From: Candidatus Shapirobacteria bacterium
Lineage (GTDB): Bacteria > Patescibacteriota > Microgenomatia > UBA12405
Length of the DNA: 62,664 bases
Direction of reading: 5' to 3'
Assembly: GCA_028704635.1 (NCBI GenBank)
Contig: JAQWFB010000006.1
Location: 1 to 62,664, forward strand
Position numbers and translations under genes: made by a program. How positions within the stretch are numbered: position 1 is the stretch's first letter; each line of letters starts with the position of its first letter. This document shows positions 1 through 62,664 of the stretch, one piece after another. The notes beneath the pieces were generated by a model. The model was not told the DNA's origin. It was given only the letters and a program-made list of their open reading frames with translations, and ran no database searches.

Positions 1-853
1 TATAAGTTTTTTTAGGTAATTCAATTTTTGCCGACAGCAACATTGCTTGCCAAATTACTGTGTGAAACCATAAAATTTCTTTTCCTAATAAATGTATATC
101 AGCTGGCCAAAAATCTTTCTTACCCTCTACAAATTGAGTGGCGCTGTAGTAATTAATTAATGCATCGAACCAAACATAAATAGTTTGTTTTGAGTCCCAA
201 GGAGTAGGGGTTCCCCACTCTACATTTTCTCTCGAAATTGACACATCCCTTACACCAGCCTTAAGTTTTGCCAATATTTCGGCTCTTTTTCCATCAGGGA
301 AAATATAATTAGTTTTTTTGTATTCAATTATTTTAATAATTTCCGGTATATATTTACTCAATTTAAAAAACCAATTTTCTTCACTTTTAAAAACAGTTTT
401 TTCTGGTGGATGAAGTCCACAATGACCATCCACTAAATCAGTTTCGGTTAAAAATTTTTCGCAGCCAACACAATACAACCCTTCATATTTATCTTTATAA
501 ACATCACCCTGGTCATAAATTTTTTGCAACATCTCCCCTACTACCTTTTCATGTTTCGGATCTGTTGTTCTAATAAAAAAATCAAAACTGATATTTAATT
601 TTTCCCAAGCTTCTTTAAAGCGGGGAGAAATCTTATCACAATACTCTTGATTTTTTAAACCCTCCTTTTGAGCCGATTCGGCCACTTTTTGGCCATGTTC
701 ATCTGTCCCAGTCAAAAAGAAAACATCCTCACCTTTAGAACGGTGTAGTCTGGCCACAATATCAGCAGCCACCGTAGTGCAAGTGTGTCCGATATGAGGA
801 ATATCATTGATGTAATAAATTGGTGTTGTTATAAAAAATTTTTTAGAATTCAT
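1..853 (-). CDS. metG: Methionyl-tRNA synthetase, N-terminal part (gene runs off the left edge of the window)
   Basis: Manual reverse-strand translation from ATG at 853: MNSKKFFITTPIYYINDIPHIGHTCTTVAADIVARLHRSKGEDVFFLTGTDEHGQKV... It has the HIGH motif, TGTDEHG, and a CVGCEKF..HC zinc knuckle typical of MetRS. It is absent from the ORF track because it is truncated. Confidence 0.85.
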   Translation of the reverse strand, partial: MNSKKFFITTPIYYINDIPHIGHTCTTVAADIVARLHRSKGEDVFFLTGTDEHGQKVAESAQKEGLKNQEYCDKISPRFKEAWEKLNISFDFFIRTTDPKHEKVVGEMLQKIYDQGDVYKDKYEGLYCVGCEKFLTETDLVDGHCGLHPPEKTVFKSEENWFFKLSKYIPEIIKIIEYKKTNYIFPDGKRAEILAKLKAGVRDVSISRENVEWGTPTPWDSKQTIYVWFDALINYYSATQFVEGKKDFWPADIHLLGKEILWFHTVIWQAMLLSAKIELPKKTY

Positions 854-942
854 AATTTTAATATTAAAAAAACAAAAAAGAGTATCTTTCGATACCCTTT
901 ATTCTGCCACATTATTTGGATAAATCCAAACTTCTGCGGCCA

Positions 943-1275
943 TTACATTTTTTTATTGGTTTTTTTAGTTGTCTTTTTAACTACCTTTTTGGTCACTTTT
1001 TTAACAGTACCTTTTTTAGCAACAACCTTTTTAACACCTTCACCCCCAACCTTTTTAGAATAATTCGATTTAAGTCTATCACTCTTATTTTTATGAAAGA
1101 TGTTTTTTTTAACCGCTTTATCCAAAATAGAATAAACCCCCTTCAAACCTTCATTTGTGGGTTCAGCTAAAAACTTTTTAACAATAGTTTTTAAGCGATT
1201 TTTAAAAGAAACATTATCCTTGTGATTTTTTAAGGACTTTCTTAATGATTTTTTTGCAGATAAACTGATTGGCAT
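943..1275 (-). CDS. rpsT: 30S ribosomal protein S20 with Lys-rich C-terminal extension
   Basis: MPISLSAKKSLRKSLKNHKDNVSFKNRLKT matches the S20 N-terminal signature. ATG at 1275 is preferred over the upstream TTG at 1281. The tail is KKVVAKKGTVKKVTKKVVKKTTKKTNKK. Confidence 0.8.
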   Translation of the reverse strand: MPISLSAKKSLRKSLKNHKDNVSFKNRLKTIVKKFLAEPTNEGLKGVYSILDKAVKKNIFHKNKSDRLKSNYSKKVGGEGVKKVVAKKGTVKKVTKKVVKKTTKKTNKKM

Positions 1276-1351
1276 GAGCAATATTTTATCTCACCAATTC
1301 AGTTTTTACAACCATATATAATCTAATCAATAATCAGATATAATTCAAATC

Positions 1352-2965
1352 ATGACCGTTAGAGAAAGAATAAGGCTTATAAGTCAAAAAAAACAAAATA
1401 CCATCCTTTCGGCCTCTTTGGTTTTAGCTGTAGCCTTTGGTGTTTCTTCTATTTTAGGTCTTTTAAGAAATCGTTTCCTCTATGCTGAATTTTTTTCCTG
1501 TTGTGTAGCTGATCTTGATGTTTACAATGCTGCCTTCCGTATTCCAGATTTGATTTTTAAACTTTTAGTTACTGGAGTATTGTCTGCTTCTTTTATTCCA
1601 GTTTTTTCGAGTTATTTACACAAAAACAAAAAAACTGCTGACGAGATTGCTTCGACTGTTATAAATCTTCTTTTAATTACCTTTACTATTATTTCTATCA
1701 TCGCTTTTATTTTTATAAAACCAATTTCAGGCCTAATTGCTGCTGGTTTTTCCCCAGACCAAATATCTTTAATGGCCAATCTTAGCCGGATTTTGCTTAT
1801 TGCTCAAATCTTCTTTCTTGTCAGTAACTTTCTTTCAGCCATTTTGCAAGTCAACCAAATTTTTATTGTTCCTGCTATTACTCCTATTGTTTACAATATT
1901 TTTATTATTATTAGTATTTTTACTTTAGCCCCAATATTTGGCATTTATGGTGTAGCTATTGGTGCTGTTGTCGGTGCTTTTTTTCATCTTGCCATCCAAA
2001 TACCTGTAGTTCATCGTCAGGGTTTTGTCTACTATCCAATAATTAAAACCAAATTAAGTGGAGTCAGAGAAATTTTTCGGCTTATGATACCAAGGATTTT
2101 TTCATTAGGGTTGGGTGAAATCGAAAGCACCATCACTCTATTTTTTGCCAGTACTTTAGCTTCTGGATCAATTTCTCTTTTTAATTTAGCCCTCCAATTT
2201 ATGTATTTACCTAGTCGTATTTTTGGCACCACAGTTGGTCAGGCCTCTCTCCCTCTTCTTTCTAAAAATATAGCTCGAAATGAATTAAGCATATTTAGAA
2301 ACACTGTCAGTAAAATTATAAATCAAAGCTTGTTTATTGCCCTTCCCGTCAGTGCTTTGATTTTAGTGGAAAGAGTTTCAATTGTTAGAATTTTATACGG
2401 ATCCCAAGAATTTCCTTGGTCAGCTACTATTTTAACCTCTAGAATTTTAGCTTTTTTAATTCCTGGAATTGTCTGTCAAGCTATAATCCAAATTTTAGTC
2501 AGATCATTTTATGCCCTTCATAACACTAAAATTCCTTTCATTGTTTCAGCCGTCTCACTAATCATAAATATTGCTACCAGTTTTTATTTCGTTAATTTTA
2601 CCCATTTTGGCGTTATTGGTTTAGCTATCAGTGCCTCTATCGGCAATTTAGTTCAACTTTTTGGACTATTAATTATGTTTATTAAAATTGTTGATGGTTT
2701 TAATTGGTCTAATACATTTAGTAAATTTTATAAAATGTTAATCTCTTCGGTTTTAATGGGAGTTGTTAGTTGGTTGTCAATAAAATTTTTAGATCTTTTC
2801 ATTCTCGATACTACTCATTTTATCCCAGTCTTAACTTTAATGGTAATTTCCTCAGTTATTGGCTTAATTACGTATGTTTTTGCTGTTAATTTCTTGAAAA
2901 TAGATGAAGTTAAAGACTATCAAAAATATTATTTAAAATTTAAGGATTTTATTTTCCACAAATAG
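1352..2965 (+). CDS. murJ: Lipid II flippase MurJ (MviN family)
   Basis: 537-aa polytopic membrane protein. The N-terminal LGLLRNRFLYAEFF...DVYNAAFRIPDLIFKLLVTGVLSASFIPVF matches the MurJ/MviN signature. Confidence 0.9.
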   Translation: MTVRERIRLISQKKQNTILSASLVLAVAFGVSSILGLLRNRFLYAEFFSCCVADLDVYNAAFRIPDLIFKLLVTGVLSASFIPVFSSYLHKNKKTADEIASTVINLLLITFTIISIIAFIFIKPISGLIAAGFSPDQISLMANLSRILLIAQIFFLVSNFLSAILQVNQIFIVPAITPIVYNIFIIISIFTLAPIFGIYGVAIGAVVGAFFHLAIQIPVVHRQGFVYYPIIKTKLSGVREIFRLMIPRIFSLGLGEIESTITLFFASTLASGSISLFNLALQFMYLPSRIFGTTVGQASLPLLSKNIARNELSIFRNTVSKIINQSLFIALPVSALILVERVSIVRILYGSQEFPWSATILTSRILAFLIPGIVCQAIIQILVRSFYALHNTKIPFIVSAVSLIINIATSFYFVNFTHFGVIGLAISASIGNLVQLFGLLIMFIKIVDGFNWSNTFSKFYKMLISSVLMGVVSWLSIKFLDLFILDTTHFIPVLTLMVISSVIGLITYVFAVNFLKIDEVKDYQKYYLKFKDFIFHK

Positions 2966-2982
2966 TCATATATACTGAATAT

Positions 2983-3561
2983 ATGGCTATTAAAAAAGAA
3001 CTGTCTCTTCTACCTGAATCAGAAAATCCAAGGTCTTTTAGAGTCCGTTTTTTTAAATGGATCACTACTACTGGTAGAGTCACGATTATTTTAACCGAGC
3101 TAATTGTTATTTCAGTATTCTTTTCTCGTTTTTGGTTAGATCGTAAAAATTCAGATTTATCAGAAATCGCCCGCCAGAAGCAGGCAATTTTAGAAAGTGC
3201 CATTCCTTTTGAAGTTGAATTTACTGGACTACAAAAAAGGCTTTCTTTTATTAAAAATTTTTACTCAAATCAACCAGAATATAATAAACAAATTAATTCT
3301 TTGGTTTCTAGTACTCCAACTGACATTTTTTATAATAGAATTTCTATTTCCACGGATGAAAAAACTAAAATTACTACCATCAATACATCTTTAATTGGTT
3401 ATAAAGAAGAAAGCATTGTTTCCTTTATAACCAATCTCACCTTAAATCCCGATATTAGTAAAGTAAACATCACTAAAATTGAGAAAAAAGAAAAAGAAAA
3501 TCAATACCTAATCTCCATTGTTTTACAATTTAATGCGAATAAAACTAAAACTGAAATATGA
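2983..3561 (+). CDS. PilN-like type IV pilus assembly protein (bitopic membrane protein)
   Basis: 192 aa with a short N-terminus carrying an LSLLP motif (PilN INLLP-like), one TM segment, then an alpha/beta region. An ATGA overlap couples it to the next gene. Confidence 0.45.
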   Translation: MAIKKELSLLPESENPRSFRVRFFKWITTTGRVTIILTELIVISVFFSRFWLDRKNSDLSEIARQKQAILESAIPFEVEFTGLQKRLSFIKNFYSNQPEYNKQINSLVSSTPTDIFYNRISISTDEKTKITTINTSLIGYKEESIVSFITNLTLNPDISKVNITKIEKKEKENQYLISIVLQFNANKTKTEI

Positions 3562-4190
3562 TCTACGATAAAAACTGGTTCCAGCTCCAACCCATGTACA
3601 ACTTTATTCGGAAGCAGGCTGAAAATGAAAAATTTTTAAAATATTTGGAAATTGGGAGCACTTTTACCTTAGTTGCCATTTTTCTCTTTTTTGCCATCAT
3701 GCCTACAATGACTACAATTTTTTCTCTTTTAGGTGAAATAAAATCAAAAGAAAGTTTTATTAAAAAAGTTGATAGTAAAATTACAAATATTATTAAAGCT
3801 CAAAAAGAATATTCTCAAGTTCAGGAAAAATATTCATTAATTGAAGAAAGTTTTCCTTCACAACCGCAATACTATAATGGTGCTTCTAACTTAGCTACTC
3901 TCTTCAGAGATTCATCTTTAGGCATAAATCAAATAAATTTTAATTTAAATACTGAAACTATCCAAAAAGAAAATAATAGCCAATTTTTTAAATCTTACCA
4001 AATCAACTTAACTGGTGAGGGACAGTATTCTGCCATTATGGAGATGCTTAAACAAATGTTAAATAATCGTCGCTTAATCAATACATCGAATATTCTAATC
4101 AGTCAAACAAAAACTGACGAAAATGAAACAGGATCAAATATGGTTAATATTAATTTTTTCAACGATTTATATTTTTTACCTGATAATTAA
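3558..4190 (+). CDS. PilO-like type IV pilus assembly protein
   Basis: 210 aa with one TM, a coiled-coil stretch, then INLTGEGQYSAIMEMLKQMLNNRRLINTSNILIS. That stretch resembles the PilO core (G.Y..l..fl..l..l.R). Confidence 0.5.
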   Translation: MIYDKNWFQLQPMYNFIRKQAENEKFLKYLEIGSTFTLVAIFLFFAIMPTMTTIFSLLGEIKSKESFIKKVDSKITNIIKAQKEYSQVQEKYSLIEESFPSQPQYYNGASNLATLFRDSSLGINQINFNLNTETIQKENNSQFFKSYQINLTGEGQYSAIMEMLKQMLNNRRLINTSNILISQTKTDENETGSNMVNINFFNDLYFLPDN

Positions 4191-4567
4191 TGAAAAAATC
4201 TAAAATATCTCTCTACTTTGTTTTTATCTCCTTTTTGACTCTTTTGACTATTTTTTTTTCAATAGTTCAAAAAAGTTATTTCAGTTTTATTACACCCCAA
4301 AAATTAGTGGAAAACGATGCTATTCTAAATAGCTTCAATCCAAATTTAGATTTAACTGTTATTTCCACAATTGAATCTAAAAACAAAAACATTGACGAAT
4401 CGTTTGATTTTTCAATCATTAAATCAAATCAAACTTTAAATAAAGCCATTTCAACACCAACAGCAACAATCACGCCTCGAGTTACCGAAAATCCAACCCC
4501 AAATAAAACCGCGACTGGCACTGTAACATCAGTCAAAAACAGTTCTACACCAACTTCCACACAATAA
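4190..4567 (+). CDS. Membrane-anchored hypothetical protein with Thr/Pro-rich C-terminus
   Basis: 125 aa with an N-terminal TM and a C-terminal STPTATITPRVTENPTPNKTATGT low-complexity region. TAATG coupling on both sides. Confidence 0.5.
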   Translation: MKKSKISLYFVFISFLTLLTIFFSIVQKSYFSFITPQKLVENDAILNSFNPNLDLTVISTIESKNKNIDESFDFSIIKSNQTLNKAISTPTATITPRVTENPTPNKTATGTVTSVKNSSTPTSTQ

Positions 4568-5868
4568 TGTTAAAAGAAAAGAAAATTCCAACAATTTTAG
4601 GTCTAATAATTCTAATTAGTGGAGTTTTTGTTGGTATTTTTATGACTAACAAAAAAACTGGTTTTATTTCCAAAGCCAGTAATAGTTGTAAACCAAAAAA
4701 TTCTCAAATAACCAATATCACCAGCAATGCTGCTTCTATTTCTTTCATTACTGAATCTACATGTTTATCATCATTATCTATCAATAATCAAACAATTGAG
4801 AATGAAGCTGTGGTCAGTGTTGATCAAAAAAGTAAAATTCATTATTTTGATATTAATAATTTAAATGTTGATACTGAATACAATTTTTCTTTTATTATCG
4901 ATGGCACAATTTATAAAGAATCGTCATATAAATTTAAAACAGCTATAAATCCCAGCGGCCCAATTCCTTCCTCAAATTTAGCTTGGGGTCGAGTTTTTAC
5001 TCCTGAGATTAAAGCAGCTAAGAAAGTAATAATTTTTGTTAACATTCCCGGAGCTTCACCTTTATCGGCCTTAGCGACCTCATTAGGTAATTGGAATATT
5101 TCTTTAGCTAATAGCTTTAATGAATCAAAAACAGGTAGGTTTATTCCAACACTGAACACCTCAGAGGAAATTATTGTTATTGATCAAGAGAATCAAACTA
5201 CTCAAATTACCGGCAATACTTCAAATAACGATCCAACTCCGGATATTATTTTAGGCCAAAATCAATTTTCATCATCCACTGTCACTTATGACACTAAAAC
5301 AGATATTGGTTCGTTGTCATCAATCACTCCAGTTTCAGACTCAAAAGAATTAGATATTTTAAACCCAAAAGAAAATGAATCTATCTCTACTCAAAAACCA
5401 GACTTTTTTGGAACTGGACCTGTTAATTCCACTGTTAAAATCGAAATTCATTCACCAACAGTTTACAACGGGGAGGTTATTGTAAACAGCGATGGTTCTT
5501 GGAATTGGTCCCCTCCGTCTGATTTAGAACCAGGGGAACATACCATTATTGCTAAAGTTGTAATTAATGGAATAGAAAAAGTAGTATCTAAAACCTTCAC
5601 TGTTCTTGCTACCGACGGCAATCTTTCCTATTCGGCTTCACCGTCAGCAACAACTTCCATTCCTACCCCAACATTAACCCCAACAAAAACTAGCACTCCT
5701 ACTGAAACTCCAATTATTTTAACACCAACATTAACCAGTACTCCCGCTGAAGCCCCAATTACTTCTGTTAGCACCAGCTCTAGTATGCCTAAAACTGGTA
5801 ATACTACCCCTACAATCTTATTACTTTTAATAGCTTCCTCATTTATTGTCTTTTCCTTTTTCTTTTAA
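4567..5868 (+). CDS. Cell-surface protein with FN3-like and Ig-like domains, Thr/Pro stalk and LPXTG-like (MPKTG) C-terminal sorting signal
   Basis: 433 aa with an N-terminal signal anchor and an Ig-like segment (TVKIEIHSPTVYNGEVIVNSDGSWNWSPPSDLEPGEHTIIAKV). The T/P-rich linker is followed by SSSMPKTG and a hydrophobic tail with no basic end. Confidence 0.55.
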   Translation: MLKEKKIPTILGLIILISGVFVGIFMTNKKTGFISKASNSCKPKNSQITNITSNAASISFITESTCLSSLSINNQTIENEAVVSVDQKSKIHYFDINNLNVDTEYNFSFIIDGTIYKESSYKFKTAINPSGPIPSSNLAWGRVFTPEIKAAKKVIIFVNIPGASPLSALATSLGNWNISLANSFNESKTGRFIPTLNTSEEIIVIDQENQTTQITGNTSNNDPTPDIILGQNQFSSSTVTYDTKTDIGSLSSITPVSDSKELDILNPKENESISTQKPDFFGTGPVNSTVKIEIHSPTVYNGEVIVNSDGSWNWSPPSDLEPGEHTIIAKVVINGIEKVVSKTFTVLATDGNLSYSASPSATTSIPTPTLTPTKTSTPTETPIILTPTLTSTPAEAPITSVSTSSSMPKTGNTTPTILLLLIASSFIVFSFFF

Positions 5869-5898
5869 GAAAAATAATGATGGTATCATATTATACTA

Positions 5899-6828
5899 AT
5901 GCTAGGAATAAAAAAAATAAATTCTATTTTTGAAGAACTTCGTCCTACTCAATGGATAAAAAATTTGGCTATTTTTTCAGCTATAATTTTAAACGGGCAA
6001 CTTTTTAATCCTCAGCTTTTTATTCCCAATTTTTTTGCCTTTATAGCCTTTTGTTTTTTATCATCTTCTTCTTATGTTATTAACGATCTTATTGATGTTA
6101 AAAAAGATCGTTTACATCCAGTCAAAAAAAATCGTCCAATTGCTCATGGTGATATTTCAGAATCATTCGGTATTTTTATGGCATTTATTCTCCTTTTTTC
6201 TGGATTAGGAATAACGATTTTTATTAGTTATAGTTTTTTCATTTTTTCTCTCATCTTTATTTTGCTTCAATATTCCTATTCTTTATTTCTAAAAAAGAAA
6301 GCCATTGTCGATATTATGGGAATAGCTTTATTTTTTATAATCCGTGCTTTTGCTGGTGAAATTGTTACCGGCTACCATCTTCCAATTTGGATTATGTTAA
6401 CCGTTATCTTTTTATCCTTATTTATTGCTAGTGGAAAACGTCGCAGTGAATTAATTAACAGTGGTATTAAAACTCGCTCAGCTCTTGCTAGTTACAGTAA
6501 AACTCTTTTAAATTTTTATACCACCATGTTTGCTGTCTGTACTCTAGTTTGTTATGCTCTATTCACTTTTTTTGAAGAATCAGTCAGTTTTTCTGGTTCA
6601 GGATTTTTACACCAATTTCTTTTAGAATTTTTCCCCAATGCTTTAAATCGAAAATGGTACATGATCACTCTTTTACCAGTAATTTTTGGGATTATGCGTT
6701 ATGGCCAAATAATTTTTGAAATGCAAGAAGGTGAGAGACCCGAAAGAGTAATTGCCACAGACATACCCATTTTACTTTCAGTTCTAACTTGGGGGCTGAT
6801 GATAATTGGTATCATCTATGCAATCTAA
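5899..6828 (+). CDS. UbiA-family polyprenyl-phosphate phosphoribosyl/prenyl transferase (DPPR-synthase-like)
   Basis: 309 aa with about 8-9 TM segments. NDLIDVKKDRLHPVKKNRPIAHGDIS is the UbiA first Asp-rich motif in the form seen in decaprenyl-phosphate phosphoribosyltransferase-like members. Confidence 0.75.
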   Translation: MLGIKKINSIFEELRPTQWIKNLAIFSAIILNGQLFNPQLFIPNFFAFIAFCFLSSSSYVINDLIDVKKDRLHPVKKNRPIAHGDISESFGIFMAFILLFSGLGITIFISYSFFIFSLIFILLQYSYSLFLKKKAIVDIMGIALFFIIRAFAGEIVTGYHLPIWIMLTVIFLSLFIASGKRRSELINSGIKTRSALASYSKTLLNFYTTMFAVCTLVCYALFTFFEESVSFSGSGFLHQFLLEFFPNALNRKWYMITLLPVIFGIMRYGQIIFEMQEGERPERVIATDIPILLSVLTWGLMIIGIIYAI

Positions 6829-8344
6829 CAAAATCAAAAGAATTTTAATTTCATTTTTTTTAATTTTCCTTGTCATTTTTACTCGCTTCTATTCCCTCGA
6901 TTGGGGTAACGGTTACTTTTTTAATCCGGACGAAAACAATATGGCCATTGCTGTTTCCAAGATGACCCTGTCTGATCTTAATCCACATTTTTTTGCCTAC
7001 GGACAATTTCCCCTTTTTCTAGCTTTCTTTACTGCTCCAAATCATGATTTTTCTACTATCATTTTAGTTCTGCGTTTTTGGTCAGCCATGTTTTCTTCCT
7101 TATCAATTTTGTTTTTTTATCTGATTGCCAAAAACATTTTTAAATCTAAAAAAATAAGTTATATTTTTGCATTACTCTTAATTTTTACTCCAGGCCTAAT
7201 CCAATCAGCTCATTTTGGCACCACCGAATCTCTTCTTATTTTTGTTTTTTCCGCCAATTTTTTTTTGTCTTTAAAATATTATCAAACCGAAAAAAAACCA
7301 TATTTTCTATTTTCTATTTTTATTAGTGCTATTGGTCTTGGGTCTAAAATAACTGCCATTTTTTTTATTATGCCATTTTATCTTTGTCTTTTGTTGATTT
7401 TTTTAAAAAACAAAAAAATTGCAAATTTTATTTTTTCCACTTTTATTTTTACCCTTCTACTTTCATTTTTATCACTTCTTTTTTCTCCCTTTAACATCAT
7501 CAAATTCTCCGATTTCAAATCAACTATGAATTATGAAACATCCGTAGCTGTTGGCACAAGTAAAGTTTTTTATACTCGTCAATTTGAGAATTCCACCCCT
7601 TATATTTTTCAATTTCAAAAAATTTTTCCATATGCCAATGGCGTTTTTATTTTCTTTTTTTCTTTTATTGGTTTTATAATTTTTCTAAAAAATAAAATTA
7701 AAAAAGAATTTCTCTTAATTCTAATTCCGTCAATAATTTATTTTATTTACGCCGGCCAACTTTTTGTTAAATGGTCTCGTTTTATGTCGCCACTTTTTTT
7801 TATAGGCCCATTTTTATGTCTTTTTGTTTTTAAAAAAATCCAAAATATTTTTTTGATTATTTTCTTAACTATGGTTTTAATAACTCCCGGAGTTTATTTT
7901 TTTCAAAAATATTTTTCACCGGACACTCGAATTATTGCCACAAATTGGAGTAATTCAAATATTCCTAATAATTCTTTCATTCTATCCGAAGGCGGAAATG
8001 TTGTTGATATACCTTTATTTTCAAATGATTTAGACATAAAAGTTGAAAATTTTGATTTTTATCAATTGGATTCTGACCTAACCCTTTCAGAAAAATTATC
8101 TCAAAATTTAAAATCAGCTGATTATATTTTTGTTCCATCACGTAGAATTTTTAAAAATCAAAATAATGACAATTTCCCATTATCTCAAAAATATTATCAA
8201 AATTTATTTTCATACAATTCAGGTTTTAAAGAAGTTATTATAATTAATAATCAAAAAGATCTATTTTTAAATTCCGAAAACGCCGAAGAAACTTGGTCTG
8301 TTTTTGATAATCCAACCATTAGAATATATAAAAGAAATATTTAA
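6818..8344 (+). CDS. GT-C fold membrane glycosyltransferase (PMT_2 / ArnT / GT39-like), paralog 1
   Basis: About 508-aa polytopic membrane protein. The first loop reads GNGYFFNPDENNMA (acidic DE loop of GT-C enzymes), and an LNPHFFAYGQFP motif is shared with the next gene. ATG at 6818 is preferred over TTG at 6806. Confidence 0.7.
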   Translation: MQSNKIKRILISFFLIFLVIFTRFYSLDWGNGYFFNPDENNMAIAVSKMTLSDLNPHFFAYGQFPLFLAFFTAPNHDFSTIILVLRFWSAMFSSLSILFFYLIAKNIFKSKKISYIFALLLIFTPGLIQSAHFGTTESLLIFVFSANFFLSLKYYQTEKKPYFLFSIFISAIGLGSKITAIFFIMPFYLCLLLIFLKNKKIANFIFSTFIFTLLLSFLSLLFSPFNIIKFSDFKSTMNYETSVAVGTSKVFYTRQFENSTPYIFQFQKIFPYANGVFIFFFSFIGFIIFLKNKIKKEFLLILIPSIIYFIYAGQLFVKWSRFMSPLFFIGPFLCLFVFKKIQNIFLIIFLTMVLITPGVYFFQKYFSPDTRIIATNWSNSNIPNNSFILSEGGNVVDIPLFSNDLDIKVENFDFYQLDSDLTLSEKLSQNLKSADYIFVPSRRIFKNQNNDNFPLSQKYYQNLFSYNSGFKEVIIINNQKDLFLNSENAEETWSVFDNPTIRIYKRNI

Positions 8345-8345
8345 A

Positions 8346-10124
8346 ATGAAATATAAAAATAAAATTTTAATTCTAATTATTTTTATCATTGCTTTTTCTC
8401 TTAGAATTTATGGATTCAATTGGGACCAAGGCAATCATCTTCACCCAGATGAACGAATGATTGCTATGGTAGCTGAGAAAATTACTTTTCCAACTATCGA
8501 TCCCAAACTAACTCTAAGTGAAAAATTTGGAGTTTTATTCGATCCAAAGTCTTCTCTCAATCCACATTTTTTTGCCTACGGGTCTTTCCCGATTTATTTT
8601 TTAAAAGCAGTCTGCTATCTACTTTCATTTATAGAGCCGACATTAATCAATTATGACAAAATGAATTTAGTTGGTCGTTTTCTTTCAGCCATTTTTGATT
8701 CATTAACAGTAATATTTATTTATAAAATTACCTTAATAACTTTCAAATCAAATAAAAAAGCCATATTTGCGGCCTTATTTTATTCATTGTCGATACTTCC
8801 AATACAACTTTCTCATTTTTATGCAGTTGATGTTCTTCTAAATTTTTTTATTTTTTTTACTCTATATCAAACCATCTGTCTTTATCAAAAATTTAATTTT
8901 AAAAATGCTTTTTTTGTCGGTCTTGGTTTTGGTCTTTCATTGGCCACCAAAATAAGCGCCACTGTTTTGGTTTTTTCTTTGGGTATTGGTTTAATTATCA
9001 GTGTTTTTCTTTCTCTTAAAAAAGAAATTTTTGGAGAGGAGATTAGTTTTCTAAAGAAAATTAAAAAATATCTAAGAAAAATTTTTAGTCTTAAATTTTG
9101 GAGTCTTAAAAAACAACATCAGTTCAAAGATATAATTCTTTATTTTTTATTAATAATGTTTGTAGTCGAAATAGTTTTTATAATCTGCGAACCATTTGCC
9201 ATCTTTAATTTTAGTGAATTCTGGAGGCAGTTAAACGAACAAGAAACCATGACTAAAAGTGCTTTTGTTTTCCCTTACACTCTTCAATATGTCAACACAA
9301 TTCCATATATATATCAGCTTAAAAATATATTTCTATGGGGCCTGGGTCCGGTTTTTGGGATTCTTTCTTTATTAGGAGGAGTCTATACTTTCTCAAAATT
9401 AATTAAGGGTTTATTTACTCCAGGCAATGAAAAATCCGAAGGATCTCAACTAATTCTTTTTTCATTTTTTATTATTTATTTTTTAATTGTTGGTAAATTT
9501 GCTATCAAGTTCAATCGTTATTGTTTACCCCTCTATCCGATTTTTGCCATTTTTGCCGCTAACTTTATTTTTTCTTTTAAAAAGAAAAAATTAATCATTA
9601 TTTTTTCATCGCTTCATCTTTTCTGGTTATTTGCTTTTATGAATATTTACAATGTCCCTAATACCCGTGTTTCAGCCACTGAATGGATTAATCAAAACAT
9701 TTCCCCAGGGAACACTATTCTCAGAGAACATTGGGATGATGGTTTACCGCTCGGTTATCACGATGATATTAATCTTATTGATTTGCCTTTATATGACCCT
9801 GATAACGATCCTCAAAAATGGCCTTTAATTCAAAATTACCTAAAACAAAGTGATTATTTAATTATAGCCAGCAATCGTCTCTATACACCTCTTCAAAAAC
9901 TCATCAATTGTGAAAATTTACCTGAAGATAAATGTTACGCTACCACCGCCAATTATTATAAAGATTTATTTTCAGGGAAATTGAGTTACATTAAAGTAGC
10001 TGAGTTTTCTAATTACCCAAATATTTCTGGTTTTAATATCAATGATCAGTCCGCTGATGAATCATTTACTGTTTATGATCACCCCAAAGTGATAATATTT
10101 AAAAATACTCATTCAAATAATTAA
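8346..10124 (+). CDS. GT-C fold membrane glycosyltransferase (PMT_2 / ArnT / GT39-like), paralog 2
   Basis: 592 aa from ATG at 8346 (MKYKNKILIL). It has a first loop GNHLHPDERMIA and an LNPHFFAYGSFP motif, followed by a large C-terminal extracytoplasmic domain. Confidence 0.7.
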   Translation: MKYKNKILILIIFIIAFSLRIYGFNWDQGNHLHPDERMIAMVAEKITFPTIDPKLTLSEKFGVLFDPKSSLNPHFFAYGSFPIYFLKAVCYLLSFIEPTLINYDKMNLVGRFLSAIFDSLTVIFIYKITLITFKSNKKAIFAALFYSLSILPIQLSHFYAVDVLLNFFIFFTLYQTICLYQKFNFKNAFFVGLGFGLSLATKISATVLVFSLGIGLIISVFLSLKKEIFGEEISFLKKIKKYLRKIFSLKFWSLKKQHQFKDIILYFLLIMFVVEIVFIICEPFAIFNFSEFWRQLNEQETMTKSAFVFPYTLQYVNTIPYIYQLKNIFLWGLGPVFGILSLLGGVYTFSKLIKGLFTPGNEKSEGSQLILFSFFIIYFLIVGKFAIKFNRYCLPLYPIFAIFAANFIFSFKKKKLIIIFSSLHLFWLFAFMNIYNVPNTRVSATEWINQNISPGNTILREHWDDGLPLGYHDDINLIDLPLYDPDNDPQKWPLIQNYLKQSDYLIIASNRLYTPLQKLINCENLPEDKCYATTANYYKDLFSGKLSYIKVAEFSNYPNISGFNINDQSADESFTVYDHPKVIIFKNTHSNN

Positions 10125-10127
10125 AAG

Positions 10128-11168
10128 GTGAATCAAACTATTTTTATAACCGGAGGATCTGGATTTTTAGGAATTAATATGGTTAGGTTTTTATTGGAAA
10201 AGAAAAAAAATATTATAAATTACGACATTGCCGATTTTGATTATCCGGAAAAATCCCAAATAAAAAGTTTTGTCGCCGACATTAGAGATAAAAAAAAATT
10301 AAAAAAAGCCATGAAAGGGGCTGATGTTGTTTTACATTTTGCCGCCGCCTTACCACTTTATTCCAAAGAAGATATTTTTTCCACAGAAATAGATGGCACT
10401 AGAAACGTTTTAGAAGCCGCACTTGAAAACGGAATCAAAAAAGTCGTCTATATTTCTTCAACTGCAGTTTATGGCATTCCAGATCACCACCCAATAATTG
10501 AAACAGATAAATTAATTGGTGTTGGTCCATATGGTGAAAGTAAAATTAAAGCTGAAAAAATATGTAAAGTTTTTAGATCCAAAGGCATGTGTGTTCCTGT
10601 TTTAAGGCCAAAATCATTTATCGGTCCGGAAAGATTAGGTGTTTTTTCTTTATTCTACGATTGGGCCAAAGACGGTAAAAATTTTCCTCTAATTGGTAAT
10701 GGTCGCAATCGTTATCAACTATTGGCCGTAACAGACCTTTGTCAAGCTGTTTGGTCTGCCATGAATAGTGATGATAAAAAAGTTAATGACGTTTTCAACA
10801 TTGGCGCTAAAGAATTTAAAACCATGAAGGAAGATTATCAATCAGTTCTCGATTTTGCTGGTTTTGGTAAAAAAATCATATGCTTTCCAGCCAAACCGGT
10901 CATTTTTATACTCAAAATATTAGAAGTACTTCACCTTTCTCCTTTATACGCCTGGGTCTACGAAACAGCCGCCACAGATTCTTCTGTTTCTATTAAAAAG
11001 GCCGAAAAAATACTAAAATTTAATCCAAAATATTCCAACCAAGATGCTTTATTGGAAAATTTTCAATGGTATTTAAAAAATCTAGATGAATTTCAAAATA
11101 CCACCGGTGTTTCTCATCGAGTTCCCTGGAGTCAAGGTATTTTTAAAATAGTTAAAAATTTTTTCTAA
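10128..11168 (+). CDS. NAD-dependent epimerase/dehydratase (extended SDR)
   Basis: GTG start. It has the IFITGGSGFLGINMVRFLL Rossmann motif and a YGESK catalytic YxxxK. 346 aa. Confidence 0.85.
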   Translation: MNQTIFITGGSGFLGINMVRFLLEKKKNIINYDIADFDYPEKSQIKSFVADIRDKKKLKKAMKGADVVLHFAAALPLYSKEDIFSTEIDGTRNVLEAALENGIKKVVYISSTAVYGIPDHHPIIETDKLIGVGPYGESKIKAEKICKVFRSKGMCVPVLRPKSFIGPERLGVFSLFYDWAKDGKNFPLIGNGRNRYQLLAVTDLCQAVWSAMNSDDKKVNDVFNIGAKEFKTMKEDYQSVLDFAGFGKKIICFPAKPVIFILKILEVLHLSPLYAWVYETAATDSSVSIKKAEKILKFNPKYSNQDALLENFQWYLKNLDEFQNTTGVSHRVPWSQGIFKIVKNFF

Positions 11169-11179
11169 CAACCTTTTAT

Positions 11180-11188
11180 TGGTATAAT
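11180..11188 (+). promoter_or_regulatory. Extended -10 promoter element TGGTATAAT upstream of the PAP2 gene
   Basis: Exact TGnTATAAT in the 46-nt gap after the epimerase gene. The same 13-mer TGGTATAATCTAA recurs at 36260. Confidence 0.45.
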
Positions 11189-11214
11189 CTAATTTGTCAT
11201 TATAAAACAGATAT

Positions 11215-11799
11215 ATGAGTTTAATTTCATGGAAAAAAAAATTTTTATTTTGGCAACCAAAAACAGATTGGTTTAAAAAAATATCAAAATATAAATTTGG
11301 TAATTATTTTTTAGTTTTTATAAATTACATCATTTGGGTCTTTTTATTTTTCGTTTCTTATTTCCTGATTAAACACAAAACCAATATTTTTTGGCAATTA
11401 TTCACATCCACTCTTATCGGTGAAATAATTGAAAAATTTTTAAAAATCCAACCACTTTGGAGAAGACCTCTTCATTTGGGTAATAATACTTTACCAAACG
11501 GGTTACTAAAATCTTGGTATAAAAAAGGAAGTTTTCCTTCAGGTCATGCTATGAAAGCTACTTTCTTTTTATTATTTGTTTTACAATATTCTGGCGTTGT
11601 TAATCCTTATGTTTTTACAGTTATCACCGTACCTTTGGTTTTAATTCGCATCTTTTTGGGGTTACACTATCCAATTGATGTACTTGGCGGTATTATTTTT
11701 GGTTTATTAATTTGGGTTCCTGTTCACTTTTTAATTTTCCCCGATTTTTTAATAAATCTAGTTGCAGTAATTTTTAATTTTGTTTTTTTTATTAAATAA
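11215..11799 (+). CDS. PAP2-family (type 2) polyprenyl/lipid phosphate phosphatase
   Basis: All three PAP2 motifs are present: KIQPLWRRP, PSGH, and LGLHYPIDVLGG. Multi-TM, 194 aa. Confidence 0.8.
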   Translation: MSLISWKKKFLFWQPKTDWFKKISKYKFGNYFLVFINYIIWVFLFFVSYFLIKHKTNIFWQLFTSTLIGEIIEKFLKIQPLWRRPLHLGNNTLPNGLLKSWYKKGSFPSGHAMKATFFLLFVLQYSGVVNPYVFTVITVPLVLIRIFLGLHYPIDVLGGIIFGLLIWVPVHFLIFPDFLINLVAVIFNFVFFIK

Positions 11800-11804
11800 A
11801 AATT

Positions 11805-13895
11805 ATGTTTTCAGATCTTACTTTTATTATTTTTTGGTGGTTCTTGATTTTCATATTAGGTCTATTTTGCTTACCGTTAACTTTTACTTTATTTAAAAAA
11901 TTTTGGGACAAAGGCTATATTTTTTCTAAAACTATTTGTATTGCCATCTTAACTTATCTGATTTTTATTTGCGGTGTTTTTGAAATTTTAACTTTTACCA
12001 ATCTAAATTTATTTTTAATAATATTTTTAATTTTATTTTTTAATTTCTTACTTCTTAATAGAAAAAATAATTTTTCTATTTTTTTAAAAACAATTAAAGA
12101 AAATTACAAAACCTTTGTTTTTCAAGAAATTATTTTTATTTTAATTTTAACCACCTGGTCCTTTGTTCGTGGTTTTATGTCTAATATTGAAGGTTTGGAA
12201 AAATATATGGATTGGGGTTTTATAAATTCTGCCTTAAGATCAGAATTTTTACCACCACAAGACATGTGGTTTTCTGGTGAAATTATAAATTATTATTATT
12301 TTGGTCATCTTATTTTTGCCGTTTTAACCAAATTAAGTAATATCGGCTCAGCCATTACTTACAATTTATCTATTGCCACCGTTTGTGCTCTTGCATTTTC
12401 TTCCACCTTTTCCATTGCTTCTAATTTAGTTTTCCTTTCTTTAAAAAAAATCGATTTCAAAAAAATTATTACTGCTGGTCTAATTTCCGCTTTACTTTTA
12501 ACTTTTGGCGGCAATCTTCACTCTGTTTATAAAATTGTCAAAATAAATATTGTCGATAATGGTAAATTAGTTTTAAACAAAGAGGCCATTGCCAAAGCAG
12601 TTGACAGTTATTGGTATCCCGATGCAACCCGTTTTATTGGTTATGACCCAGATGTAAAAGATAAAACTATTCATGAATTTCCAATTTATAGTTTTGTAGT
12701 TGCCGATCTTCATGGCCATATGAATGATATTCCTATCATTTTATTCTTTATGGCGTTTCTATTGTCATCAAGTTTTTATTCATCATCCTTAATTAGTAGT
12801 CTCTTGATTATTGTTGCTGGTTTTACTTTATCGATTGCCTACATGACTAATGCTTGGGATTTTGCTATTTACGGTCTTCTTTTCGCCATTTTTACTTTCT
12901 TTTCAAATTTAAAAAACGATTCAAAAACAGCCATTAAAAAAGCTTTTACTAACGGTATATTAACTATTGCTTGCTGGTTTATTTTTTCCTTACCTTTTTC
13001 TCTAAAATTTACCCCTATGGGAGAAGGTGTTAAAATTTCTGACACTCACAGTTTTTTTTACCAACTTTTTATTTTATATGGGGGTTTTTGGCTTGTCATT
13101 TTACCTTTATTACTTTTATTTTTAATAAAAAAGATTAAAAAGAAAAAACTAAATTTGCAAACTTCTGATCTTTTTGTCTTAGCCATTGTCGTCACTGCTA
13201 CTCTTTTGATAATTATTCCCGAAATAATTTATTTAAAAGATATTTATATTTACGAGCATCGTCGTGCCAACACTATGTTTAAATTAACTTACCAGGCTTT
13301 TATTATGTACGCTTTGGTTTCTGGATATGCTTTTTATAAAATTCGACTTTTACTAAAATCGAAATGGCTTAATTTTCTGTACGGCATTTTATTTGCCATA
13401 ATTTTTTCAATTCACTTAATTTATCCCTATTTTGCCATTAGATCTTTTTATGGATCTCTTAAAACTTATCAGGGCTTATGGGGATTAAATTATTTAAAAA
13501 ATGACTTCCCTGACAATTTTAATGCTATTAATTGGATTAATAAAAATATTTCTGGACAACCAGTAATGCTTGAAGCTGTTGGTGATAGTTACACTACCTT
13601 TAATCAAGTTTCTGTGTCCACCGGATTGCCGACTGTTGAAGGCTGGATTGTGCACGAATGGCTTTGGCGCGGTGGTTACGACAAGCCAAAAATGCGCCAA
13701 GATAATGTTCAATCAATTTACGAAAGTGATGATCTTAACCGATTAAAACAATTAATTCAAAAATATAATATTAAATATATTTTTATTGGTGATAAGGAAT
13801 ATGAAAAATATCCCGATTTAAATGAAGATAATTTTAAAAAAATTGGTGGGCAAATTATTTTTCAGTCTGGTAAAACTAAAATTTACCAACTATAG
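11805..13895 (+). CDS. DUF2298 (Chlor_Arch_YYY) large polytopic membrane protein, GT-C-like
   Basis: 696 aa with many TM segments. The IINYYYFGH motif is characteristic of the YYY/DUF2298 family. Confidence 0.7.
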   Translation: MFSDLTFIIFWWFLIFILGLFCLPLTFTLFKKFWDKGYIFSKTICIAILTYLIFICGVFEILTFTNLNLFLIIFLILFFNFLLLNRKNNFSIFLKTIKENYKTFVFQEIIFILILTTWSFVRGFMSNIEGLEKYMDWGFINSALRSEFLPPQDMWFSGEIINYYYFGHLIFAVLTKLSNIGSAITYNLSIATVCALAFSSTFSIASNLVFLSLKKIDFKKIITAGLISALLLTFGGNLHSVYKIVKINIVDNGKLVLNKEAIAKAVDSYWYPDATRFIGYDPDVKDKTIHEFPIYSFVVADLHGHMNDIPIILFFMAFLLSSSFYSSSLISSLLIIVAGFTLSIAYMTNAWDFAIYGLLFAIFTFFSNLKNDSKTAIKKAFTNGILTIACWFIFSLPFSLKFTPMGEGVKISDTHSFFYQLFILYGGFWLVILPLLLLFLIKKIKKKKLNLQTSDLFVLAIVVTATLLIIIPEIIYLKDIYIYEHRRANTMFKLTYQAFIMYALVSGYAFYKIRLLLKSKWLNFLYGILFAIIFSIHLIYPYFAIRSFYGSLKTYQGLWGLNYLKNDFPDNFNAINWINKNISGQPVMLEAVGDSYTTFNQVSVSTGLPTVEGWIVHEWLWRGGYDKPKMRQDNVQSIYESDDLNRLKQLIQKYNIKYIFIGDKEYEKYPDLNEDNFKKIGGQIIFQSGKTKIYQL

Positions 13896-13907
13896 TTAAA
13901 CTTGTCC

Positions 13908-15818
13908 ATGGAAGATATTTTAGAAGGGTTAAACCCAAATCAAAAAGAAGCAGTCACTCATATTGGTTCTCCTTTGCTTTTATTAGCTGGAGCTGGCTCT
14001 GGTAAAACTCGGGTCTTAACTCACCGGGTAGTCTATTTTATTCAAAAGAAAATTGCCAAACCCTCAGAAATTTTACTTCTCACTTTCACTAACAAGGCCG
14101 CCGAGGAAATGAAAAATCGCACCCAAAAATTAATACCATCTGTAAGGGCGAATCATGATTCGCCCTTACAAAAAAATACAATCTTTGCTGGAACTTTTCA
14201 CTCTTTTTGTTGTAGAGTTTTACGTGCCGATGGTAATAACATTGGCATTCCTCCTAAATTTGTTATCTATGACTCTAACGATCAGGAAAATTTAATTAAA
14301 AATATTCTTCACGAAATAGGTTTAACCACTAAAGAATTTAAACCATCAAGTGTCTTGTATTATATCGAAGCCGCTAAAAATTCTTTTCAAACTCCAAAAG
14401 ATATGATTGCTCAAAGCCATGGTTTTTGGCAAGATTATGCCAGTAAAATTTATTCTCGTTACCAACAAAAATTATTTGAATTTCATGCTCTCGATTTTAA
14501 TGATCTTTTATTTAAAACAGTTGAATTGTTTTTACAATATCCCGATGTTTTAGCCAAATATCAAGATATTTACAAATTCATTATGGTTGATGAGTATCAA
14601 GACACTAATCAAATTCAATATCTTTTAACTAAACTTTTAGCCCAAAAATATAATCAAATCACTGTTGTCGGTGATGCTTCTCAAGCCATTTATGGTTGGC
14701 GCGGTGCCGATTATCGCAATCTTGTTAGTTTTACTACCGATTTTAAAAACACCAAAGTTATTAATCTTGAAGAAAATTATCGATCCACTCAAATTATTCT
14801 CGATGCCGCCAACACTGTTATTTCCAAAAATAATTCTCATCCCATTCTAAAGTTATTCACTCAAAAAAAATCAGAGGATAAAATTAAAATTTTTGAAGCT
14901 GAATCAGAAGTTGCTGAGGCTGATTTTGTTGCTTCCAAAATTAAATTTATTAATGATAATTTAAAAATTCCTTTACGAAATATTGCCGTTCTTTACCGAA
15001 TGAATGCTCAATCTCGTGTTTTAGAAGAAGCCTTTTTACGTCAGAGCATTCCATATGTTTTACTAGGAGGCATTCGCTTTTATGAACGTGCCGAAATCAA
15101 AGATATTTTATCCATGCTTCGTTTTGCTAGCAATTCGGCCGATCATATTTCTGAGGAAAGAATTGAAAAAGCTCTGGGTAAACGCAAAAAAGCCGTTTTA
15201 ATGGATCATCTCAAAGACATGGATTTAGAAAATCTTACCTCTCTTCAAATTTTAGAATCATTGGTGGTTAATTCTGGCTATCTTGATAAATTTGACGCTA
15301 AAGATGAAGAAGATCAAAAAAGAATCGAAAATATTAAAGAATTAAAATCAGTTGCCGCCTCTTATCCCAATCTATCTGCTTTCTTGGAAAATATTACTCT
15401 GGTTCAGCAGGAATATTCCCTTCAAGAAAAAAATAAGAAAAAAGAAAAACGCGACGGGGTTAAATTAATGACTCTTCATAGTGCTAAAGGGTTGGAGTTT
15501 GAAGTTGTCTTTATGGTGGGGTTTGAAGAGGGAATTTTACCTCATTCTCGTTGTTTAATTAATGAATCAGAAATAGAAGAAGAGCGCCGTCTTTGCTATG
15601 TCGGTATTACTCGTGCCAAAGACTATCTTTATCTCTCCTATGCATCAAGACGCCTATTTTTCGGCAAAAGTAGTTTAAATGAACCCAGCAGATTTCTATC
15701 AGACATCCCGTCTGAATTAGTTGAATTTGAAGAAAGTTTAGAAACCTTTCGTGATTATCGCCACCCCAGAAAATCAAAAGATGATGATGATATCATTTAC
15801 GACCCCGATATTTATTAA
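13908..15818 (+). CDS. pcrA: ATP-dependent DNA helicase PcrA/UvrD (SF1)
   Basis: LNPNQKEAV..LLLLAGAGSGKTRVLTHR (motifs Q/I), VDEYQDTN, VGDASQAIYGWRGA, NYRS, and TLHSAKGLEFEVVF..YVGITRAK. The start is ATG at 13908 or TTG at 13902. Confidence 0.9.
   Translation: MEDILEGLNPNQKEAVTHIGSPLLLLAGAGSGKTRVLTHRVVYFIQKKIAKPSEILLLTFTNKAAEEMKNRTQKLIPSVRANHDSPLQKNTIFAGTFHSFCCRVLRADGNNIGIPPKFVIYDSNDQENLIKNILHEIGLTTKEFKPSSVLYYIEAAKNSFQTPKDMIAQSHGFWQDYASKIYSRYQQKLFEFHALDFNDLLFKTVELFLQYPDVLAKYQDIYKFIMVDEYQDTNQIQYLLTKLLAQKYNQITVVGDASQAIYGWRGADYRNLVSFTTDFKNTKVINLEENYRSTQIILDAANTVISKNNSHPILKLFTQKKSEDKIKIFEAESEVAEADFVASKIKFINDNLKIPLRNIAVLYRMNAQSRVLEEAFLRQSIPYVLLGGIRFYERAEIKDILSMLRFASNSADHISEERIEKALGKRKKAVLMDHLKDMDLENLTSLQILESLVVNSGYLDKFDAKDEEDQKRIENIKELKSVAASYPNLSAFLENITLVQQEYSLQEKNKKKEKRDGVKLMTLHSAKGLEFEVVFMVGFEEGILPHSRCLINESEIEEERRLCYVGITRAKDYLYLSYASRRLFFGKSSLNEPSRFLSDIPSELVEFEESLETFRDYRHPRKSKDDDDIIYDPDIY
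14141..14170. repeat. Perfect 30-bp GC-rich palindrome TGTAAGGGCGAATCATGATTCGCCCTTACA embedded in-frame in pcrA
   Basis: The first 15 nt are the exact reverse complement of the last 15. It encodes VRANHDSPLQ in the variable loop between helicase motifs Ia and Ib. It has the same length, TGTA/TACA termini and CATG centre as the GTAGAGACG palindromes. Confidence 0.85.
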
Positions 15819-15834
15819 CCTGATAAAATAACTC

Positions 15835-16173
15835 ATGGAAATAACCAAAAAAGATCAATCGCAAATTTTTCATAATGGAAATGTAACCGCTCACGAATAT
15901 CCTAGTCAAAATAAAAACATAAGTGGCGGTTATGTTGAAATAAAAGGCAGACATCCATCTGAAGGTTGGATTTGTAATAATTTATGTACAGAATTAGTTT
16001 TTATTATTAAAGGATCTACAACTTTAACAACTGAACAAGAATCAATCATTTTAAATGAAATGGATCAGGTAATTATTAATCCAAAAGAAAAATATTTTTT
16101 CGATGGAGATTGTGTTGCTTTTGTTCCAGCTACTCCGCCATGGACTCCTGAACAAACTGAAATAGAAAAATAA
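15835..16173 (+). CDS. Small cupin-domain protein
   Basis: 112 aa with a beta-rich pattern, GGYVEIKGRHPSEGW...ELVFIIKGS...VIINPKEKYFF, typical of cupin_2 folds. Confidence 0.5.
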   Translation: MEITKKDQSQIFHNGNVTAHEYPSQNKNISGGYVEIKGRHPSEGWICNNLCTELVFIIKGSTTLTTEQESIILNEMDQVIINPKEKYFFDGDCVAFVPATPPWTPEQTEIEK

Positions 16174-16174
16174 A

Positions 16175-17218
16175 ATGACTACTAAAATTCTCACCATCAA
16201 AGATAAAGAAAAATATGACTCTTTAATTATCCATCCAGTTCAAACTTGGGAGTGGGGAGATTTTCAAATTTCTCAAGGCCACACAGTTTATCGTCTCGGT
16301 CTTTTTAACGACGACGATAAAATAATTTCCGCTTATTCTGTCAGTTTTCATAAAATTCCCAAAACTAAATTTTCTATTGGTACCATTCTTCGTGGTCCTG
16401 AAATTAATGATGAAATGATCCAAAAAATCACCGAAATTGCTAAAAATGAAAATGCTATTTTTGTTAAATTCGAGCCCAATATTATTTATAAAAAATACGA
16501 TAATTTTAATAATAGTACTCTTGTATTCCAAAAACCTAATTTTCAAAATCTTAAAAAATCACCCAAAGTTGCCTTTTATCCCCACACCTTTTTAATTGAT
16601 TTAACCAAAAGCGAAACTGAATTATTAGAATCAATGCATTCTAAAACTCGTTACAACATCAGAGTTGCTAATCGTTACGGCGTTGAAATTAAAGAACAGA
16701 CCGATGACAAAGGTTTTGAAATTTATTTAAAACTTCTTCTTGCCACCACCAAACGCCAAGGTTTTTATTTACACACCGAAAAATATCATCGCGATTTATG
16801 GAAAAAATTAAAGAACACCGGCATGATCCACATTATGTTGGCCTATTACCAAAATGAAACCCTATCAGCCTTTATGATTTTTAAACTGAAAGATCAATTA
16901 TTTTATCCCTACGGTGCTTCTCTTCATATCAATCGTCAAGTCATGGCTCAAAATCTTTTAATGTGGGAGGTTGTAAAACTTGGTCAAAAATTAAAATGTA
17001 AAACTTTTGATATGTGGGGCTGTCTTGGTCCTCATGCTAAAGAAACTGAAAATGGTTTTGGGTTTCATCGTTTTAAACAAGGTTACGGCGGACAATTAGT
17101 TGAATATGTTGGGACTTACGATCTAATCATTAATCCATTTTTATATAAAGCCTACAATTCTGCTGATAAAATTCGTTGGAAACTTCTTCGTTTTAAAGCT
17201 AAAATTTCTAGAAAATAA
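16175..17218 (+). CDS. FemAB/MurM-family peptidoglycan interpeptide-bridge aminoacyltransferase (FemX-like)
   Basis: 347 aa. HSKTRYNIRVANRYGVEI, TTKRQGFYLH and FHRFKQGYGG match the FemAB family pattern. Confidence 0.75.
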   Translation: MTTKILTIKDKEKYDSLIIHPVQTWEWGDFQISQGHTVYRLGLFNDDDKIISAYSVSFHKIPKTKFSIGTILRGPEINDEMIQKITEIAKNENAIFVKFEPNIIYKKYDNFNNSTLVFQKPNFQNLKKSPKVAFYPHTFLIDLTKSETELLESMHSKTRYNIRVANRYGVEIKEQTDDKGFEIYLKLLLATTKRQGFYLHTEKYHRDLWKKLKNTGMIHIMLAYYQNETLSAFMIFKLKDQLFYPYGASLHINRQVMAQNLLMWEVVKLGQKLKCKTFDMWGCLGPHAKETENGFGFHRFKQGYGGQLVEYVGTYDLIINPFLYKAYNSADKIRWKLLRFKAKISRK

Positions 17219-17272
17219 AAAAGGGTATTTGTTTAAACTTACATTCGTAAATTACAACATATACCCTTTTTG
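17219..17272. terminator. Bidirectional intrinsic terminator between convergent femX-like and vanW-like genes
   Basis: AAAAGGGTAT ... ATACCCTTTT stem flanked by an A-run on the left and a T-run on the right. Confidence 0.6.
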
Positions 17273-17274
17273 AA

Positions 17275-17847
17275 TTAATTTTGTTTTGGAAGTTGGTAAA
17301 TCGTAATTGAAATTAATCCACTATCATCAGTAGATGTTTCAATTTCAATTGAATAACTTTTATTATTTTTGAATTTAAAATCTAAACCACTATTTCGTTT
17401 TACCAAAGCACTATTACAAGCCATTGTATAAGATTCAGGAAAATAAATTATGTGTCTTTCGATAATTTCAAAATTAGCATCACTAACTGCTTGAAAAATT
17501 GCCGTTGAAGTTCTCCAAAGACCTGATCCTGAATCAAAATATACTTTTTTATTACCGTTTGAATCGACACCTAAAAAATATCCATAAGTAAATCCACGAT
17601 TTTTTGTCACCTCACCAATTGTTTCATTAAAAGAAAAAATCTCTCCCGGTTTCAAAATCAATCCGTTAATTAACTCTGCCGATCTTATGGCATTTGTCTT
17701 CCCTGTGTCATTTGGTGTTTTTAATTCATATAATTCAATTAAAATTTTTGATTTTTCTCCATTCTCTCCTTTCGATAATGCAATTGCCGGGGAAAATAAC
17801 AAACCTATTAACAACACAAACAGAAATAAGTGGCACCCTTTTTTCAT
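17275..17847 (-). CDS. VanW-family secreted protein
   Basis: 190 aa with a signal peptide. LKPGEIFSFNETIGEVTKNRGF and ERHIIYFPESYTMACNSALV..GLDFKFKNN resemble the VanW core. Confidence 0.6.
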   Translation of the reverse strand: MKKGCHLFLFVLLIGLLFSPAIALSKGENGEKSKILIELYELKTPNDTGKTNAIRSAELINGLILKPGEIFSFNETIGEVTKNRGFTYGYFLGVDSNGNKKVYFDSGSGLWRTSTAIFQAVSDANFEIIERHIIYFPESYTMACNSALVKRNSGLDFKFKNNKSYSIEIETSTDDSGLISITIYQLPKQN

Positions 17848-18020
17848 CTATTTCCTTTTCTCCCTCCCAGAAATTAATTTTAAAGTACTATTAAAAATTA
17901 TTATTCAGCTTATAGAACTTAATTTTTAATAATGCCGAAATTAATATAAACACATTCCAGATTAATAAACAAGATCAAATTAAAAGTAGAGTCTAATAAG
18001 ATTATGCTTTAAAATACACT

Positions 18021-18320
18021 ATGTCTTCACAAAAGATTTCCATGACCGAATTAGAGCATATTGCTAAATTGGCCAGAATTAATTTATCCGAATCTGAAAA
18101 AAATACCTTTTTACCACAACTCGAATCTGTTTTAAATTCTTTTGATATTTTAAATAAGGTCGATATTGATAATATTGAACCAACTTTCAGAGTCAACGAA
18201 CAATCAAATATTTTTCACCAAGACGAAATAGGTGAATCATTACCACAATCTGTCGCCCTTTCTACGGCCGTCGTCACTAAAGATGGTTATTTTGTTGTTA
18301 CTAACACCATCAAAAAATAA
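18021..18320 (+). CDS. gatC: Glu/Asp-tRNA amidotransferase subunit C
   Basis: 99 aa. ELEHIAKLARINLSESEKNTFLPQLESVLNSFDILNKVD matches GatC. It lies directly upstream of gatA and gatB. Confidence 0.9.
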   Translation: MSSQKISMTELEHIAKLARINLSESEKNTFLPQLESVLNSFDILNKVDIDNIEPTFRVNEQSNIFHQDEIGESLPQSVALSTAVVTKDGYFVVTNTIKK

Positions 18321-18321
18321 T

Positions 18322-19785
18322 ATGGATTATTCAACTTTTTCAATTTTGCAAATTCGCCAACTTCTCCTTGATAAAAAAGTCACCGCTCTTGAAATCACTA
18401 ATTTTTTTATCGACCGTGTCAAAAATATTGATCCTAAAATTAATGCCTTTATAACCATTACTGAAAAAGAAGCCATAAAACAGGCAGAAATTTTAGACGT
18501 CAAAATAAATAGAGGTGAGAAAATTGGTAAATTAGCCGGATCAATCATGGCTGTTAAAGATATTTATTTAACTAAAGATATCCAAACTACTTCTAGTTCC
18601 CAAGTTTTAAAAGGCTATATTCCACAATACTCTTCCACTGTTTATCAAAAATTAATTAATGAAGATGCCATCATTATTGGCAAAACTAATACCGATCCTT
18701 TTGCTTTTGGTGGATCGACTGAAAATTCTGGTTTTTTTACCACCAAGAATCCTTGGAATTTAGATATGGTTCCTGGCGGTTCTTCCGGTGGTTCTGCCGC
18801 CGCTACAGCAGCTAATCTTTGCCATTTTGCCCTTGGCACTGACACTGGCGGATCAATTCGTCAACCCGCTTCGCTTTGTGGTGTTTCGGGATTAAAGCCG
18901 ACTTATGGATTAAATTCTCGTTATGGTATTACCAGTATGGCGTCATCATTTGATTGTCCTGGTGTCTTTGCTCGAACCGTGGCCGACATTGCCACCGTCA
19001 CTCAAATCACCGCTGGACACGACCCTCACGACGCCACTTCAATCGATCAAACAATTCCAGATTACACTCAACTTTTAGACAGTATTAATCTTTCTGGTTT
19101 AAAAATTGGTTTGCCTAAAGAATATTTTTCCAGTGCTATCAATAGCGAAGTAAAAGACAAGGTTATGGAGACTGCTAAATTATTTGAAAGTAAAGGAGCC
19201 ATTCTCAAAGAAGTTTCTTTACCAAGCACCGATTTAGGTCTGGCAGTTTATTATATTTTGGTTCCCTCAGAAATTTCTGCCAACATGGCTCGTTATGATG
19301 GCATTCGTTTTGGTCAAACCGTTTCAAATTCCACTGATATAATTTCCTATTACATGAATACCCGCGGTCAATTTATGGAACCAGAAATAAAGCGCCGAAT
19401 TTTAATCGGCACTTATGCCCTGTCTTCTGGCTATTATGATGCTTACTACACTAAAGCTGCCAAAGTTCGTACCTTAATTAAAAAAGAATTTACAGATGTT
19501 CTATCTGAAGTCGATGTTATTTTAACGCCTTGTTCTCCTACCACTGCCTGGAAAATTGGCGATAAATGCGACAACCCTCTCGAAATGTATTTAGCCGATA
19601 TTTACACTGTTTGTATTAATGTCGCCGGGGTTCCATCACTTGCTCTTCCCTGTGGTTTTGATTCTCAAAAATTACCTATTGGTTTTCAGTTGATTGGTAA
19701 TTTTTTTGAAGAAGCCAAAATTATGTCCGTCGGTCATCAATATCAACAAATTACATCATTTCATACCGAGGTACCAAACTTATGA
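18322..19785 (+). CDS. gatA: Glu/Asp-tRNA amidotransferase subunit A
   Basis: Amidase signature GGSSGGSAAATAA and DTGGSIRQPA. ATG at 18322 (MDYSTFSILQIRQ) is chosen because the ORF-track start at 18232 overlaps gatC. Confidence 0.9.
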   Translation: MDYSTFSILQIRQLLLDKKVTALEITNFFIDRVKNIDPKINAFITITEKEAIKQAEILDVKINRGEKIGKLAGSIMAVKDIYLTKDIQTTSSSQVLKGYIPQYSSTVYQKLINEDAIIIGKTNTDPFAFGGSTENSGFFTTKNPWNLDMVPGGSSGGSAAATAANLCHFALGTDTGGSIRQPASLCGVSGLKPTYGLNSRYGITSMASSFDCPGVFARTVADIATVTQITAGHDPHDATSIDQTIPDYTQLLDSINLSGLKIGLPKEYFSSAINSEVKDKVMETAKLFESKGAILKEVSLPSTDLGLAVYYILVPSEISANMARYDGIRFGQTVSNSTDIISYYMNTRGQFMEPEIKRRILIGTYALSSGYYDAYYTKAAKVRTLIKKEFTDVLSEVDVILTPCSPTTAWKIGDKCDNPLEMYLADIYTVCINVAGVPSLALPCGFDSQKLPIGFQLIGNFFEEAKIMSVGHQYQQITSFHTEVPNL

Positions 19786-21203
19786 AAATTACTCCCATAA
19801 TCGGGCTTGAAGTCCACGTTGAACTAAAAACTAAATCAAAAATGTTTTGTAGTTGTGATGCCCAACATTTTCATATCGAACCCAACACCCACACTTGCCC
19901 AGTTTGCCTCGGTCTTCCTGGTGCTCTTCCAGTGCCAAATAAAACCGCCTGTGAATGGTGTGTAAAACTTGGTCTAGCTCTCAACTGCACTCCAAATAAA
20001 ATAAGTTTTTTTGAAAGAAAAAATTATTTTTATCCTGATCTTCCCAAAGGCTATCAAATTACCCAATTAGAAAAACCTTTTGTCGTTAATGGTTTTCTTG
20101 AAATTGATGGTCAAAAAATCAGAATTAATCGAGCCCATATGGAAGAAGATACTGGTAAATCTGTCCATACCACCGAAAACGGTGTAGATATCACCCTTAT
20201 CGATTACAACCGTTCCAGTGTTCCCTTAGTTGAAATTGTTTCCGAACCAGATATCACTTCAGCCGAAATGGCTAAAAAATATTTATTAAAAATACAACAA
20301 ATTGTCCGATATTTAGGTATTTCCGATGCTGACATTGAAAAAGGCAGTATGCGTTGCGAGCCAACCATCAATTTAAAAATCGAAGATAATGAACAAACTT
20401 TTTACACTCCACTTGTCGAAGTAAAAAATGTCGCTTCTCTTACTGGGGTCCAAACCGCTATCGATTTTGAAATAAATCGTCAGACCGAAGAATTTGAAAA
20501 AAACCACGAAGTTAAAAGTTCTCTAAATAAAACTACCCGTGGTTGGGATGCCGATAAAAATCAAACTTTTTTACAACGAGAAAAAGAAGGCTCATCTGAT
20601 TATCGTTATTTCCCTGAACCAGACATTCCTCATATTGTTTTTACAGATGAACAGATCGAAGAAATTCGCAAAACTATTCCCGAGTTGCCAGATGAAAAAT
20701 TTGCCCGTTATAAATCATATGATTTATCGGATTATGACGCACATCTTTTATCAAAAGAACCTTTTTTTGCTGGAATTTTTGATTTTATCCTCCGTTCTTC
20801 AACCGATCCTTCGTTTGCTAAATTCGTTGCTAATTTAATGTTAGGTTCATTAAAAACTATTCAAATTGATATCGAAAAAATTATTCCTGATAATTTTAAA
20901 AAATTATTTGACAATAAAAATAATTTGTCATCAACAGCTATTAAACAATTAATCGTAGATTCTTATCAAACTGGAAAAGATCCATTAATTATTGCCAAAG
21001 AACAGGGATTAATGCAGGTATCCGATACTAGTGCTATTGAAAGTTTTGCTAAAGAAGTGATCGATCAAAATCCAAAAGCCGTTGAAGATTATAAGAAGAA
21101 TCCAGCTTCTATTGGTTTTCTAATCGGTCAATTAATGAAAGCCTCCCATGGCTCCGCCAATCCCCAAATGGCAAAAGAAATTTTAGAAAAATTACTAAAG
21201 TAA
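19782..21203 (+). CDS. gatB: Glu/Asp-tRNA amidotransferase subunit B
   Basis: PIIGLEVHVELKTKSKMFCSC, CPVCLGLPGALP and RAHMEEDTGKS. An ATGA overlap couples it to gatA. Confidence 0.92.
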   Translation: MKITPIIGLEVHVELKTKSKMFCSCDAQHFHIEPNTHTCPVCLGLPGALPVPNKTACEWCVKLGLALNCTPNKISFFERKNYFYPDLPKGYQITQLEKPFVVNGFLEIDGQKIRINRAHMEEDTGKSVHTTENGVDITLIDYNRSSVPLVEIVSEPDITSAEMAKKYLLKIQQIVRYLGISDADIEKGSMRCEPTINLKIEDNEQTFYTPLVEVKNVASLTGVQTAIDFEINRQTEEFEKNHEVKSSLNKTTRGWDADKNQTFLQREKEGSSDYRYFPEPDIPHIVFTDEQIEEIRKTIPELPDEKFARYKSYDLSDYDAHLLSKEPFFAGIFDFILRSSTDPSFAKFVANLMLGSLKTIQIDIEKIIPDNFKKLFDNKNNLSSTAIKQLIVDSYQTGKDPLIIAKEQGLMQVSDTSAIESFAKEVIDQNPKAVEDYKKNPASIGFLIGQLMKASHGSANPQMAKEILEKLLK

Positions 21204-21322
21204 AAAATATCCTGTAATCTTGTTTTTTGCTGTTATTATGATAAACCCCCAGGGTAATGTTTATACGCGATTGTGCGTAAAAGTACATTTAAAATCTGGG
21301 TGTTAGAAAGGAGGTTTATAAA

Positions 21323-21649
21323 ATGAGTGATCTTCAGAAAATAAACCACTTACACAAAAAGGCTTTGAAAAAAGTCAAAGAGAAAATTGAAAAAATCGAT
21401 AATAATGAAAAATGCTCAAATTCATATGAAAAAAGAAGAGTTTTAGTAGAAACTTTTCCACTAATTAACTTAATTTTTTCTGAAATTAGTAAAAACTGTC
21501 CAAGAGAAATAAAGGGTTTACAGATTAATCATTCTTCATCAATACCCGTCCTTGAAGAAGTGGGGTCAATATTAAACAGTATAGGTTTTTATATCTTTAC
21601 CACCAGTATGAAAACTTTTAGCATAACAGCCTTTGTTGATACTAAATAA
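21323..21649 (+). CDS. Hypothetical protein (108 aa)
   Basis: ORF with a strong Shine-Dalgarno sequence (GAAAGGAGG, 8 nt upstream). No recognisable motif. Confidence 0.5.
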   Translation: MSDLQKINHLHKKALKKVKEKIEKIDNNEKCSNSYEKRRVLVETFPLINLIFSEISKNCPREIKGLQINHSSSIPVLEEVGSILNSIGFYIFTTSMKTFSITAFVDTK

Positions 21650-21662
21650 CACCTACAACTTT

Positions 21663-21706
21663 TACCCGTTTGGGATTTTTAAAATCACATACGGGTATTT
21701 TTTTGT
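21663..21706 (+). terminator. Intrinsic terminator after the 108-aa ORF
   Basis: TACCCGT ... ACGGGTA stem followed by TTTTTTTG. Confidence 0.6.
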
Positions 21707-21751
21707 TTTAAAAACCTGCTATTATTAATTTAATAAAAATTAATAAAAAAA

Positions 21752-21883
21752 ATGCCAAAGAAAAAAACCGTTACTAAAAAAGAGTTTTTCTCTACCCAGA
21801 CTAACTTCATCATACTCGCATTGTTCTGTCTTTTTATCGCTGTTCTTTTCCGTTCTATTTATGGACAAAGTTTTCAGGGTTAG
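21752..21883 (+). CDS. Possible small membrane protein (43 aa), below the ORF-track cutoff
   Basis: Manual translation: MPKKKTVTKKEFFSTQTNFIILALFCLFIAVLFRSIYGQSFQG. It has a basic N-terminus and one TM, and it overlaps the 3' end of the convergent HAD gene. No SD. Confidence 0.2.
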   Translation: MPKKKTVTKKEFFSTQTNFIILALFCLFIAVLFRSIYGQSFQG

Positions 21884-22490
21884 CTAAATCAATTAATTCC
21901 TCTAAACTCTTAATAGTGACTACTCCTTCTATTTTTTCGTCTGTATTTCTATTAATCCAAATAATTTTAAAACGGTTTAAAAGTTTTAATTTCTCCACCA
22001 CTTCTTTTTTATCGTCAACAATAATCGATCCTTCCGGCATTTTTTTAACTAAGTCTAAATTTAATTTATTTTTATCTATATAAACCCATTGTTCCTCGAA
22101 AAAATCTTTCAATCCAGAAGATTTTATTTTAATTTTTTGGATATCGTCAAATCCTTGTGAGTAAATTCCCAACTTAAAATTATTTTTTAATTTATCTAAA
22201 GCTGGGACAGTATCGGCGAATAAAGACTCAGAATAAATTCCTAATTTATCAGACACAAAATCATCTAATCCAATTTTTTTATTAAAATTTTCCCCCAAAT
22301 ATTCTAAAAAATTATCAATACGAAAATCACCTGATTGATCTAATGTATCAATATATTTTTTTTCCAATTCCAAAATATCTTCACTTTGAACTTGATAAGC
22401 GTCAGCCAAGTTTTTACCCAAATTTCTTATAAATTCATTTTTACAAAATAAAGTGTCATCCCAATCAAATAAAATTAATTCTTTCTCCAT
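21855..22490 (-). CDS. HAD-superfamily hydrolase
   Basis: MEKELILFDWDDTLF (HAD motif I DxDxT) and a later IIVDDK motif. ATG at 22490 is preferred over the ORF-track start at 22517. Confidence 0.75.
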   Translation of the reverse strand: MEKELILFDWDDTLFCKNEFIRNLGKNLADAYQVQSEDILELEKKYIDTLDQSGDFRIDNFLEYLGENFNKKIGLDDFVSDKLGIYSESLFADTVPALDKLKNNFKLGIYSQGFDDIQKIKIKSSGLKDFFEEQWVYIDKNKLNLDLVKKMPEGSIIVDDKKEVVEKLKLLNRFKIIWINRNTDEKIEGVVTIKSLEELIDLANPENFVHK

Positions 22491-22541
22491 TGACCCTATT
22501 TTACAACCGATGGCCACAAATTTATAAGTTAAAATATCTAA

Positions 22542-25500
22542 GTGGACAAAAATCTCAAAAATAATTTTTTAACTGAATATCAAAAGCTAAACCCCGAGCA
22601 AAAGCTCGCTGTCGACACCATTGACGGTCCAGTTATGGTCATCGCTGGTGCTGGCACTGGTAAAACCCAAACCATCGCTTTAAGAATTGCCAATATACTA
22701 GACAAAACTGACACTAAGCCCAGTTCAATTCTATGTTTAACTTACACCGACGTGGCCGCCAACAACATGAGAAGCCGTTTGTTAAACATGATTGGCCCTG
22801 ATGCCTATAAAATAAAAATTTGTACTTTTCACGCTTTTTGTAACGATATTATTTCTTCAAATCCCCAATATTTCCCTTTTTCATCCTCAAATCTCAAAGC
22901 CATTGATGATCTAGAAACTATTGAAATAATCAAAAATATTATTGATCATCTCGAAAATTCTTCACCTTTGATTTCCTGGGGTGATCGTTATTGTTATCAA
23001 AAAAGCATTCTCGATTGTATTCACTTAACTAAACGAGAAAACATCAACCAAGAATCTCTTTTAAACTTAATTAAAGACGAAGAAATTTTTTTCAAGAATT
23101 CCGGTGATTTTATTTCTCAACTCAGTAATGTTCGAGCCACTAAAAATAATTATCATCAAATAAATCAAATTTTAGACAATTTGCAAAATTCCAAATTTAT
23201 TTCTCTCAATCTCAAAATTCATCTCCAAATAATTAGAAGCGCCAATGACAATCTTAGTCATGTAAAAAACGAAATCCGAAAATTTTATCAAGATTTCGAA
23301 AAAGACATTCCCAAACAAAAAGAATTTGTCAAAATTTTTGATTCATACCAAAAAGAACTTCAAAAAAAATCTCTTTATGATTATGAAGATATGATTTTAT
23401 TTGTCATTAATGCTTTTAATGACAATCCCGATCTTTTACTCAATTTTCAAGAAAAATATCAATATATTCTTGTCGATGAATACCAAGACACCAACTCCAG
23501 CCAAAGTAAAATAGTCGATATGTTAGGCAATTATTACGAAAATCCAAATATCTTTGTGGTTGGAGATGATGATCAATCAATTTTTAGATTTCAGGGTGCC
23601 TCCATCGAAAATATCTACAATTTTTATCAAAAATACAGTCCTCAAAAAGTTGTCTTAAAAAACAATTATCGCAGCCATAAACTTATTTTAGAGTCATCAT
23701 CCAACGTTATCAGTCGCAATAAAAATCGTATCGCCAATTTAATTACCGACATTGATAAAACTTTAATTTCAAACAAAGATTATGACCCTGATCCAATTAA
23801 TTTAACCACCTTAAATTCCAATATTGAAGAAGATCATTATGTCGCTCAAAAAATTTCTAATTTAATTAAATCTGGAGAAAATCCAAGTGAAATTGCTATT
23901 TTACTTCGTAAAAATCGCGATGCCGAAGAATTGACTAAAATGCTATCTGCTTTTGGAGTTAAATTTTTTCTTCCCTCAGATTCCAATATCCTTAAAAATC
24001 CCATAATCACTCAACTTCTCAAATTACTCAAATTTATTGATAATCCCAATCATAATGAATCTGTTTACCATATTTTGGCCGCTCCATTTATTAATTTAAA
24101 TTCTCTTGATTTAGTCAAAATTTTAAAAGAAAAAATTGTTTTATCAGACTTAGTTTTTGATCAAGAAAAAATTAATGATCTTAAAATTTCCAAAAAATCC
24201 AAAACCATAATTTCCAAATTTGGCAAAAGAGTCGCCAAAACTAAAATCGATTTAGAAAATTATCCTCTAGAAAAAGTTTTAAACAAAATTCTAAAAAGAT
24301 TTAAAATCCTAAAATATTTATTGTCCAAAAATGATATAGATTCTCTTAATCAGGTCTACACTTTTTATAAACTTCTCAAAGATACTGTTACTAAAAAAGA
24401 TCTTTCCTTAAAAGAATTTATCGATCGAATTCATCTCTATGTCGAAAATAATCTTTCCATTTCTTCACCGTCAATTAATTATGATTCTTCTGACTCAATA
24501 AAAATATTAACGGTCCATGGCGCCAAAGGTTTGGAGTTTGACCATGTTTTTATTTATCGACTCCTCGAAGATTCATGGGAAAAACAGCGTGATTTTAGTA
24601 AATTAAAATTGCCTTTTGGTATTCTTGCTAGTGAAATTACCAAAAGTATTGAAGATGATTATGAAGAAGATCGCCGACTTTTTTATGTCGCTCTAACTCG
24701 CGCCAAAAAACAAATTTATCTGTCTTATTCTCAATACAAAGAAAGCGGTAAAAATCAAAATCCTTCCGTTTTTGTTTCCGAAATTGACAGCAAATTAATT
24801 GAAAATATAAAATTCAATGACAAGACCAACGCCTTAAAAATTTATTATCAATACACCGACATTTCTCACGACCTAAAACCGGATTTATCTCAATATTTAA
24901 AAGACTATTTAACCAATCATTACAAATTTAATGTCAGTCATCTCAATTCTTATCTTCGTTGTCCACTTTGTTTTTATTACAAAACCATTTTAAGAATTCC
25001 CCAAAATAAGGAAAAATTCAGTAGTTTTGGCACCGCCATTCATTCAGCTCTTTCTGATTTTTATCAGAAAAAACCCAAAGACGAAGTTATTAAAAGCTTT
25101 GAACAAAGTCTTAAAAATGAAAGATTACCTAAAACCGATTATCAATGGTGTTTGGAAAATGGTCACAAAATTTTAATTGAATATTGTGATCAATATATTG
25201 ATTCCGTCAAAGACGGTAATATTTGTGAATATAATTTTGCCTCTGAAAATATTGTCTACAAAAATATTCCCTTAACCGGCAAAATCGATCTTATTCAAAA
25301 ATCTGAAAATGGCAAAATTAACGTTATCGATTTTAAAACCGGCAATGCCGACAGTAAATATAAGGAGCTTTCGCCTGACGGCGATTACTATCGTCAAATT
25401 GTTTTTTATAAATTATTGCTCGACATTAAAAATGATTCTCGTTTACAGTTTAATCAAGGCATTATCGATTTTGTTGAAAAAAGTAAATTAAAGAAAAATT

Positions 25501-25652
25501 TTGTCCGTAAAGTTATTAATGTTTCCGATGAAGATTTAAACAAATTAAAAACTCAAATAGAAGAGGTTCATCAAAAAATTTTAAATTTAGAATTCTTTGA
25601 AACCGGTAAAGAGTGTAAAGACAAAGACCATTTACATTATCTTTTAAAATAA
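22542..25652 (+). CDS. UvrD-type SF1 helicase fused to a C-terminal PD-(D/E)XK (RecB/AddA-like) nuclease
   Basis: 1036 aa with a GTG start. Helicase motifs: VIAGAGTGKTQT, VDEYQDTN, VGDDDQSIFRFQGA, NYRS, and TVHGAKGLEFDHVF..YVALTRAK. The C-terminus has CPLCFYY, GKIDLI...VIDFKTG and YYRQIVFYKLL nuclease motifs. Confidence 0.85.
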   Translation: MDKNLKNNFLTEYQKLNPEQKLAVDTIDGPVMVIAGAGTGKTQTIALRIANILDKTDTKPSSILCLTYTDVAANNMRSRLLNMIGPDAYKIKICTFHAFCNDIISSNPQYFPFSSSNLKAIDDLETIEIIKNIIDHLENSSPLISWGDRYCYQKSILDCIHLTKRENINQESLLNLIKDEEIFFKNSGDFISQLSNVRATKNNYHQINQILDNLQNSKFISLNLKIHLQIIRSANDNLSHVKNEIRKFYQDFEKDIPKQKEFVKIFDSYQKELQKKSLYDYEDMILFVINAFNDNPDLLLNFQEKYQYILVDEYQDTNSSQSKIVDMLGNYYENPNIFVVGDDDQSIFRFQGASIENIYNFYQKYSPQKVVLKNNYRSHKLILESSSNVISRNKNRIANLITDIDKTLISNKDYDPDPINLTTLNSNIEEDHYVAQKISNLIKSGENPSEIAILLRKNRDAEELTKMLSAFGVKFFLPSDSNILKNPIITQLLKLLKFIDNPNHNESVYHILAAPFINLNSLDLVKILKEKIVLSDLVFDQEKINDLKISKKSKTIISKFGKRVAKTKIDLENYPLEKVLNKILKRFKILKYLLSKNDIDSLNQVYTFYKLLKDTVTKKDLSLKEFIDRIHLYVENNLSISSPSINYDSSDSIKILTVHGAKGLEFDHVFIYRLLEDSWEKQRDFSKLKLPFGILASEITKSIEDDYEEDRRLFYVALTRAKKQIYLSYSQYKESGKNQNPSVFVSEIDSKLIENIKFNDKTNALKIYYQYTDISHDLKPDLSQYLKDYLTNHYKFNVSHLNSYLRCPLCFYYKTILRIPQNKEKFSSFGTAIHSALSDFYQKKPKDEVIKSFEQSLKNERLPKTDYQWCLENGHKILIEYCDQYIDSVKDGNICEYNFASENIVYKNIPLTGKIDLIQKSENGKINVIDFKTGNADSKYKELSPDGDYYRQIVFYKLLLDIKNDSRLQFNQGIIDFVEKSKLKKNFVRKVINVSDEDLNKLKTQIEEVHQKILNLEFFETGKECKDKDHLHYLLK

Positions 25653-25655
25653 ATC

Positions 25656-27584
25656 TCAACCAGCACCGCCGCCACCTCCGCCACCGCCACCTCCACCGCC
25701 ACCAGAAGCTCCACCCGATGATCCTGCACCAGAAGCACCATAGCTGGAATTAGTTGCAGTTGAAATACTGTTAAGGGCAGAGGATAGGGAAGATAAACTG
25801 CTTGAAAAATCACCAAAATCACCCATATTACCGCACCAATATGTCGTCATTATAATTTTGTCATTATTATCAGTAAAATTAACTGGCAGTGCGCTTATCG
25901 CTTTTATCGAAATTCCTAAAGCTGTTCCATAAACCAAATATTTTTCCCACAAAATTATCGAATCAATTGGATAATTTTTAGTAGTACTATATTCTTTCAT
26001 ATGTTTTTTAAAAGCCAGCCATTTAGCTGTTTCTTCGGCTCCAATTTTTGTTCTCTTTTCTCCAAACATTTTCAGATTCATTGTAATAATAGAAAAAATC
26101 ATCAGAGTAAAACCACCACAAAATCCAAGAATTATTAATCCAGGCGAATTCAAACTTGAACCCATACTTACACCAAACATAAATTCTATAAACATCAAGA
26201 TAAACAGTAATACTCCCACCCATGTATAGCTTTTTATTGAATGAGAATTTTTATCAAAATAACCTTCATCCAAATTTTCTTGAAAAACTGCATCAGAAAA
26301 ATGTTTAAAAAAATCATAACTTTCAGTCCGGTGTGTAGAGCACCACACAGAAATATCTTTTAATTTAATCCCTTCAATTTCTTGTCCGCCCAAATTAACT
26401 TTAGTTCGTTTTACTGACCCCAAGAAATCAAAAACACGGCCCTCAATTTCAGATGCTTCACTCATTTTTTTATTTAGCGGCACCAAGTAATAGTTATAAT
26501 CTTTAAAAATAAAACCTTCCTTTTGGTCACTTCTCATGATTTTATAAAATCGATGTTGGACTAAAGATAAAATCGTCGCGGTAAATGAGGCAGGAGATAA
26601 AGATTTATTAGTACTAATTAATTGTTCAATTTGAGCCGGATCGATATCACTTGGCGGCTCCCATAATCTTCCTGATAAATTTACTTCCGGTAATTTTGAG
26701 TCCTTTCCAAATTTCATAAAAGTTCTAATTTGTTTAATAAATAGAACTATGCCGAATACAAGTAATCCAGCCAAAACAATAAAAAACCCAGTCGCTAGTT
26801 TTTTATTTCTTTGTTTTAGATTTTCTGTTTGATCAATAAAAGCTTGTTCTTGAGATTCAATTTCCGATTTACTTAAACTCCCGATTACTCCATCAGTAAA
26901 AACATTTTTGGGTAACAAAATTCTGGATTCAAAAAAAGTTCCTGGCGACAATCTACCAACTTCGTATGTCACCTTACTTGAATCGGGGATTGATACAATT
27001 CCATCAAGTGGACCATGTGCCCAAGCCTTTATTTCCGATCCTGGAATATTTGCCGGTAAATTAATTTGAGCCAAAACATTATCCTGACTTATCTCCCAAT
27101 CATCCCCAATTAATTTCCAATACAATTCAGCATTATCTGTATTTAAGGTAATTGCATTATCGATAATATATTTAATCTTAAAAGTTTTTTTGCCGCTATT
27201 AGATTGATAAAACCATTTAATGTAATATTTGTTGGCCTGTTCGTCAACATAAAAACTAGAAATCGGTTTAATTGTGTCGTATTGCCCTTTATTTTTAGAA
27301 TCCAACTCTTTATAACATTGATTTTCATCACAAATTTCAAAATTTTTTAATATATATGGCTCACTTCTATCACCCTTTTTATTTATATATTCATAAGCAA
27401 AGGTATAACTTCCATCAAAAGAAAAAATTCTTGTTTCTTCCACGTTCATTGAACCGTCAGTGTTTAATTGGCCCAAAATATTTACATTATCAATAGAATA
27501 AGATTTATCCGTAGCATTAACCGGACTGAACGAAAATAATAATAGAAGTACCCAAAAAATTCTAAAATATTTTGTTAATCTCAT
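25656..27584 (-). CDS. DUF2207-family membrane protein with poly-Gly C-terminal tail
   Basis: 642 aa with a signal peptide and a beta-rich ectodomain (YSIDNVNI...), followed by several TM segments. The terminal GAGSSGGASGGGGGGGGGGGGGAG tail is typical of DUF2207. Confidence 0.7.
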   Translation of the reverse strand: MRLTKYFRIFWVLLLLFSFSPVNATDKSYSIDNVNILGQLNTDGSMNVEETRIFSFDGSYTFAYEYINKKGDRSEPYILKNFEICDENQCYKELDSKNKGQYDTIKPISSFYVDEQANKYYIKWFYQSNSGKKTFKIKYIIDNAITLNTDNAELYWKLIGDDWEISQDNVLAQINLPANIPGSEIKAWAHGPLDGIVSIPDSSKVTYEVGRLSPGTFFESRILLPKNVFTDGVIGSLSKSEIESQEQAFIDQTENLKQRNKKLATGFFIVLAGLLVFGIVLFIKQIRTFMKFGKDSKLPEVNLSGRLWEPPSDIDPAQIEQLISTNKSLSPASFTATILSLVQHRFYKIMRSDQKEGFIFKDYNYYLVPLNKKMSEASEIEGRVFDFLGSVKRTKVNLGGQEIEGIKLKDISVWCSTHRTESYDFFKHFSDAVFQENLDEGYFDKNSHSIKSYTWVGVLLFILMFIEFMFGVSMGSSLNSPGLIILGFCGGFTLMIFSIITMNLKMFGEKRTKIGAEETAKWLAFKKHMKEYSTTKNYPIDSIILWEKYLVYGTALGISIKAISALPVNFTDNNDKIIMTTYWCGNMGDFGDFSSSLSSLSSALNSISTATNSSYGASGAGSSGGASGGGGGGGGGGGGGAG

Positions 27585-27610
27585 TAATTCATTATAGATT
27601 ATAATGGACT

Positions 27611-28042
27611 ATGAAAATTAAAATCAAAAGATTTGATAAAACTCTGCCATTACCTGTTCACAAAACCAATGGCGCTGTGGCAGCCGACCTATATTCTCGT
27701 CTCGATTTTACAATTGAACCAAAAGAAATCGCCTATGTTCCCATGAATGTTGCCATCGAAATTCCTGATGGTTATTTTATACTGCAAACTGCCCGAAGCT
27801 CCACCCATAAACTTGGTATTATGGCTATCAATGGAGTTGCTATTTTCGATCGTGATTATTGTGGTGATAATGATGAATATCATTTTGCCGCTTACAACTT
27901 TACTGACAAAACAGTCACTATCGAAAAAGGTACTCGTCTTTGCCAAATTTTATTAATCAAATGTGATGATTTTGATTTCGACGAAGTAGATGTTATGGAT
28001 AATCCTTCCCGCGGCGGCTTCGGCACAACTGGGGTAAAATAA
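27611..28042 (+). CDS. dut: dUTP diphosphatase
   Basis: 143 aa with GAVAADLYS, an RSS motif and C-terminal SRGGFGTTG (dUTPase motif 5). Confidence 0.85.
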   Translation: MKIKIKRFDKTLPLPVHKTNGAVAADLYSRLDFTIEPKEIAYVPMNVAIEIPDGYFILQTARSSTHKLGIMAINGVAIFDRDYCGDNDEYHFAAYNFTDKTVTIEKGTRLCQILLIKCDDFDFDEVDVMDNPSRGGFGTTGVK

Positions 28043-28109
28043 ATTTTCAATCTCTATTATCTCAATCTCCCCTCTTTACATCTTTGGGTTTTATTCGGTA
28101 TATTTAATT

Positions 28110-28913
28110 ATGAAAGAAAAACATTCTGTCATTTTGTTTAATCAAAAACGAATTCGTCGTTTATATGATGATGAAAAAGAATTATGGTATTTTTCTATTG
28201 TTGATATCGTGGCTGTTTTAACTGATAGTTTTGATCCGCGAAAATATTGGAATAAGCTATCGCAAAGGCTAAGACAAGAAGGCAGCGAGGTGGTGACAAA
28301 TTGTCACCAACTGAAATTAATCGCATCCGATGGTAAAAAATATCTCACCGATTGTGCTGATACAGAAACCGTTTTAAGAATTATTCAGACCATTCCCTCA
28401 CCAAAAGCCGAACCATTTAAACTTTGGTTAGCCCAAGTCGGTTATGAACGAATTGAAGAAACAGAAGATCCAGAGCTCGCTTTTGATCGAGCCATGAAAA
28501 CCTATTTACAAAAAGGTTATTCAAAAGAATGGATAAATCAGCGTTTAAAAAGTATTGAAGTTCGAAAAGAATTAACTGATGAATGGCAAAATCGAGGGGT
28601 AAAAGAAGGTTTAGAATTTGCCATACTTACGGATGAAATTACTAAAGCTTGGGCCGACAGAAGTATTAAAGATTATAAAAAATTTAAAGGATTAAAAAAA
28701 GAAAATCTTCGCGACAATATGACTAATTTGGAATTAGTTCTAAACATGTTGGCTGAAGTCTCAACAACAGAAATTTCCAAAAAACAAAAACCAATTGGAT
28801 TAATTCAAAATAAAATAATTGCCAAAAAAGGTGGAAGTGTTGCCAAAAAAGCCAGAATCGAAATAGAAGAACAAACCGGAGAAAGTGTGATTAAAAACCT
28901 TAGTGTAAAATAA
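28110..28913 (+). CDS. Bro-N domain / DinD-like DNA-damage-inducible protein
   Basis: 267 aa. The N-terminal ELWYFSIVDIVAVLTDS..PRKYWNKL is Bro-N-like, followed by the AEPFKLWLAQVGYERIEE..ELTDEW pattern seen in DinD-type proteins. Confidence 0.6.
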   Translation: MKEKHSVILFNQKRIRRLYDDEKELWYFSIVDIVAVLTDSFDPRKYWNKLSQRLRQEGSEVVTNCHQLKLIASDGKKYLTDCADTETVLRIIQTIPSPKAEPFKLWLAQVGYERIEETEDPELAFDRAMKTYLQKGYSKEWINQRLKSIEVRKELTDEWQNRGVKEGLEFAILTDEITKAWADRSIKDYKKFKGLKKENLRDNMTNLELVLNMLAEVSTTEISKKQKPIGLIQNKIIAKKGGSVAKKARIEIEEQTGESVIKNLSVK

Positions 28914-28916
28914 CCT

Positions 28917-30116
28917 ATGACTCTTGTTTACATCCTCTTAATTCTAATTCTCATCGCCCAGGTTTATTTAATTTCTAAATCAAAAACAACCGATAATACG
29001 GCCCAATTAATTAAAGAACTCGATAAAATCCAACTCAAATTAGAAAATTCCATCAAACAGGATTTTTCTTTAAACCGCCAAGAATTAAACGGTTCTTTTA
29101 ACAATTTCTCCATCAAACTCGACAAACTTATCACCAGTATCAACACCATTTTAAATCAAGTCCGCGAATCCATCGAAAAACGACTTGAATTAATTCAAAA
29201 AGATAATTCTGTCCAACTCGAAAAAATGCGGGTTACCGTCGATGAAAAATTACAAAGCACTTTAGAAAAAAGATTAGGGGAATCATTTAAACAAGTCAGC
29301 ACTCAATTAGAATCAGTTTATAAAGGTTTAGGTGAAATGCAAAATTTAGCCGTCGGTGTCGGCGATCTTAAAAAAGTTTTATCCAATATCAAAGTTCGTG
29401 GCACTTGGGGTGAAGTTCAATTAGAAAATTTACTCGATCAATTTTTGATTAAAGACCAATACGAAACCAACGTGGCTGTTAAACATGGCAGTAATGATCG
29501 AGTCGAATTTGCCATCAAACTTCCCGGCAAAAAAGAAGGCGAAAAACCATGTCTTTTACCTATCGATTGTAAATTTCCTTTAGAGGATTATCAAAATTTA
29601 ATTAAAGCTCAAGAAAAAGGGGATTTAATTCAAATCGAAGTTTCTGAAAAAGCCCTGGAAAATCGGCTCAAAAAAGAAGCTAAAGACATTTTTGATAAAT
29701 ATCTCGATCCACCTCACACCACTGATTTTGCCATTCTTTATCTTCCCGTTGAAGGCCTCTATGCTGAAATTGCCCAAAAACCGGGATTAGTTGATTCACT
29801 TCAGCGCCAATACCGAGTCACCATTTCTGGCCCCACCACTATCACTGCCATCCTTAACAGTTTTCAAATGGGTTTCAGAACTTTAGCTGTCGAAAAAAGA
29901 TCGTCCGAAGTTTGGATGGTTTTAAACAGTATTAAAAAGGAATTCGGAGTTTTTGGTGATTTATTAACCAAAACTCAAAAGAAACTTCAGGAAGCTAGTA
30001 ATGTTATTGAAGATGCCAGTTCTAAATCTCACACTATTGTTAGTAAATTAAACAAAGTTCAAAGTTTACCTCAGCCAACTAATCCAGAAGAATTAATTGA
30101 AGCTATTCATGAATAA
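28917..30116 (+). CDS. rmuC: DNA recombination protein RmuC
   Basis: 399 aa with an N-terminal TM and a long coiled coil. RGTWGEVQLENLL and DFAILYLPVEGLYAE are RmuC hallmarks. Confidence 0.85.
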   Translation: MTLVYILLILILIAQVYLISKSKTTDNTAQLIKELDKIQLKLENSIKQDFSLNRQELNGSFNNFSIKLDKLITSINTILNQVRESIEKRLELIQKDNSVQLEKMRVTVDEKLQSTLEKRLGESFKQVSTQLESVYKGLGEMQNLAVGVGDLKKVLSNIKVRGTWGEVQLENLLDQFLIKDQYETNVAVKHGSNDRVEFAIKLPGKKEGEKPCLLPIDCKFPLEDYQNLIKAQEKGDLIQIEVSEKALENRLKKEAKDIFDKYLDPPHTTDFAILYLPVEGLYAEIAQKPGLVDSLQRQYRVTISGPTTITAILNSFQMGFRTLAVEKRSSEVWMVLNSIKKEFGVFGDLLTKTQKKLQEASNVIEDASSKSHTIVSKLNKVQSLPQPTNPEELIEAIHE

Positions 30117-30435
30117 GAAGTTTTTTTATTACGCTCTTACTCTTGCTTCTGTTTTTTTAATTTTTGTCAATTCAGTCTCTCCTGAATTTTTTTGGTCAAA
30201 AATAATTTTCTTTTTCATTATTTTTTGTTTCTTTTTTTCTGTTCTCTGTATTTTTTCCCAGAAATACAGCCTAAATTCAATCAAAGCCCTTTATTTCACT
30301 TCATTAATTTTACTTTTATTTTTCCATCAATTTAATCTTCTCAACATAATTCTTCTTTCAATTATTTTAATCGCCTTTTTGTTTTTCGTTTCAAAAAAAA
30401 CTAACCAAACAAAATCTGTTGTAAAAAAAAGGTAA
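30109..30435 (+). CDS. Small polytopic membrane protein, unknown function
   Basis: About 108 aa with three hydrophobic segments. ATG at 30109 is preferred over TTG at 30097. Confidence 0.45.
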   Translation: MNKKFFYYALTLASVFLIFVNSVSPEFFWSKIIFFFIIFCFFFSVLCIFSQKYSLNSIKALYFTSLILLLFFHQFNLLNIILLSIILIAFLFFVSKKTNQTKSVVKKR

Positions 30436-30548
30436 TAATAATACAATACCCCCACAGCTAAATTTTCAGTAAAAACATTGAAAAAATTGGTGTTAGCACC
30501 TTTACATATATAAAATCTAAATTTTAAAAAGAAAGAGGATGGTTTGTA

Positions 30549-31277
30549 ATGGAGGCAAAAGACAGGATTATTGTTCCAGTTGACACTAATAATATCGACG
30601 TTGCGCTCAAAATTGTGGAAACTCTACAACCTTACGTTGGCATGTTCAAATTTGGATTAGAACTGCAAAATTCAATCATTGCCCAATTAATTAATTATGG
30701 AGATCTGTCATCTTTGGGCAAAATTAAAAGACTTTTTAATTTGGTTGATGGCAAACTGTTTTGGGACGGCAAATGGGATGATATTTCTAACACAGTCAAA
30801 GGCGCTGCCAATGCTATTTCTTTATTAAAACCAGCCATGGTCAATGTTCACGTTTCTGCCGGAGAAGAAGCTATCAAGGCTGCAATTGAAAACAGTCCTG
30901 ACAGTATAGTCCTTGGTGTTACTGTTTTAACCAGTATTTCTTCTGAAGAATGTTATCGCCTTTTTGGAGAATATTCTGGTTATAAAGTTAACTATTTTGC
31001 TCAAATACTTGCGAGGCTTGGTGCCGGTGGTATTATCTGTTCACCAAAAGAATTACCAAGGCTTAACAAACCTAAATTTAAAGGATTACTAAAAGTTGTC
31101 CCAGGAATTAGGCCTTTGTGGGCGGACGCCAACGATCAAAAACGAATAATGACTCCCAGAGAGGCTATCGATGCCGGTGGTGATTATTTAGTTATTGGCC
31201 GACCAATTACCAGTCCTCCAAATGGCATGACGCCTCAAGATGCCGTCGAAAAAATAATTGAAGAGTTGGAGGCGTAA
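30549..31277 (+). CDS. pyrF: Orotidine 5'-phosphate decarboxylase
   Basis: IIVPVD, FKFGLEL, DGKWDDISNT (DxKxxDIxnT), VVPGIRP, DQKRIMTP and LVIGRPIT. Confidence 0.85.
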   Translation: MEAKDRIIVPVDTNNIDVALKIVETLQPYVGMFKFGLELQNSIIAQLINYGDLSSLGKIKRLFNLVDGKLFWDGKWDDISNTVKGAANAISLLKPAMVNVHVSAGEEAIKAAIENSPDSIVLGVTVLTSISSEECYRLFGEYSGYKVNYFAQILARLGAGGIICSPKELPRLNKPKFKGLLKVVPGIRPLWADANDQKRIMTPREAIDAGGDYLVIGRPITSPPNGMTPQDAVEKIIEELEA

Positions 31278-31279
31278 AA

Positions 31280-32008
31280 ATGTTCAATATTTTAGAGCAT
31301 TCCCCATATGAAACATTTGTTAAAGTTGGTGGTGTTTATAAATCGCCTGAGGATAGGAATGAAAACTATTTAGGTCCATTAGTTGCTTATGACGACATTT
31401 ATATCGATGTCAATGGTAATAAAAAAAATTATGTCGGTTTCTATTACTATAATACCGCCCCAATTGAACAATTATCCAAAGCCACAGAATATTTTTCCAG
31501 TCTTCTGGCAGAAACAATCAAGGCCAATCTGTGTCTTCCTTCCTACCATTTAATTGCATCTCAAGAGGATTTTGTTTTGGTTACCGACATAGACAAACTG
31601 TTACTATACCCAATATCCTTTTTTAAAAAGAGAGTATTGGCAGTTGCTGACCCCGAACATGGAAAAAAAGAAGAATCTTTTCTTTTTTATGATCGTCAAA
31701 ATATTCAAGTTGGTGGAAATTATATTATTTTTGAAGGCGTCTGTAATAATTTTTTTACCACCAAACAAATGATTGATCTTATCGAATCTGCAGAAGGAAA
31801 TGTGATTGCTATTGCTTGTGTCATTAATCGCTCCAAAAAAAAATCTTTCTATGGTATTCCGATACTTTCAGTAGTTCATATTCCTACTCCGCAATACCGG
31901 CAAGACGACCCGATAGTTAAAAAATTAATTGAAGAATGTAATATTGTTTGGGAACCAAAAAAATATTGGTCTTTTCTTCAAGAAGAAATGCGGAAATGCA
32001 AAAAATAA
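31280..32008 (+). CDS. Phosphoribosyltransferase-like protein (possible divergent orotate PRTase)
   Basis: 242 aa, adjacent and coupled to pyrF. A PRT-like segment, GGNYIIFEGVCNNFFTTKQMIDLIESAEGNVIAIACVINRS, replaces the canonical V(E/D)DVxTTG PRPP loop. Confidence 0.4.
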   Translation: MFNILEHSPYETFVKVGGVYKSPEDRNENYLGPLVAYDDIYIDVNGNKKNYVGFYYYNTAPIEQLSKATEYFSSLLAETIKANLCLPSYHLIASQEDFVLVTDIDKLLLYPISFFKKRVLAVADPEHGKKEESFLFYDRQNIQVGGNYIIFEGVCNNFFTTKQMIDLIESAEGNVIAIACVINRSKKKSFYGIPILSVVHIPTPQYRQDDPIVKKLIEECNIVWEPKKYWSFLQEEMRKCKK

Positions 32009-32030
32009 ATTAGATTTTATATATGTGATT

Positions 32031-32085
32031 ACCGGTAAGTAATTTGTTTTTAGAAAAAACAAAACGCTTACCGGTTTCTTTTTCC
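32031..32085 (+). terminator. Intrinsic terminator after the pyrF / PRT-like pair
   Basis: ACCGGTAAG ... CTTACCGGT stem with inner TTTGTTTTT/AAAAACAAA pairing, followed by TTCTTTTT. Confidence 0.6.
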
Positions 32086-32088
32086 CTC

Positions 32089-32117
32089 TTGACACCGTTT
32101 AGCACTCAGTCTATTAT
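32089..32117 (+). promoter_or_regulatory. Sigma-70-type promoter of the hrcA-grpE-dnaK-dnaJ operon
   Basis: TTGACA (32089-32094), a 17-nt spacer, then TATTAT (32112-32117). It lies 9 nt upstream of the hrcA ATG. Confidence 0.7.
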
Positions 32118-32125
32118 ATTGCTAA
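32099..32125 (+). promoter_or_regulatory. CIRCE operator (HrcA binding site)
   Basis: TTAGCACTC-N9-TATTGCTAA versus the consensus TTAGCACTC-N9-GAGTGCTAA. The left arm is 9/9 and the right arm 7/9. It overlaps the promoter spacer and -10 and ends 1 nt before the hrcA ATG. Confidence 0.75.
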
Positions 32126-32126
32126 T

Positions 32127-32864
32127 ATGTCAGATTTAACTCAAAGACAAATAAAAATACTTAAATGTGTCGTCGAGGAATTCATTGAAACCGCTGATCC
32201 AGTTGGTTCTGAAACCCTTGAAAAGAAATATGCATTAGGCATCTCTTCGGCCACTATTAGAAATGAAATGATGGCTCTGACGCAGCTTGGTTTTTTGAAA
32301 AAAGGTCATCTTTCTTCTGGTCGCACTCCAACTTCAATGGGTCTCAAATATTATGTCCGAAATTTAATGGCTCCAAAAAATTTATCCGTCAGTGATGAAA
32401 TCGGCGCCAAAGAAAAAATTTGGGAATATCGGAATGAATTTGATCGTTTACTCCATGAAACCATTAAAGAATTAGCTCAACGTACTAAATCTATGGCTAT
32501 TGTTACTACTGATCAAGGTACTATTTATAGTTGTGGCGCGTCAAATTTACTCGAGGAACCAGAATTTTTTAATATTGATGTTGCGAAAACAGTTTTATCT
32601 TTAATTGATAATGCCAATTTTTGGCATGAGATTATTAAAAAGGCAGGTAGTTTAAACCCAGAATCTACTGAAATAGTTCATCTTTTAATCGGTGAAGATC
32701 TTGGAATGGAACATCTCGAACCATGTGGTTTTATCTATCAAAATTATGAATCCGGTCCACATCGTGGAATTATTGGGATAGTTGGCCCCGCCCGTTTTAG
32801 GTATTCATACGTTGTCCCAGTCGTCGATTATTTTGCCGAGCTTCTTTCCACTATTAGTCGTTAA
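32127..32864 (+). CDS. hrcA: Heat-inducible transcription repressor HrcA (short form, 245 aa)
   Basis: LTQRQIKILKCVVEEFIETADPVGSETL..ISSATIRNEMMALTQLGFL is the HrcA winged-helix signature. CIRCE lies upstream and grpE-dnaK downstream. Confidence 0.85.
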   Translation: MSDLTQRQIKILKCVVEEFIETADPVGSETLEKKYALGISSATIRNEMMALTQLGFLKKGHLSSGRTPTSMGLKYYVRNLMAPKNLSVSDEIGAKEKIWEYRNEFDRLLHETIKELAQRTKSMAIVTTDQGTIYSCGASNLLEEPEFFNIDVAKTVLSLIDNANFWHEIIKKAGSLNPESTEIVHLLIGEDLGMEHLEPCGFIYQNYESGPHRGIIGIVGPARFRYSYVVPVVDYFAELLSTISR

Positions 32865-32871
32865 AAAAAAT

Positions 32872-33330
32872 ATGTCAAAAGATAAAAAGGTAAAAACAAA
32901 CAGTCCTAATAACGCCGAATTATTAGAAAAAATCACTTCACTAGAAGAAAGATTAGCCCGATCTTTGGCTGATTATTCTAATTTAGAAAAAAGAATTGAT
33001 TCACAGCGCCAATTATTTGTCACTTTGGCTACTACTTCTATTTTAAGTAAGATGGTTGAAGTTTTAGATAATTTTTATCTTGCTCAAAATCATCTTAATG
33101 ATCCAGGTCTCAAAATGGCCATCGACAAATTTGATTCAGTTTTAAAAACAGAAGGTTTAGAAGAAATTAATCCTTTGGGTTTAGAATTTGATCCACAGTC
33201 AATGGAATGCATTGAAACAGTCGAAGGCAAAGAAAATTTTGTCATCGAAGTTAAAAAATTAGGTTACAAATTAAATGGTCATGTTATCCGACCGGCTCAA
33301 GTGTCAGTTGGCAAGAATTTGCCAAATTAA
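32872..33330 (+). CDS. grpE: Nucleotide exchange factor GrpE (short)
   Basis: 152 aa from ATG at 32872. LARSLADYSNLEKR coiled coil, then a C-terminal beta domain (FDPQSMECIE..GYKLNGHVIRPAQV). Confidence 0.85.
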   Translation: MSKDKKVKTNSPNNAELLEKITSLEERLARSLADYSNLEKRIDSQRQLFVTLATTSILSKMVEVLDNFYLAQNHLNDPGLKMAIDKFDSVLKTEGLEEINPLGLEFDPQSMECIETVEGKENFVIEVKKLGYKLNGHVIRPAQVSVGKNLPN

Positions 33331-33334
33331 ACCG

Positions 33335-33362
33335 TAGAGACGCCCCCGGCGGGGCGTCTCTA
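33335..33362. repeat. GC-rich REP-like palindrome TAGAGACGCCCC-CGGC-GGGGCGTCTCTA
   Basis: 12-bp perfect arms and a 4-nt loop, 5 nt after the grpE stop. It shares the (G)TAGAGACG / CGTCTCTA(C) arms with the copies at 35352, 47098 and 53618. Confidence 0.8.
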
Positions 33363-33412
33363 TCTCCAAAAAACAATTTATAAATTAAAAGTTAAAGATT
33401 AAATAAAAACAT

Positions 33413-35341
33413 ATGTCAAACAAAATCATCGGAATCGATTTAGGCACCACCAACTCCTGCGTTGCTGTTATGGAAGGTGGTTCTCCAAAAGTTATTATTA
33501 GTTCTGAAGGTCGCAATACCATTCCTTCTATCGTTGAGCCAGTTAAAAAACTCGTCGGCGATTTAGCTAAACGCCAAATGGTTCTTAATTCTGCTAATAC
33601 TATTTATAGTGTTAAGCGATTAATGGGACGAAGAATGGACGATCCTGAAGTCAAAAAAATGCAATCAGTTTCTGCATTTAAAATAGTTGCCGGCAAAGAC
33701 AACACTGCTTGTGTTGAAATTGATGGTAAAGTGTACACTCCTCAAGAAATTTCAGCTATGATCTTACAAAAAGCTAAAGCTGATGCTGAAAAATATCTTG
33801 GTGAAAAAGTTACTGATGCTGTTATTACTGTTCCAGCTTATTTTGATGATTCTCAAAGACAAGCTACCAAGCAAGCTGGAGAAATTGCTGGTCTTAATGT
33901 TCAACGAATTGTCAATGAACCAACCGCTGCTGCTTTAGCCTATGGTTTGGATAAAAAAGGCAATGAATTAGTTGCTGTTTACGATTTAGGAGGGGGTACC
34001 TTTGATATCTCTATTCTTGAAATCGGTGATGGTATTTTTGAAGTTAAATCTACCAACGGTGATACTTTCCTTGGTGGTGATGATTTTGATCAAAAAATTA
34101 TCACTTGGATTACTGATGATTTCCAAAAACAAAATGGAGTCGATCTCAGCAAAGATCCTCAAGCTTTACAGCGTGTTCGTGAGGCTGCTGAAAAAGCCAA
34201 AATTGAGCTTTCCAGCGCCGCCGAAACTGAAATTAATTTACCATTCATTACCCAAAAAGACGGACAACCTTTGCATTTGACCAAGAAATTAACCCGTTCT
34301 GAATTGGAAAAAATGGTCGATGATCTTATTCAAAAAACTATTAGTCCAGTCGAAAAAGCATTAAAAGATGCTGGTGTTTCTAAATCAGATATTAAAGAAG
34401 TTGTTATGGTCGGTGGCATGACTCGCATGCCTAAAATTCAGGAAGCTGTTAAAAACTTCTTTGGCAAAGATTTAAATAATACCGTAAATCCGGACGAAGT
34501 TGTCGCTATTGGTGCCGCCGTTCAAGGTGCTGTTTTAACTGGTGAGGTTAAAGACGTTGTTCTCTTAGATGTCACTCCTTTAACTCTCGGAATTGAAACT
34601 GCTGGTGGCGTTCGTACTCCTTTAATCGACAGAAATACTACTGTTCCTACTAAGAAATCTCAAGTCTTCACTACTTATGCGGACAGTCAACCTCAAGTGG
34701 AAATTAATGTTCTTCAAGGTGAGCGACCTATGGCCACCGACAACAAAACTCTTGGCCGTTTTGTTTTAGATGGAATTGCTCCAGCTCCTCGTGGTATGCC
34801 TCAAATCGAAGTCACTTTTGACATCGACAGTAATGGTATTCTTTCTGTTTCTGCCAAAGATAAGGGCACAAATAAAGAACAAAAAATCACTATTCAAAAT
34901 GCCACCAATCTAAAAGAAGAAGAAATTGAGCAAATGAAAAAAGATGCTGAAGCCCATGCTCGCGAAGACGAAGATAGAAAAGCTTTGGCCGAAGCTAAAA
35001 ATAAATTAGATGGTACTATTTTCTCTGGTGAAAAAACTTTAAAGGATTTTGCCGACAAAGTTAAACCAGAAGATAAAGAAAAAATCGAAGCCCAGTTAAA
35101 AACAGCTCGAGAAGTTTTAGCTAAAACCGATGTCACCAAAGACGAACTAGATAAAGCGTCAGAAGAGTTAAATCAAATTCTTCAAACCGTTGGTGCCGCT
35201 ATTTATCAGCAACAACAACCCGGTCCAGAGGCTGGGGCTGGACAACCAGGACCAGAAGGTGAAACTCAGCCAAATGCCGAAGAACCGAAAAAGACCGAAG
35301 ATTCTAAAAAAGACGCCGAAGAAGGCGAAGTGGTTCAATAA
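33413..35341 (+). CDS. dnaK: Molecular chaperone DnaK (Hsp70)
   Basis: [27 protein letters not shown] and [15 protein letters not shown]. 642 aa. Confidence 0.97.
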
Positions 35342-35351
35342 AAATATAATC

Positions 35352-35381
35352 TGTAGAGACGCGCCATGGTGCGTCTCTACA
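35352..35381. repeat. 30-bp REP-like palindrome TGTAGAGACGCGCCATGGTGCGTCTCTACA
   Basis: One mismatch from a perfect palindrome (a G-T pair). It lies 10 nt after the dnaK stop and is identical to the reverse complement of 47098-47127. Confidence 0.85.
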
Positions 35382-35382
35382 A

Positions 35383-35391
35383 TGATAGAAT
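35383..35391 (+). promoter_or_regulatory. Extended -10 element TGATAGAAT, 7 nt upstream of the dnaJ ATG
   Basis: TGnTAGAAT at 35383-35391 with the dnaJ ATG at 35399 and no SD between. This suggests an internal, possibly leaderless, dnaJ promoter. Confidence 0.4.
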
Positions 35392-35398
35392 AGACTTT

Positions 35399-36253
35399 AT
35401 GAAAAAAGATTTTTACGAATTATTAGGCGTCCCTAAAACTGCCACCAAAGAAGAAATTAAAAGCGCTTACCGTAAGTCAGCCTTAAAATTTCACCCCGAT
35501 AAAAACAAAGCTCCTGATGCCGAAGATAAATTCAAAGAAATTAACGAAGCCTATGAAGTTTTAAGTAATGATCAAAAAAAATCGGCTTATGATAAATTCG
35601 GCCATGCCGCTTTTGATCCATCCTCAGGCGGTTTCGGCGGTCACACCTACACTCAGCAAAACGGTCCTAATTTTACTTACACCCAAAGTGGTAATCCGTT
35701 TAGTGGTGCAGATTTTGATTTTGGCGGATTTAGTAACCCTTTTGATATTTTTGAACAATTTTTTGGTGGTTCTTTTAGTGGACAGCAAAGTCAAGGTAAA
35801 CGTCTCGAAACTTATAAAATTTCTCTTTCTTTTTTAGAAGCTGCCAATGGTTGCCAAAAAGAAGTTTCTATCGCTGGCCGTAAAAAAACTCTCAAAATTC
35901 CTGCCGGTGTCGACGATGGTCAAAAAATTCGTTTTTCCGAGTTTATTCTTTATATCGATGTTCAACCAGATAAAATTTTTAAACGCGAAGGTAACGATGT
36001 TTTTGTAAATGTAAATATAAAGCTTAATCAAGCTATTTTTGGTGACACCATCGAAGTTTCCACTCTTAAAGATCCTCTTAAAGTTCGCATAAAACCGGGT
36101 ACTCAACCAAACACTTTAATTCGTCTTAAAGGACAGGGAGTTAAGGATGTAAATGGTTATGGACAAGGAGATTTTTATATTCGTCTTTTTGTTGAAATTC
36201 CAACTAAACTAACTTCTCGTCAAAAAGACTTATTAAAACAGCTAGATTTGTAA
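35399..36253 (+). CDS. dnaJ: J-domain co-chaperone DnaJ/CbpA-like (class B, no zinc-finger domain)
   Basis: DFYELLGV..KSAYRKSALKFHPDKN J-domain and a G/F-rich region, then C-terminal beta domains. No CxxCxGxG repeats. ATG at 35399. Confidence 0.85.
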   Translation: MKKDFYELLGVPKTATKEEIKSAYRKSALKFHPDKNKAPDAEDKFKEINEAYEVLSNDQKKSAYDKFGHAAFDPSSGGFGGHTYTQQNGPNFTYTQSGNPFSGADFDFGGFSNPFDIFEQFFGGSFSGQQSQGKRLETYKISLSFLEAANGCQKEVSIAGRKKTLKIPAGVDDGQKIRFSEFILYIDVQPDKIFKREGNDVFVNVNIKLNQAIFGDTIEVSTLKDPLKVRIKPGTQPNTLIRLKGQGVKDVNGYGQGDFYIRLFVEIPTKLTSRQKDLLKQLDL

Positions 36254-36259
36254 TTTTTC

Positions 36260-36268
36260 TGGTATAAT
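36260..36268 (+). promoter_or_regulatory. Extended -10 element TGGTATAAT between dnaJ and nusA
   Basis: Exact TGnTATAAT, 7 nt after the dnaJ stop and upstream of the terminator-like hairpin at 36302. Confidence 0.4.
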
Positions 36269-36301
36269 CTAACCATAATTATTTTGCAGTGTTTTTAACC
36301 C

Positions 36302-36325
36302 GGGGCTGAGAAAAGCCCCTTTTTT
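36302..36325 (+). terminator. Intrinsic terminator hairpin (dnaJ terminator and/or nusA leader attenuator)
   Basis: GGGGCT-GAGAAA-AGCCCC followed by TTTTTT. It lies 22 nt upstream of the nusA ATG, just ahead of the AAAAGGAG Shine-Dalgarno sequence. Confidence 0.6.
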
Positions 36326-36347
36326 AATACTGCTAAAAGGAGATAAT

Positions 36348-37328
36348 ATGGATTTAAAAAAACTACCAAAAACAGAATTTGCCGCAGCTGTGGCTCAAAT
36401 TGCTGGTGAAAGAAACATCGATGTTCAATCTATTTTAGATTCAATTGAATTTGGTCTTATCTCTGCCTATAAACGTGATCAAAAAGAACACGGCGTCATT
36501 GTCCCAGACGAAGACGTTTTTACTGCCGAATTAGCTCCAGAATCTGGATCTTTTAAAGTCTATAAAATTGACGGCGACCAAAAAACCGATGTTACTCCTC
36601 CTGGTTTTGGTCGAATTGCCGCCCAAACCGCTAAACAAGTCATCGATCAAAGAATCCATGAAGCCGAAAAAGAATCAGTTGTGGCTGAATTTGAAAAGAA
36701 AATGGGAACCCTCATTTCTTGTATTGTCTTAAAAAATGATCCTTATAAAATGGTTGTTGGTGTTGGTAAAACCGAAGGTATTTGTCCAAAAGACGAACAA
36801 ATTAGAGATGAAATTCTTCCTCTTGGAGCCAAAAAATTATTTTTATTAAAAGAAATCACTCGTGACGAAACCGGTCGTAGTGAAATTATTTTATCTCGCC
36901 GAGATAGTGCTTTTGTTAAAGAATTATTCGCTCGCGAAGTTCCAGAAGTTGCCAACGGTTCAGTCATAATCGAAAAGATTGCCAGAACCGCCGGTGAAAG
37001 AACTAAAATTGCTGTTTCTTCAAATCAACCTGGAATCGATCCAGTTGGTTCTTGTATTGGTCAAAAAGGTTCTCGTATTCAAGCAATTTTAAGTGAATTA
37101 CCAATGGAAGAAAAAGTTGATGTTGTCGCTTTTTCTCAAAATCTAACTCAATTTATTGCTCAAGCTCTTTCTCCAGCCCAAAACGTCAAAGTTGTTGAAA
37201 TCAAAAACAACTGCGCCTTTGTCACTGTTCCAGAATCACAATTAGCTCTGGCTATTGGCGGCGGCGGCGAAAATGTTCGTTTAGCTGGCCAATTAGTTGG
37301 TCTCGAAATAAAACTTACCCAATCTTAA
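36348..37328 (+). CDS. nusA: Transcription termination/antitermination factor NusA (short, 326 aa)
   Basis: FGRIAAQTAKQVIDQRIHEAE (S1 region), GVGKTEGICP, and KH motifs (DPVGSCIGQKGSRIQAI, LAIGGGGENVRLAGQL). No C-terminal AR repeats. Confidence 0.9.
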   Translation: MDLKKLPKTEFAAAVAQIAGERNIDVQSILDSIEFGLISAYKRDQKEHGVIVPDEDVFTAELAPESGSFKVYKIDGDQKTDVTPPGFGRIAAQTAKQVIDQRIHEAEKESVVAEFEKKMGTLISCIVLKNDPYKMVVGVGKTEGICPKDEQIRDEILPLGAKKLFLLKEITRDETGRSEIILSRRDSAFVKELFAREVPEVANGSVIIEKIARTAGERTKIAVSSNQPGIDPVGSCIGQKGSRIQAILSELPMEEKVDVVAFSQNLTQFIAQALSPAQNVKVVEIKNNCAFVTVPESQLALAIGGGGENVRLAGQLVGLEIKLTQS

Positions 37329-37334
37329 ATAAAA

Positions 37335-37378
37335 GTCGCCCCTGTCAAGGGGAGATGCCCGAAGGGCAGAGGGGTTTT
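37335..37378. repeat. GC-rich compound hairpin element between nusA and infB
   Basis: GTCGCCCCTGTCAAGGGGAGATGCCCGAAGGGCAGAGGGGTTTT. Contains CCCCT/AGGGG and TGCCC/GGGCA hairpins, with alternative CCCCT...AGGGG pairing followed by TTTT. It is sharply GC-rich against the AT-rich background. Confidence 0.6.
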
Positions 37379-37395
37379 AACTATTAAAACAAAAT

Positions 37396-38829
37396 ATGAC
37401 TAACAATAATAAATTAACTCGTCCACCAATCGTTGCTTTTATGGGTCATATTGATCATGGCAAAACTACTCTTTTAGATAAAATTCGTTCTACTAATATT
37501 TGGAAAAAAGAAGCTGGTGGCATCACTCAACACATTGGTGCCTATCAAGCCAAAGTTACTGAAAAAAACGGTCAAATTAAATTAATCACCTTTATCGATA
37601 CTCCTGGTCATGCCGCTTTTATCAATATGCGTGCCTGTGGTGCCAAGGCCACTGACATGGTCGTGCTAGTTGTCTCTGCTGTTGAGGGTATTATGCCTCA
37701 AACCAAAGAATGTCTTGATCATATCAAAAAATGCGATTTACCTTTCATTGTTGCCATGAATAAAATTGATCTCGAAAATGCCGCTCCCGATAAAGTCAAA
37801 GGTCAATTAGTTGAATTAGGTTTTACTCCCGAAGAGTATGGTGGCCAAACCGCCGTTATTCCAGTCTCTGCTAAAACCGGTGAAGGTATCGACAAATTAT
37901 TAGAAATGATCCTTTTAAATGCTGAAGTTTTAGAGTTAACTGCCGATCCTAAGGGAGATTTTGAAGCAGCTATTATCGAATCGCGTCTTGATAAAAATCG
38001 TGGTCCAGTTGCTTCTTTGATTATTAATAATGGTACTCTCAAAATTGGTGACATTATTTATTCAGAAGACATCCTTTGTAAAGTCAAAGCCTTAATCGAT
38101 TGTAATGGTCAACAATTAAAAGAAGCTGGCCCTAGTACTCCAGTTGAAGTTTTAGGTTTTGAAAAAGTTCCCGCTGTCAGCAGTTTAGTCACTTCAAATA
38201 AAACCGAATCAGTAAATGATAAACAAACAAAAGTTTTATTGGAATCAACCGAAGAAAATCCAAAATTAAAAGTAATTTTAAAGGCCGATGTTAAAGGCAC
38301 TTTAGAGGCTCTTGAAAACAGTTTTAATGAGGATGTTATTGTTATATCTTCTGGAATTGGAGCTGTCACCGATAATGATATTTTCTTAGCCGAGGCTGCC
38401 AAAGCTCAAATTTTTGCTTTCAATGTTTCCACTCCCAAACACATTGCGGAAATTGCAAAAACTTCCAAAGTTAGAATTTTTGAATCTCGAATTATTTACG
38501 AAATTATTGAAGATATTCAAAACCAGGTTCTCCATCTTCTTGAACCAACTATTGATGAGACCGTTTTAGGTGAGGGTTTAATTAAAGCCGAATTTAAAAT
38601 CGACAAAGTTCGTATTTCTGGTGTTCAGTGTACTAAAGGTGAAATTAATAAAGGGGATTTAATTCATCTTAAACGCGACGACAAAATTATTAAAGATACC
38701 AAAGTTGAAGGTATTCACCAAGGTAAAAACATCGTTGAAAAATTAAAAGTAGGTGCTGATTGTGGTATGACTTTTAAACCATATATTGACTTTAAGGTAG
38801 GGGATGTTATAATAGCCTATAAGAATTAA
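37396..38829 (+). CDS. infB: Translation initiation factor IF-2 (short form starting at the G domain)
   Basis: RPPIVAFMGHIDHGKTTLLD, DTPGH and NKID, followed by C-terminal beta-barrel domains. 477 aa. Confidence 0.9.
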   Translation: MTNNNKLTRPPIVAFMGHIDHGKTTLLDKIRSTNIWKKEAGGITQHIGAYQAKVTEKNGQIKLITFIDTPGHAAFINMRACGAKATDMVVLVVSAVEGIMPQTKECLDHIKKCDLPFIVAMNKIDLENAAPDKVKGQLVELGFTPEEYGGQTAVIPVSAKTGEGIDKLLEMILLNAEVLELTADPKGDFEAAIIESRLDKNRGPVASLIINNGTLKIGDIIYSEDILCKVKALIDCNGQQLKEAGPSTPVEVLGFEKVPAVSSLVTSNKTESVNDKQTKVLLESTEENPKLKVILKADVKGTLEALENSFNEDVIVISSGIGAVTDNDIFLAEAAKAQIFAFNVSTPKHIAEIAKTSKVRIFESRIIYEIIEDIQNQVLHLLEPTIDETVLGEGLIKAEFKIDKVRISGVQCTKGEINKGDLIHLKRDDKIIKDTKVEGIHQGKNIVEKLKVGADCGMTFKPYIDFKVGDVIIAYKN

Positions 38830-38847
38830 AAATTAGCAGGTCTTCTT

Positions 38848-39549
38848 ATGAAAAACTATCAAGTTTCCGAAATCAAAAATATTTTAGGAACCGCAAAAAC
38901 GGCTCTCATTACTGTGCCTCAATTAAACATTGACAGTGTTGGTTCAGCACTTGCCTTGGCTTTACTCTTAAAAAAATCTAACATTACTACTAAAGTTTTT
39001 TGTCCTCACAAAACCGATACCAACTACACTAAACTAAATGGCCTTGAAATTTTAACCGATGTTTACAGTCAAAATGACTTAATAGTCACTCTTGATTATC
39101 CTTTAGATCAAATCGAAAAAGTTACCTATAACCAAGACAATGGCAAACTAAATTTAGTTGTTCAAACTAAAGATGGTTCTCCCAAAGTTGCTGAAAATCA
39201 AATTTTAATTAGTAATCAAGCTAGCGCTGCTGATATTAATTTTATGTTGGGTGATGAAACTCTTTTAGGTGTCAACGCCAATATGGTTAACAAAGGCAAT
39301 TGGATTAATATTTCCCCAACCAGTATCGAAAAAACTTGGGCTAAGGTCAATATCCTTGATCAAGATGCTCCTTTCTCTGAAATTTTAACCTTTTTATTAC
39401 CAATGCTTGAATTACAATTAACCCCAGAATCAGCCAAAAATCTTTTAATTGCTCTTAGAATTGCTACCCAATCTTTTTCAGTCAATGTTTCTCCAGAAAC
39501 TTTTGAAGCCGGTGCTAATTGTCTCCGCGCTACTCAAAACGGTCAATAA
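38848..39549 (+). CDS. DHH-family-like protein with degenerate motifs (NrnA-like position after infB)
   Basis: 233 aa. ALITVPQLNIDSVGSALALALLLKK aligns with the NrnA motif I region (HxxPDGDAxGS), but the acidic residues are partly lost. No DHH triad and no DHHA1 domain were seen. Confidence 0.35.
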   Translation: MKNYQVSEIKNILGTAKTALITVPQLNIDSVGSALALALLLKKSNITTKVFCPHKTDTNYTKLNGLEILTDVYSQNDLIVTLDYPLDQIEKVTYNQDNGKLNLVVQTKDGSPKVAENQILISNQASAADINFMLGDETLLGVNANMVNKGNWINISPTSIEKTWAKVNILDQDAPFSEILTFLLPMLELQLTPESAKNLLIALRIATQSFSVNVSPETFEAGANCLRATQNGQ

Positions 39550-39568
39550 TCTTAATTTCAAATAAAAC

Positions 39569-39754
39569 ATGTCATCTCCTGAATTTTTATATCAGATCAA
39601 ATCTGGAAATCCAATATCTTCTAATGAAGATAGTACTTTGTATGAATGCCATATAATTCAAAAAAATCTTGATGGTTCAATTGTAGAGAAGACATGGCAA
39701 GAAGAGGTATCTAAACAGACAAAATTAAATATCCCTTTAAAAAAATCCCAATAA
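39569..39754 (+). CDS. Hypothetical small protein (61 aa)
   Basis: ORF only, with no recognisable motif. Confidence 0.3.
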   Translation: MSSPEFLYQIKSGNPISSNEDSTLYECHIIQKNLDGSIVEKTWQEEVSKQTKLNIPLKKSQ

Positions 39755-39804
39755 AAAAGCTCCGAAAGTTATGTTGGTGTTTAACCACATAAAATTCAGA
39801 GCTT
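39752..39804 (-). terminator. Intrinsic terminator of the minus-strand 142-aa gene
   Basis: Long imperfect hairpin (AGCTC..TTATGTTGGT / ACCACATAA..GAGCT). Read on the minus strand, it is followed by TTTTTT. Confidence 0.5.
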
Positions 39805-39822
39805 ACGAGGCACGCAAAAATT

Positions 39823-40251
39823 TTAAAAAAGGAAATTGTTTTGCAGCCAATCAGCAATATTTTTTTGTTGGTCTATAGAACCACCGTTTTGAAAATTTTC
39901 TTTTATTTCCATTAATACAATTCTTCTTTTTTTACATTCTTCATTGACAAATTTGTCAATTCCTGTTTTGAAAGTTGATAAAAACATTCCACTTCCATTA
40001 AACGGATCATATTGCCGCATTTCATTCATTAAGATTACTCCCTTAATTGGATACTTTTTAAAAATTTCATCCAATAAACCGGCATTACGACACTTAATAA
40101 CCTCAATCTTAAGGTTATTTTTTTCAATAAATTCTTTAATCAAATTGACTACATCATTAGCACAAGATAGATTAGACCCTAATACAAAAATAACCTTATT
40201 TTTATCTCTCTTTTGAAAATACTTTCTGATTTTTCCAAACAAATTCCACAT
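39823..40251 (-). CDS. Hypothetical alpha/beta (Rossmann-like) protein, 142 aa
   Basis: Alternating beta/alpha pattern (VIFVLGS, IEVIKC, GVILMNE, IVLMEI). No catalytic motif recognised. Confidence 0.45.
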   Translation of the reverse strand: MWNLFGKIRKYFQKRDKNKVIFVLGSNLSCANDVVNLIKEFIEKNNLKIEVIKCRNAGLLDEIFKKYPIKGVILMNEMRQYDPFNGSGMFLSTFKTGIDKFVNEECKKRRIVLMEIKENFQNGGSIDQQKNIADWLQNNFLF

Positions 40252-40389
40252 TTTTACACTATCCTTTCCTTTTTTTTTGCGAGTTGTTAAAGTATATTAC
40301 GTGTAATTTTTTACCGTAAACATAGAGATTATAACAGGGTTTTACCGTTAAGTCAATATTATAGGTTTAAAAAACTATTTTTTAATAGT

Positions 40390-40415
40390 CTGTAAAAAAT
40401 ACACTGTTTTTACAG
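40390..40415. promoter_or_regulatory. Operator-like inverted repeat CTGTAAAAA-N8-TTTTTACAG in a divergent intergenic region
   Basis: 9-bp perfect arms about 30 nt upstream of the 290-aa ORF start, next to a second small inverted repeat (ACTATT-TTTT-AATAGT). Confidence 0.35.
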
Positions 40416-40445
40416 TTTTATTTTAATGCTACACTAGTTTTAACT

Positions 40446-41318
40446 ATGCCTGAACAAAAAAATAACCCACCACCACAAGAATTAGCCATTCCTGAACCAG
40501 GAAGTGTTGAATATGATTTGTCTCCAGTTAAACTTCCTGTCGGAGAAAAAGTTAGTGAATTTCCATTGGTTTACAAACCAGTAACTGAAGAAAAAATTGA
40601 AGAATTTTTTACACCAGAAATGATTTCTAGACTTGTTTATTGTTCCAACATAAATGTTGATTTATTGGATGATTGGGGTGCGCGCGGATATGAACCGGGT
40701 TTCATTTTTGTTAAAAAGAGCAATTACAAAGGAATTAAATCGCTCAACGATGAAGACATGATGGAAGGTCATGTTTTCGATACATTTACCACTGAAAGTG
40801 GTATAGATATTATGAAATTGAAAAATGATCATTTTGATTTTTTCCCAAGAAACAAGTTTAGTTTTGAAAAAATTTCTGCTACTGAAAATCCCGAAATGTT
40901 TGCTTATTTAAGAAAAAAATTAAACAATGTCGATATTAACAATATTTCTGATCTTTCGGACGAAGATTTAGAATTTGCCTATAGGGAATCTATTGTTGAC
41001 CAAGGGTGGGTAGAATATCTATACAATGAAAAAGACCGACTATTGAATGATCAGAGACGAGAGATGACGATCAAGCAATTAAAAGAATCACCAAAGGCAA
41101 CATTGAAAAATCTTCAAATAATCGAGGAAATGCAAAACAGAGGGATGAAAAATTTTGAAATAAATGAAAGTTTTATTAATAGGGATATTGAAATGGCGAA
41201 ATTTACTGGTAATCCGCAATTAGCAGAACAGATAACTAATGTCTTAACTAAAACTAAATCTCTTGTTTCTGCTACAGATAATAATCAAAAATCAATAGAT
41301 AGTGATTCCGGTAAATAA
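40446..41318 (+). CDS. Hypothetical protein (290 aa)
   Basis: Long ORF with ordinary composition. No recognisable motif, signal peptide or TM. Confidence 0.5.
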   Translation: MPEQKNNPPPQELAIPEPGSVEYDLSPVKLPVGEKVSEFPLVYKPVTEEKIEEFFTPEMISRLVYCSNINVDLLDDWGARGYEPGFIFVKKSNYKGIKSLNDEDMMEGHVFDTFTTESGIDIMKLKNDHFDFFPRNKFSFEKISATENPEMFAYLRKKLNNVDINNISDLSDEDLEFAYRESIVDQGWVEYLYNEKDRLLNDQRREMTIKQLKESPKATLKNLQIIEEMQNRGMKNFEINESFINRDIEMAKFTGNPQLAEQITNVLTKTKSLVSATDNNQKSIDSDSGK

Positions 41319-41325
41319 TTTTCTG

Positions 41326-41334
41326 TGTTATAAT
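41326..41334 (+). promoter_or_regulatory. Extended -10 element TGTTATAAT upstream of rpsO
   Basis: Exact TGnTATAAT about 76 nt upstream of the rpsO ATG. The leader contains nested stems (CGGT..ACCG, TTTTGG..CCAAAA). Confidence 0.45.
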
Positions 41335-41410
41335 CTCATCTGACTATATTCGGTCTTTTGGTAGCCATTCCAAAACATTATAAATTAACCGATAATAGCC
41401 GCAAAACACT

Positions 41411-41680
41411 ATGGCATTAACCACAGAAGAAAAAAAAGAAATTATTACTAAGTACGCTCAAGATAAAGATGACACTGGTTCTCCAGAAGTCCAAATCGCT
41501 ATTTTAAGCAAAGAAATCGAAAAACTCCAAGGTCATTTAACCGAAAATAAACACGATTCTCCAGCCAAGCGCGGAATTTTAAGCAAAATCTCTAAAAGAC
41601 GTCGTCTACTTCGCTATATCTCAGCCCACAGCCCTGAAAGATATGCTGCCATAATCAAGTCTCTCGGTCTTAAGAAATAA
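41411..41680 (+). CDS. rpsO: 30S ribosomal protein S15
   Basis: 89 aa. DTGSPEVQIAILSKEIEKLQGHL..HDSPAKRGILSKISKRRRLLRY matches S15. Confidence 0.95.
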   Translation: MALTTEEKKEIITKYAQDKDDTGSPEVQIAILSKEIEKLQGHLTENKHDSPAKRGILSKISKRRRLLRYISAHSPERYAAIIKSLGLKK

Positions 41681-41705
41681 TTTTAAATTTAGTTATAATC
41701 AATTT

Positions 41706-43904
41706 ATGGAAATTAATACAAAAGAAATTTTAGTAGGCGATAAAAAAATTACCCTTTCAACTGGTAAACTCGCTCCTCAAACCAATGCCTCTGTCGTGGC
41801 TCAATACGGCAACACCACTGTTTTAGCCACTGTTTTAATGGGCAAGACCGATGATTCCAAGGATTATTTTCCTTTATCCATCGAATTTGTCGACAAACTT
41901 TATGCCGGCGGCATCATCAAAGGTGGTAAATGGATGAAACGCGATGGCGGTCAATCAGACACAGCCGTTCTTTTCGGCCGAATCATCGATCGATCTCTTC
42001 GCCCACTTTTCCCCACAGATTTTTTAAATGAAGTTCAAATAATTACCACTGTTTTAAGCAACGACAAAAATCATGACGTTGTTGTCCCTGCTTTTACTGC
42101 CGCTGCTGCTGCTTTAGCTATCTCTGATATCCCTTTTAATGGTCCAGTCTCAATTGTTCGTGTTGGTTTAGTTGATGAAAAATTAGTTTTAGATCCTTCC
42201 ACCCAAGATTTTAAAAAATCCAATTTAGACCTTTTAGTTTGTACCGGTCCTGCCGGCGTCAATATGATTGAATGTGGTGCCAATATCATCCCTAACGACA
42301 TTGCTCTAAAAGCCATTGAATTGGCAAAAACTACTGGTGACGAAATCAATAAAGAAATTGCTGCTTGGGCAAAAGTTTGTGGTAAGGAAAAAATTAAATA
42401 TGAATCAGCCGGTCCATCTGCCGAATTAATTAAGGAAATCGATTCCAAAATTAAAGCTGATGTTGAAGCTTTCTTAGAAGCTGGTGTTGATGGTGCTCAC
42501 ATGATTGGTCAGGAAAAAATTGTCGAACAAGTTCTTGAAGATTATAAAGCGAAAATTGAATCCGAAGAAGTTTCTAAAAATCATTTAATTGCTGCCGTTG
42601 ATTTTGTAATTAGAAAATATCTTCGAGAAAGAACTCTTAAAAACATTCGCTACGATCACCGAAAAATGGACGAAATTCGTCCTTTAACCATTGAAGCTGG
42701 TGCTTTGCCATGCGTTCACGGTTCTGCTTTTTTCCAAAGAGGTTTAACTCAAGCAATTACTGTCGCCACTCTTGCCCCTTTAGCAGATAAACAATATCTC
42801 GAAGATTCCAGCGGAGAAACTACCAAAAGATACATTCATTATTATTCTGCTCAACCTTTTACCACTGGTCAACTCGGCCGAGTCGGTCGCCCAGGTCGTC
42901 GCGAAATTGGTCACGGTGCTTTAGCTGAAAAAGCATTAATTCCGGTCATTCCATCAGAAGAGGAATTTCCATATACTCTTGTTTTGACTTCAGAAATTAT
43001 GTCCCAAAACGGTTCATCGTCCATGGCTTCCACTTGTGGATCCACTATGTCCTTAATGGATGCTGGTGTCCCAATCAAAGACAAAGTCGCTGGAATTTCT
43101 ATTGGTTTAGTTGCTGAAACTGACGATAATTATGTTCTTATAACAGACATCGCTGGTGTTGAAGATCACAATGGTGACATGGATTTTAAAATCACTGGTA
43201 CCAGGACTGGTATTACTGCCATTCAATTAGATATCAAAAGAGCCGGTCTTACTTTAAAAATGATCACCGAAACTTTTGCCGCCAGTACTAAAGCCAGGCT
43301 CCAAATTTTAGATAAAATGGAATCAGTTTTAGCTGCTCCTCGTGCTCAACTTTCTGAATTTGCTCCTAAAATTACCATGGTAACTCTTCCCGAAGATAAA
43401 ATCGGCGAAGTCATCGGTAGTGGTGGTAAAACCATCAAAGCCTTAATGGAAAAATATCAGGTTCAGATTGATATTGATGATTTCGGCAAAGCTTCAATTT
43501 CTGCCCAAAATCAGGAAAATATCGACAAGGCTGCTTATGAAATTGAATCCATGATTAAAGAAGTTCAAGTCGGTGAAGATTATGAAGGTATAGTTACTCG
43601 AGTTGAAAATTTTGGTGCTTTCATCGAATTTTTACCAGGTCGCGAAGCATTGCTTCACGTTTCTGAAATGACCGGTGGGTTCTTATCAGATCCATCTTCA
43701 ATCATTAAAGTTGGCGACCATATCAATGTCAAAATTGCTGGATTCAACGATAATCATCAAATTAAATTATCATCTCCTGAATTCAAAGCTGCTCATCCAG
43801 GTGAAGCTCGACCAGAAGGTCAGATGGACAATCGAACCGGTGGTTTCCGAAATTTCACTCCACCTCGTGGTGACAACCGTCGCGAATTTCGCCCTCGCCG
43901 ATAA
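41706..43904 (+). CDS. pnp: Polyribonucleotide nucleotidyltransferase (PNPase)
   Basis: 732 aa with two RNase PH domains (RPLFP, GRxGRREIGHGALAEKAL, SSMASTCGSTMSLMDAGVP), then KH (IGEVIGSGGKTIK) and S1 (GIVTRVENFGAFIEF) domains. Confidence 0.95.
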   Translation: MEINTKEILVGDKKITLSTGKLAPQTNASVVAQYGNTTVLATVLMGKTDDSKDYFPLSIEFVDKLYAGGIIKGGKWMKRDGGQSDTAVLFGRIIDRSLRPLFPTDFLNEVQIITTVLSNDKNHDVVVPAFTAAAAALAISDIPFNGPVSIVRVGLVDEKLVLDPSTQDFKKSNLDLLVCTGPAGVNMIECGANIIPNDIALKAIELAKTTGDEINKEIAAWAKVCGKEKIKYESAGPSAELIKEIDSKIKADVEAFLEAGVDGAHMIGQEKIVEQVLEDYKAKIESEEVSKNHLIAAVDFVIRKYLRERTLKNIRYDHRKMDEIRPLTIEAGALPCVHGSAFFQRGLTQAITVATLAPLADKQYLEDSSGETTKRYIHYYSAQPFTTGQLGRVGRPGRREIGHGALAEKALIPVIPSEEEFPYTLVLTSEIMSQNGSSSMASTCGSTMSLMDAGVPIKDKVAGISIGLVAETDDNYVLITDIAGVEDHNGDMDFKITGTRTGITAIQLDIKRAGLTLKMITETFAASTKARLQILDKMESVLAAPRAQLSEFAPKITMVTLPEDKIGEVIGSGGKTIKALMEKYQVQIDIDDFGKASISAQNQENIDKAAYEIESMIKEVQVGEDYEGIVTRVENFGAFIEFLPGREALLHVSEMTGGFLSDPSSIIKVGDHINVKIAGFNDNHQIKLSSPEFKAAHPGEARPEGQMDNRTGGFRNFTPPRGDNRREFRPRR

Positions 43905-43942
43905 TTCAAGCAACTGGTTCTAAATTCTTGTATAATTTTTTA

Positions 43943-45004
43943 ATGACTGATAATTTATTGACGACTAAAGAGGCAATTAAACGGCTGACCGATAAAGTTG
44001 CGTCTGTTAAAATCCCAGAAAACTTAAATTCTAAATTACAAGAACTTTTTGATCAATTAGAAATTAATTCTCAAAATGAAGAATCGTTTTGGCCGGTTTA
44101 TCAAAATACTTCTAAATACATTGATTGGATTATTGCTGTTCCTTGGTTCAATCAAACGAAAGACATCTTGGATTTAAATTATGCCAAGGAAAAATTAAAT
44201 GAAGAACATTTTGGGCTAGAAACTATTAAAGAAAGAATTTTAGAATATATTTCCGTTATGGCTCTTCAAAAAAGTCGTAATCCAAACGAAACCGTTCATG
44301 CCCCAGTTCTTTTATTTGTTGGTTTAGTTGGTACTGGTAAAACCACCATGGCCAAATCAATCGCCAAAGTTTTAGGCAGAGAACTTATCAGAATTCCTTT
44401 TGGCGGCTTAGGTGACGCCAATTATCTTCGCGGCCACTCTCGTATCAATCCAGATAACGAACCAGGCCAAATTATTAAAGGTTTAGTCAATTGTAAAAGT
44501 AATAACCCAGTTATTTTACTAGATGAAATTGATCGTGTTGCCGACGATGCCCTAAACACAATTATGGGAGTTTTAGTCGAAATTCTCGATCCAGAACAAA
44601 ACAGTCGTTTTGTTGATCATTATTTAGATTATCCAGTCGATCTTTCACAAGCAATTTTTTGTGCCACTTGCAACAACACTTCTCGAATTGCCACAGCTGT
44701 TTTAGATCGTTTGGAAGTTATTCAAATGCCTTCTTATACCGACGATGAAAAGATAACTATCGCCAAAGATTATCTTCTACCTAGAGCTCTTAAAGCCAAT
44801 GGTTTAACCCCAGAAGATTTAAAAGTTTCTGCCGATATTTGGCCTCAAATTGTCAGACCACTTGGATTTGATGCTGGCGTTCGTACTCTTCAGCGCAACA
44901 TTGAAGGTATGTGTCGTAAAGTAGCCAAAATTATTTTAGAGGGCAAAACTAGACAAGTTGCCGTCGATGAATCCAACATCAAAACCTTTTTACCGCAATG
45001 GTAA
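43943..45004 (+). CDS. Lon-like AAA+ ATPase lacking the protease domain
   Basis: HFGLETIKERILEYISV, Walker A GLVGTGKTT, Walker B VILLDEIDRV and GVRTLQRNIEGMCRKVA align with the Lon helical plus AAA+ module. The ORF stops where the S16 protease domain would begin. ATG at 43943 is preferred over TTG at 43928. Confidence 0.7.
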   Translation: MTDNLLTTKEAIKRLTDKVASVKIPENLNSKLQELFDQLEINSQNEESFWPVYQNTSKYIDWIIAVPWFNQTKDILDLNYAKEKLNEEHFGLETIKERILEYISVMALQKSRNPNETVHAPVLLFVGLVGTGKTTMAKSIAKVLGRELIRIPFGGLGDANYLRGHSRINPDNEPGQIIKGLVNCKSNNPVILLDEIDRVADDALNTIMGVLVEILDPEQNSRFVDHYLDYPVDLSQAIFCATCNNTSRIATAVLDRLEVIQMPSYTDDEKITIAKDYLLPRALKANGLTPEDLKVSADIWPQIVRPLGFDAGVRTLQRNIEGMCRKVAKIILEGKTRQVAVDESNIKTFLPQW

Positions 45005-45060
45005 ACAAAATAACACTTAAGCGATTTTTTAGATAAAATTAATTAAGAAACATTATTATT

Positions 45061-45100
45061 TCTGAACATATTTGTGGTTCGTTGTTCAGATTATTATTTA
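45061..45100 (+). terminator. Intrinsic terminator after the Lon-like gene
   Basis: TCTGAACA ... TGTTCAGA 8-bp stem followed by TTATTATTTA. Confidence 0.5.
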
Positions 45101-45124
45101 TATTTATAATCACAAAAATTTTTT

Positions 45125-46867
45125 ATGTTAAAACAAAAAACAAATATTACAAATGCACCAAATCAAGTTAGAGAATATCGCTCTGGCACCGATTCGGTCC
45201 GAATCAGCTCGCTTGGCGGTTTCGGTGATGTCACTCAAAATATGTTCGTTTACGAATTTATTCCCAGTGGCGATGCTTCAAAAAGCCAAATTATTATTGT
45301 TGATTGTGGTGTCGGTTTTCCTGAAGAGGATGCCTTTGGTGTCGATCTTCAAATTCCCGATACTCATTATCTTCAAGACAAAAAAGATCGAATTTTAGGT
45401 ATTTTTATTACTCATGGTCACGAAGATCACATTGGTGCTATCCGTTTTATTCTGCCAATTTTAGGTCAGAACATTCCAGTTTATGCTCCCAAATTAGCCG
45501 CTGCTTTCATTGAAGCCAGGCTTGGTGAAGTTCAAATTCGTGCCAATTTACAGACTTATGATGAGTCGACTTTACCAATTGTCAAAGGTGTTTTTACCAT
45601 CGATCCAGTTAAAGTCACTCATTCAATTCCTGATACTTATCATTTTGCTATTACCACTCCCATGGGTATTTTTTACCATGGCTCTGACTTCAAACTTGAT
45701 CTTTTTCCTCTTGATGGCAAAGGTGCCGACTATCAACACATTGCTCGCATTGGTGAAGGTAAAGTTATTGCCTTAATGTCGGATAGTTTAGGTTCTGATC
45801 ATGAAGGTTGGTCACCATCAGAAGGTTCCATCGCTGAAAATTTTAAAAGAGAAATCGTCTCTGCTAAAGGTCGTGTTTTTGTCACTTCAATTTCCAGTAA
45901 CATTGTCCGCTGGGCTCAAGCCATCGAATATGGTAAAAGTGTTGGTCGAAAAATAGTTATCGTCGGTTTTTCTGTTGATCGTGCTATTAGTATTGCTAAA
46001 GATTTAGGTTATGTAACTCTTACTGAGACAGATATTGTTCCTCTTGAAAGAGTTAAAAATTTTGCTGAAAATAAACTTTTATTTTTAGTGGCCGGTTTTG
46101 CTGGTCAACCAGACTCAGCTTTAAGTAAGATGATTATGGGTAAACACAGGGTAAAAGTGAAATCTGGTGACAAAGTTATTTTTTCATCTCCAGATTATAT
46201 TCCTGGTACTACTTCTAATATTTATAATATGATTGACCTTCTTTCTAAAATGGGAGCCGAAGTTGTTTATGGCGAAAAGGAAGAGTTACATGTTTCTGGT
46301 CACGGTTACCAAAAAGAACATGCTCTTCTAATCAATTTGTTAAAACCAAAGTATTTATTACCAATTGGTGGTAATTATCGTCATCTCAAATGCTATCAAC
46401 AAATGGCCAAGAAATTAGGCTACAACGAAGACCAGGTTATTTTGCCTGATTTTGATGCTTCGGCTACTTTTCATAGTAATGGTACAGTTGACACTAATTA
46501 TCACATCTCTATCAGAAAAATTTTAATCGACGGATTTGGAGTAGGAGATGTTGGTACTACTGTTTTGCGTGATCGTAAATTATTGGCTGAAGATGGCATG
46601 TTCTCCGTTGTTCTTTTAATGGACAAAGAATCTGGTCAATTAAGTAAACCGCCCGTAATTCTCAGTCGTGGTTTCGTTTTTATGAAAGAAAACACCGAAC
46701 TTATGGACTTTTTAAAATTAGAGGTTAGTAATAAATTTAAACAATCCACTAGCACTCCAGCCAATATGGATTTCATTCGTGAAGAGGTCCAGGCTTATCT
46801 CGAAGAAATTATCTACAAAAAAACCGGCCGCCAACCAATGGTTCTGCCGTTGGTGATTGAAGTTTAA
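45125..46867 (+). CDS. rnj: Ribonuclease J
   Basis: 580 aa with the metallo-beta-lactamase motif ITHGHEDHIGA, a beta-CASP region, HVSGHG, and a C-terminal domain. Confidence 0.9.
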   Translation: MLKQKTNITNAPNQVREYRSGTDSVRISSLGGFGDVTQNMFVYEFIPSGDASKSQIIIVDCGVGFPEEDAFGVDLQIPDTHYLQDKKDRILGIFITHGHEDHIGAIRFILPILGQNIPVYAPKLAAAFIEARLGEVQIRANLQTYDESTLPIVKGVFTIDPVKVTHSIPDTYHFAITTPMGIFYHGSDFKLDLFPLDGKGADYQHIARIGEGKVIALMSDSLGSDHEGWSPSEGSIAENFKREIVSAKGRVFVTSISSNIVRWAQAIEYGKSVGRKIVIVGFSVDRAISIAKDLGYVTLTETDIVPLERVKNFAENKLLFLVAGFAGQPDSALSKMIMGKHRVKVKSGDKVIFSSPDYIPGTTSNIYNMIDLLSKMGAEVVYGEKEELHVSGHGYQKEHALLINLLKPKYLLPIGGNYRHLKCYQQMAKKLGYNEDQVILPDFDASATFHSNGTVDTNYHISIRKILIDGFGVGDVGTTVLRDRKLLAEDGMFSVVLLMDKESGQLSKPPVILSRGFVFMKENTELMDFLKLEVSNKFKQSTSTPANMDFIREEVQAYLEEIIYKKTGRQPMVLPLVIEV

Positions 46868-46871
46868 AGAA

Positions 46872-47447
46872 TTATTTTTGCCAATTAATAGGATTATTTT
46901 TAATATATTGACGTATATTATTTAATTCTATTTCGGATTTGATAATTTGATCATAATAACGACTTTGCCAGCCAAAAAATAAATTATTTTGATTACAAAT
47001 TCGCTTTACTGATGATTTATATTGATTAATGATTTTTGGAATGGTTTGATTAGATTTAATCGCTAATCGATGAAAATGATAATTTTGATATTTTATTTGT
47101 AGAGACGCACCATGGCGCGTCTCTACATGATTATCAAGCGTTTCCACGCTTTTATCTGGCGTCTCTACAAGGAATAGAATATGCACATGATTTGGCATAA
47201 CAATAAATTCATCCAAAATTACATTTGAAAAATGTTTATAAATATCAATTAAATATTGATTTGCAATTTCACCAATAGTTGATAATTCCATTTTATTATT
47301 AATAATTTTTCCAAAGAAATTATTATCGTTTAACGTTTTTATAGTAATAAAATAAAAACCTGGTGTAGAATAATCCCAATTATTTAATCTTGATGATTTT
47401 GTTTTAAATTTATCGGCAAATTTTTCAGGATTTTGAATATCAGACAC
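46872..47447 (-). CDS. IS200-like Y1 (HUH) transposase, REP-associated tyrosine transposase (RAYT)-like
   Basis: 191 aa. It has an HUH motif in MPNHVHILF and the C-terminal GWQSRYYDQIIKSEIELNNIRQYIKNNPINW typical of RAYT/IS200 TnpA. There is no tnpB and no flanking IS ends. The segment VETPDKSVETLDNHVETRHGASLQ is encoded by REP-like palindrome copies. Confidence 0.75.
   Translation of the reverse strand: MSDIQNPEKFADKFKTKSSRLNNWDYSTPGFYFITIKTLNDNNFFGKIINNKMELSTIGEIANQYLIDIYKHFSNVILDEFIVMPNHVHILFLVETPDKSVETLDNHVETRHGASLQIKYQNYHFHRLAIKSNQTIPKIINQYKSSVKRICNQNNLFFGWQSRYYDQIIKSEIELNNIRQYIKNNPINWQK
47098..47127. repeat. 30-bp REP-like palindrome inside the RAYT-like gene
   Basis: TGTAGAGACGCACCATGGCGCGTCTCTACA. 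Its reverse complement (the coding strand) is 30/30 identical to 35352-35381 and encodes VETRHGASLQ. Confidence 0.85.
47158..47169. repeat. Additional REP half-site (GGCGTCTCTACA) inside the RAYT-like gene
   Basis: Exact match to one palindrome arm. A degenerate copy (GTGGAAACG on the coding strand) lies between it and the full palindrome. Confidence 0.6.
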
Positions 47448-47795
47448 ATATTATTATTGCAATATTTATTACATATCTACAATATTAAAAAAATTAACCA
47501 AATAAACCCAATAAAATAAATTAATTCTTTAATAAAATTTGTAAATAATATAAAACTTTTCATAAATGGTTCAATATGGCTAGACCAAAAACTTGGACTT
47601 TTTTTAAAAAGCCCGAACTTTTGGTTTAAATTACTAACTCGTTGTTCCATATTTACTTATACAAAAAGATACTTTCGGTTATCAAGTTTTGATCTTTTAA
47701 CAATAAAAAAGTATCAGATAATCCTCTAACGCTGAGAATATAACACACGTTTTTCTTTTAAAGTAAATAGGTTTAAAAATACGTTATAATAAGCC

Positions 47796-49034
47796 ATGAG
47801 ATACTCACAACTTTTCGGTAAAACCAGTAAAACTGTCGCCTCTGATGCTGACAGTATTAATGCTAAATTATTAACCCAGGGTGGTTTCATTCAAAAAGAA
47901 ATTTCTGGCGTTTATAATTATTTACCTTTAGGTTTGCGTGTTTTAACTAAAATCCAAAATATCGTTCGTGAAGAAATGGATAAAATCGGCGGTCAAGAAA
48001 TCTTAATGCCAGCCATGACTCAAAATGAAAGTTGGATCACCACTGGTCGTAACAACATGGACGTCCTTTTCCATTTTAAAGGTCAAGGCGATACTGATTT
48101 AGTTTTAAATCCCACCCACGAAGAAGTTGTCACTCCTCTAGCTCAAAAATACCTTTTTTCTTATCGCGATTTACCAGTTGCTGTTTATCAAATTCAAAAC
48201 AAGTTTCGAAACGAAGCCAGGGCCAAATCAGGTTTACTTCGTGGTCGCGAATTTAATATGAAAGATCTTTATTCTTTTCATGTCGACGAAGAGGATTTAA
48301 ATCGTTATTACGAAATCGTCAAAAAAGCTTATTTTGAAATTTATAAAAGACTTGAGCTTGATGACATTACAGTTTTAACTTTTGCTTCTGGTGGTGCTTT
48401 TAGTCAATTTTCACACGAATTTCAAACCATAAATGAAAACGGCGAAGACACTATTTATCTTTGTGAAAAATGTAAAATTGCCATTAATAAGGAAATAATT
48501 GATACTCAAAAAACTTGTCCTGAATGTGGTGGTGATAAATTAAAAACTGTTAAAGCCACCGAAGTTGGTAATATTTTTAAATTAAGAACTAAATTTTCAA
48601 AAGCTTTTAATTTTTATTATTCCGATTCAAAAGGTCAAGAAAAAATTGTTGAAATGGGTTGCTATGGTTTTGGTCCATCAAGAACAATGGGGACTATCGT
48701 TGAAATTTTTAACGACAGTAAAGGTATAATTTGGCCAAAATCCATTGCCCCATACCACGTTCATTTGGTTGGACTTGATCTTTTTGATGAAAATATTAAA
48801 ACCCAGGCCGAAAAAATTTATCAAGATTTACTAGACAAAAATATTGAAGTTTTATTTGACGATCGCGTCGATGTCACTGCTGGTGCCAAATTTGCCGACG
48901 CTGATTTAGTTGGTAATCCCATCAGGTTGGTTATTAGTAAACGAAGTCTTGAAAATGGCGGCATTGAATTTAAAAAAAGAAACGAAGAAAAAAGTGAAAT
49001 TCTTCCTCTCGACAAAATTTTTTCCAGAATTTGA
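47796..49034 (+). CDS. proS: Prolyl-tRNA synthetase, bacterial-type core without the INS editing domain
   Basis: 412 aa. MRYSQLFGKT..GFIQKEISGVYNYLPLGLRVL, class II motifs (FRNEARAKSGLLRGREFNMKD, GCYGFGPSR), and an anticodon-binding domain. A CEKC...CPEC zinc-ribbon-like insert sits where INS normally lies. Confidence 0.85.
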   Translation: MRYSQLFGKTSKTVASDADSINAKLLTQGGFIQKEISGVYNYLPLGLRVLTKIQNIVREEMDKIGGQEILMPAMTQNESWITTGRNNMDVLFHFKGQGDTDLVLNPTHEEVVTPLAQKYLFSYRDLPVAVYQIQNKFRNEARAKSGLLRGREFNMKDLYSFHVDEEDLNRYYEIVKKAYFEIYKRLELDDITVLTFASGGAFSQFSHEFQTINENGEDTIYLCEKCKIAINKEIIDTQKTCPECGGDKLKTVKATEVGNIFKLRTKFSKAFNFYYSDSKGQEKIVEMGCYGFGPSRTMGTIVEIFNDSKGIIWPKSIAPYHVHLVGLDLFDENIKTQAEKIYQDLLDKNIEVLFDDRVDVTAGAKFADADLVGNPIRLVISKRSLENGGIEFKKRNEEKSEILPLDKIFSRI

Positions 49035-49077
49035 ATTTTAAATTAAAAATTAATTTTAAATAAGATATACTGTATTC

Positions 49078-51204
49078 ATGGCTAAACGAGGTCGCAAGAA
49101 AAAACATGCTCTTCCAGTTTTAAGGTTAAAACAAGAAACAATAAAAACCATTTTTTTTATTTTTTTCTTAGTCTTGTCAATTATTTCCCTTTTTTCCTTT
49201 CTTCAAACTGGTCCATATTCCATTACCTTAAATCTTAAATTAGTGGAATGGTTCGGTTTAATTTCTGTTTTTGTTCCATTTTTACTTTTACTCATTTCAT
49301 TTTTATTTACCAAAATGAAAGTTCCATTAAAAGAAGCAAATGTTTTTTTTGGCACCCTAATTATGTTTGTCTCACTCCTTGGTCTTTTAAGACAGGGGAG
49401 CGTTGGAACCTTTTTTGGTGATCAAATTGCCAGTCTTTGGGGAGAATTACCTCGATTTTTTATTTTCTTTTTTTCTGGAATTGCTGGTTTTGTCATTCTT
49501 TTTGACACTAATGTTAACCAAATCGTCAAATTTTTTGTCAAACTTTTTAAGGCCATCAAAAAATATACTGTCGGCAATGGAAAAGAAAAAGAAAGTAAAT
49601 CTGAAAAGAAATCTGGTCTTTTTTTATCAGAACTTTCGCCTTTTAAATCAAATAAGAAAAACGAAGAACCAAAAGAAGATCCCAATGTCATTAATATTCC
49701 TCCTGTTATTAAACCTCAAGATCAACAATTATTACTTCAAGGTTCACCTCTTCAATCTTTATCAAACAATCAAATTTGGGAATATCCATCCATTTCTATT
49801 TTTGATGGCACTCCTGGTGCTAAAGCCGACCGCGGGGACGTTCGTAAAAATGCCAGTATTATCGAAGAAACTTTAGAATCATTTGGTATTCGTGCCAAAG
49901 TCGTTGAATACAACAATAGTCCTTCTGTTACTCAGTATGCTCTAGAAGTTGCTCTTGGCACTAAGTTGGCTAAAATTATTAGTCTTAGCAATGACTTAGC
50001 CATGGCTCTTTCTGCTCCCGGTGGTCAAATTCGTATTGAGGCCCCAATTCCTGGTCGAGCTCTTGTTGGTATTGAAGTTCCTAATAAAAGTCTTGAAGTC
50101 GTTCCAATTCGAAAGGTTATCGAGTCTGATGCTATGAAAAACGCCAAGACTAAAATTACTGTCCCATTAGGTTTAGATGTTGCCGGTAATCCCAAAGTGG
50201 CCGATATTGCTAAAATGCCCCATGTTTTAATCGCTGGTCAGACCAATTCTGGTAAATCAGTTTGTGTTAATTCTTGGATTAGTAATATTCTTTTCAGAGC
50301 TTCTCCTCAAGAAGTTCGTATGATTATGGTCGATCCAAAACGTGTTGAATTAACTCCTTACAATGGTATTCCTCATCTTTTGACCCCTGTTATCGTTGAT
50401 CCAGAAAAAGTGATTTCTGCCTTAAAATGGGCAGTTGATGAAATGCAGCGACGTTACAAAACCTTTACTGAAGTTGGCGCCAAAAATATTGAATCCTACA
50501 ATAATCTTTCCGGGTTTCAATCCATGCCTTACATTTTAATTTTTATTGACGAATTAGCTGATATTATGTTATTTTCTCCATCCGAAGTCGAAGATAATAT
50601 TTGTCGTTTAGCCCAGATGTCTCGTGCCGTCGGCATTCATTTGATACTAGCCACTCAACGCCCTTCAGTCAACGTCATCACCGGCCTCATCAAAGCCAAC
50701 ATTCCTACTCGTATTTCTTTTGCTGTTACGTCAGTTACTGATTCTAGAGTTGTTTTAGACACTCCTGGAGCCGAAAAATTATTAGGTCGTGGAGATATGC
50801 TTTATGGTCCTCAAGATTTGGCTAAACCAGTCAGAATTCAAGGTTGTTTTGTCTCAGACAAAGAAATAAATACTTTAGTTGACTTTTTAAAATCTCAAAA
50901 AACTGCCGAATATGACGATCAAGTTGTTAGTCAGCCAGTTTCTGCTGGAAATGGTAAATCAGTTATAACACCATCCACCGATGGCGGTCCACATGATCCT
51001 CTCTATGACAGTGCTGTTAAATTAATTCAAGACACTGGCAAAGCTTCAACCACCTTCCTTCAAAGAAAATTAAGTGTCGGTTATGCCAGAGCTGCCAAAA
51101 TTTTAGATGAAATTGAAGGTGCTGGTTTAATCGGTCCATCAAATGGTGCTAAACCTCGAGATATTTTAATGCCCCACGCTCAAGGCGACAGTTCGGCTGA
51201 ATAA
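49078..51204 (+). CDS. ftsK: DNA translocase FtsK
   Basis: 708 aa with N-terminal TM segments and a linker. The motor domain has Walker A (LIAGQTNSGKSV), Walker B (ILIFIDELAD) and ATQRPS. The C-terminal gamma winged helix reads TTFLQRKLSVGYARAAKILDEIE. Confidence 0.92.
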   Translation: MAKRGRKKKHALPVLRLKQETIKTIFFIFFLVLSIISLFSFLQTGPYSITLNLKLVEWFGLISVFVPFLLLLISFLFTKMKVPLKEANVFFGTLIMFVSLLGLLRQGSVGTFFGDQIASLWGELPRFFIFFFSGIAGFVILFDTNVNQIVKFFVKLFKAIKKYTVGNGKEKESKSEKKSGLFLSELSPFKSNKKNEEPKEDPNVINIPPVIKPQDQQLLLQGSPLQSLSNNQIWEYPSISIFDGTPGAKADRGDVRKNASIIEETLESFGIRAKVVEYNNSPSVTQYALEVALGTKLAKIISLSNDLAMALSAPGGQIRIEAPIPGRALVGIEVPNKSLEVVPIRKVIESDAMKNAKTKITVPLGLDVAGNPKVADIAKMPHVLIAGQTNSGKSVCVNSWISNILFRASPQEVRMIMVDPKRVELTPYNGIPHLLTPVIVDPEKVISALKWAVDEMQRRYKTFTEVGAKNIESYNNLSGFQSMPYILIFIDELADIMLFSPSEVEDNICRLAQMSRAVGIHLILATQRPSVNVITGLIKANIPTRISFAVTSVTDSRVVLDTPGAEKLLGRGDMLYGPQDLAKPVRIQGCFVSDKEINTLVDFLKSQKTAEYDDQVVSQPVSAGNGKSVITPSTDGGPHDPLYDSAVKLIQDTGKASTTFLQRKLSVGYARAAKILDEIEGAGLIGPSNGAKPRDILMPHAQGDSSAE

Positions 51205-51212
51205 ACCTAATT

Positions 51213-51818
51213 ATGCTCCGCACTTCATCTCTTCTCAAAAACACTCGTCTCGACAAAGAATATGATTTGACCGATATTTCCAAAAAATTAAAAATACCAG
51301 TCAAATATTTAGCTGCCATTGAAAATGAAGAAGTCAAAAATTTTCCTCAAGAACCGTATTGTTCGCTAATTATTAAAGATTATGCAGATTACTTAGGTCT
51401 TAATGGTCAAGAAATCTTATCTTTTTTCCGACGTGATTTTGAGCAAAAAAAAAGAAGCAAAGCTACTAAAAAATCCGGTCTTTCTTTTACTCCACAATTT
51501 ACATTCAGCATTTTAATCGGAGTTATTATTATTGGTTTTATTTTTTATCTCACCTCCGAATATATTAAATTCAACCGCCCTCCTAAATTAAAAATAAATT
51601 GGCCGGAAACTATTAATAGTGAAAGTTTTGATTTAACGGGCATCACCGACCCCGATTCCACCATTAGAATTAACGAAGATTTAATAATAGTCGATTCTAA
51701 TGGTAGTTTTCAAAAGAAAATTCAAACTGGATCCGATGGTGAAATTAAAATAACAGTCGAATCAAAATCACCTAGTGGTAGAACTACTGTTGAGGAAAAA
51801 ACTCTCAAAATTAATTAA
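51213..51818 (+). CDS. RodZ-like helix-turn-helix membrane protein
   Basis: N-terminal HTH (LTDISKKLKIPVKYLAAIENEE), a basic linker, one TM and a C-terminal beta domain. Confidence 0.6.
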   Translation: MLRTSSLLKNTRLDKEYDLTDISKKLKIPVKYLAAIENEEVKNFPQEPYCSLIIKDYADYLGLNGQEILSFFRRDFEQKKRSKATKKSGLSFTPQFTFSILIGVIIIGFIFYLTSEYIKFNRPPKLKINWPETINSESFDLTGITDPDSTIRINEDLIIVDSNGSFQKKIQTGSDGEIKITVESKSPSGRTTVEEKTLKIN

Positions 51819-51847
51819 TTTTTTAAAAAATAGTTTATACTGATTAT

Positions 51848-52108
51848 ATGGATATAACTCAAATCGTCATTATTATTAGTCTTTTAGCCATTACTACCAT
51901 TATTGTTGTTTGTGGAATCTATTTTGTTAGATTGCTAAAAGATTTAAATATCACTCTTAAGAAAACCAATTTAATCCTTGATGACGCCCATTTAATTACC
52001 GATTCGGTGGCTAAACCGGTTTCTTCCCTTTCTGATTTCTTAATGGGACTAAAAAACGGTTTTTCTTTTTTTAATAATTTAACCAGAGATAAAAATAAAG
52101 ATGACTAA
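51848..52108 (+). CDS. DUF948-like small membrane protein
   Basis: 86 aa with an N-terminal TM then a helical LLKDLNITLKKTNLILDDAHLITDSVAKPV segment. It forms the usual pairing with a YtxH-like gene. Confidence 0.5.
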   Translation: MDITQIVIIISLLAITTIIVVCGIYFVRLLKDLNITLKKTNLILDDAHLITDSVAKPVSSLSDFLMGLKNGFSFFNNLTRDKNKDD

Positions 52109-52421
52109 TTCTGAAAAAAAATCTGACCCAAAATCAAACTCTGGTTTTATGTTTGGTCTAACCTTAGGTGCTGCTGTTGGTGCCCTTTCGGCAATTGTAG
52201 TTAATAAAAGTAACGAAACCGAAGTTATTAAAAATTTTGAATCCAAAATAAAAGAATTTTTTCAGGATTTGGTCAGTGAAGCCAAATCTAAAAAAGAAGT
52301 TGCAAAAAAAATCGAAACCATTGATACTTGGGGAGAAATAGAAAAAGAGGAACCAGAAAAACCACGTGTTGTCATCAAAAGGAAATCCACTCCCAAGATG
52401 TTTGTCAAACCAAAAAGGTAA
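52101..52421 (+). CDS. YtxH-like protein
   Basis: 106 aa. GFMFGLTLGAAVGALSAIV glycine-zipper TM followed by a charged helix. Confidence 0.5.
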   Translation: MTNSEKKSDPKSNSGFMFGLTLGAAVGALSAIVVNKSNETEVIKNFESKIKEFFQDLVSEAKSKKEVAKKIETIDTWGEIEKEEPEKPRVVIKRKSTPKMFVKPKR

Positions 52422-52450
52422 GGAAGATGTTAAAAGTCTATCCTATAGTA

Positions 52451-52479
52451 TTGACTTTTTATTTAATTTGTCCTACAAT
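52451..52479 (+). promoter_or_regulatory. Sigma-70-type promoter of the small-ORF cassette
   Basis: TTGACT (52451-52456), a 17-nt spacer, then TACAAT (52474-52479). Confidence 0.6.
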
Positions 52480-52595
52480 CCCACTAATTATCATTAAATG
52501 GCTCTAGTGCTTTTATTGATAAAGTACCTTTAAAATCTAGAGAAACGTTTGTGCCGAAAATTGGGAGTAATAATTTATTCCTAGCTTTCGGCATA

Positions 52596-52628
52596 AACCG
52601 AAAAAATAAAAAAAGAAAAGGCGGTAAT
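52596..52628 (+). repeat. 33-nt A-rich leader motif, copy A (AACCGAAAAAATAAAAAAAGAAAAGGCGGTAAT)
   Basis: 33/33 identical to 52992-53024. It ends 4 nt before an ATG and contains the SD-like AAAGGCGG. Confidence 0.85.
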
Positions 52629-52632
52629 AGAA

Positions 52633-52767
52633 ATGGAATATCATTTAATTAGATTAACTTGTGCGATAGTTTTAATTTTCTCAACGTTAACCCTTGTTGC
52701 GTTAACAAAAACATTTGGTTTTTTAGTACTAGAGGAAATATGGGAGCTGTTTATGTTGTCGTGGTAA
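52633..52767 (+). CDS. Small hydrophobic peptide (44 aa), cassette ORF A
   Basis: Manual translation: MEYHLIRLTCAIVLIFSTLTLVALTKTFGFLVLEEIWELFMLSW. It is preceded by leader copy A and falls below the ORF-track size cutoff. Confidence 0.4.
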   Translation: MEYHLIRLTCAIVLIFSTLTLVALTKTFGFLVLEEIWELFMLSW

Positions 52768-52819
52768 TTTTATTTATCACTTCAACAACAGGGATAATAT
52801 TATCCTATTTTTAGGGATA

Positions 52820-52848
52820 AACCAAAAAATAAAAAAGAAAGGTGGCCT
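52820..52848 (+). repeat. Diverged copy B of the A-rich leader motif
   Basis: AACCAAAAAATAAAAAAGAAAGGTGGCCT aligns with copies A and C with a few indels/substitutions. An ATG follows at 52853. Confidence 0.6.
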
Positions 52849-52852
52849 TGAG

Positions 52853-53005
52853 ATGACTTTTATAATTTTAATAATACTTATAATAATATCCATAATTTTT
52901 ATAGCGGCACGCAATTTTCTTATTTCCATGTTTCTTTTTGAAGCCGATGATATTGATGTCTACAAATACTATAAACATTATGAACTAATGCAACCGAAAA
53001 AATAA
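52853..53005 (+). CDS. Small membrane peptide (50 aa), cassette ORF B
   Basis: Manual translation: MTFIILIILIIISIIFIAARNFLISMFLFEADDIDVYKYYKHYELMQPKK. Its last codons and stop lie inside leader copy C. Confidence 0.4.
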   Translation: MTFIILIILIIISIIFIAARNFLISMFLFEADDIDVYKYYKHYELMQPKK

Positions 53006-53024
53006 AAAAAGAAAAGGCGGTAAT
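52992..53024 (+). repeat. 33-nt A-rich leader motif, copy C
   Basis: Identical to copy A. It is followed 4 nt later by ATG at 53029. Confidence 0.85.
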
Positions 53025-53028
53025 GATA

Positions 53029-53529
53029 ATGACATATTATAATTACTATTACACCCCAGTATCGTATGCCCCATGTTTTTTAATGTTATTACTAAGTTTT
53101 GTAATGTTGTTTCTTTCTCTTATGTCCTTCCGTCTTAGTAAAAGCACCACAGGCGATATTTTTTATATACAAAAATATTATAGTTCAAAACAACAAGCAG
53201 TCGGTCAAACCAATATAAAGTTGAAAAAAAATAAACTTTTATGTTTTCCAAATCCAATAGCTGTAACTTTTATTGCAAAAAAAGAATTTACAGTTTTAGT
53301 TAAAAATCACGGATCAATAAGAGAGGTTTCGGCATATCAAAAAGATGATCATTTTTTAGCAGAAGGAAAAGCAATAGAATTTAAAAATTATACAACAAAA
53401 GTAAATTGTTCATTTTATTTTCGGGGAGAATATTCGATTAATACTCTACGTGTCGCCGGAGATGTAATTTTATTTGCAATAATAATACTTTTAACCATAA
53501 TTTCCATATTATGGATATTTCTACATTAA
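53029..53529 (+). CDS. Hypothetical membrane protein (166 aa; N- and C-terminal TM segments), cassette ORF C
   Basis: ORF-track protein (listed from 53023). ATG at 53029 gives the same 4-nt spacing from the leader motif as ORF A. Tyr-rich N-terminus (TYYNYYYTPVSY). Confidence 0.55.
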   Translation: MTYYNYYYTPVSYAPCFLMLLLSFVMLFLSLMSFRLSKSTTGDIFYIQKYYSSKQQAVGQTNIKLKKNKLLCFPNPIAVTFIAKKEFTVLVKNHGSIREVSAYQKDDHFLAEGKAIEFKNYTTKVNCSFYFRGEYSINTLRVAGDVILFAIIILLTIISILWIFLH

Positions 53530-53552
53530 CTTTTTATTTCTCTAATTTTTTA

Positions 53553-53600
53553 GCCGGCAGGTCAATGTATAAAATACATCCTGTCGGCCTTTTCTTTTTT
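53553..53600 (+). terminator. Intrinsic terminator of the small-ORF cassette
   Basis: GCCGGCAGG..ATGTAT-AAA-ATACAT..CCTGTCGGC stem followed by CTTTTCTTTTTT. Confidence 0.7.
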
Positions 53601-53617
53601 ATTAAATTAATTAGACT

Positions 53618-53645
53618 GTAGAGACGTTCTGCAGAACGTCTCTAC
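53618..53645. repeat. Perfect 28-bp REP-like palindrome GTAGAGACGTTCTGCAGAACGTCTCTAC
   Basis: Exact self-complement with the same GTAGAGACG arms as the copies at 33335, 35352 and 47098. It lies between the cassette terminator and the alaS promoter. Confidence 0.85.
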
Positions 53646-53660
53646 TTAAATCAAAAATAT

Positions 53661-53669
53661 TGATATAAT
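53661..53669 (+). promoter_or_regulatory. Extended -10 element TGATATAAT, 7 nt upstream of the alaS ATG
   Basis: Exact TGnTATAAT. Only CATTCGT separates it from the ATG at 53677, and there is no SD. Confidence 0.5.
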
Positions 53670-53676
53670 CATTCGT

Positions 53677-55485
53677 ATGAAAGCCCGTGATTTAAAGGAA
53701 AAATTCATCAATTTTTTTGTTGCCCAAAAACATATCGAAATTCCCTCGGCCAGTTTAACTCCAGAAAATGACCCAACCACTCTTTTTATTTCCGCCGGCA
53801 TGCATCCTTTAGTTCCCTATCTTTTAGGCCAACCTCATCCACTTGGCAAAAGATTAACTGATGTTCAAAAATGCGTCAGAACAGGTGACATCGACGAAGT
53901 TGGTGATGGTTACCATCACACTTTTTTTGAAATGTTAGGTAATTGGAGTCTTGGTGATTATTTTAAGACTGAAGCAATTTCTTGGAGCTACCAATTTCTG
54001 ACCAAAGAATTAAATATCGACCCTAAAAACCTTCATTTTACCTGCTTTGAGGGTGATCAAGATGCCCCAAAAGACACCGAATCCCATGATCTTTGGTTAA
54101 AACAAGGAATTCCAGAAGAAAGAATTCATTACTTACCTAAAAAAGATAATTGGTGGGGTCCAGCTGGCAGTGTTGGCCCTTGTGGTCCAGACACCGAAAT
54201 GTTTATTGATACTAATCCAAATATCGGAGAAATTGATTTTCAAACTGGTTGTAAACAGGGGAGAATTATTGAAATTTGGAACGATGTTTTCATGCAATAT
54301 TACAAAGATGAAAATGGTAAATTTTCCGAAATGAAGCAAAAAAATGTCGATACTGGTATGGGTGTTGAACGAACCACAGCAATTTTGTCGGGTTTTTCGG
54401 ACAATTATTTATCCGACATCTGGCAACCAATAATTAAAGCAATTGAAGTATTTACTCCAAAAAAATATGAAGATAACCCAAAAATTTTTAGAATCATAGC
54501 TGATCATCTTAAAGCTGCCGTTTTTATTATTGCTGATGGTGTCGAACCATCAAACAAAGAAGCAGGGTATGTTCTCCGTCGTCTCATCCGTCGAGCTGTC
54601 CGACAAGGAAAATTATTGGGAATCGAAAATAATTTTACTGTTCCAATCGCCACAGCTATTTTGAAAAATCAGGGCAACTATGCCGGAGTTTATTTGGAAT
54701 TAAATCAAAATAGAGACCGTATTTTTTCGGTTTTAGAAAATGAAGAAAATAAATTTAGAAAAACTTTAAACAATGGTCTTCGCGAAATCAATAAATTAAT
54801 CGAAAATAAAAAAATTAAATCAATAAAAAATCAAGATAATTCTTTACTAAATATTAGCGGTAAAGAAGCTTTTACTCTTTATGAAAGTTTCGGTTTTCCA
54901 ATTGAAATGGTCGAAGAAGAACTACAAAAAAATAATTTAACCTTAAATAAGGAAGAATTTGAAGAAGCAAAATTAGCTCATCAAAAGCAGTCTCAGACTT
55001 TGTCTGCTGGCAAATTCAAGTCCGGTCTAGCAAATAATTCTGAAATTATTACTAAATATCACACCGCCACTCATTTATTACATTCTGCTTTAAGAAAAAT
55101 TTTAGGGGACAACGTTCAACAATCAGGTTCCAATATCACTTCCGAAAGGTTGCGTTTCGATTTTTCTCATTCTGAAAAATTAACTGACGACCAATTAAAA
55201 GAAGTGCAAGATTTAGTTAATCAGCAAATAAAATTAGATTTACCAGTCGTTATTGAAACCATGCCTTTTGTTGAAGCTCAAAAACAAAATGCTCTGGCTT
55301 TCTTTGGTAATAAATATCCGGAAACTGTCACCGTTTATACTATTGGTTCGGCAGAAAATTATTTTTCCAAAGAAGTTTGCACTGGTCCTCATGTGACTCG
55401 TTTATCCGAGTTAGGAAATTTTGAAATAATTAAAGAAGAATCTGCTGGTTCTGGCAAACGTCGTATTTACGCCATCTTAAAATAA
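53677..55485 (+). CDS. alaS: Alanyl-tRNA synthetase (short form without C-Ala domain)
   Basis: 602 aa. FFVAQKHIEIPSASL, FTNAGM-like (FISAGMHP), RTGDIDEVGDGYHHTFFEMLGNWS, and the editing-domain motifs HTATHLLHSALR and CTGPHV. Confidence 0.92.
   Translation: MKARDLKEKFINFFVAQKHIEIPSASLTPENDPTTLFISAGMHPLVPYLLGQPHPLGKRLTDVQKCVRTGDIDEVGDGYHHTFFEMLGNWSLGDYFKTEAISWSYQFLTKELNIDPKNLHFTCFEGDQDAPKDTESHDLWLKQGIPEERIHYLPKKDNWWGPAGSVGPCGPDTEMFIDTNPNIGEIDFQTGCKQGRIIEIWNDVFMQYYKDENGKFSEMKQKNVDTGMGVERTTAILSGFSDNYLSDIWQPIIKAIEVFTPKKYEDNPKIFRIIADHLKAAVFIIADGVEPSNKEAGYVLRRLIRRAVRQGKLLGIENNFTVPIATAILKNQGNYAGVYLELNQNRDRIFSVLENEENKFRKTLNNGLREINKLIENKKIKSIKNQDNSLLNISGKEAFTLYESFGFPIEMVEEELQKNNLTLNKEEFEEAKLAHQKQSQTLSAGKFKSGLANNSEIITKYHTATHLLHSALRKILGDNVQQSGSNITSERLRFDFSHSEKLTDDQLKEVQDLVNQQIKLDLPVVIETMPFVEAQKQNALAFFGNKYPETVTVYTIGSAENYFSKEVCTGPHVTRLSELGNFEIIKEESAGSGKRRIYAILK
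55465..55484 (+). repeat. Direct repeat copy 1: last 20 nt of alaS (ATTTACGCCATCTTAAAATA)
   Basis: Perfectly repeated at 58871-58890. It encodes IYAILK plus the first two bases of the stop codon. Confidence 0.9.
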
Positions 55486-55514
55486 TAAATATATTAATTA
55501 AAAATATTTTCTTT

Positions 55515-55889
55515 ATGAAAACATTAAAATTAAAAAATGGGAAATATTTTCATGGACAATATGAAAATAATGAAAAAACTAAAGGGTGGTTTATTGGATC
55601 ATTTTTTGACAAAGGTAATTATTGTAAGACAGATAAATTAGAAATAATGTATTGCTTTCATAAAAAAGGCGACATTATTGAAACTCATTATCACAAGAAA
55701 AAAGTTGAGTTGTTAATAATCCTTCAAGGAAGTGCAAAATATACCATTAATGGCAAAGATATTCTTTTAAAGAAAGGCGATTTTCTTTTTATAGATGTGA
55801 ATAATTTAATTTCTGGTGAATTTATTAAACCTTCAAAAATTTTTGCTATTCATTCCCCAAGTATTCCAAGTGATAAATTTAAACCCTAG
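55515..55889 (+). CDS. Cupin-domain protein
   Basis: 124 aa. KGWFIGSFF..ETHYHKKKVELLIILQGSAKYTINGKDILLKKGDFLFI is a cupin metal-site-like pattern (HxH...E). Confidence 0.55.
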   Translation: MKTLKLKNGKYFHGQYENNEKTKGWFIGSFFDKGNYCKTDKLEIMYCFHKKGDIIETHYHKKKVELLIILQGSAKYTINGKDILLKKGDFLFIDVNNLISGEFIKPSKIFAIHSPSIPSDKFKP

Positions 55890-55928
55890 TTATAATTTAT
55901 ATGTAATAAATACACATTTAATAAAATA

Positions 55929-55956
55929 TTGATTTTTACCTGTCTTGTGGTAGAAT
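55929..55956 (+). promoter_or_regulatory. Promoter of the radical SAM operon
   Basis: TTGATT (55929-55934), a 16-nt spacer ending in TG, then TAGAAT (55951-55956). It lies 13 nt upstream of the ATG at 55970. Confidence 0.5.
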
Positions 55957-55969
55957 TTAACGAAATAGA

Positions 55970-56818
55970 ATGAAAATAAGAACAAAGCCAGATGTCGATA
56001 GTGTTGGTAAATATATAGTTTTTATTGAAGATTGTAAAAACCCTTCTGATTTAGATCTTTTTTTAGAAAAAAATAAAGGTTTATTTTCTAAATTTTATAT
56101 TAATTCAATTTTTAAAAATAAAATTAAAAGCAATTTAAATATAAATTGGCTTACTAAAGAAAAAATAAAAGAAAAATATAAAGAAGATATAATCATACCT
56201 AAATGGATTTTAGTAGAAGATAATTTTAAAAAAATTATATCTGGAAAATGGAATGAAATAATGCCTATTACGGCCGAATTTACTCCTACCTTAAATTGTA
56301 ATTTTAGATGTAATCAATGTTCTTACTCTGTTCCTAAACAAAAATTAGGTGTGTGGAAAAAGAAAAATTCAAAAGAATTTAGTTCTGATTTTGAAGGTCA
56401 AAATATTCATATGACACTAGAATCAGCAAAAAAAATTATAGACAAATTAAAATCTGGTGGAGTAAAAAATATTTTATTTACAGGCGGCGGGGAACCATTT
56501 ATTAATCCAGATGTGACAATAAAGGGTATGTTTTATGCCAAAGAAAAAGGGTTAATCATTGGTCTTTATAGTAACGGATCGTTGTTAAATAAAGAAATAA
56601 TTAAAGATATTTTTAAAATAAATCCTTTATTTATAAGAATTAGTATTTATGGCAGTAACCCAGAAAGTTTTTCTAAATATACAAATCAATCACCAAAATT
56701 ATATAGTCGTGTCCTTGAAAATGTTAGGCTATTAGCTCAAGAGAAAATAAAAACTAAATCATCAACTCAAATTGGGTTGTCTTTTTTTACTCCATCCAGA
56801 TACTACAGAAGATCTTGA
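55970..56818 (+). CDS. Radical SAM enzyme, N-terminal fragment (frameshifted at a T7 run)
   Basis: CNFRCNQC (CxxxCxxC) cluster after a roughly 100-aa N-terminal extension, plus ILFTGGGEPFINPD (SAM-binding GGE motif). The frame terminates 30 nt after the T7 tract at 56782-56788. Confidence 0.75.
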   Translation: MKIRTKPDVDSVGKYIVFIEDCKNPSDLDLFLEKNKGLFSKFYINSIFKNKIKSNLNINWLTKEKIKEKYKEDIIIPKWILVEDNFKKIISGKWNEIMPITAEFTPTLNCNFRCNQCSYSVPKQKLGVWKKKNSKEFSSDFEGQNIHMTLESAKKIIDKLKSGGVKNILFTGGGEPFINPDVTIKGMFYAKEKGLIIGLYSNGSLLNKEIIKDIFKINPLFIRISIYGSNPESFSKYTNQSPKLYSRVLENVRLLAQEKIKTKSSTQIGLSFFTPSRYYRRS

Positions 56819-57410
56819 TCAAATTGAAAAATATTTAGCGAAAACATTATCTTTAAACGAATTAAAAGTAATTAATTCTTGTCGTTTTACACCGGCCGTT
56901 GATTATTTTGGAGGCCCACAACATTCAGACGAAACAATGAGAAAAATCTTTCTTTTTATTAAAAAAAATATTAAATCAAAATTAGAAAAATACGGAATTG
57001 ATGTTAAATTGTACTTCCACCGATTAAATGATCTTAACAAGAAAAAAACTTATAAAAAATGTAGAGCATCGGGATGGTATTTAGAAGTTGGTCCTTCTGG
57101 AGATGTGTTTATTTGTTGCGAAAAACTTTTTTCTGATGATAGTAAAATTGGTAATCTAAAAAATCAATCAATTAAAGATATCTATAAAAGTGATTTGAGA
57201 AAAAAAATAATTAACAATGTTGATTTTTGTGAATGTAAAGAATGTCCACCAGTCTGTAAGCCTCATGAACTCAATAAAATTTTTAATAATATTGATACCT
57301 TAATTAAGGGAGGAAATACTGATTCTATAAAAAAATGGAGGAATGATATTTTAGAACGTGGGGAAAATGTTAATCATTTTGCTGGTAAGCTAAATGATTT
57401 TGAAAGTTAA
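56772..57410 (+). CDS. Radical SAM enzyme, C-terminal fragment with SPASM/twitch-like Cys cluster
   Basis: It continues the barrel (LLHPDTTEDL...). The Cys cluster reads CRASGWYLEVGPSGDVFICC...IGNLKNQSIKDIY...CECKECPPVC. Removing one T from the T7 run fuses it in-frame to the upstream fragment (..QIGLSFLLHPDTTEDL..). Confidence 0.7.
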   Translation: MGCLFLLHPDTTEDLDQIEKYLAKTLSLNELKVINSCRFTPAVDYFGGPQHSDETMRKIFLFIKKNIKSKLEKYGIDVKLYFHRLNDLNKKKTYKKCRASGWYLEVGPSGDVFICCEKLFSDDSKIGNLKNQSIKDIYKSDLRKKIINNVDFCECKECPPVCKPHELNKIFNNIDTLIKGGNTDSIKKWRNDILERGENVNHFAGKLNDFES

Positions 57411-57425
57411 AAATTTAAAAAAAAT

Positions 57426-58085
57426 ATGAATAAAGAAAATGATAAAAATTCTGAGAGTAATCAAAGTAGTTCAATTTTTGAAAAACTTGATAATCAAAGA
57501 AAAGAATTAGGGTTTTTCACTATAGGTGAATTATTAGAGTTAAGTGACCGTAAAAATATTATTTTAGATCCGATGTCTACCCTTATTAGTAAGGATGCTA
57601 ATATTGGTTCAGAAAACATTTTTTACCCCAATACTATTATTGAAAAACAAGGTGGTGGAACTATAGAAATAGGTAGTAAAAACATTTTTTACCCACAAAC
57701 TTTTATTGTCGCTAGTTTAGGAAAAATAAAAATTGGAAATGGTAATCAGTTTGGAGATGGTGGTTTGAGTATTAAAGCAAATTATCCAAATACAGACATT
57801 TCAATTGGGAATAATTGTAGGTTGTTAAATGGTGTGCAGATATTAGGAATAACACATTTAGGTTCAGGATCACAGATAATAGGAGGCCAATTAACAGTCC
57901 AGGATTGTTTTTTAGAAGACGGTAAAGACTTTACATTTCCAGATACTGACGAAAGAGGTGGTGTTATTAAAGGTTTTGGTTTAATAAGAAATATCAAAAT
58001 AGAAAAAGGTAAAGTTATCAACGGACAAGGCTCTTTTGACCAGTCAATGGTACAAGATCAGTCCTTTTATCATCCCAAAAAATAA
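57426..58085 (+). CDS. Left-handed beta-helix (hexapeptide-repeat) transferase-like protein
   Basis: 219 aa with repeated [LIV]-G-x4 turns: ANIGSENIFYPNTIIE, IEIGSKNIFYPQTFIV, IKIGNGNQFGDGGLSI, ISIGNNCRLLNGVQIL, THLGSGSQIIGG. Confidence 0.55.
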   Translation: MNKENDKNSESNQSSSIFEKLDNQRKELGFFTIGELLELSDRKNIILDPMSTLISKDANIGSENIFYPNTIIEKQGGGTIEIGSKNIFYPQTFIVASLGKIKIGNGNQFGDGGLSIKANYPNTDISIGNNCRLLNGVQILGITHLGSGSQIIGGQLTVQDCFLEDGKDFTFPDTDERGGVIKGFGLIRNIKIEKGKVINGQGSFDQSMVQDQSFYHPKK

Positions 58086-58086
58086 C

Positions 58087-58863
58087 ATGAAATCAGTTGA
58101 ATTAGGTCTCGGTTTAATAGGTATTGGACGAGAATGGGGGAATATACCTTCTCCTATTCCAAATGAAACTGAAGCAACGGAATTTCTTAAAAAATCAGTT
58201 GACCTTGGCATTTTATTTTTAGATACCGCACCAGCATACGGTTCTAGTGAAAAAAAATTAGGAATTTTTTTAAAGACATTAAGTGATGGAGAAAGACAAA
58301 GTTTAACCGTATCAACAAAATTTGGCGAACATTGGGATGAAAATAACAATCAATCGTATGTGGATCATTCATATGAAGCTTTATGTCGAAGCATAGACAA
58401 AAGTATAAATATTCTTGGAAAAATAGATCTTTTACAGCTACATAAATCAAATCCAGATGTATTAATTAGTCGAGATTTTTTCAGATCATTAGATTATGCC
58501 AGGAAAAAAGGTATTTTTGAATTTGGAGCAAGCGTTAGTGATCTCATTTCTGGAGAAATTGCAATTAGATCTAAAGATATTTCTGTTATACAAATACCGT
58601 TTAACGAGTCCAACCAAAGTTTGGAAAAATTAATAGATTTGTCGATTATAAACAATAAAACACTAATTATAAACAGACCATTTAATTCCGGAAAAAATAT
58701 ATTACCTGACACAACTAAGGAAGAAAAAAAGATAACTTTAATCAATTCATTTAGGTTTATTCTAAAAAAGCCATTTTATGGTTTTATATTAACTGGAACT
58801 ACATCAATCGATCATCTTAAGGAAAATATAGAGGCTTTTAATAAAGCAAAAGAGGAAATATAA
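58087..58863 (+). CDS. Aldo/keto reductase family oxidoreductase
   Basis: 258 aa from ATG at 58087. LGLGLIGIGREWG, FLDTAPAYGSSE (the AKR D..Y motif region), and LLQLHK. Confidence 0.7.
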   Translation: MKSVELGLGLIGIGREWGNIPSPIPNETEATEFLKKSVDLGILFLDTAPAYGSSEKKLGIFLKTLSDGERQSLTVSTKFGEHWDENNNQSYVDHSYEALCRSIDKSINILGKIDLLQLHKSNPDVLISRDFFRSLDYARKKGIFEFGASVSDLISGEIAIRSKDISVIQIPFNESNQSLEKLIDLSIINNKTLIINRPFNSGKNILPDTTKEEKKITLINSFRFILKKPFYGFILTGTTSIDHLKENIEAFNKAKEEI

Positions 58864-58870
58864 AATTTTC

Positions 58871-58890
58871 ATTTACGCCATCTTAAAATA
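58871..58890 (+). repeat. Direct repeat copy 2 (pseudo 3' end of alaS)
   Basis: 20/20 identical to 55465-55484. It again reads IYAILK followed by a stop (TAG). Confidence 0.9.
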
Positions 58891-58924
58891 GGCTAAATCG
58901 TCAAAAATATTGTATCCTTACATA

Positions 58925-61096
58925 ATGGGGATTAATAGTTTTTGGTTATTTTATATCGAGGCCGACAGTATTTTAGTGGCCTTAATTAATTGGGGAAATG
59001 GCCGTTTTTATGTTGCTTCAATTGGTCCTCGTGTTGCTTTTAATATCAATAATCCTTCATCAATCGCCAAAGCCGCTGACGAATCACTTTCCAGTGCAGC
59101 CATCAGTGCTGATATTTCTCCTGAGCAAGAGCCTCTTTTTGTTGGTTTAGTTATTCCATCTTCTTGGGTTGGTGAAGACGGAAAAATTGTCAAAGAAAAA
59201 TCGGAAATAATTTTACCTCTACTAAAAGAATTAGATCTGAAACCTTCAGGCTTCATGTCTAGCGATGAAGCCATAATTGAAGAATCAAGTAAGCCGGATG
59301 ATTTTCCCGCCAGTTTCATTAATATTTATTTAGAGTCAAATTCTTTTGAATTATCACTTGTTTACCTTGGAAAAATTAAAAAAAGAGTTAGAAAATTTTT
59401 TGATGGTGAATTTACTGCCCAATTAATTGAAGATACTTTATTAGAATTTAATTCCGAGTCAACTCTTCCTCCCCAAATTTATATTTATGGTAATGCTGAT
59501 GAATCAACCGTTGAAGAATTAAAAAACTTTTCCTGGGTTGGCAAAAAAAATGTCGAAACTTTTCTCCATTTTCCCGACATTAAACTTTATCGCGATGAAG
59601 ATTTAGTCAATATTTTTTTTAAAGCCATCACTTCTCAAATGATTGGCGGTGGTAATCCTTCTCATCAATCAGTTCCGTCAATTCCTCCTGAAGAACCTGA
59701 AGAAAAAGAGAATGAAACACAAGAAGACATTGAAACTCCTGACGAAATTATTAACAATGATTCAGATATTTATGATGCAGAAATAACAGAAAATATAGAA
59801 GAAGTTTCTCCTGAAAATTTAGGTTTTACTAAAGAACAACCCAAAGAAGAATTTATTGAAGTCCCCATTATTCCCGAAACTCCAGTTTTTGAAACCAATA
59901 TTCCTTCCCGCAAACCATCCATTCCATTTTCTTTTCCAAAAATAAATTTTAAATTACCCAAACTAAAAACAAATTTTTTAATTTTTCTTCTTCCCGTTGC
60001 ATTAATTTTAATTTTTCTTCTTATCTTTTTTTCCAAAGCAAAAATTATTCTTTTTTTAACTCCCTATGAATTTGAAAAAACTATCAATATAACTTTAGAT
60101 TCAGATGCTACAGAAATTTCTTCATCAATTATTCCAGTTGAAAAAAAGGATGCAGATGTCAGTTCTTCTATTACTGTAGAAACCACAGGCCAGAAAACTG
60201 TTGGAACCAAAGCAACTGGTGAAGTCACTATCTTTAATAAATTAGAAAAAGTCCAAAATATTCCCAAAGGTTCAATTTTAACCGATTCCAATGGCCAAAA
60301 ATTTGAATTAATTAACAGTGTTCAGGTCGCTGCTGCTGTTATTAACTACAACACCGGCACCATGAATTTTGGTCAAACCAAAACTTCTTTATCTGCCTTA
60401 GATATCGGTTCAGAATATAATATTAGTAAAGATGTCGCTTTAACATTTAAAGATTTTTCAGAAAATTCCATCGTAGTTAAAAGTAATACCACTTTTGCTG
60501 GCGGCACTAAAGAACAAGTCAGAGCTGTTAGTAAACAAGATAAATCTAAAGCTGAAAGTCAATTAACTCAAAAATTAGCCGATGAAGCTGATAAAAAAAT
60601 AAGCGAAGAGCTCAATAATTCTAGTGATATTTTAAAAGAAACTATTCAAGTCAAAAAAGGCAAAATCGAATTTAACCGTGAAGTTGACGAGCAAACCGAC
60701 GAATTAACTGCCACAGCCCAATCAACAGTTAGTGTTTTTGCTATTAATTCAGAAATAAAAAACAAAATTATCGAGCAATTTTTATCTCAGGAAAGTGGCT
60801 ACTCTGACTCCGATAAAAATCCAGAATCCTTTGTTTTTACCTTTAAAATTAGTAAATTAGACACAGATCAAGCCACCGGTAGTTTAACCGTTAAAGGTTC
60901 TTCATTACCCAAAATTGACACTGCCACCCTTAAAAAGAATATTGCTGGAAAGACGGTCAAAAATGCTCAAAAAATTATTAAAAAGACCATTAGCAGGGTC
61001 TATGATTTTAATATTCAAACCAATTCTAAATTATTAAATATTTTACCTTTCAATAAAAACAATATTTCTATTGACGTAAAAATCAAATCAAAGTGA
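58925..61096 (+). CDS. Large bitopic membrane protein: cytoplasmic N-domain, acidic linker, TM, extracellular Baseplate_J-like domain
   Basis: About 723 aa from ATG at 58925, with a TM at FLIFLLPVALILIFLLIFF. The extracellular ATGEVTIFNKLEKVQNIPKGSILTDSNGQKFEL...GSEYNI...FAGGTKEQVRAVS resembles the gp47/baseplate-J fold pattern. A GTGA overlap couples it to the sortase gene. Confidence 0.4.
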   Translation: MGINSFWLFYIEADSILVALINWGNGRFYVASIGPRVAFNINNPSSIAKAADESLSSAAISADISPEQEPLFVGLVIPSSWVGEDGKIVKEKSEIILPLLKELDLKPSGFMSSDEAIIEESSKPDDFPASFINIYLESNSFELSLVYLGKIKKRVRKFFDGEFTAQLIEDTLLEFNSESTLPPQIYIYGNADESTVEELKNFSWVGKKNVETFLHFPDIKLYRDEDLVNIFFKAITSQMIGGGNPSHQSVPSIPPEEPEEKENETQEDIETPDEIINNDSDIYDAEITENIEEVSPENLGFTKEQPKEEFIEVPIIPETPVFETNIPSRKPSIPFSFPKINFKLPKLKTNFLIFLLPVALILIFLLIFFSKAKIILFLTPYEFEKTINITLDSDATEISSSIIPVEKKDADVSSSITVETTGQKTVGTKATGEVTIFNKLEKVQNIPKGSILTDSNGQKFELINSVQVAAAVINYNTGTMNFGQTKTSLSALDIGSEYNISKDVALTFKDFSENSIVVKSNTTFAGGTKEQVRAVSKQDKSKAESQLTQKLADEADKKISEELNNSSDILKETIQVKKGKIEFNREVDEQTDELTATAQSTVSVFAINSEIKNKIIEQFLSQESGYSDSDKNPESFVFTFKISKLDTDQATGSLTVKGSSLPKIDTATLKKNIAGKTVKNAQKIIKKTISRVYDFNIQTNSKLLNILPFNKNNISIDVKIKSK

Positions 61097-61812
61097 GTTA
61101 TATCTATCTTAAAAAAACACCACCAACTCCCAAAGCTAAGAAGTTAGCCCAAAAAAAAATATTAGCTCTTTCACTTTTATGTCTAGGGTTATTTTTTTTC
61201 GCCTCCGCCATTTTTCCTATTGTTAAATTCCAATTGCAATATTCCGTCAATTTTAATCAATTAATTAATCCATTGTCTCTTCAAAATTACAATAATTCTC
61301 AAAATATTTTAGGGTCAGCCACCACCGATTACACTCAAATTTCCAATTGGTTTGATTCAGATTCTTCCAATTCTAATCAAATTTTTTCTAACGATAAAAC
61401 TTTTACTTATCTTCTCTCTATTCCAAAATTAAAAATCAGCAACGCAGTTGTCACCGTTGGAAGTATGGATCTTAAAAAAAGTTTAATCCAATATCCTCAA
61501 ACTGCACTTCCAGGTCAATTAGGCAATACTGTTATTTTTGGACATTCTGTTCTACCTCAATTTTTCAATCCCAAGTCATATCTCACCATCTTTTCCACTC
61601 TCTACAAACTTGAACAAGGAGATGAAATTTTAATTGATTATGACAACGTTCAATACGAATATATTGTTGATGAAATGTTTGAAGTTAAACCCACCGATCT
61701 TTCGGTTTTAGAACAGCGTTTTGATCAAAAAAATTTAACACTCATCACCTGTAGCCCACCGGGGACATATCTTCGTCGTCTTATTATCAAAACTAGTCTT
61801 TCAGCCAAATAA
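61093..61812 (+). CDS. Sortase (cysteine transpeptidase)
   Basis: 239 aa with a GTG start and an N-terminal TM. The catalytic His is in TVIFGHSV, the Cys in LTLITCSPPG and the Arg in YLRRLII. Confidence 0.8.
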   Translation: MSYIYLKKTPPTPKAKKLAQKKILALSLLCLGLFFFASAIFPIVKFQLQYSVNFNQLINPLSLQNYNNSQNILGSATTDYTQISNWFDSDSSNSNQIFSNDKTFTYLLSIPKLKISNAVVTVGSMDLKKSLIQYPQTALPGQLGNTVIFGHSVLPQFFNPKSYLTIFSTLYKLEQGDEILIDYDNVQYEYIVDEMFEVKPTDLSVLEQRFDQKNLTLITCSPPGTYLRRLIIKTSLSAK

Positions 61813-62379
61813 AGTATTTATCAATTTAATTGATTCGATTTTATCTTCGTCATCCAACACTTCTAGCGTCAAATAATTTTGATAATTAATTTTATTTAAG
61901 AAATCAACTAATTTTTTAAAATCTAAATCACCTTTAAGATGAAGACCATAATGAGCCTTACCATTTTTAATGGCATTGTGAAAATGTATATCTTTAATTT
62001 TATCCTTATTATCGGTAATAAATTGATAAAAATCTTCACCATTTTGAATACAATGACCTATGTCCAGTGTGTAATTAATATTGGGAATTAATTTAGATAA
62101 ATTACCAAGTTCTTTAAGCATAGGGAAATGAATTTCAGCACCTCTACGAATAGGCATATTTTCAGTTGTTAAAATTATTTTTTCATTAGCATAATTAACT
62201 AACTTTTGAAAATTTTGTGAAAAAAATTCGCTAGCTTTTTTAGGAGTAGAATAAACAGGATATTTACCTGTATGAACGGTTATCAATTTGGCGTTTAAAG
62301 CAATAGATTGATCAATAGTTTTTTTAAGAATCTTAATACTAGCTTCATCGATCAATTTATGTCCAGAAACTAAAGACAT
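61801..62379 (-). CDS. Xylose-isomerase-like TIM-barrel protein (sugar phosphate isomerase/epimerase or AP endonuclease 2 family); true N-terminus probably further upstream
   Basis: ITVHTG, ENMP, LDIGH, IHFHNA and YLTLEV motifs. The same frame stays open up to 62634 and encodes SKLGCREQWLKD...LEIWLEAD...LIIHAPFTS, the expected N-terminal strands, with no ATG/GTG/TTG. Confidence 0.65.
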   Translation of the reverse strand: MSLVSGHKLIDEASIKILKKTIDQSIALNAKLITVHTGKYPVYSTPKKASEFFSQNFQKLVNYANEKIILTTENMPIRRGAEIHFPMLKELGNLSKLIPNINYTLDIGHCIQNGEDFYQFITDNKDKIKDIHFHNAIKNGKAHYGLHLKGDLDFKKLVDFLNKINYQNYLTLEVLDDEDKIESIKLINTLFG

Positions 62380-62664
62380 AGATGTAAAAGGAGCGTGAAT
62401 AATTAATTGATAATTAGATAATTGTTTTTTTAACCAGTTAATATCTTCCTGGGATAGATCAGCCTCTAACCAAATTTCTAAATGATCCAGCTCAGAGATA
62501 GTCTTAATAAAATTAATATCTTTTAACCATTGTTCTCTACACCCTAACTTAGAACCCCGATCGTAAGGTCGAGGGATGAAGTTAACCCTGAATCTTTTTG
62601 CTTGGGATTGAGATAAAATATGTAAGTTATGGAACTAGTCTCATTAAGCCATTGTGTTTATCAC

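Follow-up and report, generated by a model that had tools for sequence, protein, structure and literature searches.

REPs are short hairpin repeats rich in GC. RAYT (Y1/HUH) transposases, working on single-stranded DNA, are presumed to spread them in trans. Palindromic repeats are also known from Rickettsia, where RPE-1, a Rickettsia-specific element, is ~100-150 bp long. As described in the survey of Di Nocera, De Gregorio & Rocco (2013, BMC Genomics 14:522, PMC3733652), GTAG and CGTC REPs also occur within genes and are enriched in replication and repair genes, including those for UvrD/REP helicases; the same authors equate RPE-4 and RPE-6 with CGTC REPs. Here we analyse a palindrome inside the pcrA gene of a Candidatus Shapirobacteria bacterium, within a 62.7-kb stretch of DNA whose whole length we call the window. 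Judged by its sequence, this palindrome is a REP of the GTAG superfamily, GGGCG/ATCATGAT subfamily. The insert is a known kind of event, intragenic REPs having been described in 2013, in a new lineage.

The pcrA palindrome and its host gene

The insert and the landmarks around it are:

13902..15818, + strand: pcrA/uvrD helicase ORF, host of the insert, identified with Pfam and PDB
14082..14102, + strand: helicase motif Ia (TFTNKAA), with the helix before the insert coming next
14141..14170, no strand assigned: 30-nt perfect palindrome (15+15) TGTAAGGGCGAATCATGATTCGCCCTTACA, inside pcrA
14189..14203, + strand: GTFHS, the start of motif Ib, on the β-strand after the insert

The initial annotation had reported an exact 30-bp palindrome at 14141-14170, and both its sequence and its coordinates proved exact. 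The element is laid out as TGTA-AGGGCG-AATCATGATT-CGCCCT-TACA, and the tag on both strands and arms is GTAA, not GTAG. Its GC content is 47%, against 32% for the window, and TGTAAGGGCGAATCATGATTCGCCCTTACA has no other match in the 62.7-kb window when up to three mismatches are allowed. The predicted folding energy of the palindrome in its 70-nt context is -20.5 kcal/mol for RNA (z = -7.2); for DNA it is -14 kcal/mol (z = -6.7). A scan of the whole window against Rfam at gathering thresholds gave zero matches; the hairpins of the window are thus not known RNA families. Full-text literature searches for GTAGGGGCG, CGCCCCTAC, GTAGAGACG, and CGTCTCTAC returned irrelevant primer matches only. A second NCBI assembly (GCA_028681165.1) matches the window identically across 12,965 nt, and Logan contigs from two landfill metagenomes cover the palindrome with zero differences. 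A near-identical copy (32/34) also occurs in these two metagenomes, at comparable depth and in other AT-rich surroundings.

The host gene is an SF1 helicase of the PcrA/UvrD type, with N- and C-terminal UvrD-helicase domains (Pfam, 6e-86 and 7e-62), motifs I, Ia, and Ib, and a match to PDB 1pjr (5e-147). Its mechanically called start is the TTG at 13902, and the database protein P0001 begins at the ATG at 13908. The element is read as xxT GTA AGG ... TTA CAA, giving VRANHDSPLQ; of the other two frames, one contains TAA and the other TGA. That these residues are added in the variable loop between motifs Ia and Ib, as initially annotated, is borne out by two lines of evidence. When aligned with phmmer, both the PcrA of Geobacillus and the UvrD of E. 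coli show a 9-residue gap at the insert, between TFTNKAA and (G)TFHS, and in the AlphaFold model residues 79-90 have pLDDT <50 and lie between a helix (62-75) and a β-strand (93-96). The inserted segment is predicted to form a disordered surface loop, and we infer that it has little or no effect on PcrA.

GGGCG- and GAGACG-type REPs and their RAYT genes

Elsewhere, the family to which the pcrA element belongs has the core GGGCG-NATCATGAT-NCGCCC, usually carries a GTAG tag, and occurs in many phyla, in multiple copies in some genomes. The subfamily consensus is GTAG-GGGCG-[A/C/G]ATCATGAT[T/G/C]-CGCCC(-CTAC). Scanning IMG/VR with GTANGGGCG-N10-CGCCCNTAC gave at least 180 matches in at least 117 stretches; among the matches listed, there are up to five copies per 5-10 kb, the copies of a contig have one centre in common, and one match (L102) equals the window element save for the position-4 pair. 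A scan of GTDB genomes with GGGCGNATCATGATNCGCCC gave at least 130 matches in many phyla, some on several contigs of single MAGs; in those listed, GTAG is often one-sided and the N pair is complementary in 121 of 130. At position 4, the 180 IMG/VR matches listed include the classes (G,C) in 80, (C,C) in 24, (G,G) in 24, (A,C) in 20, and (A,T) in two. Both pattern scans speak to presence and breadth only, and the Shapirobacteria pcrA copies are not among the matches listed. Closer to the insert, neither the 62.7-kb window, the 8.6 kb upstream, nor ~250 kb of loci from close relatives holds a second GGGCG-type copy, and the 8.6-kb upstream extension (L323) contains no GC-rich palindrome.

Measured against the usual description of a REP, the pcrA element is a short (20-40 bp) GC-rich stem-loop palindrome. 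Its foot is GTAA on both strands rather than GTAG or GTRG-like. The GTAG tag is present on the bottom strand (..CCCCTAC) of one orthologue (L005), as it is in most family members elsewhere, and we interpret the window copy as a derivative whose tag has mutated. Its location is intragenic rather than extragenic, an exception documented for REPs in the 2013 survey (PMC3733652). As a single compact palindrome without a spacer, it does not have the form of a REPIN. Since a hairpin needs no pairing of its four central nucleotides, the complementarity found there is evidence of a shaping force besides simple hairpin stability.

The initial annotation also suggested a search of the genome for further coding copies in the same phase, and such copies are present in other genomes. 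In-frame copies, all in the same frame, lie in genes for Pfam-confirmed PPDK, IF-2, LeuRS, ArgRS, and an MTHFR/pterin protein, where they read V/I/G-GA-N/H-HD-S/A-P; the LeuRS with the GGGCG-type copy has a GAGACG-type insert too.

The window itself contains REPs of the GAGACG type and a RAYT gene:

33334..33363, no strand assigned: GTAGAGACG REP (GTAGAGACGCCCCCGGCGGGGCGTCTCTAT), intergenic, beginning 4 nt past the grpE stop codon, before dnaK
35352..35381, no strand assigned: GTAGAGACG REP (TGTAGAGACGCGCCATGGTGCGTCTCTACA), intergenic, between dnaK and dnaJ
46872..47447, - strand: RAYT-like Y1 (HUH) transposase gene, with HVH and a C-terminal Y-motif region
47098..47127, no strand assigned: GTAGAGACG-type REP (TGTAGAGACGCACCATGGCGCGTCTCTACA) in the RAYT ORF, read VETRHGASLQ
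47160..47168, - strand: extra GTAGAGACG half-site in the RAYT ORF, encoding the first VET of VETPDKSVETLDNHVETRHGASLQ
53618..53645, no strand assigned: GTAGAGACG REP, intergenic, a perfect 28-nt palindrome with a CTGCAG centre, upstream of alaS

The element originally compared with the pcrA palindrome is real: the copy at 35352-35381 has a near-twin at 47098-47127 within the Y1_Tnp/RAYT ORF. The 30-nt length and CATG centre proposed as common features are not family constants, since the remaining GAGACG copies of the window have lengths of 28-30 nt and CCGGC and CTGCAG centres. Similarly, the shared reading phase in pcrA and RAYT stands as an observation but carries no weight as evidence, because the other frames of the pcrA element contain TAA and TGA, which leaves a single frame able to persist. 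In the GAGACG element two frames are open, and both are in use among RAYT homologues. The idea that GAGACG/CGTCTC marks a BsmBI-like restriction site was dropped, as nothing supported it.

The ORF at 46872-47447 has the features of a Y1 HUH transposase, namely a Y1_Tnp match (PF01797; score 28 bits, cutoff 23) together with an HUH motif and a Tyr region at the C-terminus, and its homologues are named REP element-mobilizing transposase RayT; a phmmer comparison with PDB chains gave no meaningful match. Its GAGACG REP lies directly after the HUH motif, and a GAGACG REP occupies the same place in ~110 of 120 homologues of this clade. This is the window's only RAYT, and it is of the GAGACG type, bearing the sister element of the GGGCG type found in pcrA. 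RAYT genes of the other type occur elsewhere. L228 has a RAYT ORF in which GTAGGGGCGAATCATGATTCGCCC (VGANHDSP) follows the HUH motif, at a distance of 2.4 kb from the PPDK copy; ~12 of the closest homologues of this RAYT read HUH-IVGANHDSP/VGAHHDAP...RAIRESPLQ. Two AT-rich loci (L324 and L325, 33-35% GC) each have a VGANHDSP/VGAHHDAP-type RAYT, and L324 has a GAGACG REP alongside it. As both element types occur in RAYT genes after the HUH motif, the GGGCG and GAGACG elements are sister REP families.

The VGANHDSP...RAIRESPLQ pairs inside RAYT genes have a REPIN-like look. We found no mention of a REP inside a RAYT ORF in the RAYT literature searched. The architecture is apparently undescribed, and it is a more novel observation, if a side one, than the pcrA insert.

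The insert among PcrA orthologues

Comparison of orthologues, which had been suggested as a check, revealed that the 10-residue insert is patchy. It is missing from three proteins that are 93-95% identical (P0002, P0004, and P0005) and present, with an identical junction, in P0006, P0007, P0009, P0029, P0030, and L039; orthologous copies are found in JGI, ENA, and Logan assemblies. P0003 and P0056 carry a GAGACG REP in place of the GGGCG insert in the same PcrA loop. Among the PcrA relatives recovered from metagenomes, most are distant orthologues and only ~15 are closer than 73%; a ~93%-identical strain in a manure metagenome retains the insert. Over six orthologues, 84% of cells are paired, compared to 73% after shuffling (0 of 500 shuffles reach 84%) and 31-43% when slid, and six pairs have changed on both sides. 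Decay of the palindrome is seen in L005, where the changes are synonymous and the peptide is intact, and in L007/L012. Patchiness of this kind could also reflect repeated insertion or allele exchange, as opposed to one old insertion.

We consider it likely that a GTAG-superfamily REP copy entered the Ia-Ib loop of pcrA and was then inherited, lost, or replaced, and that it is now probably a fixed, translated fossil. A copy of the GGGCG subfamily would have entered the loop between motifs Ia and Ib in an ancestor of a Candidatus Shapirobacteria subclade, with a RAYT mediating insertion via a single-stranded DNA hairpin. The insert would have survived because three factors coincided: 30 nt keeps the frame, the frame is the only one free of stop codons, and a disordered loop tolerates 10 hydrophilic residues. 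Individual lineages would afterwards have inherited, lost, or replaced it; where it was kept, the two arms have mostly changed together, so that the palindrome was maintained. To our knowledge, neither an insertion event nor RAYT activity has been observed in CPR organisms. The orthologue polymorphism, the cross-phylum repeats, the coding copies, and the RAYT link together uphold the initial proposal that, in the manner of RPEs, a member of a mobile hairpin family inserted in frame into a loop that tolerates it. In characterised TnpA_REP, GTAG is required for cleavage, and GTAC abolishes cleavage in S. maltophilia (PMC8266576). By analogy with these RAYTs, the window copy, with GTAA on both arms, is probably no longer cleavable or mobile, that is, an immobilised fossil.

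A chance palindrome or an assembly artefact is refuted by the simulations and the independent assemblies. The observed half-palindrome is 15 nt long, whereas 100 simulations of the window under a first-order Markov model gave longest perfect half-palindromes of 7-13 nt and never reached 15, and the identical sequence was recovered in the NCBI assembly and in the Logan contigs of two runs. It is also very improbable that the ten residues are an adaptive feature of PcrA, with the DNA palindrome incidental. L005/P0009 does retain VRANHDSPLQ despite synonymous decay of the palindrome, but the peptide is missing in the closest relatives and in distant PcrA/UvrD proteins, it varies where the palindrome is kept (VRAHHDAPLQ, VRTHHDACLQ, VRAYCNTPLQ), it recurs in unrelated enzymes and RAYTs, and it falls in a segment predicted to be disordered. 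The palindromes of the various lineages might instead have arisen separately, by insertion or replacement involving different REP variants, at a recurrent landing site, which we regard as possible if doubtful. In a neighbor-joining tree, every insert-bearing protein has an insert-less sister beside it, and the centres differ (AATCATGATT, CATCATGATG, TATTGCAATA), each being a variant found elsewhere in the family. Moreover, the same loop holds a 29-nt GAGACG REP in P0003/L003 and P0056; in L066, a PcrA with 43% identity, it holds another palindrome (GTA..TAC, ~40 nt) that has decayed; and in L013 and L014 it holds a GCGGGCCTGCCCGC mini-palindrome, read in two different frames. Nonetheless, the junction, frame, and flanking codons (..TTA xTA xxx xxT|GTA ... 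CAA AAA..) are identical in all GGGCG-type pcrA inserts, for which common descent or homologous allele exchange is the simplest explanation.

That the element is REP-derived but exapted, with the hairpin under selection for a nucleic-acid-level function in pcrA, seems to us unlikely. Candidate functions include an mRNA structure tuning translation or decay, a DNA cruciform, and a protein-binding site. Perfect palindromes of 20-30 bp persist in four lineages at 75-100% protein identity, six pairs having changed in a compensatory way; the hairpin is predicted to be strong (-20.5 kcal/mol, z = -7.2), and retention in the manure strain points the same way. Against such selection, L005, with the same peptide, and L007/L012 have a decayed palindrome, the nearest relatives lack the insert, and the four central base pairs are useless to a hairpin. 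Arm complementarity is also family-wide in every context (the 121 of 130 GTDB matches listed), which removes the need for a pcrA-specific function. Finally, the same pattern could arise without selection, either by template switching inside a quasi-palindrome or through gene conversion by copies elsewhere.

More speculatively, and with considerable doubt, the REP inside the RAYT ORF might be functional. This copy, or the head-to-head REP pair seen in some homologues, could serve as a master template for enzyme-repeat co-evolution or as an autoregulation site, and intragenic copies such as that of pcrA would then be its offspring. Since at least three palindrome types occupy the Ia-Ib loop in different lineages, this loop may be a preferred landing site and not merely a tolerant one. 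A further possibility is active re-templating of the palindromes in situ, which would account for both the symmetry to the centre and the coordinated changes of the arms.

Significance and comparison with described systems

With these results, REP/RAYT systems and REP copies within genes extend to the candidate phyla radiation, a group with small, streamlined genomes that lay outside the 2013 survey. One loop of an essential gene provides a natural series for palindrome evolution, with filled, empty, decayed, compensated, and replaced alleles. The recurring peptides VGANHDSPLQ, VETRHGASLQ, and CRDxxxxVST in many predicted proteins are explained as translated REPs, which should aid annotation and the detection of false family signals. 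A REP inside the RAYT ORF could also bear on how domesticated transposases recognise and maintain their repeats. We know of no demonstration of REP mobility in vivo for this clade.

The pcrA element most resembles the GTAG REPs as the 2013 survey describes them (PMC3733652): its family and those REPs alike are short GC-rich palindromes with a GTAG-type foot, fall into families with alternative complementary stem residues, are associated with RAYTs, and include copies wholly within ORFs that encode ~8-10 residues. Unlike those REPs, the pcrA copy is symmetric, with a tag on both arms, both GTAA, is perfectly palindromic to the centre, and resides in a CPR host (Candidatus Shapirobacteria), a group outside that survey. 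In the helicases listed there, the REPs belong to the CGTC type and sit elsewhere (residues 278-288 and 914-923), whereas the insert described here lies in the Ia-Ib loop. The Rickettsia RPEs (Ogata et al., 2000, via PMC3733652) are likewise in-frame palindromic repeats, typically at surface positions of ORF products that are functional. In contrast to RPEs, the pcrA element is 30 nt long and of the GTAG type, with relatives in many phyla; the resemblance is functional, in that both are in-frame palindromic inserts.

As in REPIN/RAYT and REPtron systems (Nunvar 2010, PMC2817692; Bertels & Rainey 2011, PMC3116915; Ton-Hoang/Messing 2012, PMC3479197), a single-copy HUH/Y1 gene is accompanied by cognate GTAG-headed hairpins, the recognition elements on single-stranded DNA being GTAG plus a hairpin (Corneloup 2021, PMC8266576). 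In the classical REPtron, REPs flank the RAYT gene, whereas in the window and in ~110 of 120 homologues the REP lies inside the ORF after the HUH motif, sometimes as a head-to-head pair, with none flanking. With IS200/IS605 peel-and-paste transposition (PMC8266576), the pcrA element would share its presumed chemistry, that is, a Y1 HUH enzyme, a hairpin substrate, and a tetranucleotide guide, as well as precise excision and insertion of single-stranded DNA; unlike an IS200/IS605 element, the REP has no transposase and no left and right ends.

A palindromic insertion in PcrA

The exact 30-nt palindrome that the initial annotation placed in frame in PcrA was borne out by sequence, coordinates and Pfam alike.

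13902-15818, plus strand: pcrA/uvrD helicase ORF (Pfam UvrD-helicase, 6e-86, and UvrD_C, 7e-62; PDB 1pjr, 5e-147)
14141-14170: palindrome TGTAAGGGCGAATCATGATTCGCCCTTACA, perfect 15+15, encoding VRANHDSPLQ

The element has a GC content of 47%, versus 32% for the window. Simulating the window 100 times under a first-order Markov model gave perfect half-palindromes whose maximum length per simulation ranged from 7 to 13, shorter than the 15 of the element. The surrounding 70 nt are predicted to form a 13-bp hairpin, with folding energies of -20.5 kcal/mol for RNA (z = -7.2) and -14 kcal/mol for DNA (z = -6.7). Allowing up to three mismatches, we found no second match to TGTAAGGGCGAATCATGATTCGCCCTTACA in the window. 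The sequence is no assembly artefact: GCA_028681165.1 matches the window identically across 12,965 nt, and in two landfill metagenomes the Logan contigs spanning the palindrome agree with it at every base. In related strains (runs X1-X4), metagenome contigs end at or beside the palindrome boundaries (window 14129-14184), with loose ends at 14129, 14140/14141, 14172/14173 and 14182-14184. These breaks fit a loop that varies between strains in natural populations.

Against both E. coli UvrD and Geobacillus PcrA, the phmmer alignments open a 9-residue gap opposite the insert; it follows 1pjr residue 84 as counted by hand, with motif Ia (TFTNKAA) on one side and (G)TFHS on the other. In an AlphaFold model of PcrA built with 29 orthologues as input (mean pLDDT 69), residues 79-90 of the database protein (VRANHDSPLQKN) have pLDDT below 50; they are flanked by a helix (62-75) and a strand (93-96), and the adjacent 1A/1B core is confident. 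Together, the gap and the low pLDDT mark the insert as an extension of a loop, with disorder predicted.

Variation of the Ia-Ib loop among orthologues

We compared the best 120 PcrA homologues, from Candidatus Shapirobacteria and relatives, and found the Ia-Ib loop hypervariable. The insert is absent from the nearest relatives (P0002, P0004 and P0005; 93-95% identity), which read KLINKNNKENIFA; at the identical junction, a 10-residue insert is present in P0006, P0007, P0009, P0029, P0030 and locus L039 (75-90% identity). This is the presence/absence pattern anticipated for a mobile insertion, and a neighbor-joining tree built after masking the loop places an insert-less sister beside every PcrA that carries the insert. 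The same loop reads VETPRRGVST in P0003 (93%) and VETSRRGVST in P0056 (74%). The P0003 gene (L003, 10229-10257) contains a 29-nt REP (a short GC-rich hairpin repeat), GTAGAGACGCCCCG-A-CGGGGCGTCTCTAC, and about 16 extra nt; its left arm is read as VET and its right arm as VST, the frame shifting inside the element. At least three palindrome types occupy this one helicase loop across lineages. The loops at individual database loci are as follows.

L001: perfect 20-mer GGGCGCATCATGATGCGCCC
L006: GCACGCATCATGATGCGTGC
L039: GGGCGTATTGCAATACGCCC
L005: peptide VRANHDSPLQ kept, palindrome broken by synonymous GCT and TCA
L007 and L012: palindrome degenerate

Across six pcrA sequences, arm positions pair in 84% of cells. 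Shuffling lowers this to 73%, none of 500 shuffles attaining 84%, and sliding the partner arm lowers it to 31-43%. Double-sided changes occur in six pairs, including both central pairs.

Other palindromes were also seen. The P0022 loop may hold a decayed REP of the GAGACG type found in the window's own RAYT (a REP-linked Y1/HUH transposase). A third loop element, the GC-rich mini-palindrome GCGGGC-CT-GCCCGC (L013, 721-734; L014, 10230-10243), occurs in P0013, P0031, P0042, P0043, P0058, P0076, P0080, P0084, P0085, P0088, P0089 (two copies), P0104, P0105 and P0117; some orthologues translate it as AGLPA and others, in another frame, as SGPAR, a sign that the element exists at the level of DNA. 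In a PcrA that is 43% identical (L066, ~995-1035), the same loop holds a decayed ~40-nt GTA...TAC palindrome, GTACGAGGACAGCCCTCAGCTGAGAGCTGCCCTCTCAC, encoding VRGQPSAESCPL. Close relatives also have coding, GC-rich, near-perfect palindromes in the gatC 3′ end (L001/L002, 14081-14110), a DUF2298 gene (L006, 8858-8879) and a PMT gene (L006, 2480-2499); the coding palindromes TCCGCCAAAGGCGGATCCGCCTCTGGCGGA and ACCTGCCTGCCGGCAGGCAGGT have no sequence kinship with the two REP families. In a 41% GC organism (L065), two near-perfect palindromes of 61-65 nt based on TTGGAGCAGCTCCATTGGAGCAGTTC (1494-1554 and 2512-2576) flank the pcrA region.

Two REP families and their RAYT genes

The GGGCG-type family to which the pcrA element belongs has the anatomy of a GTAG-tagged REP, as defined by Di Nocera et al. 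(2013; PMC3733652). An IMG/VR scan for GTANGGGCG-N10-CGCCCNTAC returned at least 180 matches in at least 117 stretches. Among the matches listed, a contig of 5-10 kb carries up to 5 copies, copies on one contig have the same centre, and the commonest form is GTAGGGGCG...CGCCCCTAC (80). Many of these listed matches are mismatched at position 4 ((C,C) 24, (G,G) 24, (A,C) 20), and the pcrA copies of L001 and L005 show exactly the (C,C) form; the L039 centre TATTGCAATA also recurs, and the symmetric A·T form of the window is rare (2). One copy, GTAGGGGCGAATCATGATTCGCCCCTAC at L102, equals the window element but for the position-4 pair. A GTDB scan for GGGCGNATCATGATNCGCCC, with one genome per species, gave at least 130 matches; those listed include Acidobacteria (at least 10 contigs of one MAG), Phycisphaerae, Pirellulales, Anaerolineae, Flavobacteriales, Myxococcota, Cyanobacteria, Uhrbacteria and Margulisbacteria, among others. 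Their N pair is A/T in 49, C/G in 41, G/C in 28 and T/A in 3, with only 9 non-complementary, and GTAG is frequently on one flank only. An identical 20-bp core, GGGCGAATCATGATTCGCCC or its C/G or G/C variant, recurs in genomes of 33% to 70% GC from many phyla (L205-L322), which implies horizontal REP/RAYT spread or very strong recognition constraints.

We found no other GGGCG-type copy in the window, in the 8.6 kb of sequence upstream of it or in close-relative loci. In both landfill metagenomes holding this genome, a 32/34-identical copy with unrelated AT-rich flanks lies on a contig of similar depth (37.7 versus 30.9 in one run, 10.6 versus 17.3 in the other), and a further copy lies beside GC-rich DNA on a low-depth contig. 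This hints weakly that an AT-rich genome in that landfill community holds one or more further copies.

Several of the matches listed are coding copies in the phase of the pcrA element, as the initial annotation had anticipated, all in frame in Pfam-confirmed genes.

L228: pyruvate phosphate dikinase, IGANHDSPVH
L249: IF-2, VGANHDSPQE
L279: leucyl-tRNA synthetase, GGANHDSPLQ plus GAGACG-type ETHHDASLQ
L289: arginyl-tRNA synthetase, VGAHHDAPVA
L287: MTHFR/pterin-binding protein, VGANHDSPVK

The phase itself, which had been read as a signal shared with the RAYT copy, carries no information. One alternative frame of the pcrA element contains TAA (xTG TAA) and the other TGA (TCA TGA), so the observed frame is the only open one, whichever way round the palindrome lies. 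In the GAGACG element two frames are open, both of them used among RAYT homologues (~88 VET..SL, ~25 CRD..VST).

The leuS gene at L279 (1414-1565, GC 34%) has two in-frame REPs ~120 nt apart, one per family, with ETHHDASLQ encoded by TTAGAGACGCATCATGATGCGTCTCTAC. Its assembly, labelled Gammaproteobacteria and CPR-like in appearance, encodes both RAYT types (L324, and P0179, probably on the same contig).

The window contains these GAGACG elements.

33334-33363: GTAGAGACG...CGTCTCTAC palindrome, 4 nt past the grpE stop
35352-35381: GTAGAGACG...CGTCTCTAC palindrome, between dnaK and dnaJ
47098-47127: GTAGAGACG...CGTCTCTAC palindrome in the RAYT-like (Y1_Tnp) minus-strand ORF at 46872-47447, encoding VETRHGASLQ
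47160-47168: GTAGAGACG-type half-site
53618-53645: GTAGAGACG...CGTCTCTAC palindrome, before alaS

A CATG centre and a 30-nt length had been proposed as family features; neither held, as the four palindromes are 28-30 nt with centres CCGGC, CCATGG and CTGCAG, and only the 9-nt arm is constant. The dnaJ ORF had been called mechanically from the ATG in the REP centre CCATGG (window 35366); in that call the DnaJ domain starts at residue 15. Translation more likely begins with MKKDFYE at 35399, which makes this REP intergenic. More distant CPR loci show conserved arms around variable but perfectly palindromic centres: AGACG-CGTCT arms enclosing CAGGATCCTG, CGATTAATCG or TGGCATGCCA at L083 (1260, 4733, 6710), and GGGACGCACATGTGCGTCCC at L080 (14168).

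About 110 of 120 homologues in the window RAYT clade have a palindrome-encoded peptide directly after the HUH motif (e.g., VETHHGASLQ, VETPYMASLQ, CRDVACNVST), duplicated or split in some; no REPs flank the window RAYT gene. The L228 RAYT ORF (186 residues), 2.4 kb from the dikinase copy, carries GTAGGGGCGAATCATGATTCGCCC (VGANHDSP) and two GGGCGATTCTTGAATCGCCC-GTAC units after MPNHIHMII. Its nearest homologues read PNHIH..IVGANHDSP/VGAHHDAP ... RAIRESPLQ, a head-to-head REP pair, and more distant ones encode different REP peptides, e.g., VGAIHESPLQ, VGANGRSPLH and GRGTACRAPT. AT-rich loci L324 and L325 (33-35% GC) encode RAYTs of this kind; L324, from the same assembly as the two-REP leuS, also has an intergenic GAGACG REP, and the GAGACG copy of L279 shares the centre CATCATGATG with the L001 pcrA copy. 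The two elements of the initial comparison are thus sister REP families, each linked to one RAYT subfamily.

The cognate REP inside these RAYT ORFs (P0121-P0240, P0241-P0360) directly follows the HUH motif, in some cases as a head-to-head pair or in several copies. The window RAYT (47098-47168, minus strand) reads LVETPDKSVETLDNHVETRHGASLQ, with three GTAGAGAC-like left arms, one of them the degenerate GTGGAAACG, and a single right arm; it looks like an interrupted or partly duplicated REP. Homologues have VETPDLASLQ at the first position.

Origin of the insert and known precedents

The TnpA_REP enzymes characterised so far bind folded single-stranded REPs, require GTAG and cut at a CT beside it; the S. 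maltophilia enzyme no longer cleaves when GTAG is changed to GTAC, and that of E. coli tolerates no GTAG mutation (PMC8266576). A GTAC/GTAG-tagged GGGCG REP may have inserted via single-stranded DNA in the ancestral pcrA loop; that the inserts have junction, frame and flanking codons in common favours a single insertion event or allele exchange. Lying in a disordered loop, with the frame kept and no stop codon, the insert would have been tolerated, with later loss, decay or replacement in many lineages. In this genome, synonymous CGG>AGG and CTA>TTA changes could have replaced the C·C mismatch at position 4 by an A·T pair, perfecting the palindrome yet removing GTAG on both strands, and the copy is probably inert. 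The co-variation of the arms may stem from recognition constraints across the family, from conversion by other copies or from template switching within the palindrome. A minority alternative, that selection for a pcrA-specific RNA or DNA function keeps the palindrome, sits poorly with its decay or absence in close relatives. The reading as an in-frame mobile hairpin is supported by insertion, family and coding copies, and loses its phase argument.

The classical in-frame palindromic repeats are the Rickettsia RPEs. Di Nocera et al. (2013; PMC3733652) report GTAG and CGTC REPs within genes of many bacteria, with replication and repair genes over-represented, and list two UvrD/REP helicases, both with CGTC REPs elsewhere in the protein. 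A REP inside the RAYT ORF goes unmentioned in the searched text of Nunvar 2010, Di Nocera 2013, Bertels 2017 and Quentin 2018; that of Di Nocera 2013 (PMC3733652) notes only flanking repeats that overlap RAYT gene ends. The pcrA insert series is an unusually informative allele set, and differs from the intragenic REPs of Di Nocera 2013 in lying in a new lineage and in a copy that is tag-mutated and fully symmetric.

Follow-up and report, generated by a model that had tools for sequence, protein, structure and literature searches.

A probable REP/RAYT system with a REP inside the RAYT gene, in DNA of probable Shapirobacteria origin

REPs often exceed 100 copies per genome. A GTAG-tagged super-family of these elements was defined by Di Nocera et al. 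2013 (PMC3733652), and the available passages of that paper also describe in-frame REPs in other genes, notably those for repair. Among the RAYT enzymes, the described type closest to the locus presented here is subclass 2.4 of Quentin, Siguier, Chandler & Fichant 2018 (BMC Genomics 19:475; PMC6006769), which equals group 4 of Bertels. Members of this subclass have a median length of 194 aa and carry the motifs NH[IFV]H, WQ, and YIxNNP, together with an insertion between strand beta3 and helix alphaC that varies in length and sequence and comes with short DNA repeats. Their REPs are 'long' or 'double foot', with a 5' GT[AG]G and a 3' C[TC]AC; Table S1 in that work contains 25 REP strings with GTAGAGAC, among them GTAGAGACAGGGCATTGCCCTGTCTCTAC, flagged as double foot. 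Most subclass 2.4 genes have canonical REPs at a distance of up to +/-1000 nt, and in-frame REP insertions occur within tnpA_REP itself, between HuH and Y. A structural model placed this insert in a peripheral loop, probably with little impact on activity, and the REP-in-gene arrangement was left as 'probably neutral'. The survey covered 2,355 complete genomes, and candidate phyla go unmentioned. Bertels et al. 2017 located group 4 in 17 bacterial classes, where the flanking 16-mers are modestly abundant (~14 occurrences).

The E. coli TnpA_REP/REPtron (subclass 2.2) is represented by the structure 4er8, for which Messing et al. 2012 (PMC3479197) assigned the residue roles, with Y115 as the catalytic residue and N119 as a metal ligand. 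Literature combining RAYT/TnpA_REP with CPR/Patescibacteria was not found, and a full-text literature search for GTAGAGACG returned primer and cloning-site matches only.

The DNA considered here is a stretch of 62.7 kb (the window) with a GC content of ~32%. A 'transposase' gene of this window and a set of GC-rich palindromes (Table 1) very probably constitute a REP/RAYT system of the TnpA_Y1 subclass 2.4 (Bertels RAYT group 4) type. This reading rests on the anatomy of the locus, on family membership by motifs and fold, on the enrichment of the palindromes, and on their turnover among relatives. The closest proteins to the RAYT protein are annotated as Candidatus Shapirobacteria, and we therefore infer that the source genome is probably of CPR/Microgenomates origin.

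Table 1. Coordinates of the RAYT gene, the REPs, and related elements in the window
Feature	Position	Strand	Details
tnpA_REP / RAYT gene, TnpA_Y1 subclass 2.4-like	46872..47447	(-)	191 aa, GTG start
Intragenic double-foot REP, 28 nt	47099..47126	(-)	30 nt with T/A flanks, 47098-47127
Degenerate half-site	47139..47147	(-)	coding strand GTGGAAACG; GTAGAAACG in the 95%-identical ortholog L087
Left half surviving from an older intragenic REP (remnant)	47154..47168	(-)	coding strand GTAGAGACGCCAGAT
Extragenic REP, grpE-dnaK, 3' of grpE stop	33334..33363	.	near-exact; inner stem CCCC/GGGG
Extragenic REP, dnaK-dnaJ spacer	35353..35380	.	GTAGAGACGCGCCATGGTGCGTCTCTAC; dnaK stop 35341, dnaJ start 35399
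Extragenic REP, 32 nt before alaS start (53677)	53618..53645	.	perfect 28-nt palindrome, inner TTCTGCAGAA
Related 30-nt perfect palindrome	14141..14170	(+)	TGTAAGGGCGAATCATGATTCGCCCTTACA; GTAA foot, 6/9 arm identity

The RAYT gene is arranged tail-to-tail with rnj (45125-46867, RNase J), at a gap of 4 nt from the rnj stop, and head-to-head with proS (47796-49034, prolyl-tRNA synthetase). Neither tnpB nor a second Y1 gene adjoins it, IS ends or subterminal hairpins are absent around it, and a single copy is present in the window. The preliminary description, made from the letters of the window, had reported a solitary Y1 gene between rnj and proS free of tnpB and IS ends, and its account of the ORF and its neighbors holds. 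The order rnj-RAYT-proS is common to the related loci L081, L082, L084, and L085; the close homolog L083 occurs in another genomic context. A small ORF upstream of the RAYT gene (47477-47650), tested as a partner, is unconserved at orthologous loci. Compared with close orthologs, the RAYT gene shows a dN/dS of 0.16-0.21, and the protein is thus under purifying selection.

Assignment of the ORF to the RAYT-type Y1 HUH enzymes is supported by profile searches, alignment, and structural modeling. The Pfam model Y1_Tnp (PF01797) matches the protein above threshold (28 bits, cut-off 23). The top NCBIfam model is REP_Tyr_transpos, with 48.5 bits, which falls under the equivalog cut-off of 80; we suspect that this model was built on distant (proteobacterial) members, hence the low score. 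When a profile of 46 homologs was compared with solved structures, E. coli TnpA_REP (4er8) emerged as the sole significant relative. In this alignment, H87 and H89 correspond to H59 and H61 (HVH versus H59-M60-H61), Y181 to Y115, and N185 to N119, and all four residues of the window protein are invariant across the 46 homologs. The HUH motif thereby reads H87-V88-H89, followed by W160-Q161 and by the catalytic Y181 and N185 within YIKNNP. An AF2 (AlphaFold) model of the protein (mean pLDDT 78, pTM 0.73) has 4er8_A as its top PDB fold match, at an rmsd of 2.3 A over 161 columns and 13% identity, with the TnpA proteins of IS608 and ISDra2 as further matches (all E <= 1e-5 against 4er8, 2a6m, 2vju, and 2xm3). 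The RAYT-like Y1 transposase recognized in the preliminary description is therefore borne out by sequence and by fold, its catalytic tyrosine included. Residues 99-122, encoded by the palindrome and half-sites, form the sole internal stretch with a pLDDT below 50, and they lie between the HUH-bearing strand (87-94) and a helix (123-132).

The window was searched exactly for GTAGAGACG-N6-14-CGTCTCTAC, with 100 dinucleotide-preserving shuffles as control. Three exact GTAGAGACG-N10-CGTCTCTAC palindromes were recovered, compared with 0.00 expected. With up to one mismatch in the 9-mer arm, 13 matches were obtained (2.5 expected), and the arm motif GTRGRGACR gave 8 (0.7 expected). The palindrome family is thus enriched within the window. 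All four palindromes described at the outset as GC-rich elements of AT-rich DNA, after grpE, after dnaK, before alaS, and inside the gene, are located there. The copy 3' of grpE (33334-33363) has a single mismatch, the last foot base being mutated (CTAT). Overall, the 62.7 kb hold 4-5 copies (3 intergenic, 1 in the RAYT gene, and 1 related in pcrA), a density that extrapolates to tens per Mb. Each element is predicted to form an ssDNA hairpin of 12-13 bp, at -12 to -14.6 kcal/mol and with z values of -4.6 to -6.9 relative to shuffled sequences. Rfam searches of the whole window at gathering thresholds yielded no known RNA family.

On the coding strand, the intragenic REP equals the dnaK-dnaJ copy, and the identity noted earlier extends to 31/31 nt (TGTAGAGACGCGCCATGGTGCGTCTCTACAA), in reverse orientation to 35353-35380. 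Translated, this element (47099-47126) reads (H)VETRHGASLQ and forms part of the disordered beta3-alphaC linker. An exact extra half-site (47160-47168) and the degenerate one at 47139-47147 closely precede it within the gene; half-sites and REP together encode the peptide HVHILFLVETPDKSVETLDNHVETRHGASLQ directly C-terminal to the HUH motif, and the VET..VET..VETRHGASLQ series first read there is indeed present.

These features agree closely with subclass 2.4 (PMC6006769). The window protein carries NHVH, W160-Q161, and YIKNNP in 191 aa with a variable beta3-alphaC insert, and the system shares a double-foot REP, an in-frame REP in the gene, a low copy number, and a patchy distribution over several phyla. 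Likewise, homologs that are 35-45% identical come from Cyanobacteria, Bacteroidota, and other phyla. As in the REP GTAG super-family, the window elements are GC-rich hairpins of 20-40 nt with a GT[AG]G foot and mostly intergenic copies. A REP carried in the ORF, beside others bearing the GT[AG]G foot of RAYT-associated REPs, supports the initial interpretation as a RAYT with its cognate REPs. The novelty implied for a RAYT with a hairpin in its own ORF does not stand, given that this arrangement was published in 2018 as a hallmark of subclass 2.4 (PMC6006769). Differences also exist. Unlike most genes of the subclass, the window gene has no canonical REP within +/-1 kb of the ORF, the nearest extragenic copy (53618) lying about 6.2-6.5 kb away. 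Moreover, the host is probably CPR (Shapirobacteria), in contrast to the hosts of the published survey, and neither the flip nor the half-REP remnant detailed below is described there.

Comparison with E. coli TnpA_REP (4er8; PMC3479197) reveals a shared fold, HUH motif, tyrosine, and asparagine of Y..NP. W94/Q95, in the GTAG-binding region, correspond to W160/Q161, and both systems combine a 5' GTAG foot with a solitary, domesticated gene. By contrast, the REPs of E. coli form imperfect hairpins with bulges, leave the GTAG unpaired, and are organized in BIMEs that flank the gene, with none inside it. The protein of E. coli lacks the beta3-alphaC insert and is extended at its C-terminus (E161).

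The presence of REPs in the linker was surveyed in species-representative genomes. Related genes were retrieved at 80 loci, of which 77 allowed the gene to be delimited. Sources comprised Shapirobacteria and other CPR, Bacteroidota, Cyanobacteria, Gammaproteobacteria, Ignavibacteria, Chlorobi, Chloroflexi, Cloacimonadota, and others. In the homolog alignment, a region of hypervariable length directly follows MPNHVHIL and contains 1-3 copies of VETxxxASL(Q) or RDxxxxVST. A strict palindrome, defined as GT[AG]G...C[CT]AC with 8 or more perfect outer pairs, was found in the HUH-to-WQ linker of 33/77 genes, and most of the others have a GC-rich linker palindrome with an incomplete foot. In a short-linker sub-clade (L014, L021, L057, and L059), the palindrome sits elsewhere in the ORF, upstream of HUH. 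Palindrome density per kb reached 2.10 in linkers, 0.16 elsewhere in the ORFs, and 0.036 in flanks (1.16 Mb), a 58-fold difference between linker and flank for these 77 relatives from many phyla. Flanks of 10 kb or more were available at 62 loci, and 20 of these have an in-gene copy and no flank copy.

Reading frames and arms indicate the level at which these insertions are conserved. In 21 cases the GTAG begins in frame 0 (VET..ASL), and in 14 it begins in frame 1 (RD..VST); frame 2, which would read a TAG stop, is never used. Because both stop-free frames occur, conservation operates at the DNA level and not at that of the peptide. The commonest arm is GTAGAGACG, with 19/35, though the proteins are just 35-50% identical. 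By a strict pattern, 97/116 homologous proteins contain a REP-coded peptide, and most of the others are mixed-frame variants. A scan of a genome collection for GTAGAGACG-N10-CGTCTCTAC identified at least 120 stretches in many phyla, and among the matches listed, 125/128 copies fall outside any RAYT-like gene, with an inner 10 nt that is mostly self-complementary. The GTAGAGACG palindrome is a dispersed repeat of wide occurrence, in which the outer arms stay constant and the inner stem can change freely.

Comparison of close relatives reveals that the in-gene site is constant, whereas its content and the extragenic copies change. The four syntenic loci L081, L082, L084, and L085 carry a different palindrome, GTAGAGACGCCAGATCTGGCGTCTCTAC, directly after ..ILFL, where the window has its extra half-site, and L082 has a second, partial copy of it (24/28 nt) beyond an AT-rich spacer of ~85 nt. 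The extra half-site of the window plus 6 nt (CTTGTAGAGACGCCAGAT) is identical to the exact left half of this GTAGAGACGCCAGATCTGGCGTCTCTAC palindrome, which makes it the remnant of an older REP. Since the window linker follows the L083/L086/L087 type 3' of the half-site, the linker is a mosaic. The RAYT gene of L087 has 95.3% nucleotide identity to that of the window (27/576 differences). Within the 28-nt element, L087 differs at only 2 positions, which are both members of the single non-Watson-Crick pair, and its element is the exact reverse complement of the window's (CGCCATGGTG versus CACCATGGCG). The chance of such a flip through independent substitutions is ~2e-4; the REP in L087 has been inverted or re-inserted relative to the window. 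No GTAGAGACG palindrome occurs in the 10-20 kb flanks of the four syntenic relatives, and the REP upstream of alaS is absent from the orthologous site in L081, L082, and L084.

The mechanism proposed for this system draws on E. coli TnpA_REP. The single-domain HUH/Tyr protein would act as a single-strand DNA endonuclease-ligase that binds the REP hairpin on ssDNA, as the E. coli enzyme does. It would read the 5' GTAG foot base-specifically and cut and rejoin there via Y181, activities established for 4er8. The cognate REPs would be the 28-nt double-foot palindromes GTAGAGACG-inner10-CGTCTCTAC, with fixed 9-nt arms and a variable, self-complementary inner 10 nt. Cleavage of double-foot REPs by a subclass 2.4 enzyme is an extrapolation from subclass 2.2. 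Since the foot is present on both strands, both would offer the same substrate, which fits insertion in either orientation and the flip between orthologs. Cutting and rejoining would spread, excise, or invert REPs, and the REPs may be mobile at present. The low copy number and the missing extragenic copies around the four syntenic relatives make current activity uncertain. The beta3-alphaC linker, a disordered surface loop, tolerates an in-frame REP and is a hot spot of turnover, with a decayed older half-REP next to a newer, complete one that matches a genomic copy exactly.

Why the enzyme's gene almost always carries its own substrate is a question sharpened by the 58-fold enrichment, by the use of both frames, and by the flip and replacement. 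The published and simplest view combines a permissive loop with a strong local insertion bias; the present data show enrichment and persistence, which agree equally with this view and with selection for a cis function. As an alternative that we regard as possible but on balance unlikely, the in-gene REP may be a selected cis element. It would be either an autoregulatory hairpin (in mRNA or transient ssDNA) bound by the gene's own product or a heritable 'seed' copy by which enzyme and substrate stay linked when the gene is passed on vertically and horizontally. Consistent with selection are the linker density, the 20/62 loci with an in-gene copy alone, and the occurrence of a copy in almost all homologs, including the short-linker sub-clade that places it elsewhere in the ORF. 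Syntenic relatives also retain the in-gene copy while extragenic ones differ or are missing, and the same 9-nt arms recur in genes that are 35-45% identical across phyla. Nevertheless, a strong cis insertion bias (REPs attracting REPs, and the enzyme acting near its gene) together with a permissive loop would produce the same pattern. Variable positions in the linker, remnants, duplications, and replacement point to repeated insertion and not to a fixed element. The in-gene palindrome is 28/28 identical among L081, L082, and L084 at ~90% gene identity, a conservation that is only weakly significant with three orthologs. In addition, the model of Quentin et al. 2018 (PMC6006769) gives the insert a peripheral place and little influence on activity.

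A related and tentative proposal, which we consider doubtful, is that in subclass 2.4 the REP in the coding sequence forms an obligatory functional part of the system and not a tolerated insertion, as the one copy always inherited along with the enzyme, with genomic copies exchanged from it or into it. It is suggested by the in-gene copy being identical to a genomic one and flipped between orthologs. Such a REP might also feed back on expression. If this were true, the gene with its internal hairpin would represent the smallest REP/RAYT unit that is complete in itself. Once transferred horizontally, such a unit could seed a new genome, streamlined CPR genomes included.

Host regulatory elements unrelated to the Y1 protein, such as terminators, attenuators of grpE-dnaK-dnaJ, or operators, are a highly improbable identity for the palindromes. 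Three copies do occupy short intergenic spacers, two of them within the heat-shock operon, and REPs elsewhere in bacteria are reported as acting on mRNA 3' ends. However, a sense-strand T-run after the palindromes is absent, the arrangement is terminator-like on the antisense strand alone, and a separate hairpin with a T-run is located ~20 nt upstream of the alaS copy; intrinsic terminators were rejected on these grounds. The same arms also recur within the RAYT ORF of the window and in its relatives from many phyla, with the RAYT-specific GTAG foot. The CIRCE heat-shock operator has the form TTAGCACTC-N9-GAGTGCTAA, from which the palindromes differ. A secondary effect of the palindromes on mRNA stability may exist.

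An even less credible reading takes the gene as the transposase of an autonomous IS200/IS605-type IS, with the palindromes as its ends or solo ends. The TnpA proteins of that group (IS608 and ISDra2) are, like the window protein, Y1 HUH enzymes that recognize ssDNA hairpins, and the Y1_Tnp fold and motifs, as well as the different context of the close homolog L083, are compatible with such an origin. Unlike the window system, they belong to autonomous, multi-copy elements with a Y---Q motif, subterminal hairpins, and often tnpB. The window protein has the class 2 motif Y---NP (YIKNNP), and its gene stands 4 nt from the rnj stop, as one copy under purifying selection. This motif, the rnj-RAYT-proS synteny kept in four relatives, and the absence of tnpB and IS ends at the locus speak against an autonomous element. 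Finally, a conserved protein motif VET...ASLQ, with the DNA palindrome as a by-product of its coding, has negligible probability. The peptide recurs in many homologs, but it is refuted as a protein motif by the use of two reading frames for the same DNA (VET..ASL and RD..VST, with VETPRRDVST as an example of mixed forms). In addition, predictions make the segment disordered, its copy number and position vary, and identical palindromes lie outside genes.

Under the REP/RAYT reading, the 'transposase' flanked by rnj and proS is correctly annotated as a domesticated RAYT and the GC-rich palindromes as its REPs, which are not to be mistaken for terminators, operators, or assembly artefacts. The published REP-in-gene arrangement of subclass 2.4 is thereby extended to a genome that is probably CPR (Shapirobacteria) and to other CPR lineages, and very small, AT-rich genomes too would keep such a system under purifying selection. 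New in the present case are the probable CPR host, the quantification of the linker, the argument from reading frames, the flipped element and the half-REP remnant among close orthologs, and another REP-like palindrome that lies in frame, in pcrA/uvrD.

This last element (14141-14170) lies in frame in a PcrA/UvrD-type helicase gene, encodes SVRANHDSPLQ, and coincides with an insertion of 9 residues in the comparison with PcrA 2pjr. Its membership in the same REP family as the GTAG REPs of the window is probable. The intragenic GTAG/CGTC REPs of Di Nocera et al. 2013 (PMC3733652) and the Rickettsia palindromic elements are, in the available passages, likewise in frame and placed in loops of housekeeping proteins, many of them for replication or repair. 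REPs inside RAYT genes go unreported in those passages, unlike in the present window. The pcrA/uvrD palindrome fits the intragenic-REP pattern documented there, but its foot is GTAA instead of GTAG.

The palindrome within the RAYT gene (47099-47126) occurs as its exact reverse complement in two orthologs, L087 (772-801) and L086 (1277-1308), which are 95% and 89% identical to the window at the DNA level, respectively. The only two differences between the window copy and those of L087 and L086 are both bases of the single mismatched pair. The in-gene element has been flipped or re-inserted between orthologs. The linker between the HUH and WQ motifs is itself a mosaic, as seen when window positions 47020-47215 are compared with the related RAYT loci L081, L082, L084, and L083. 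As far as the middle of the old REP, the window linker is of the L081/L082/L084 type; downstream of that point (IKYQNYHFHRLAIKS), it is of the L083/L086/L087 type and not of the DNRKITLINYSHNNHPDFY type. This pattern points to the palindrome as a place where recombination or replacement occurred.

Across the linkers of L001-L080, the GTAG start of in-gene palindromes is confined to codon frames 0 and 1, and frame 2 would yield TAG, a stop codon. Because of this restriction, two peptides recur, VET..ASL and RD..VST, both found repeatedly in database entries labelled "transposase" from many phyla. In a sub-clade of four loci, the HUH-WQ linker is short and lacks a palindrome; the palindrome lies instead in an upstream part of the ORF, with approximately 100-135 nt between it and the HUH codons. 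This upstream region looks like a second permissive site. An extragenic palindrome in L081, a syntenic relative of the window, displays the REP-like design but has different arms and a GTAT foot, and may represent a diverged REP sub-family.

Palindromes and a small ORF in the window and related loci
Feature	Locus	Position	Strand	Remarks
Perfect 30-nt palindrome, TGTAAGGGCGAATCATGATTCGCCCTTACA	window	14141-14170		in frame in ORF 13902-15818 (+), PcrA/UvrD-type helicase gene
57-aa ORF	window	47477-47650	-	between RAYT gene and proS
Extragenic palindrome, GTATATACGCCCCGTACCACGGGGCGTATATAC	L081	13009-13041
Palindrome upstream of HUH	L014	10139-10166
Palindrome upstream of HUH	L021	10175-10196
Palindrome upstream of HUH	L059	3132-3159
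Palindrome upstream of HUH	L057	1971-2002

The helicase palindrome is also REP-like in design, with TGTA...TACA ends and a GTAA foot. It encodes the peptide SVRANHDSPLQ and, compared with PcrA 2pjr, inserts nine residues between motif Ia (TFTNKAAEEM) and GTFHS. Its placement echoes the preference for replication and repair genes that Di Nocera et al. 2013 (PMC3733652) reported for intragenic REPs.

Gene callers also report small ORFs between the RAYT gene and proS in relatives. Among these relatives, the products are not conserved, and only that of L082 resembles the window ORF, over its N-terminal half; the window ORF is probably non-coding spacer. At 53552-53600, approximately 20 nt before the alaS REP, a hairpin with a GC stem and a trailing T-run (AGCCGGCAGG...CCTGTCGGCCTTTTCTTTTTT) was read by eye; it has the look of a standard intrinsic terminator, distinct from the REP. 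A mechanical ORF list gave dnaJ as 35366-36253 on the forward strand, with its start at an ATG inside the dnaK-dnaJ REP. The DnaJ-type N-terminus MKKDFYELLGV begins at 35399, and the REP is therefore intergenic.

What the first reader, a model, noticed from the sequence alone, without database searches (positions are those of the whole stretch)
52451..53600. Self-contained cassette of tandem small hydrophobic ORFs, each behind a repeated A-rich leader
A cassette sits between the ytxH-like gene and alaS. It begins with a good promoter (TTGACT-17-TACAAT) and ends with a strong terminator (53553-53600).

It encodes at least three ORFs with N-terminal TM segments:
- 44 aa at 52633-52767.
- 50 aa at 52853-53005.
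- 166 aa at 53029-53529.
- A possible 24-aa overlapping ORF at 52740-52814 (MGAVYVVVVILFITSTTGIILSYF) behind AGAGGA.

ORFs A and C are each preceded, at identical 4-nt spacing, by the same 33-nt sequence, AACCGAAAAAATAAAAAAAGAAAAGGCGGTAAT (52596-52628 and 52992-53024, 33/33 identical). ORF B has a diverged copy (52820-52848). The stop codon of ORF B lies inside the next leader copy.

The peptides are not obviously homologous to each other, so the conserved unit is the leader rather than the protein. The organisation is reminiscent of bacteriocin/immunity, holin-like or small toxin arrays. I recognise none of the proteins.
Basis: seen in the sequence. Interest (0 to 1): 0.7.

Follow-up and report, generated by a model that had tools for sequence, protein, structure and literature searches.

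The report
Strain-variable membrane-protein operon with paired mRNA ends
This is a real, optional mini-operon of an uncultured Shapirobacteria (CPR) bacterium in which a conserved promoter, a new structured leader RNA that appears to pair with the 3' end of its own message, and a terminator frame a changeable set of orphan small membrane-protein genes; the repeated 33-nt sequence is the translation-start region copied in front of each gene.

Summary

Comparison with relatives changes the picture. The cassette is an optional insert between the ytxH-like gene and alaS. It is present on 9 contigs of close Shapirobacteria relatives and absent from most others.

Conserved parts:
- the promoter;
- a 114-nt 5'UTR with two covarying hairpins and no Rfam match;
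- an A-rich, Shine-Dalgarno leader before every ORF;
- a 13-nt box and the terminator.

The cargo varies: ORF B + ORF C, ORF C alone, or an unrelated 4-TM protein.

ORF B (4 genomes) and ORF C (5 protein clusters among 5.8 billion) are real orphan membrane proteins. ORF C has two TM helices flanking a beta-sandwich. ORF A and the 24-aa ORF occur only in this window and are probably a decayed duplicate.

The invariant linker of the 5'UTR is the reverse complement of the box just before the terminator, with compensatory changes. Whole-transcript folds of three relatives (not the window's own) predict this 5'-3' pairing.

I read it as a closed-loop mRNA chassis carrying exchangeable membrane-protein genes. 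It resembles type I toxin mRNAs, but membership is not shown. The protein function is unknown.

The parts
52451..52479 (+). Sigma-70-type promoter TTGACT-17-TACAAT of the cassette
   Evidence: Scan. The hexamers are conserved at the same position in L090, L084, L093, L094, L148, L149 and L150.
52486..52599 (+). Conserved structured 5'UTR RNA: hairpin P1 (52488-52522), invariant linker (52523-52546), hairpin P2 (52547-52598)
   Evidence: Covariance model R1 scores 95-125 bits in 9 contigs. 95% of cells are paired and 8 pairs changed on both sides, against 3.7 +/- 1.4 in shuffles. Fold z = -5.4. No Rfam family matches.
52532..52545 (+). 5' arm of the long-distance pairing (AAAATCTAGAGAAA; AAAATTAGAGAAA in relatives)
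   Evidence: Inverted repeat I14. 98% paired across 8 cassettes, with two compensatory pairs. Present in the MFE and centroid folds of L084, L090 and L149.
52596..52628 (+). Leader copy 1: A-rich tract plus SD-like AAGGCGGT
52633..52767 (+). ORF A, 44 aa with an N-terminal hydrophobic segment. Window-specific; probably the 5' remnant of an ORF C-type gene.
   Evidence: No homologue in any relative. About 62% DNA identity over 65 nt to the N-terminal TM codons of L094 ORF C (my own count on the alignment). BLASTP gives only E = 0.23.
52740..52814 (+). 24-aa overlapping ORF (A') behind AGAGGA. Possibly the C-terminal TM remnant of the same decayed gene.
   Evidence: It shares GTAATTTTATTT, in the same reading frame, with the C-terminal TM of ORF C (D9; frame read). 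BLASTP finds nothing. Weak evidence.
52819..52848 (+). Leader copy 2 (diverged, AAAGGTGG)
   Evidence: It is the same as the first leader of L094 and L150.
52853..53005 (+). ORF B, 50 aa: N-terminal TM plus acidic/aromatic tail
   Evidence: Conserved in L094, L150 and L148 with the motif RN..I..FLFE.D..VY.YYKHYE..QP.
52992..53024 (+). Leader copy 3, overlapping the stop codon of ORF B
   Evidence: 33/33 identical to copy 1. 41/43 identical to the L094 leader over the region through the ATG (my own count on the alignment).
53029..53529 (+). ORF C, 166 aa: TM helix, about 95-aa beta-sandwich, TM helix
   Evidence: Homologues P0002, P0003, P0005 and P0006, all at the same locus. AlphaFold2 pLDDT is about 90 for residues 48-142.
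53537..53550 (+). 3' arm of the long-distance pairing (TTTCTCTAATTTTT box)
   Evidence: (I14).
53553..53600 (+). Intrinsic terminator: hairpin 53553-53588 plus U-tail. The tail GCCUUUUCUUUUUU (53587-53600) is perfectly complementary to AAAAAAGAAAAGGC in leader copies 1 and 3.
   Evidence: fold. (I6). (the window MFE pairs leader 1 with the tail).

Best explanation
The region is a single-copy, strain-variable accessory operon of a narrow clade of Candidatus Shapirobacteria. It sits between the ytxH-like gene and alaS.

A conserved chassis frames a variable cargo of small membrane-protein genes. The chassis consists of:
- its own promoter;
- a 114-nt 5'UTR with two hairpins;
- an A-rich, SD-containing translation-initiation leader;
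- a 13-nt box;
- an intrinsic terminator.

The 33-nt repeat is that leader. Every ORF module carries a copy, probably for two reasons. Internal ORFs cannot use the leaderless initiation that many genes of this genome appear to use. The copies also give recombination a substrate for adding, swapping or losing modules.

In the window the modules are:
- a decayed ORF C-type duplicate (ORF A and A');
- ORF B (50 aa, one TM);
- ORF C (two TM helices around a beta-sandwich, highly diverged between close strains).

In the mRNA, the invariant linker between the two 5' hairpins pairs with the box just upstream of the terminator. The A-rich leader next to P2 pairs with U-rich 3' sequence. The two ends of the transcript are thus clamped together.

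Shown: presence/absence of the cassette, conservation of the chassis, covariation in the hairpins, conserved 5'-3' complementarity, and coding status of B and C.

Inferred: that the 5'-3' pairing forms in vivo; that it controls stability or translation of membrane proteins that are harmful if over-made; and that cargo turnover happens by recombination at the leaders.
For: Presence/absence. The cassette is absent in L081, L082, L083, L085, L086, L087, L088 and L089. It is present in L084, L090, L093, L094, L148, L149, L150 and L151.

Distribution. The covariance model finds the 5'UTR only at this locus: in 2 of 52 Shapirobacteria rodZ loci and once in the window.

5'UTR structure. Hairpin covariation. 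No Rfam family.

5'-3' pairing. 98% of cells are paired across 8 cassettes. Two A-U to G-C double changes occur in L084 and one U.G in L149. The helix is in the MFE and centroid folds of the whole transcripts of L084, L090 and L149. In the window, leader 1 pairs with the terminator tail over 14 bp.

Divergence pattern. Leader-to-ATG is about 92-93% identical between the window and L094, while ORF C is 32% identical at the protein level.

Coding status. ORF B. ORF C family, with a confident beta-sandwich model.

Genome context. Many genes of the window have a -10 box 6-7 nt before the ATG; only a few have A-rich SD leaders.
Against: - Only 9 contigs (8 distinct sequences) of closely related genomes are available. 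Covariation therefore rests on few events; both double changes in the 5'-3' helix come from one lineage (L084).
- The pairing partners are A/U-rich. Slid controls already reach 41-70% paired.
- In the window itself the linker carries a bulged C, and the MFE fold chooses the leader-tail pairing instead. That pairing crosses the linker-box helix, so both cannot be nested.
- There are no expression data.
- The proteins have no recognisable function.
- The substitutions in ORF B between the window and L094 are about 9-10 non-synonymous to 3 synonymous (my own count on the alignment). That pair alone therefore gives no evidence of purifying selection.
Confidence: 0.6

Rival explanations
1. Type I toxin-antitoxin-like module. 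ORF B (and/or ORF A) would be a small membrane toxin. Its mRNA would be held inert by the 5'-3' long-distance interaction. An antisense RNA would start inside the 5' end of ORF B, cover its SD and leader, and end at hairpin P2 read on the minus strand.
For: - ORF B is 50 aa with one TM and a charged tail, like Hok-size toxins (my own knowledge).
- The 5'UTR is long and structured, with 5'-3' pairing. This is the design described for the aapA and hok mRNAs (PMC6733600).
- In the window the 3' tail is complementary to the leader up to the first bases of the SD.
- Minus-strand promoter-like sites sit at the same place in ORF B in the window (52892->52865) and in L150 (TGGACA-16-TAAAAT, 10/12, the best site in that region).
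- The locus is strain-variable and intergenic.
Against: - The same chassis carries only a 109-153-aa 4-TM protein (L084, L090, L093), or only ORF C (L149), with no small toxin-like ORF.
- No minus-strand promoter is found near the first ORF in L090 or L149.
- AT-rich Ile/Leu codons make promoter-like hexamers by chance; 14 were found against 10.2 expected in the window region.
- The SD is at most partly covered by the predicted pairings.
- Toxicity has not been tested.
Confidence: 0.17
2. The two complementary 13-nt arms act at the DNA level. They would be inverted repeats of an invertible (phase-variable) segment that flips P2, the leaders and the ORFs relative to the fixed promoter.
For: Conserved inverted repeats of 13-14 nt flank the cargo in all cassettes, while the promoter lies outside them. 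Cargo genes are variable surface or membrane proteins, as in many phase-variable loci (my own knowledge).
Against: - All 9 contigs show the same orientation.
- No recombinase was seen in the flanks I read. Only rodZ-like, DUF948-like, ytxH-like and alaS genes were noted.
- L149 has a T/G difference that keeps RNA pairing (U.G) but is a mismatch for a DNA repeat.
- The complementarity continues on the far side of hairpin P2 (A-rich leader with U-rich 3'UTR). This fits an RNA three-way junction better than a recombinase site.
- The 5' arm lies inside an RNA element whose stems covary.
Confidence: 0.07
3. A bacteriocin/immunity cluster, a holin-like cluster or a prophage remnant.
For: Tandem small hydrophobic ORFs with strain-variable content.
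Against: - No double-glycine leader; the ORFs start directly with a TM segment.
- The flanks I read showed only rodZ-like, DUF948-like, ytxH-like, alaS and cupin genes.
- No significant PHROG or PADLOC hit at E <= 0.001; the best is a PHROG of unknown function at E = 0.0021.
- No relatives or 5'UTR motif on viral contigs; the single hit, L095, is a high-GC chance match.
Confidence: 0.04
4. Decaying non-coding DNA: chance ORFs in AT-rich spacer.
For: ORF A and A' have no homologue, overlap out of frame, and show only weak similarity to the TM segments of ORF C.
Against: For the cassette as a whole this is excluded.
- The promoter, 5'UTR and terminator are conserved at 82-89% mean column identity across genomes whose RodZ-like proteins are 65-93% identical to the window's.
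- ORF C homologues stay open over more than 120 codons at 25-45% identity.
- ORF B stays open in 4 genomes.
Confidence: 0.02

Closest known systems
Type I toxin mRNAs with a 5'-3' long-distance interaction (hok/sok fbi-tac; Helicobacter aapA/isoA)
   Same: A small hydrophobic ORF of 44-50 aa. A long structured 5'UTR. Conserved base pairing between the 5'UTR and the 3' end of the same mRNA (PMC6733600). An intergenic, strain-variable locus. Module duplication.
   Different: - No antitoxin RNA has been demonstrated.
- The 3' arm lies upstream of the terminator hairpin and not at the extreme end.
- The SD is not clearly occluded.
- The same chassis also carries 109-166-aa membrane proteins and is polycistronic.
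- No sequence similarity to any listed family was found.
Stabilising or cis-regulatory 5'UTR stem-loops (ompA-type 5' hairpins; riboswitch-like leaders)
   Same: Two conserved hairpins near the 5' end of an mRNA for membrane proteins, with a conserved single-stranded linker between them.
   Different: No Rfam family matches. No terminator or SD-sequestering expression platform follows P2. The linker pairs with the 3'UTR instead of forming an obvious ligand pocket.
Variable cargo between conserved flanks (polymorphic accessory islets, integron-like cassette arrays)
   Same: A conserved boundary sequence, here the leader, before each ORF. The number and identity of ORFs differ between strains. 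Sharp identity breakpoints fall at the module boundaries.
   Different: The boundary repeat is an A-rich translation-initiation region and not an attC-type imperfect palindrome. No integrase was seen. Modules share one promoter and one terminator that belong to the element itself.

Membership tests
Type I toxin-antitoxin system | Small (<60 aa) hydrophobic membrane peptide as toxin | tested here: inconclusive
   ORF B (50 aa) and ORF A (44 aa) fit by size and hydrophobicity. But the cassettes in L084, L090, L093 and L149 have no such ORF.
Type I toxin-antitoxin system | Antisense or divergent small RNA antitoxin that pairs with the toxin mRNA | tested here: inconclusive
   Minus-strand promoter-like sites lie inside ORF B in the window and L150. 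None is found in L090 or L149. No expression data are available.
Type I toxin-antitoxin system | mRNA fold that occludes the ribosome-binding site (local anti-SD or 5'-3' long-distance interaction) | tested here: inconclusive
   A conserved 5'-3' helix is present. It involves the linker and the A-rich tract upstream of the SD. Only the leader-tail pairing in the window reaches the first SD bases.
Type I toxin-antitoxin system | Toxicity of the peptide on expression | not testable with these tools
   Needs induction in a surrogate host.
Known cis-regulatory RNA or riboswitch (any Rfam 15 family) | Match to a curated covariance model | tested here: not met
   In the window (E-value mode) the best overlap with the 5'UTR is 24 bits against a 53-bit gathering score. 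No gathering-level hit in six relatives.
Intrinsic (rho-independent) terminator | GC-rich hairpin followed by a U-tract at the end of the unit | tested here: met
   Hairpin 53553-53588, dG -19.8 kcal/mol, z = -6.2, tail CUUUUCUUUUUU. Conserved in L149 and L150 and visible in L084, L090, L093 and L148.
Integron gene-cassette array | attC imperfect inverted repeat at each cassette boundary, and an integrase/attI nearby | tested here: not met
   The boundary repeat is A-rich with no internal inverted repeat. The neighbours I read are rodZ-like, DUF948-like, ytxH-like and alaS.
Class II bacteriocin / immunity locus | Pre-peptide with a double-glycine or sec leader, plus dedicated export and immunity genes | tested here: not met
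   The ORFs begin directly with a TM segment. No family hits. No transporter was seen next to the cassette.
Holin / phage lysis cassette | Holin family membership and an adjacent endolysin, or a phage context | tested here: not met
   PHROGs gives no hit at E <= 0.001. No relatives on viral contigs. The flanks are housekeeping genes.
DNA inversion switch (inverton) | Inverted repeats flanking the switched segment | tested here: met
   13-14-nt arms at 52532-52545 and 53537-53550, conserved in 8 cassettes.
DNA inversion switch (inverton) | Both orientations observed; a cognate recombinase | tested here: not met
   All 9 contigs have the same orientation. No recombinase was seen in the flanks read. 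Read-level data were not available.

The most novel reading that the evidence does not exclude
The conserved promoter-5'UTR...box-terminator frame is a previously undescribed closed-loop mRNA chassis of CPR bacteria. Its 5' and 3' ends pair to keep a potentially harmful membrane-protein message stable but poorly translated until it is processed. It would be functionally equivalent to hok/aapA-type type I toxin control, but polycistronic and with exchangeable effector ORFs. That would make it the first RNA-gated toxin-like or exclusion module recognised in the Candidate Phyla Radiation.
Probability: 0.2. Interest if true: 0.8.

Novelty: new variant of a known kind. Interest (0 to 1): 0.55.

Why it matters
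CPR bacteria are uncultured episymbionts. A large share of their genes are orphan membrane proteins, and their gene regulation is almost unknown.

This locus offers three things:
- a compact, well-delimited example of strain-level accessory membrane genes;
- a new structured RNA with covariation support and no Rfam counterpart;
- a testable case of 5'-3' mRNA end pairing outside the few model systems where it is known.

It also illustrates how, in a genome that seems to rely largely on leaderless mRNAs, internal cistrons acquire a portable SD leader. If the chassis gates toxic or exclusion proteins, it would extend RNA-controlled toxin logic to the CPR. If not, it is still a useful new cis-regulatory RNA candidate and a marker of strain variation in Shapirobacteria.

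Tried and rejected
- **Leader in public genomes.** An exact search for the 28-nt leader core in species-representative genomes found 0 hits.
- **alaS as a probe for relatives.** I switched to the RodZ-like protein.
- **5'UTR pattern searches.** Genomes gave only L084 and L090 again. Metagenomes gave two new contigs. Viral contigs gave one high-GC chance match, L095, which I discarded.
- **A protein gene on the minus strand across the 5'UTR (MPKARNKLLLPIFG...).** Rejected. The start codon is lost in L148, L149 and L150, and the C-terminal halves are out of frame.
- **A leader peptide starting in P2 (MPKIG...).** Rejected. In L149 the start is ATA, and there is no SD.
- **Family searches.** Pfam, NCBIfam, PHROGs and PADLOC found nothing significant for ORFs A, B and C or for the alternative 4-TM cargo.
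- **Structure search with the ORF C model.** No match in the PDB at E < 0.001, and TM-scores of at most about 0.37 in either library. The fold is a generic beta-sandwich.
- **P0004 from the exhaustive search.** It is a repeat protein matching 40 residues and I treated it as spurious.
- **Homology of ORF A/A' to the TM segments of ORF C.** BLASTP is not significant. I kept it only as a tentative reading.
- **Scripts.** The script machine was lost, so no custom statistics (dN/dS, motif enrichment) could be run.
Full report
**1. Observation**

- The 33-mer AACCGAAAAAATAAAAAAAGAAAAGGCGGTAAT occurs exactly twice in the window, at 52596-52628 and 52992-53024, with none expected by chance.
- The similarity runs on to 49 nt at 88%, through the ATG and the first codons.
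- A diverged copy precedes ORF B at 52819-52848.
- The ORFs of 44, 50 and 166 aa and the 24-aa overlapping ORF are present.
- TTGACT-17-TACAAT (52451-52479) is the best promoter-like site nearby.
- The terminator is a 36-nt hairpin at 53553-53588 with dG -19.8 kcal/mol and z = -6.2, followed by a U-tract.
- The leader motif and the 5'UTR motif each occur only here in the 62.7-kb window.

**2. Organism and genomic context**

The flanking RodZ-like HTH_25 protein finds relatives labelled Candidatus Shapirobacteria, a group of CPR/Microgenomates bacteria, at 65-93% identity.

Gene order is rodZ-like, an 86-aa TM protein, a ytxH-like protein, then alaS.

Many genes of the window have a TATAAT-like box 6-7 nt before the start codon, so they are probably leaderless. 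Only a few have A-rich SD leaders. In relatives without the cassette, alaS follows the ytxH-like stop codon after 20-230 bp.

**3. The cassette is an optional insert**

The whole promoter-to-terminator block is absent from L081 (the closest relative, 93% RodZ identity), L082, L083, L085, L086, L087, L088 and L089.

It is present at exactly the same site in these contigs:
- L090 and L084 (species-representative genomes);
- L093, L094 and L150 (JGI metagenomes);
- L148, L149 and L151 (ENA assemblies).

A covariance model of the 5'UTR finds it in only 2 of 52 Shapirobacteria rodZ loci, and only once in the window. The element is therefore single-copy, locus-specific and confined to a narrow clade.

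**4. What is conserved and what varies**

All nine copies share:
- the promoter hexamers;
- a 5'UTR of about 114 nt;
- an A-rich tract ending in an SD-like AAGG(C/T)GG or AGAGG, 5-8 nt before the start codon;
- a box TTTCTCTAATTTT;
- a terminator built on CCGGCAGGT...ACCTGCCGG.

The cargo differs:

| Contig(s) | Cargo |
|---|---|
| window | ORF A/A', ORF B, ORF C |
| L094, L150, L151, L148 | ORF B, ORF C |
| L149 | ORF C only |
| L090, L093, L084 | one unrelated 109-153-aa protein with four hydrophobic segments |

Every ORF is preceded by a version of the leader.

Between the window and L094, the DNA from leader B through ORF B and leader C to the ATG of ORF C is about 92-93% identical. Identity collapses immediately after that ATG, to 32% protein identity over 62 residues. 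It returns about 40 nt before the terminator.

**5. Are the ORFs genes?**

*ORF C: yes.*
- An exhaustive HMMER scan of 1.84 billion representatives finds only P0002 (45% identity) and P0003 (33%), plus one spurious hit.
- A profile search of 5.8 billion clusters adds P0005 and P0006.
- All of them are encoded at this same locus.
- They stay open for 123-166 codons in an AT-rich genome.
- AlphaFold2 on the five-sequence alignment gives a TM helix (residues 14-37), a confident all-beta domain (48-142, pLDDT about 90) and a second TM helix (144-165).
- Foldseek finds no convincing relative in the PDB or among viral models.

*ORF B: probably yes.*
- It is open in four genomes.
- At 56% identity (L148) the motif RN..I..FLFE.D..VY.YYKHYE..QP is kept.
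- The close pair window/L094 has about 9-10 non-synonymous and 3 synonymous differences (my own count on the alignment). That pair alone does not show purifying selection.
- Gene callers mostly missed it; only one cluster exists in the protein database.

*ORF A and the 24-aa ORF: probably not independent genes.*
- They have no counterpart anywhere.
- ORF A's first 65 nt are about 62% identical to the N-terminal TM codons of the L094 ORF C (my own count on the alignment).
- The 24-aa ORF shares an in-frame GTAATTTTATTT with the C-terminal TM of ORF C (D9).
- BLASTP is not significant for either.
- I read this unit, tentatively, as a duplicated ORF C-type module that lost its middle and went out of frame.

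No ORF matches Pfam, NCBIfam, PHROGs or PADLOC.

**6. The 5'UTR is a structured RNA**

RNAalifold predicts two hairpins, P1 (52488-52522) and P2 (52547-52598), separated by a nearly invariant linker, GUACUUUUAAAAUUAGAGAAA.

On eight distinct sequences:
- 95% of cells are paired;
- 8 pairs have changes on both sides, against 3.7 +/- 1.4 in shuffles (2 of 500 shuffles reach this);
- slid controls fall to 39-54%.

Examples of compensatory change are ATCA/TGAT to ATTA/TAAT in P1 and TGCCGA/TCGGCA to TACCGA/TCGGTA in P2 of L149.

The alignment was fitted to the model and the sequences are related, so this is good but not overwhelming support.

The window's 5'UTR folds far better than shuffles (z = -5.4). 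No Rfam family matches. Apparent ORFs on either strand of this region are not conserved as proteins.

**7. The 5' and 3' ends are complementary**

The linker segment AAAAUUAGAGAAA (window 52532-52545, with one bulged C) is the reverse complement of the box UUUCUCUAAUUUU. The box lies 2-8 nt upstream of the terminator hairpin in every cassette (window 53537-53550, I14).

Across eight cassettes:
- 98% of cells pair;
- L084 has two A-U to G-C double changes (linker AGGGAG with box CUCCCU);
- L149 has a U.G wobble;
- slid controls give 41-70%, high because the arms are A/U-rich.

Folding the complete predicted transcripts of L084, L090 and L149 puts this helix into both the MFE and the centroid structure, together with P1, P2 and the terminator.

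In L090 and L149 the A-rich leader just 3' of P2 also pairs with the U-rich stretch just 5' of the box. P2 then sits as a branch on a long end-to-end helix. By my own reading, the interruptions in the A- and U-runs match each other.

In the window, the MFE instead pairs leader 1 (AAAAAAGAAAAGGC) with the post-terminator tail (GCCUUUUCUUUUUU), 14 bp. L150 shows the matching variant, AAAAAAGAAAG with CUUUCUUUUUU. This second pairing crosses the first, so the two are either alternatives or a pseudoknot. I cannot tell which.

**8. Mechanism I consider most likely (confidence about 0.6)**

I read the region as an accessory operon whose mRNA is built on a conserved chassis.
- The structured 5'UTR and its pairing with the 3'UTR clamp the transcript ends next to the terminator hairpin.
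- This plausibly protects the message and/or limits initiation at the first cistron.
- Each cistron has its own portable A-rich SD leader.
- Those leader copies are also the places where modules have been duplicated, exchanged or lost.

The steps differ in how well they are supported.
- *Shown:* cassette presence/absence; chassis conservation; hairpin covariation; conserved end complementarity; coding status of ORF B and ORF C.
- *Inferred:* that the pairing forms in vivo; its effect on stability or translation; recombination at the leaders.
- *Unknown:* what the proteins do.

The extreme divergence of ORF C between strains whose flanks are more than 90% identical suggests diversifying selection or allele replacement. 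That would suit a surface-exposed protein.

**9. Rivals**

- **Type I toxin-antitoxin-like system (about 0.17).** The end-pairing design and the 44-50-aa hydrophobic ORFs resemble the hok and aapA mRNAs (PMC6733600). A minus-strand promoter-like site recurs inside ORF B. However, the same chassis carries larger proteins without any small ORF, antisense promoters are not consistent, and neither toxicity nor an antitoxin has been shown.
- **DNA inversion switch (about 0.07).** The arms are inverted repeats that flank the cargo. However, all nine contigs share one orientation, no recombinase was seen in the flanks I read, and the wobble pair and the P2-interrupted extension fit RNA better.
- **Bacteriocin, holin or prophage remnant (about 0.04).** No family hits and no viral relatives.
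- **Decaying DNA (about 0.02).** Excluded for the cassette as a whole; plausible for the ORF A unit only.

**10. Comparison and novelty**

It works most like type I toxin mRNAs with a 5'-3' long-distance interaction. It cannot be filed as one, because the antitoxin, RBS occlusion and toxicity are untested or inconclusive.

It is not a known Rfam RNA, not an integron array and not a bacteriocin or lysis cluster.

The RNA element and both protein families are new, and so far confined to a handful of Shapirobacteria genomes. The concepts involved are known: a cis-acting structured UTR, mRNA end pairing, and modular accessory genes. I therefore rate it a new variant of a known kind, of moderate interest (0.55).

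**11. Limits**

- There are few and closely related sequences.
- The pairing arms are A/U-rich.
- There are no expression or read-level data.
- L148 is an error-prone assembly, with alaS and ftsK split. I attribute its frameshifts (my own reading of the sequence) to assembly errors and ignored them.
- The script machine failed, so no custom statistics could be computed.

Noticed in passing
window 35353-35380, 47099-47126, 53618-53645; L081 9215-9420: A family of perfect 28-nt palindromes, GTAGAGACG-N10-CGTCTCTAC, occurs 3 times in the window with 0 expected. One lies just downstream of the cassette terminator and folds at -19.2 kcal/mol. In L081, which lacks the cassette, three of them plus a fourth related palindrome with different arms (GTAGGAACACGCC...) fill the ytxH-alaS spacer. 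They look like REP-like elements or terminators without a U-tract.
   Followed up: partly
whole window, e.g. 41706, 47796, 49078, 51848, 53677: Many genes have a TATAAT- or TATACT-like box ending 6-7 nt before the ATG and no SD, which suggests widespread leaderless mRNAs. A minority have A-rich leaders with GGAGG-like SDs.
   Followed up: partly
L087 1825-1868; L082 9150-9197: In relatives without the cassette, the -35 of the alaS promoter (TTGTCA) lies inside the last codons of the ytxH-like gene, and alaS starts 7 nt after TATAAT. In the window the cassette separates the two, and alaS uses TGATATAAT at 53661-53669.
   Followed up: no
window 53677-55485: The alaS ORF is only 602 aa here and 568-626 aa in relatives. 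This is shorter than the roughly 870-aa bacterial AlaRS I know of, so the C-terminal part seems to be missing.
   Followed up: no
L090 9740-9835: The alternative 4-TM cargo protein of L090 ends in a (PQTQ)n tandem repeat that is absent from its L093 and L084 homologues.
   Followed up: no
L089 9246-9761 (minus strand): One relative has a 171-aa gene on the opposite strand between the ytxH-like gene and alaS, in place of the cassette. The same spacer thus accepts different inserts.
   Followed up: no
window 52790-52818: The ORF A unit ends in a small hairpin (GGGATAATATTATCC) followed by TATTTTTAG, a weak terminator-like site inside the operon. It may be the 3' remnant of the decayed module (by eye).
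   Followed up: no
window 52521-52531; relatives e.g. L090 9268-9277: The 5'UTR linker contains the perfect 10-nt palindrome AAAGTACTTT in six of the seven relative cassettes; L084 has AAAAGTACTTTC. In the window it is AAAGTACCTTT. It could be a protein operator or an RNA dimerisation site. It is unexplained.
   Followed up: no
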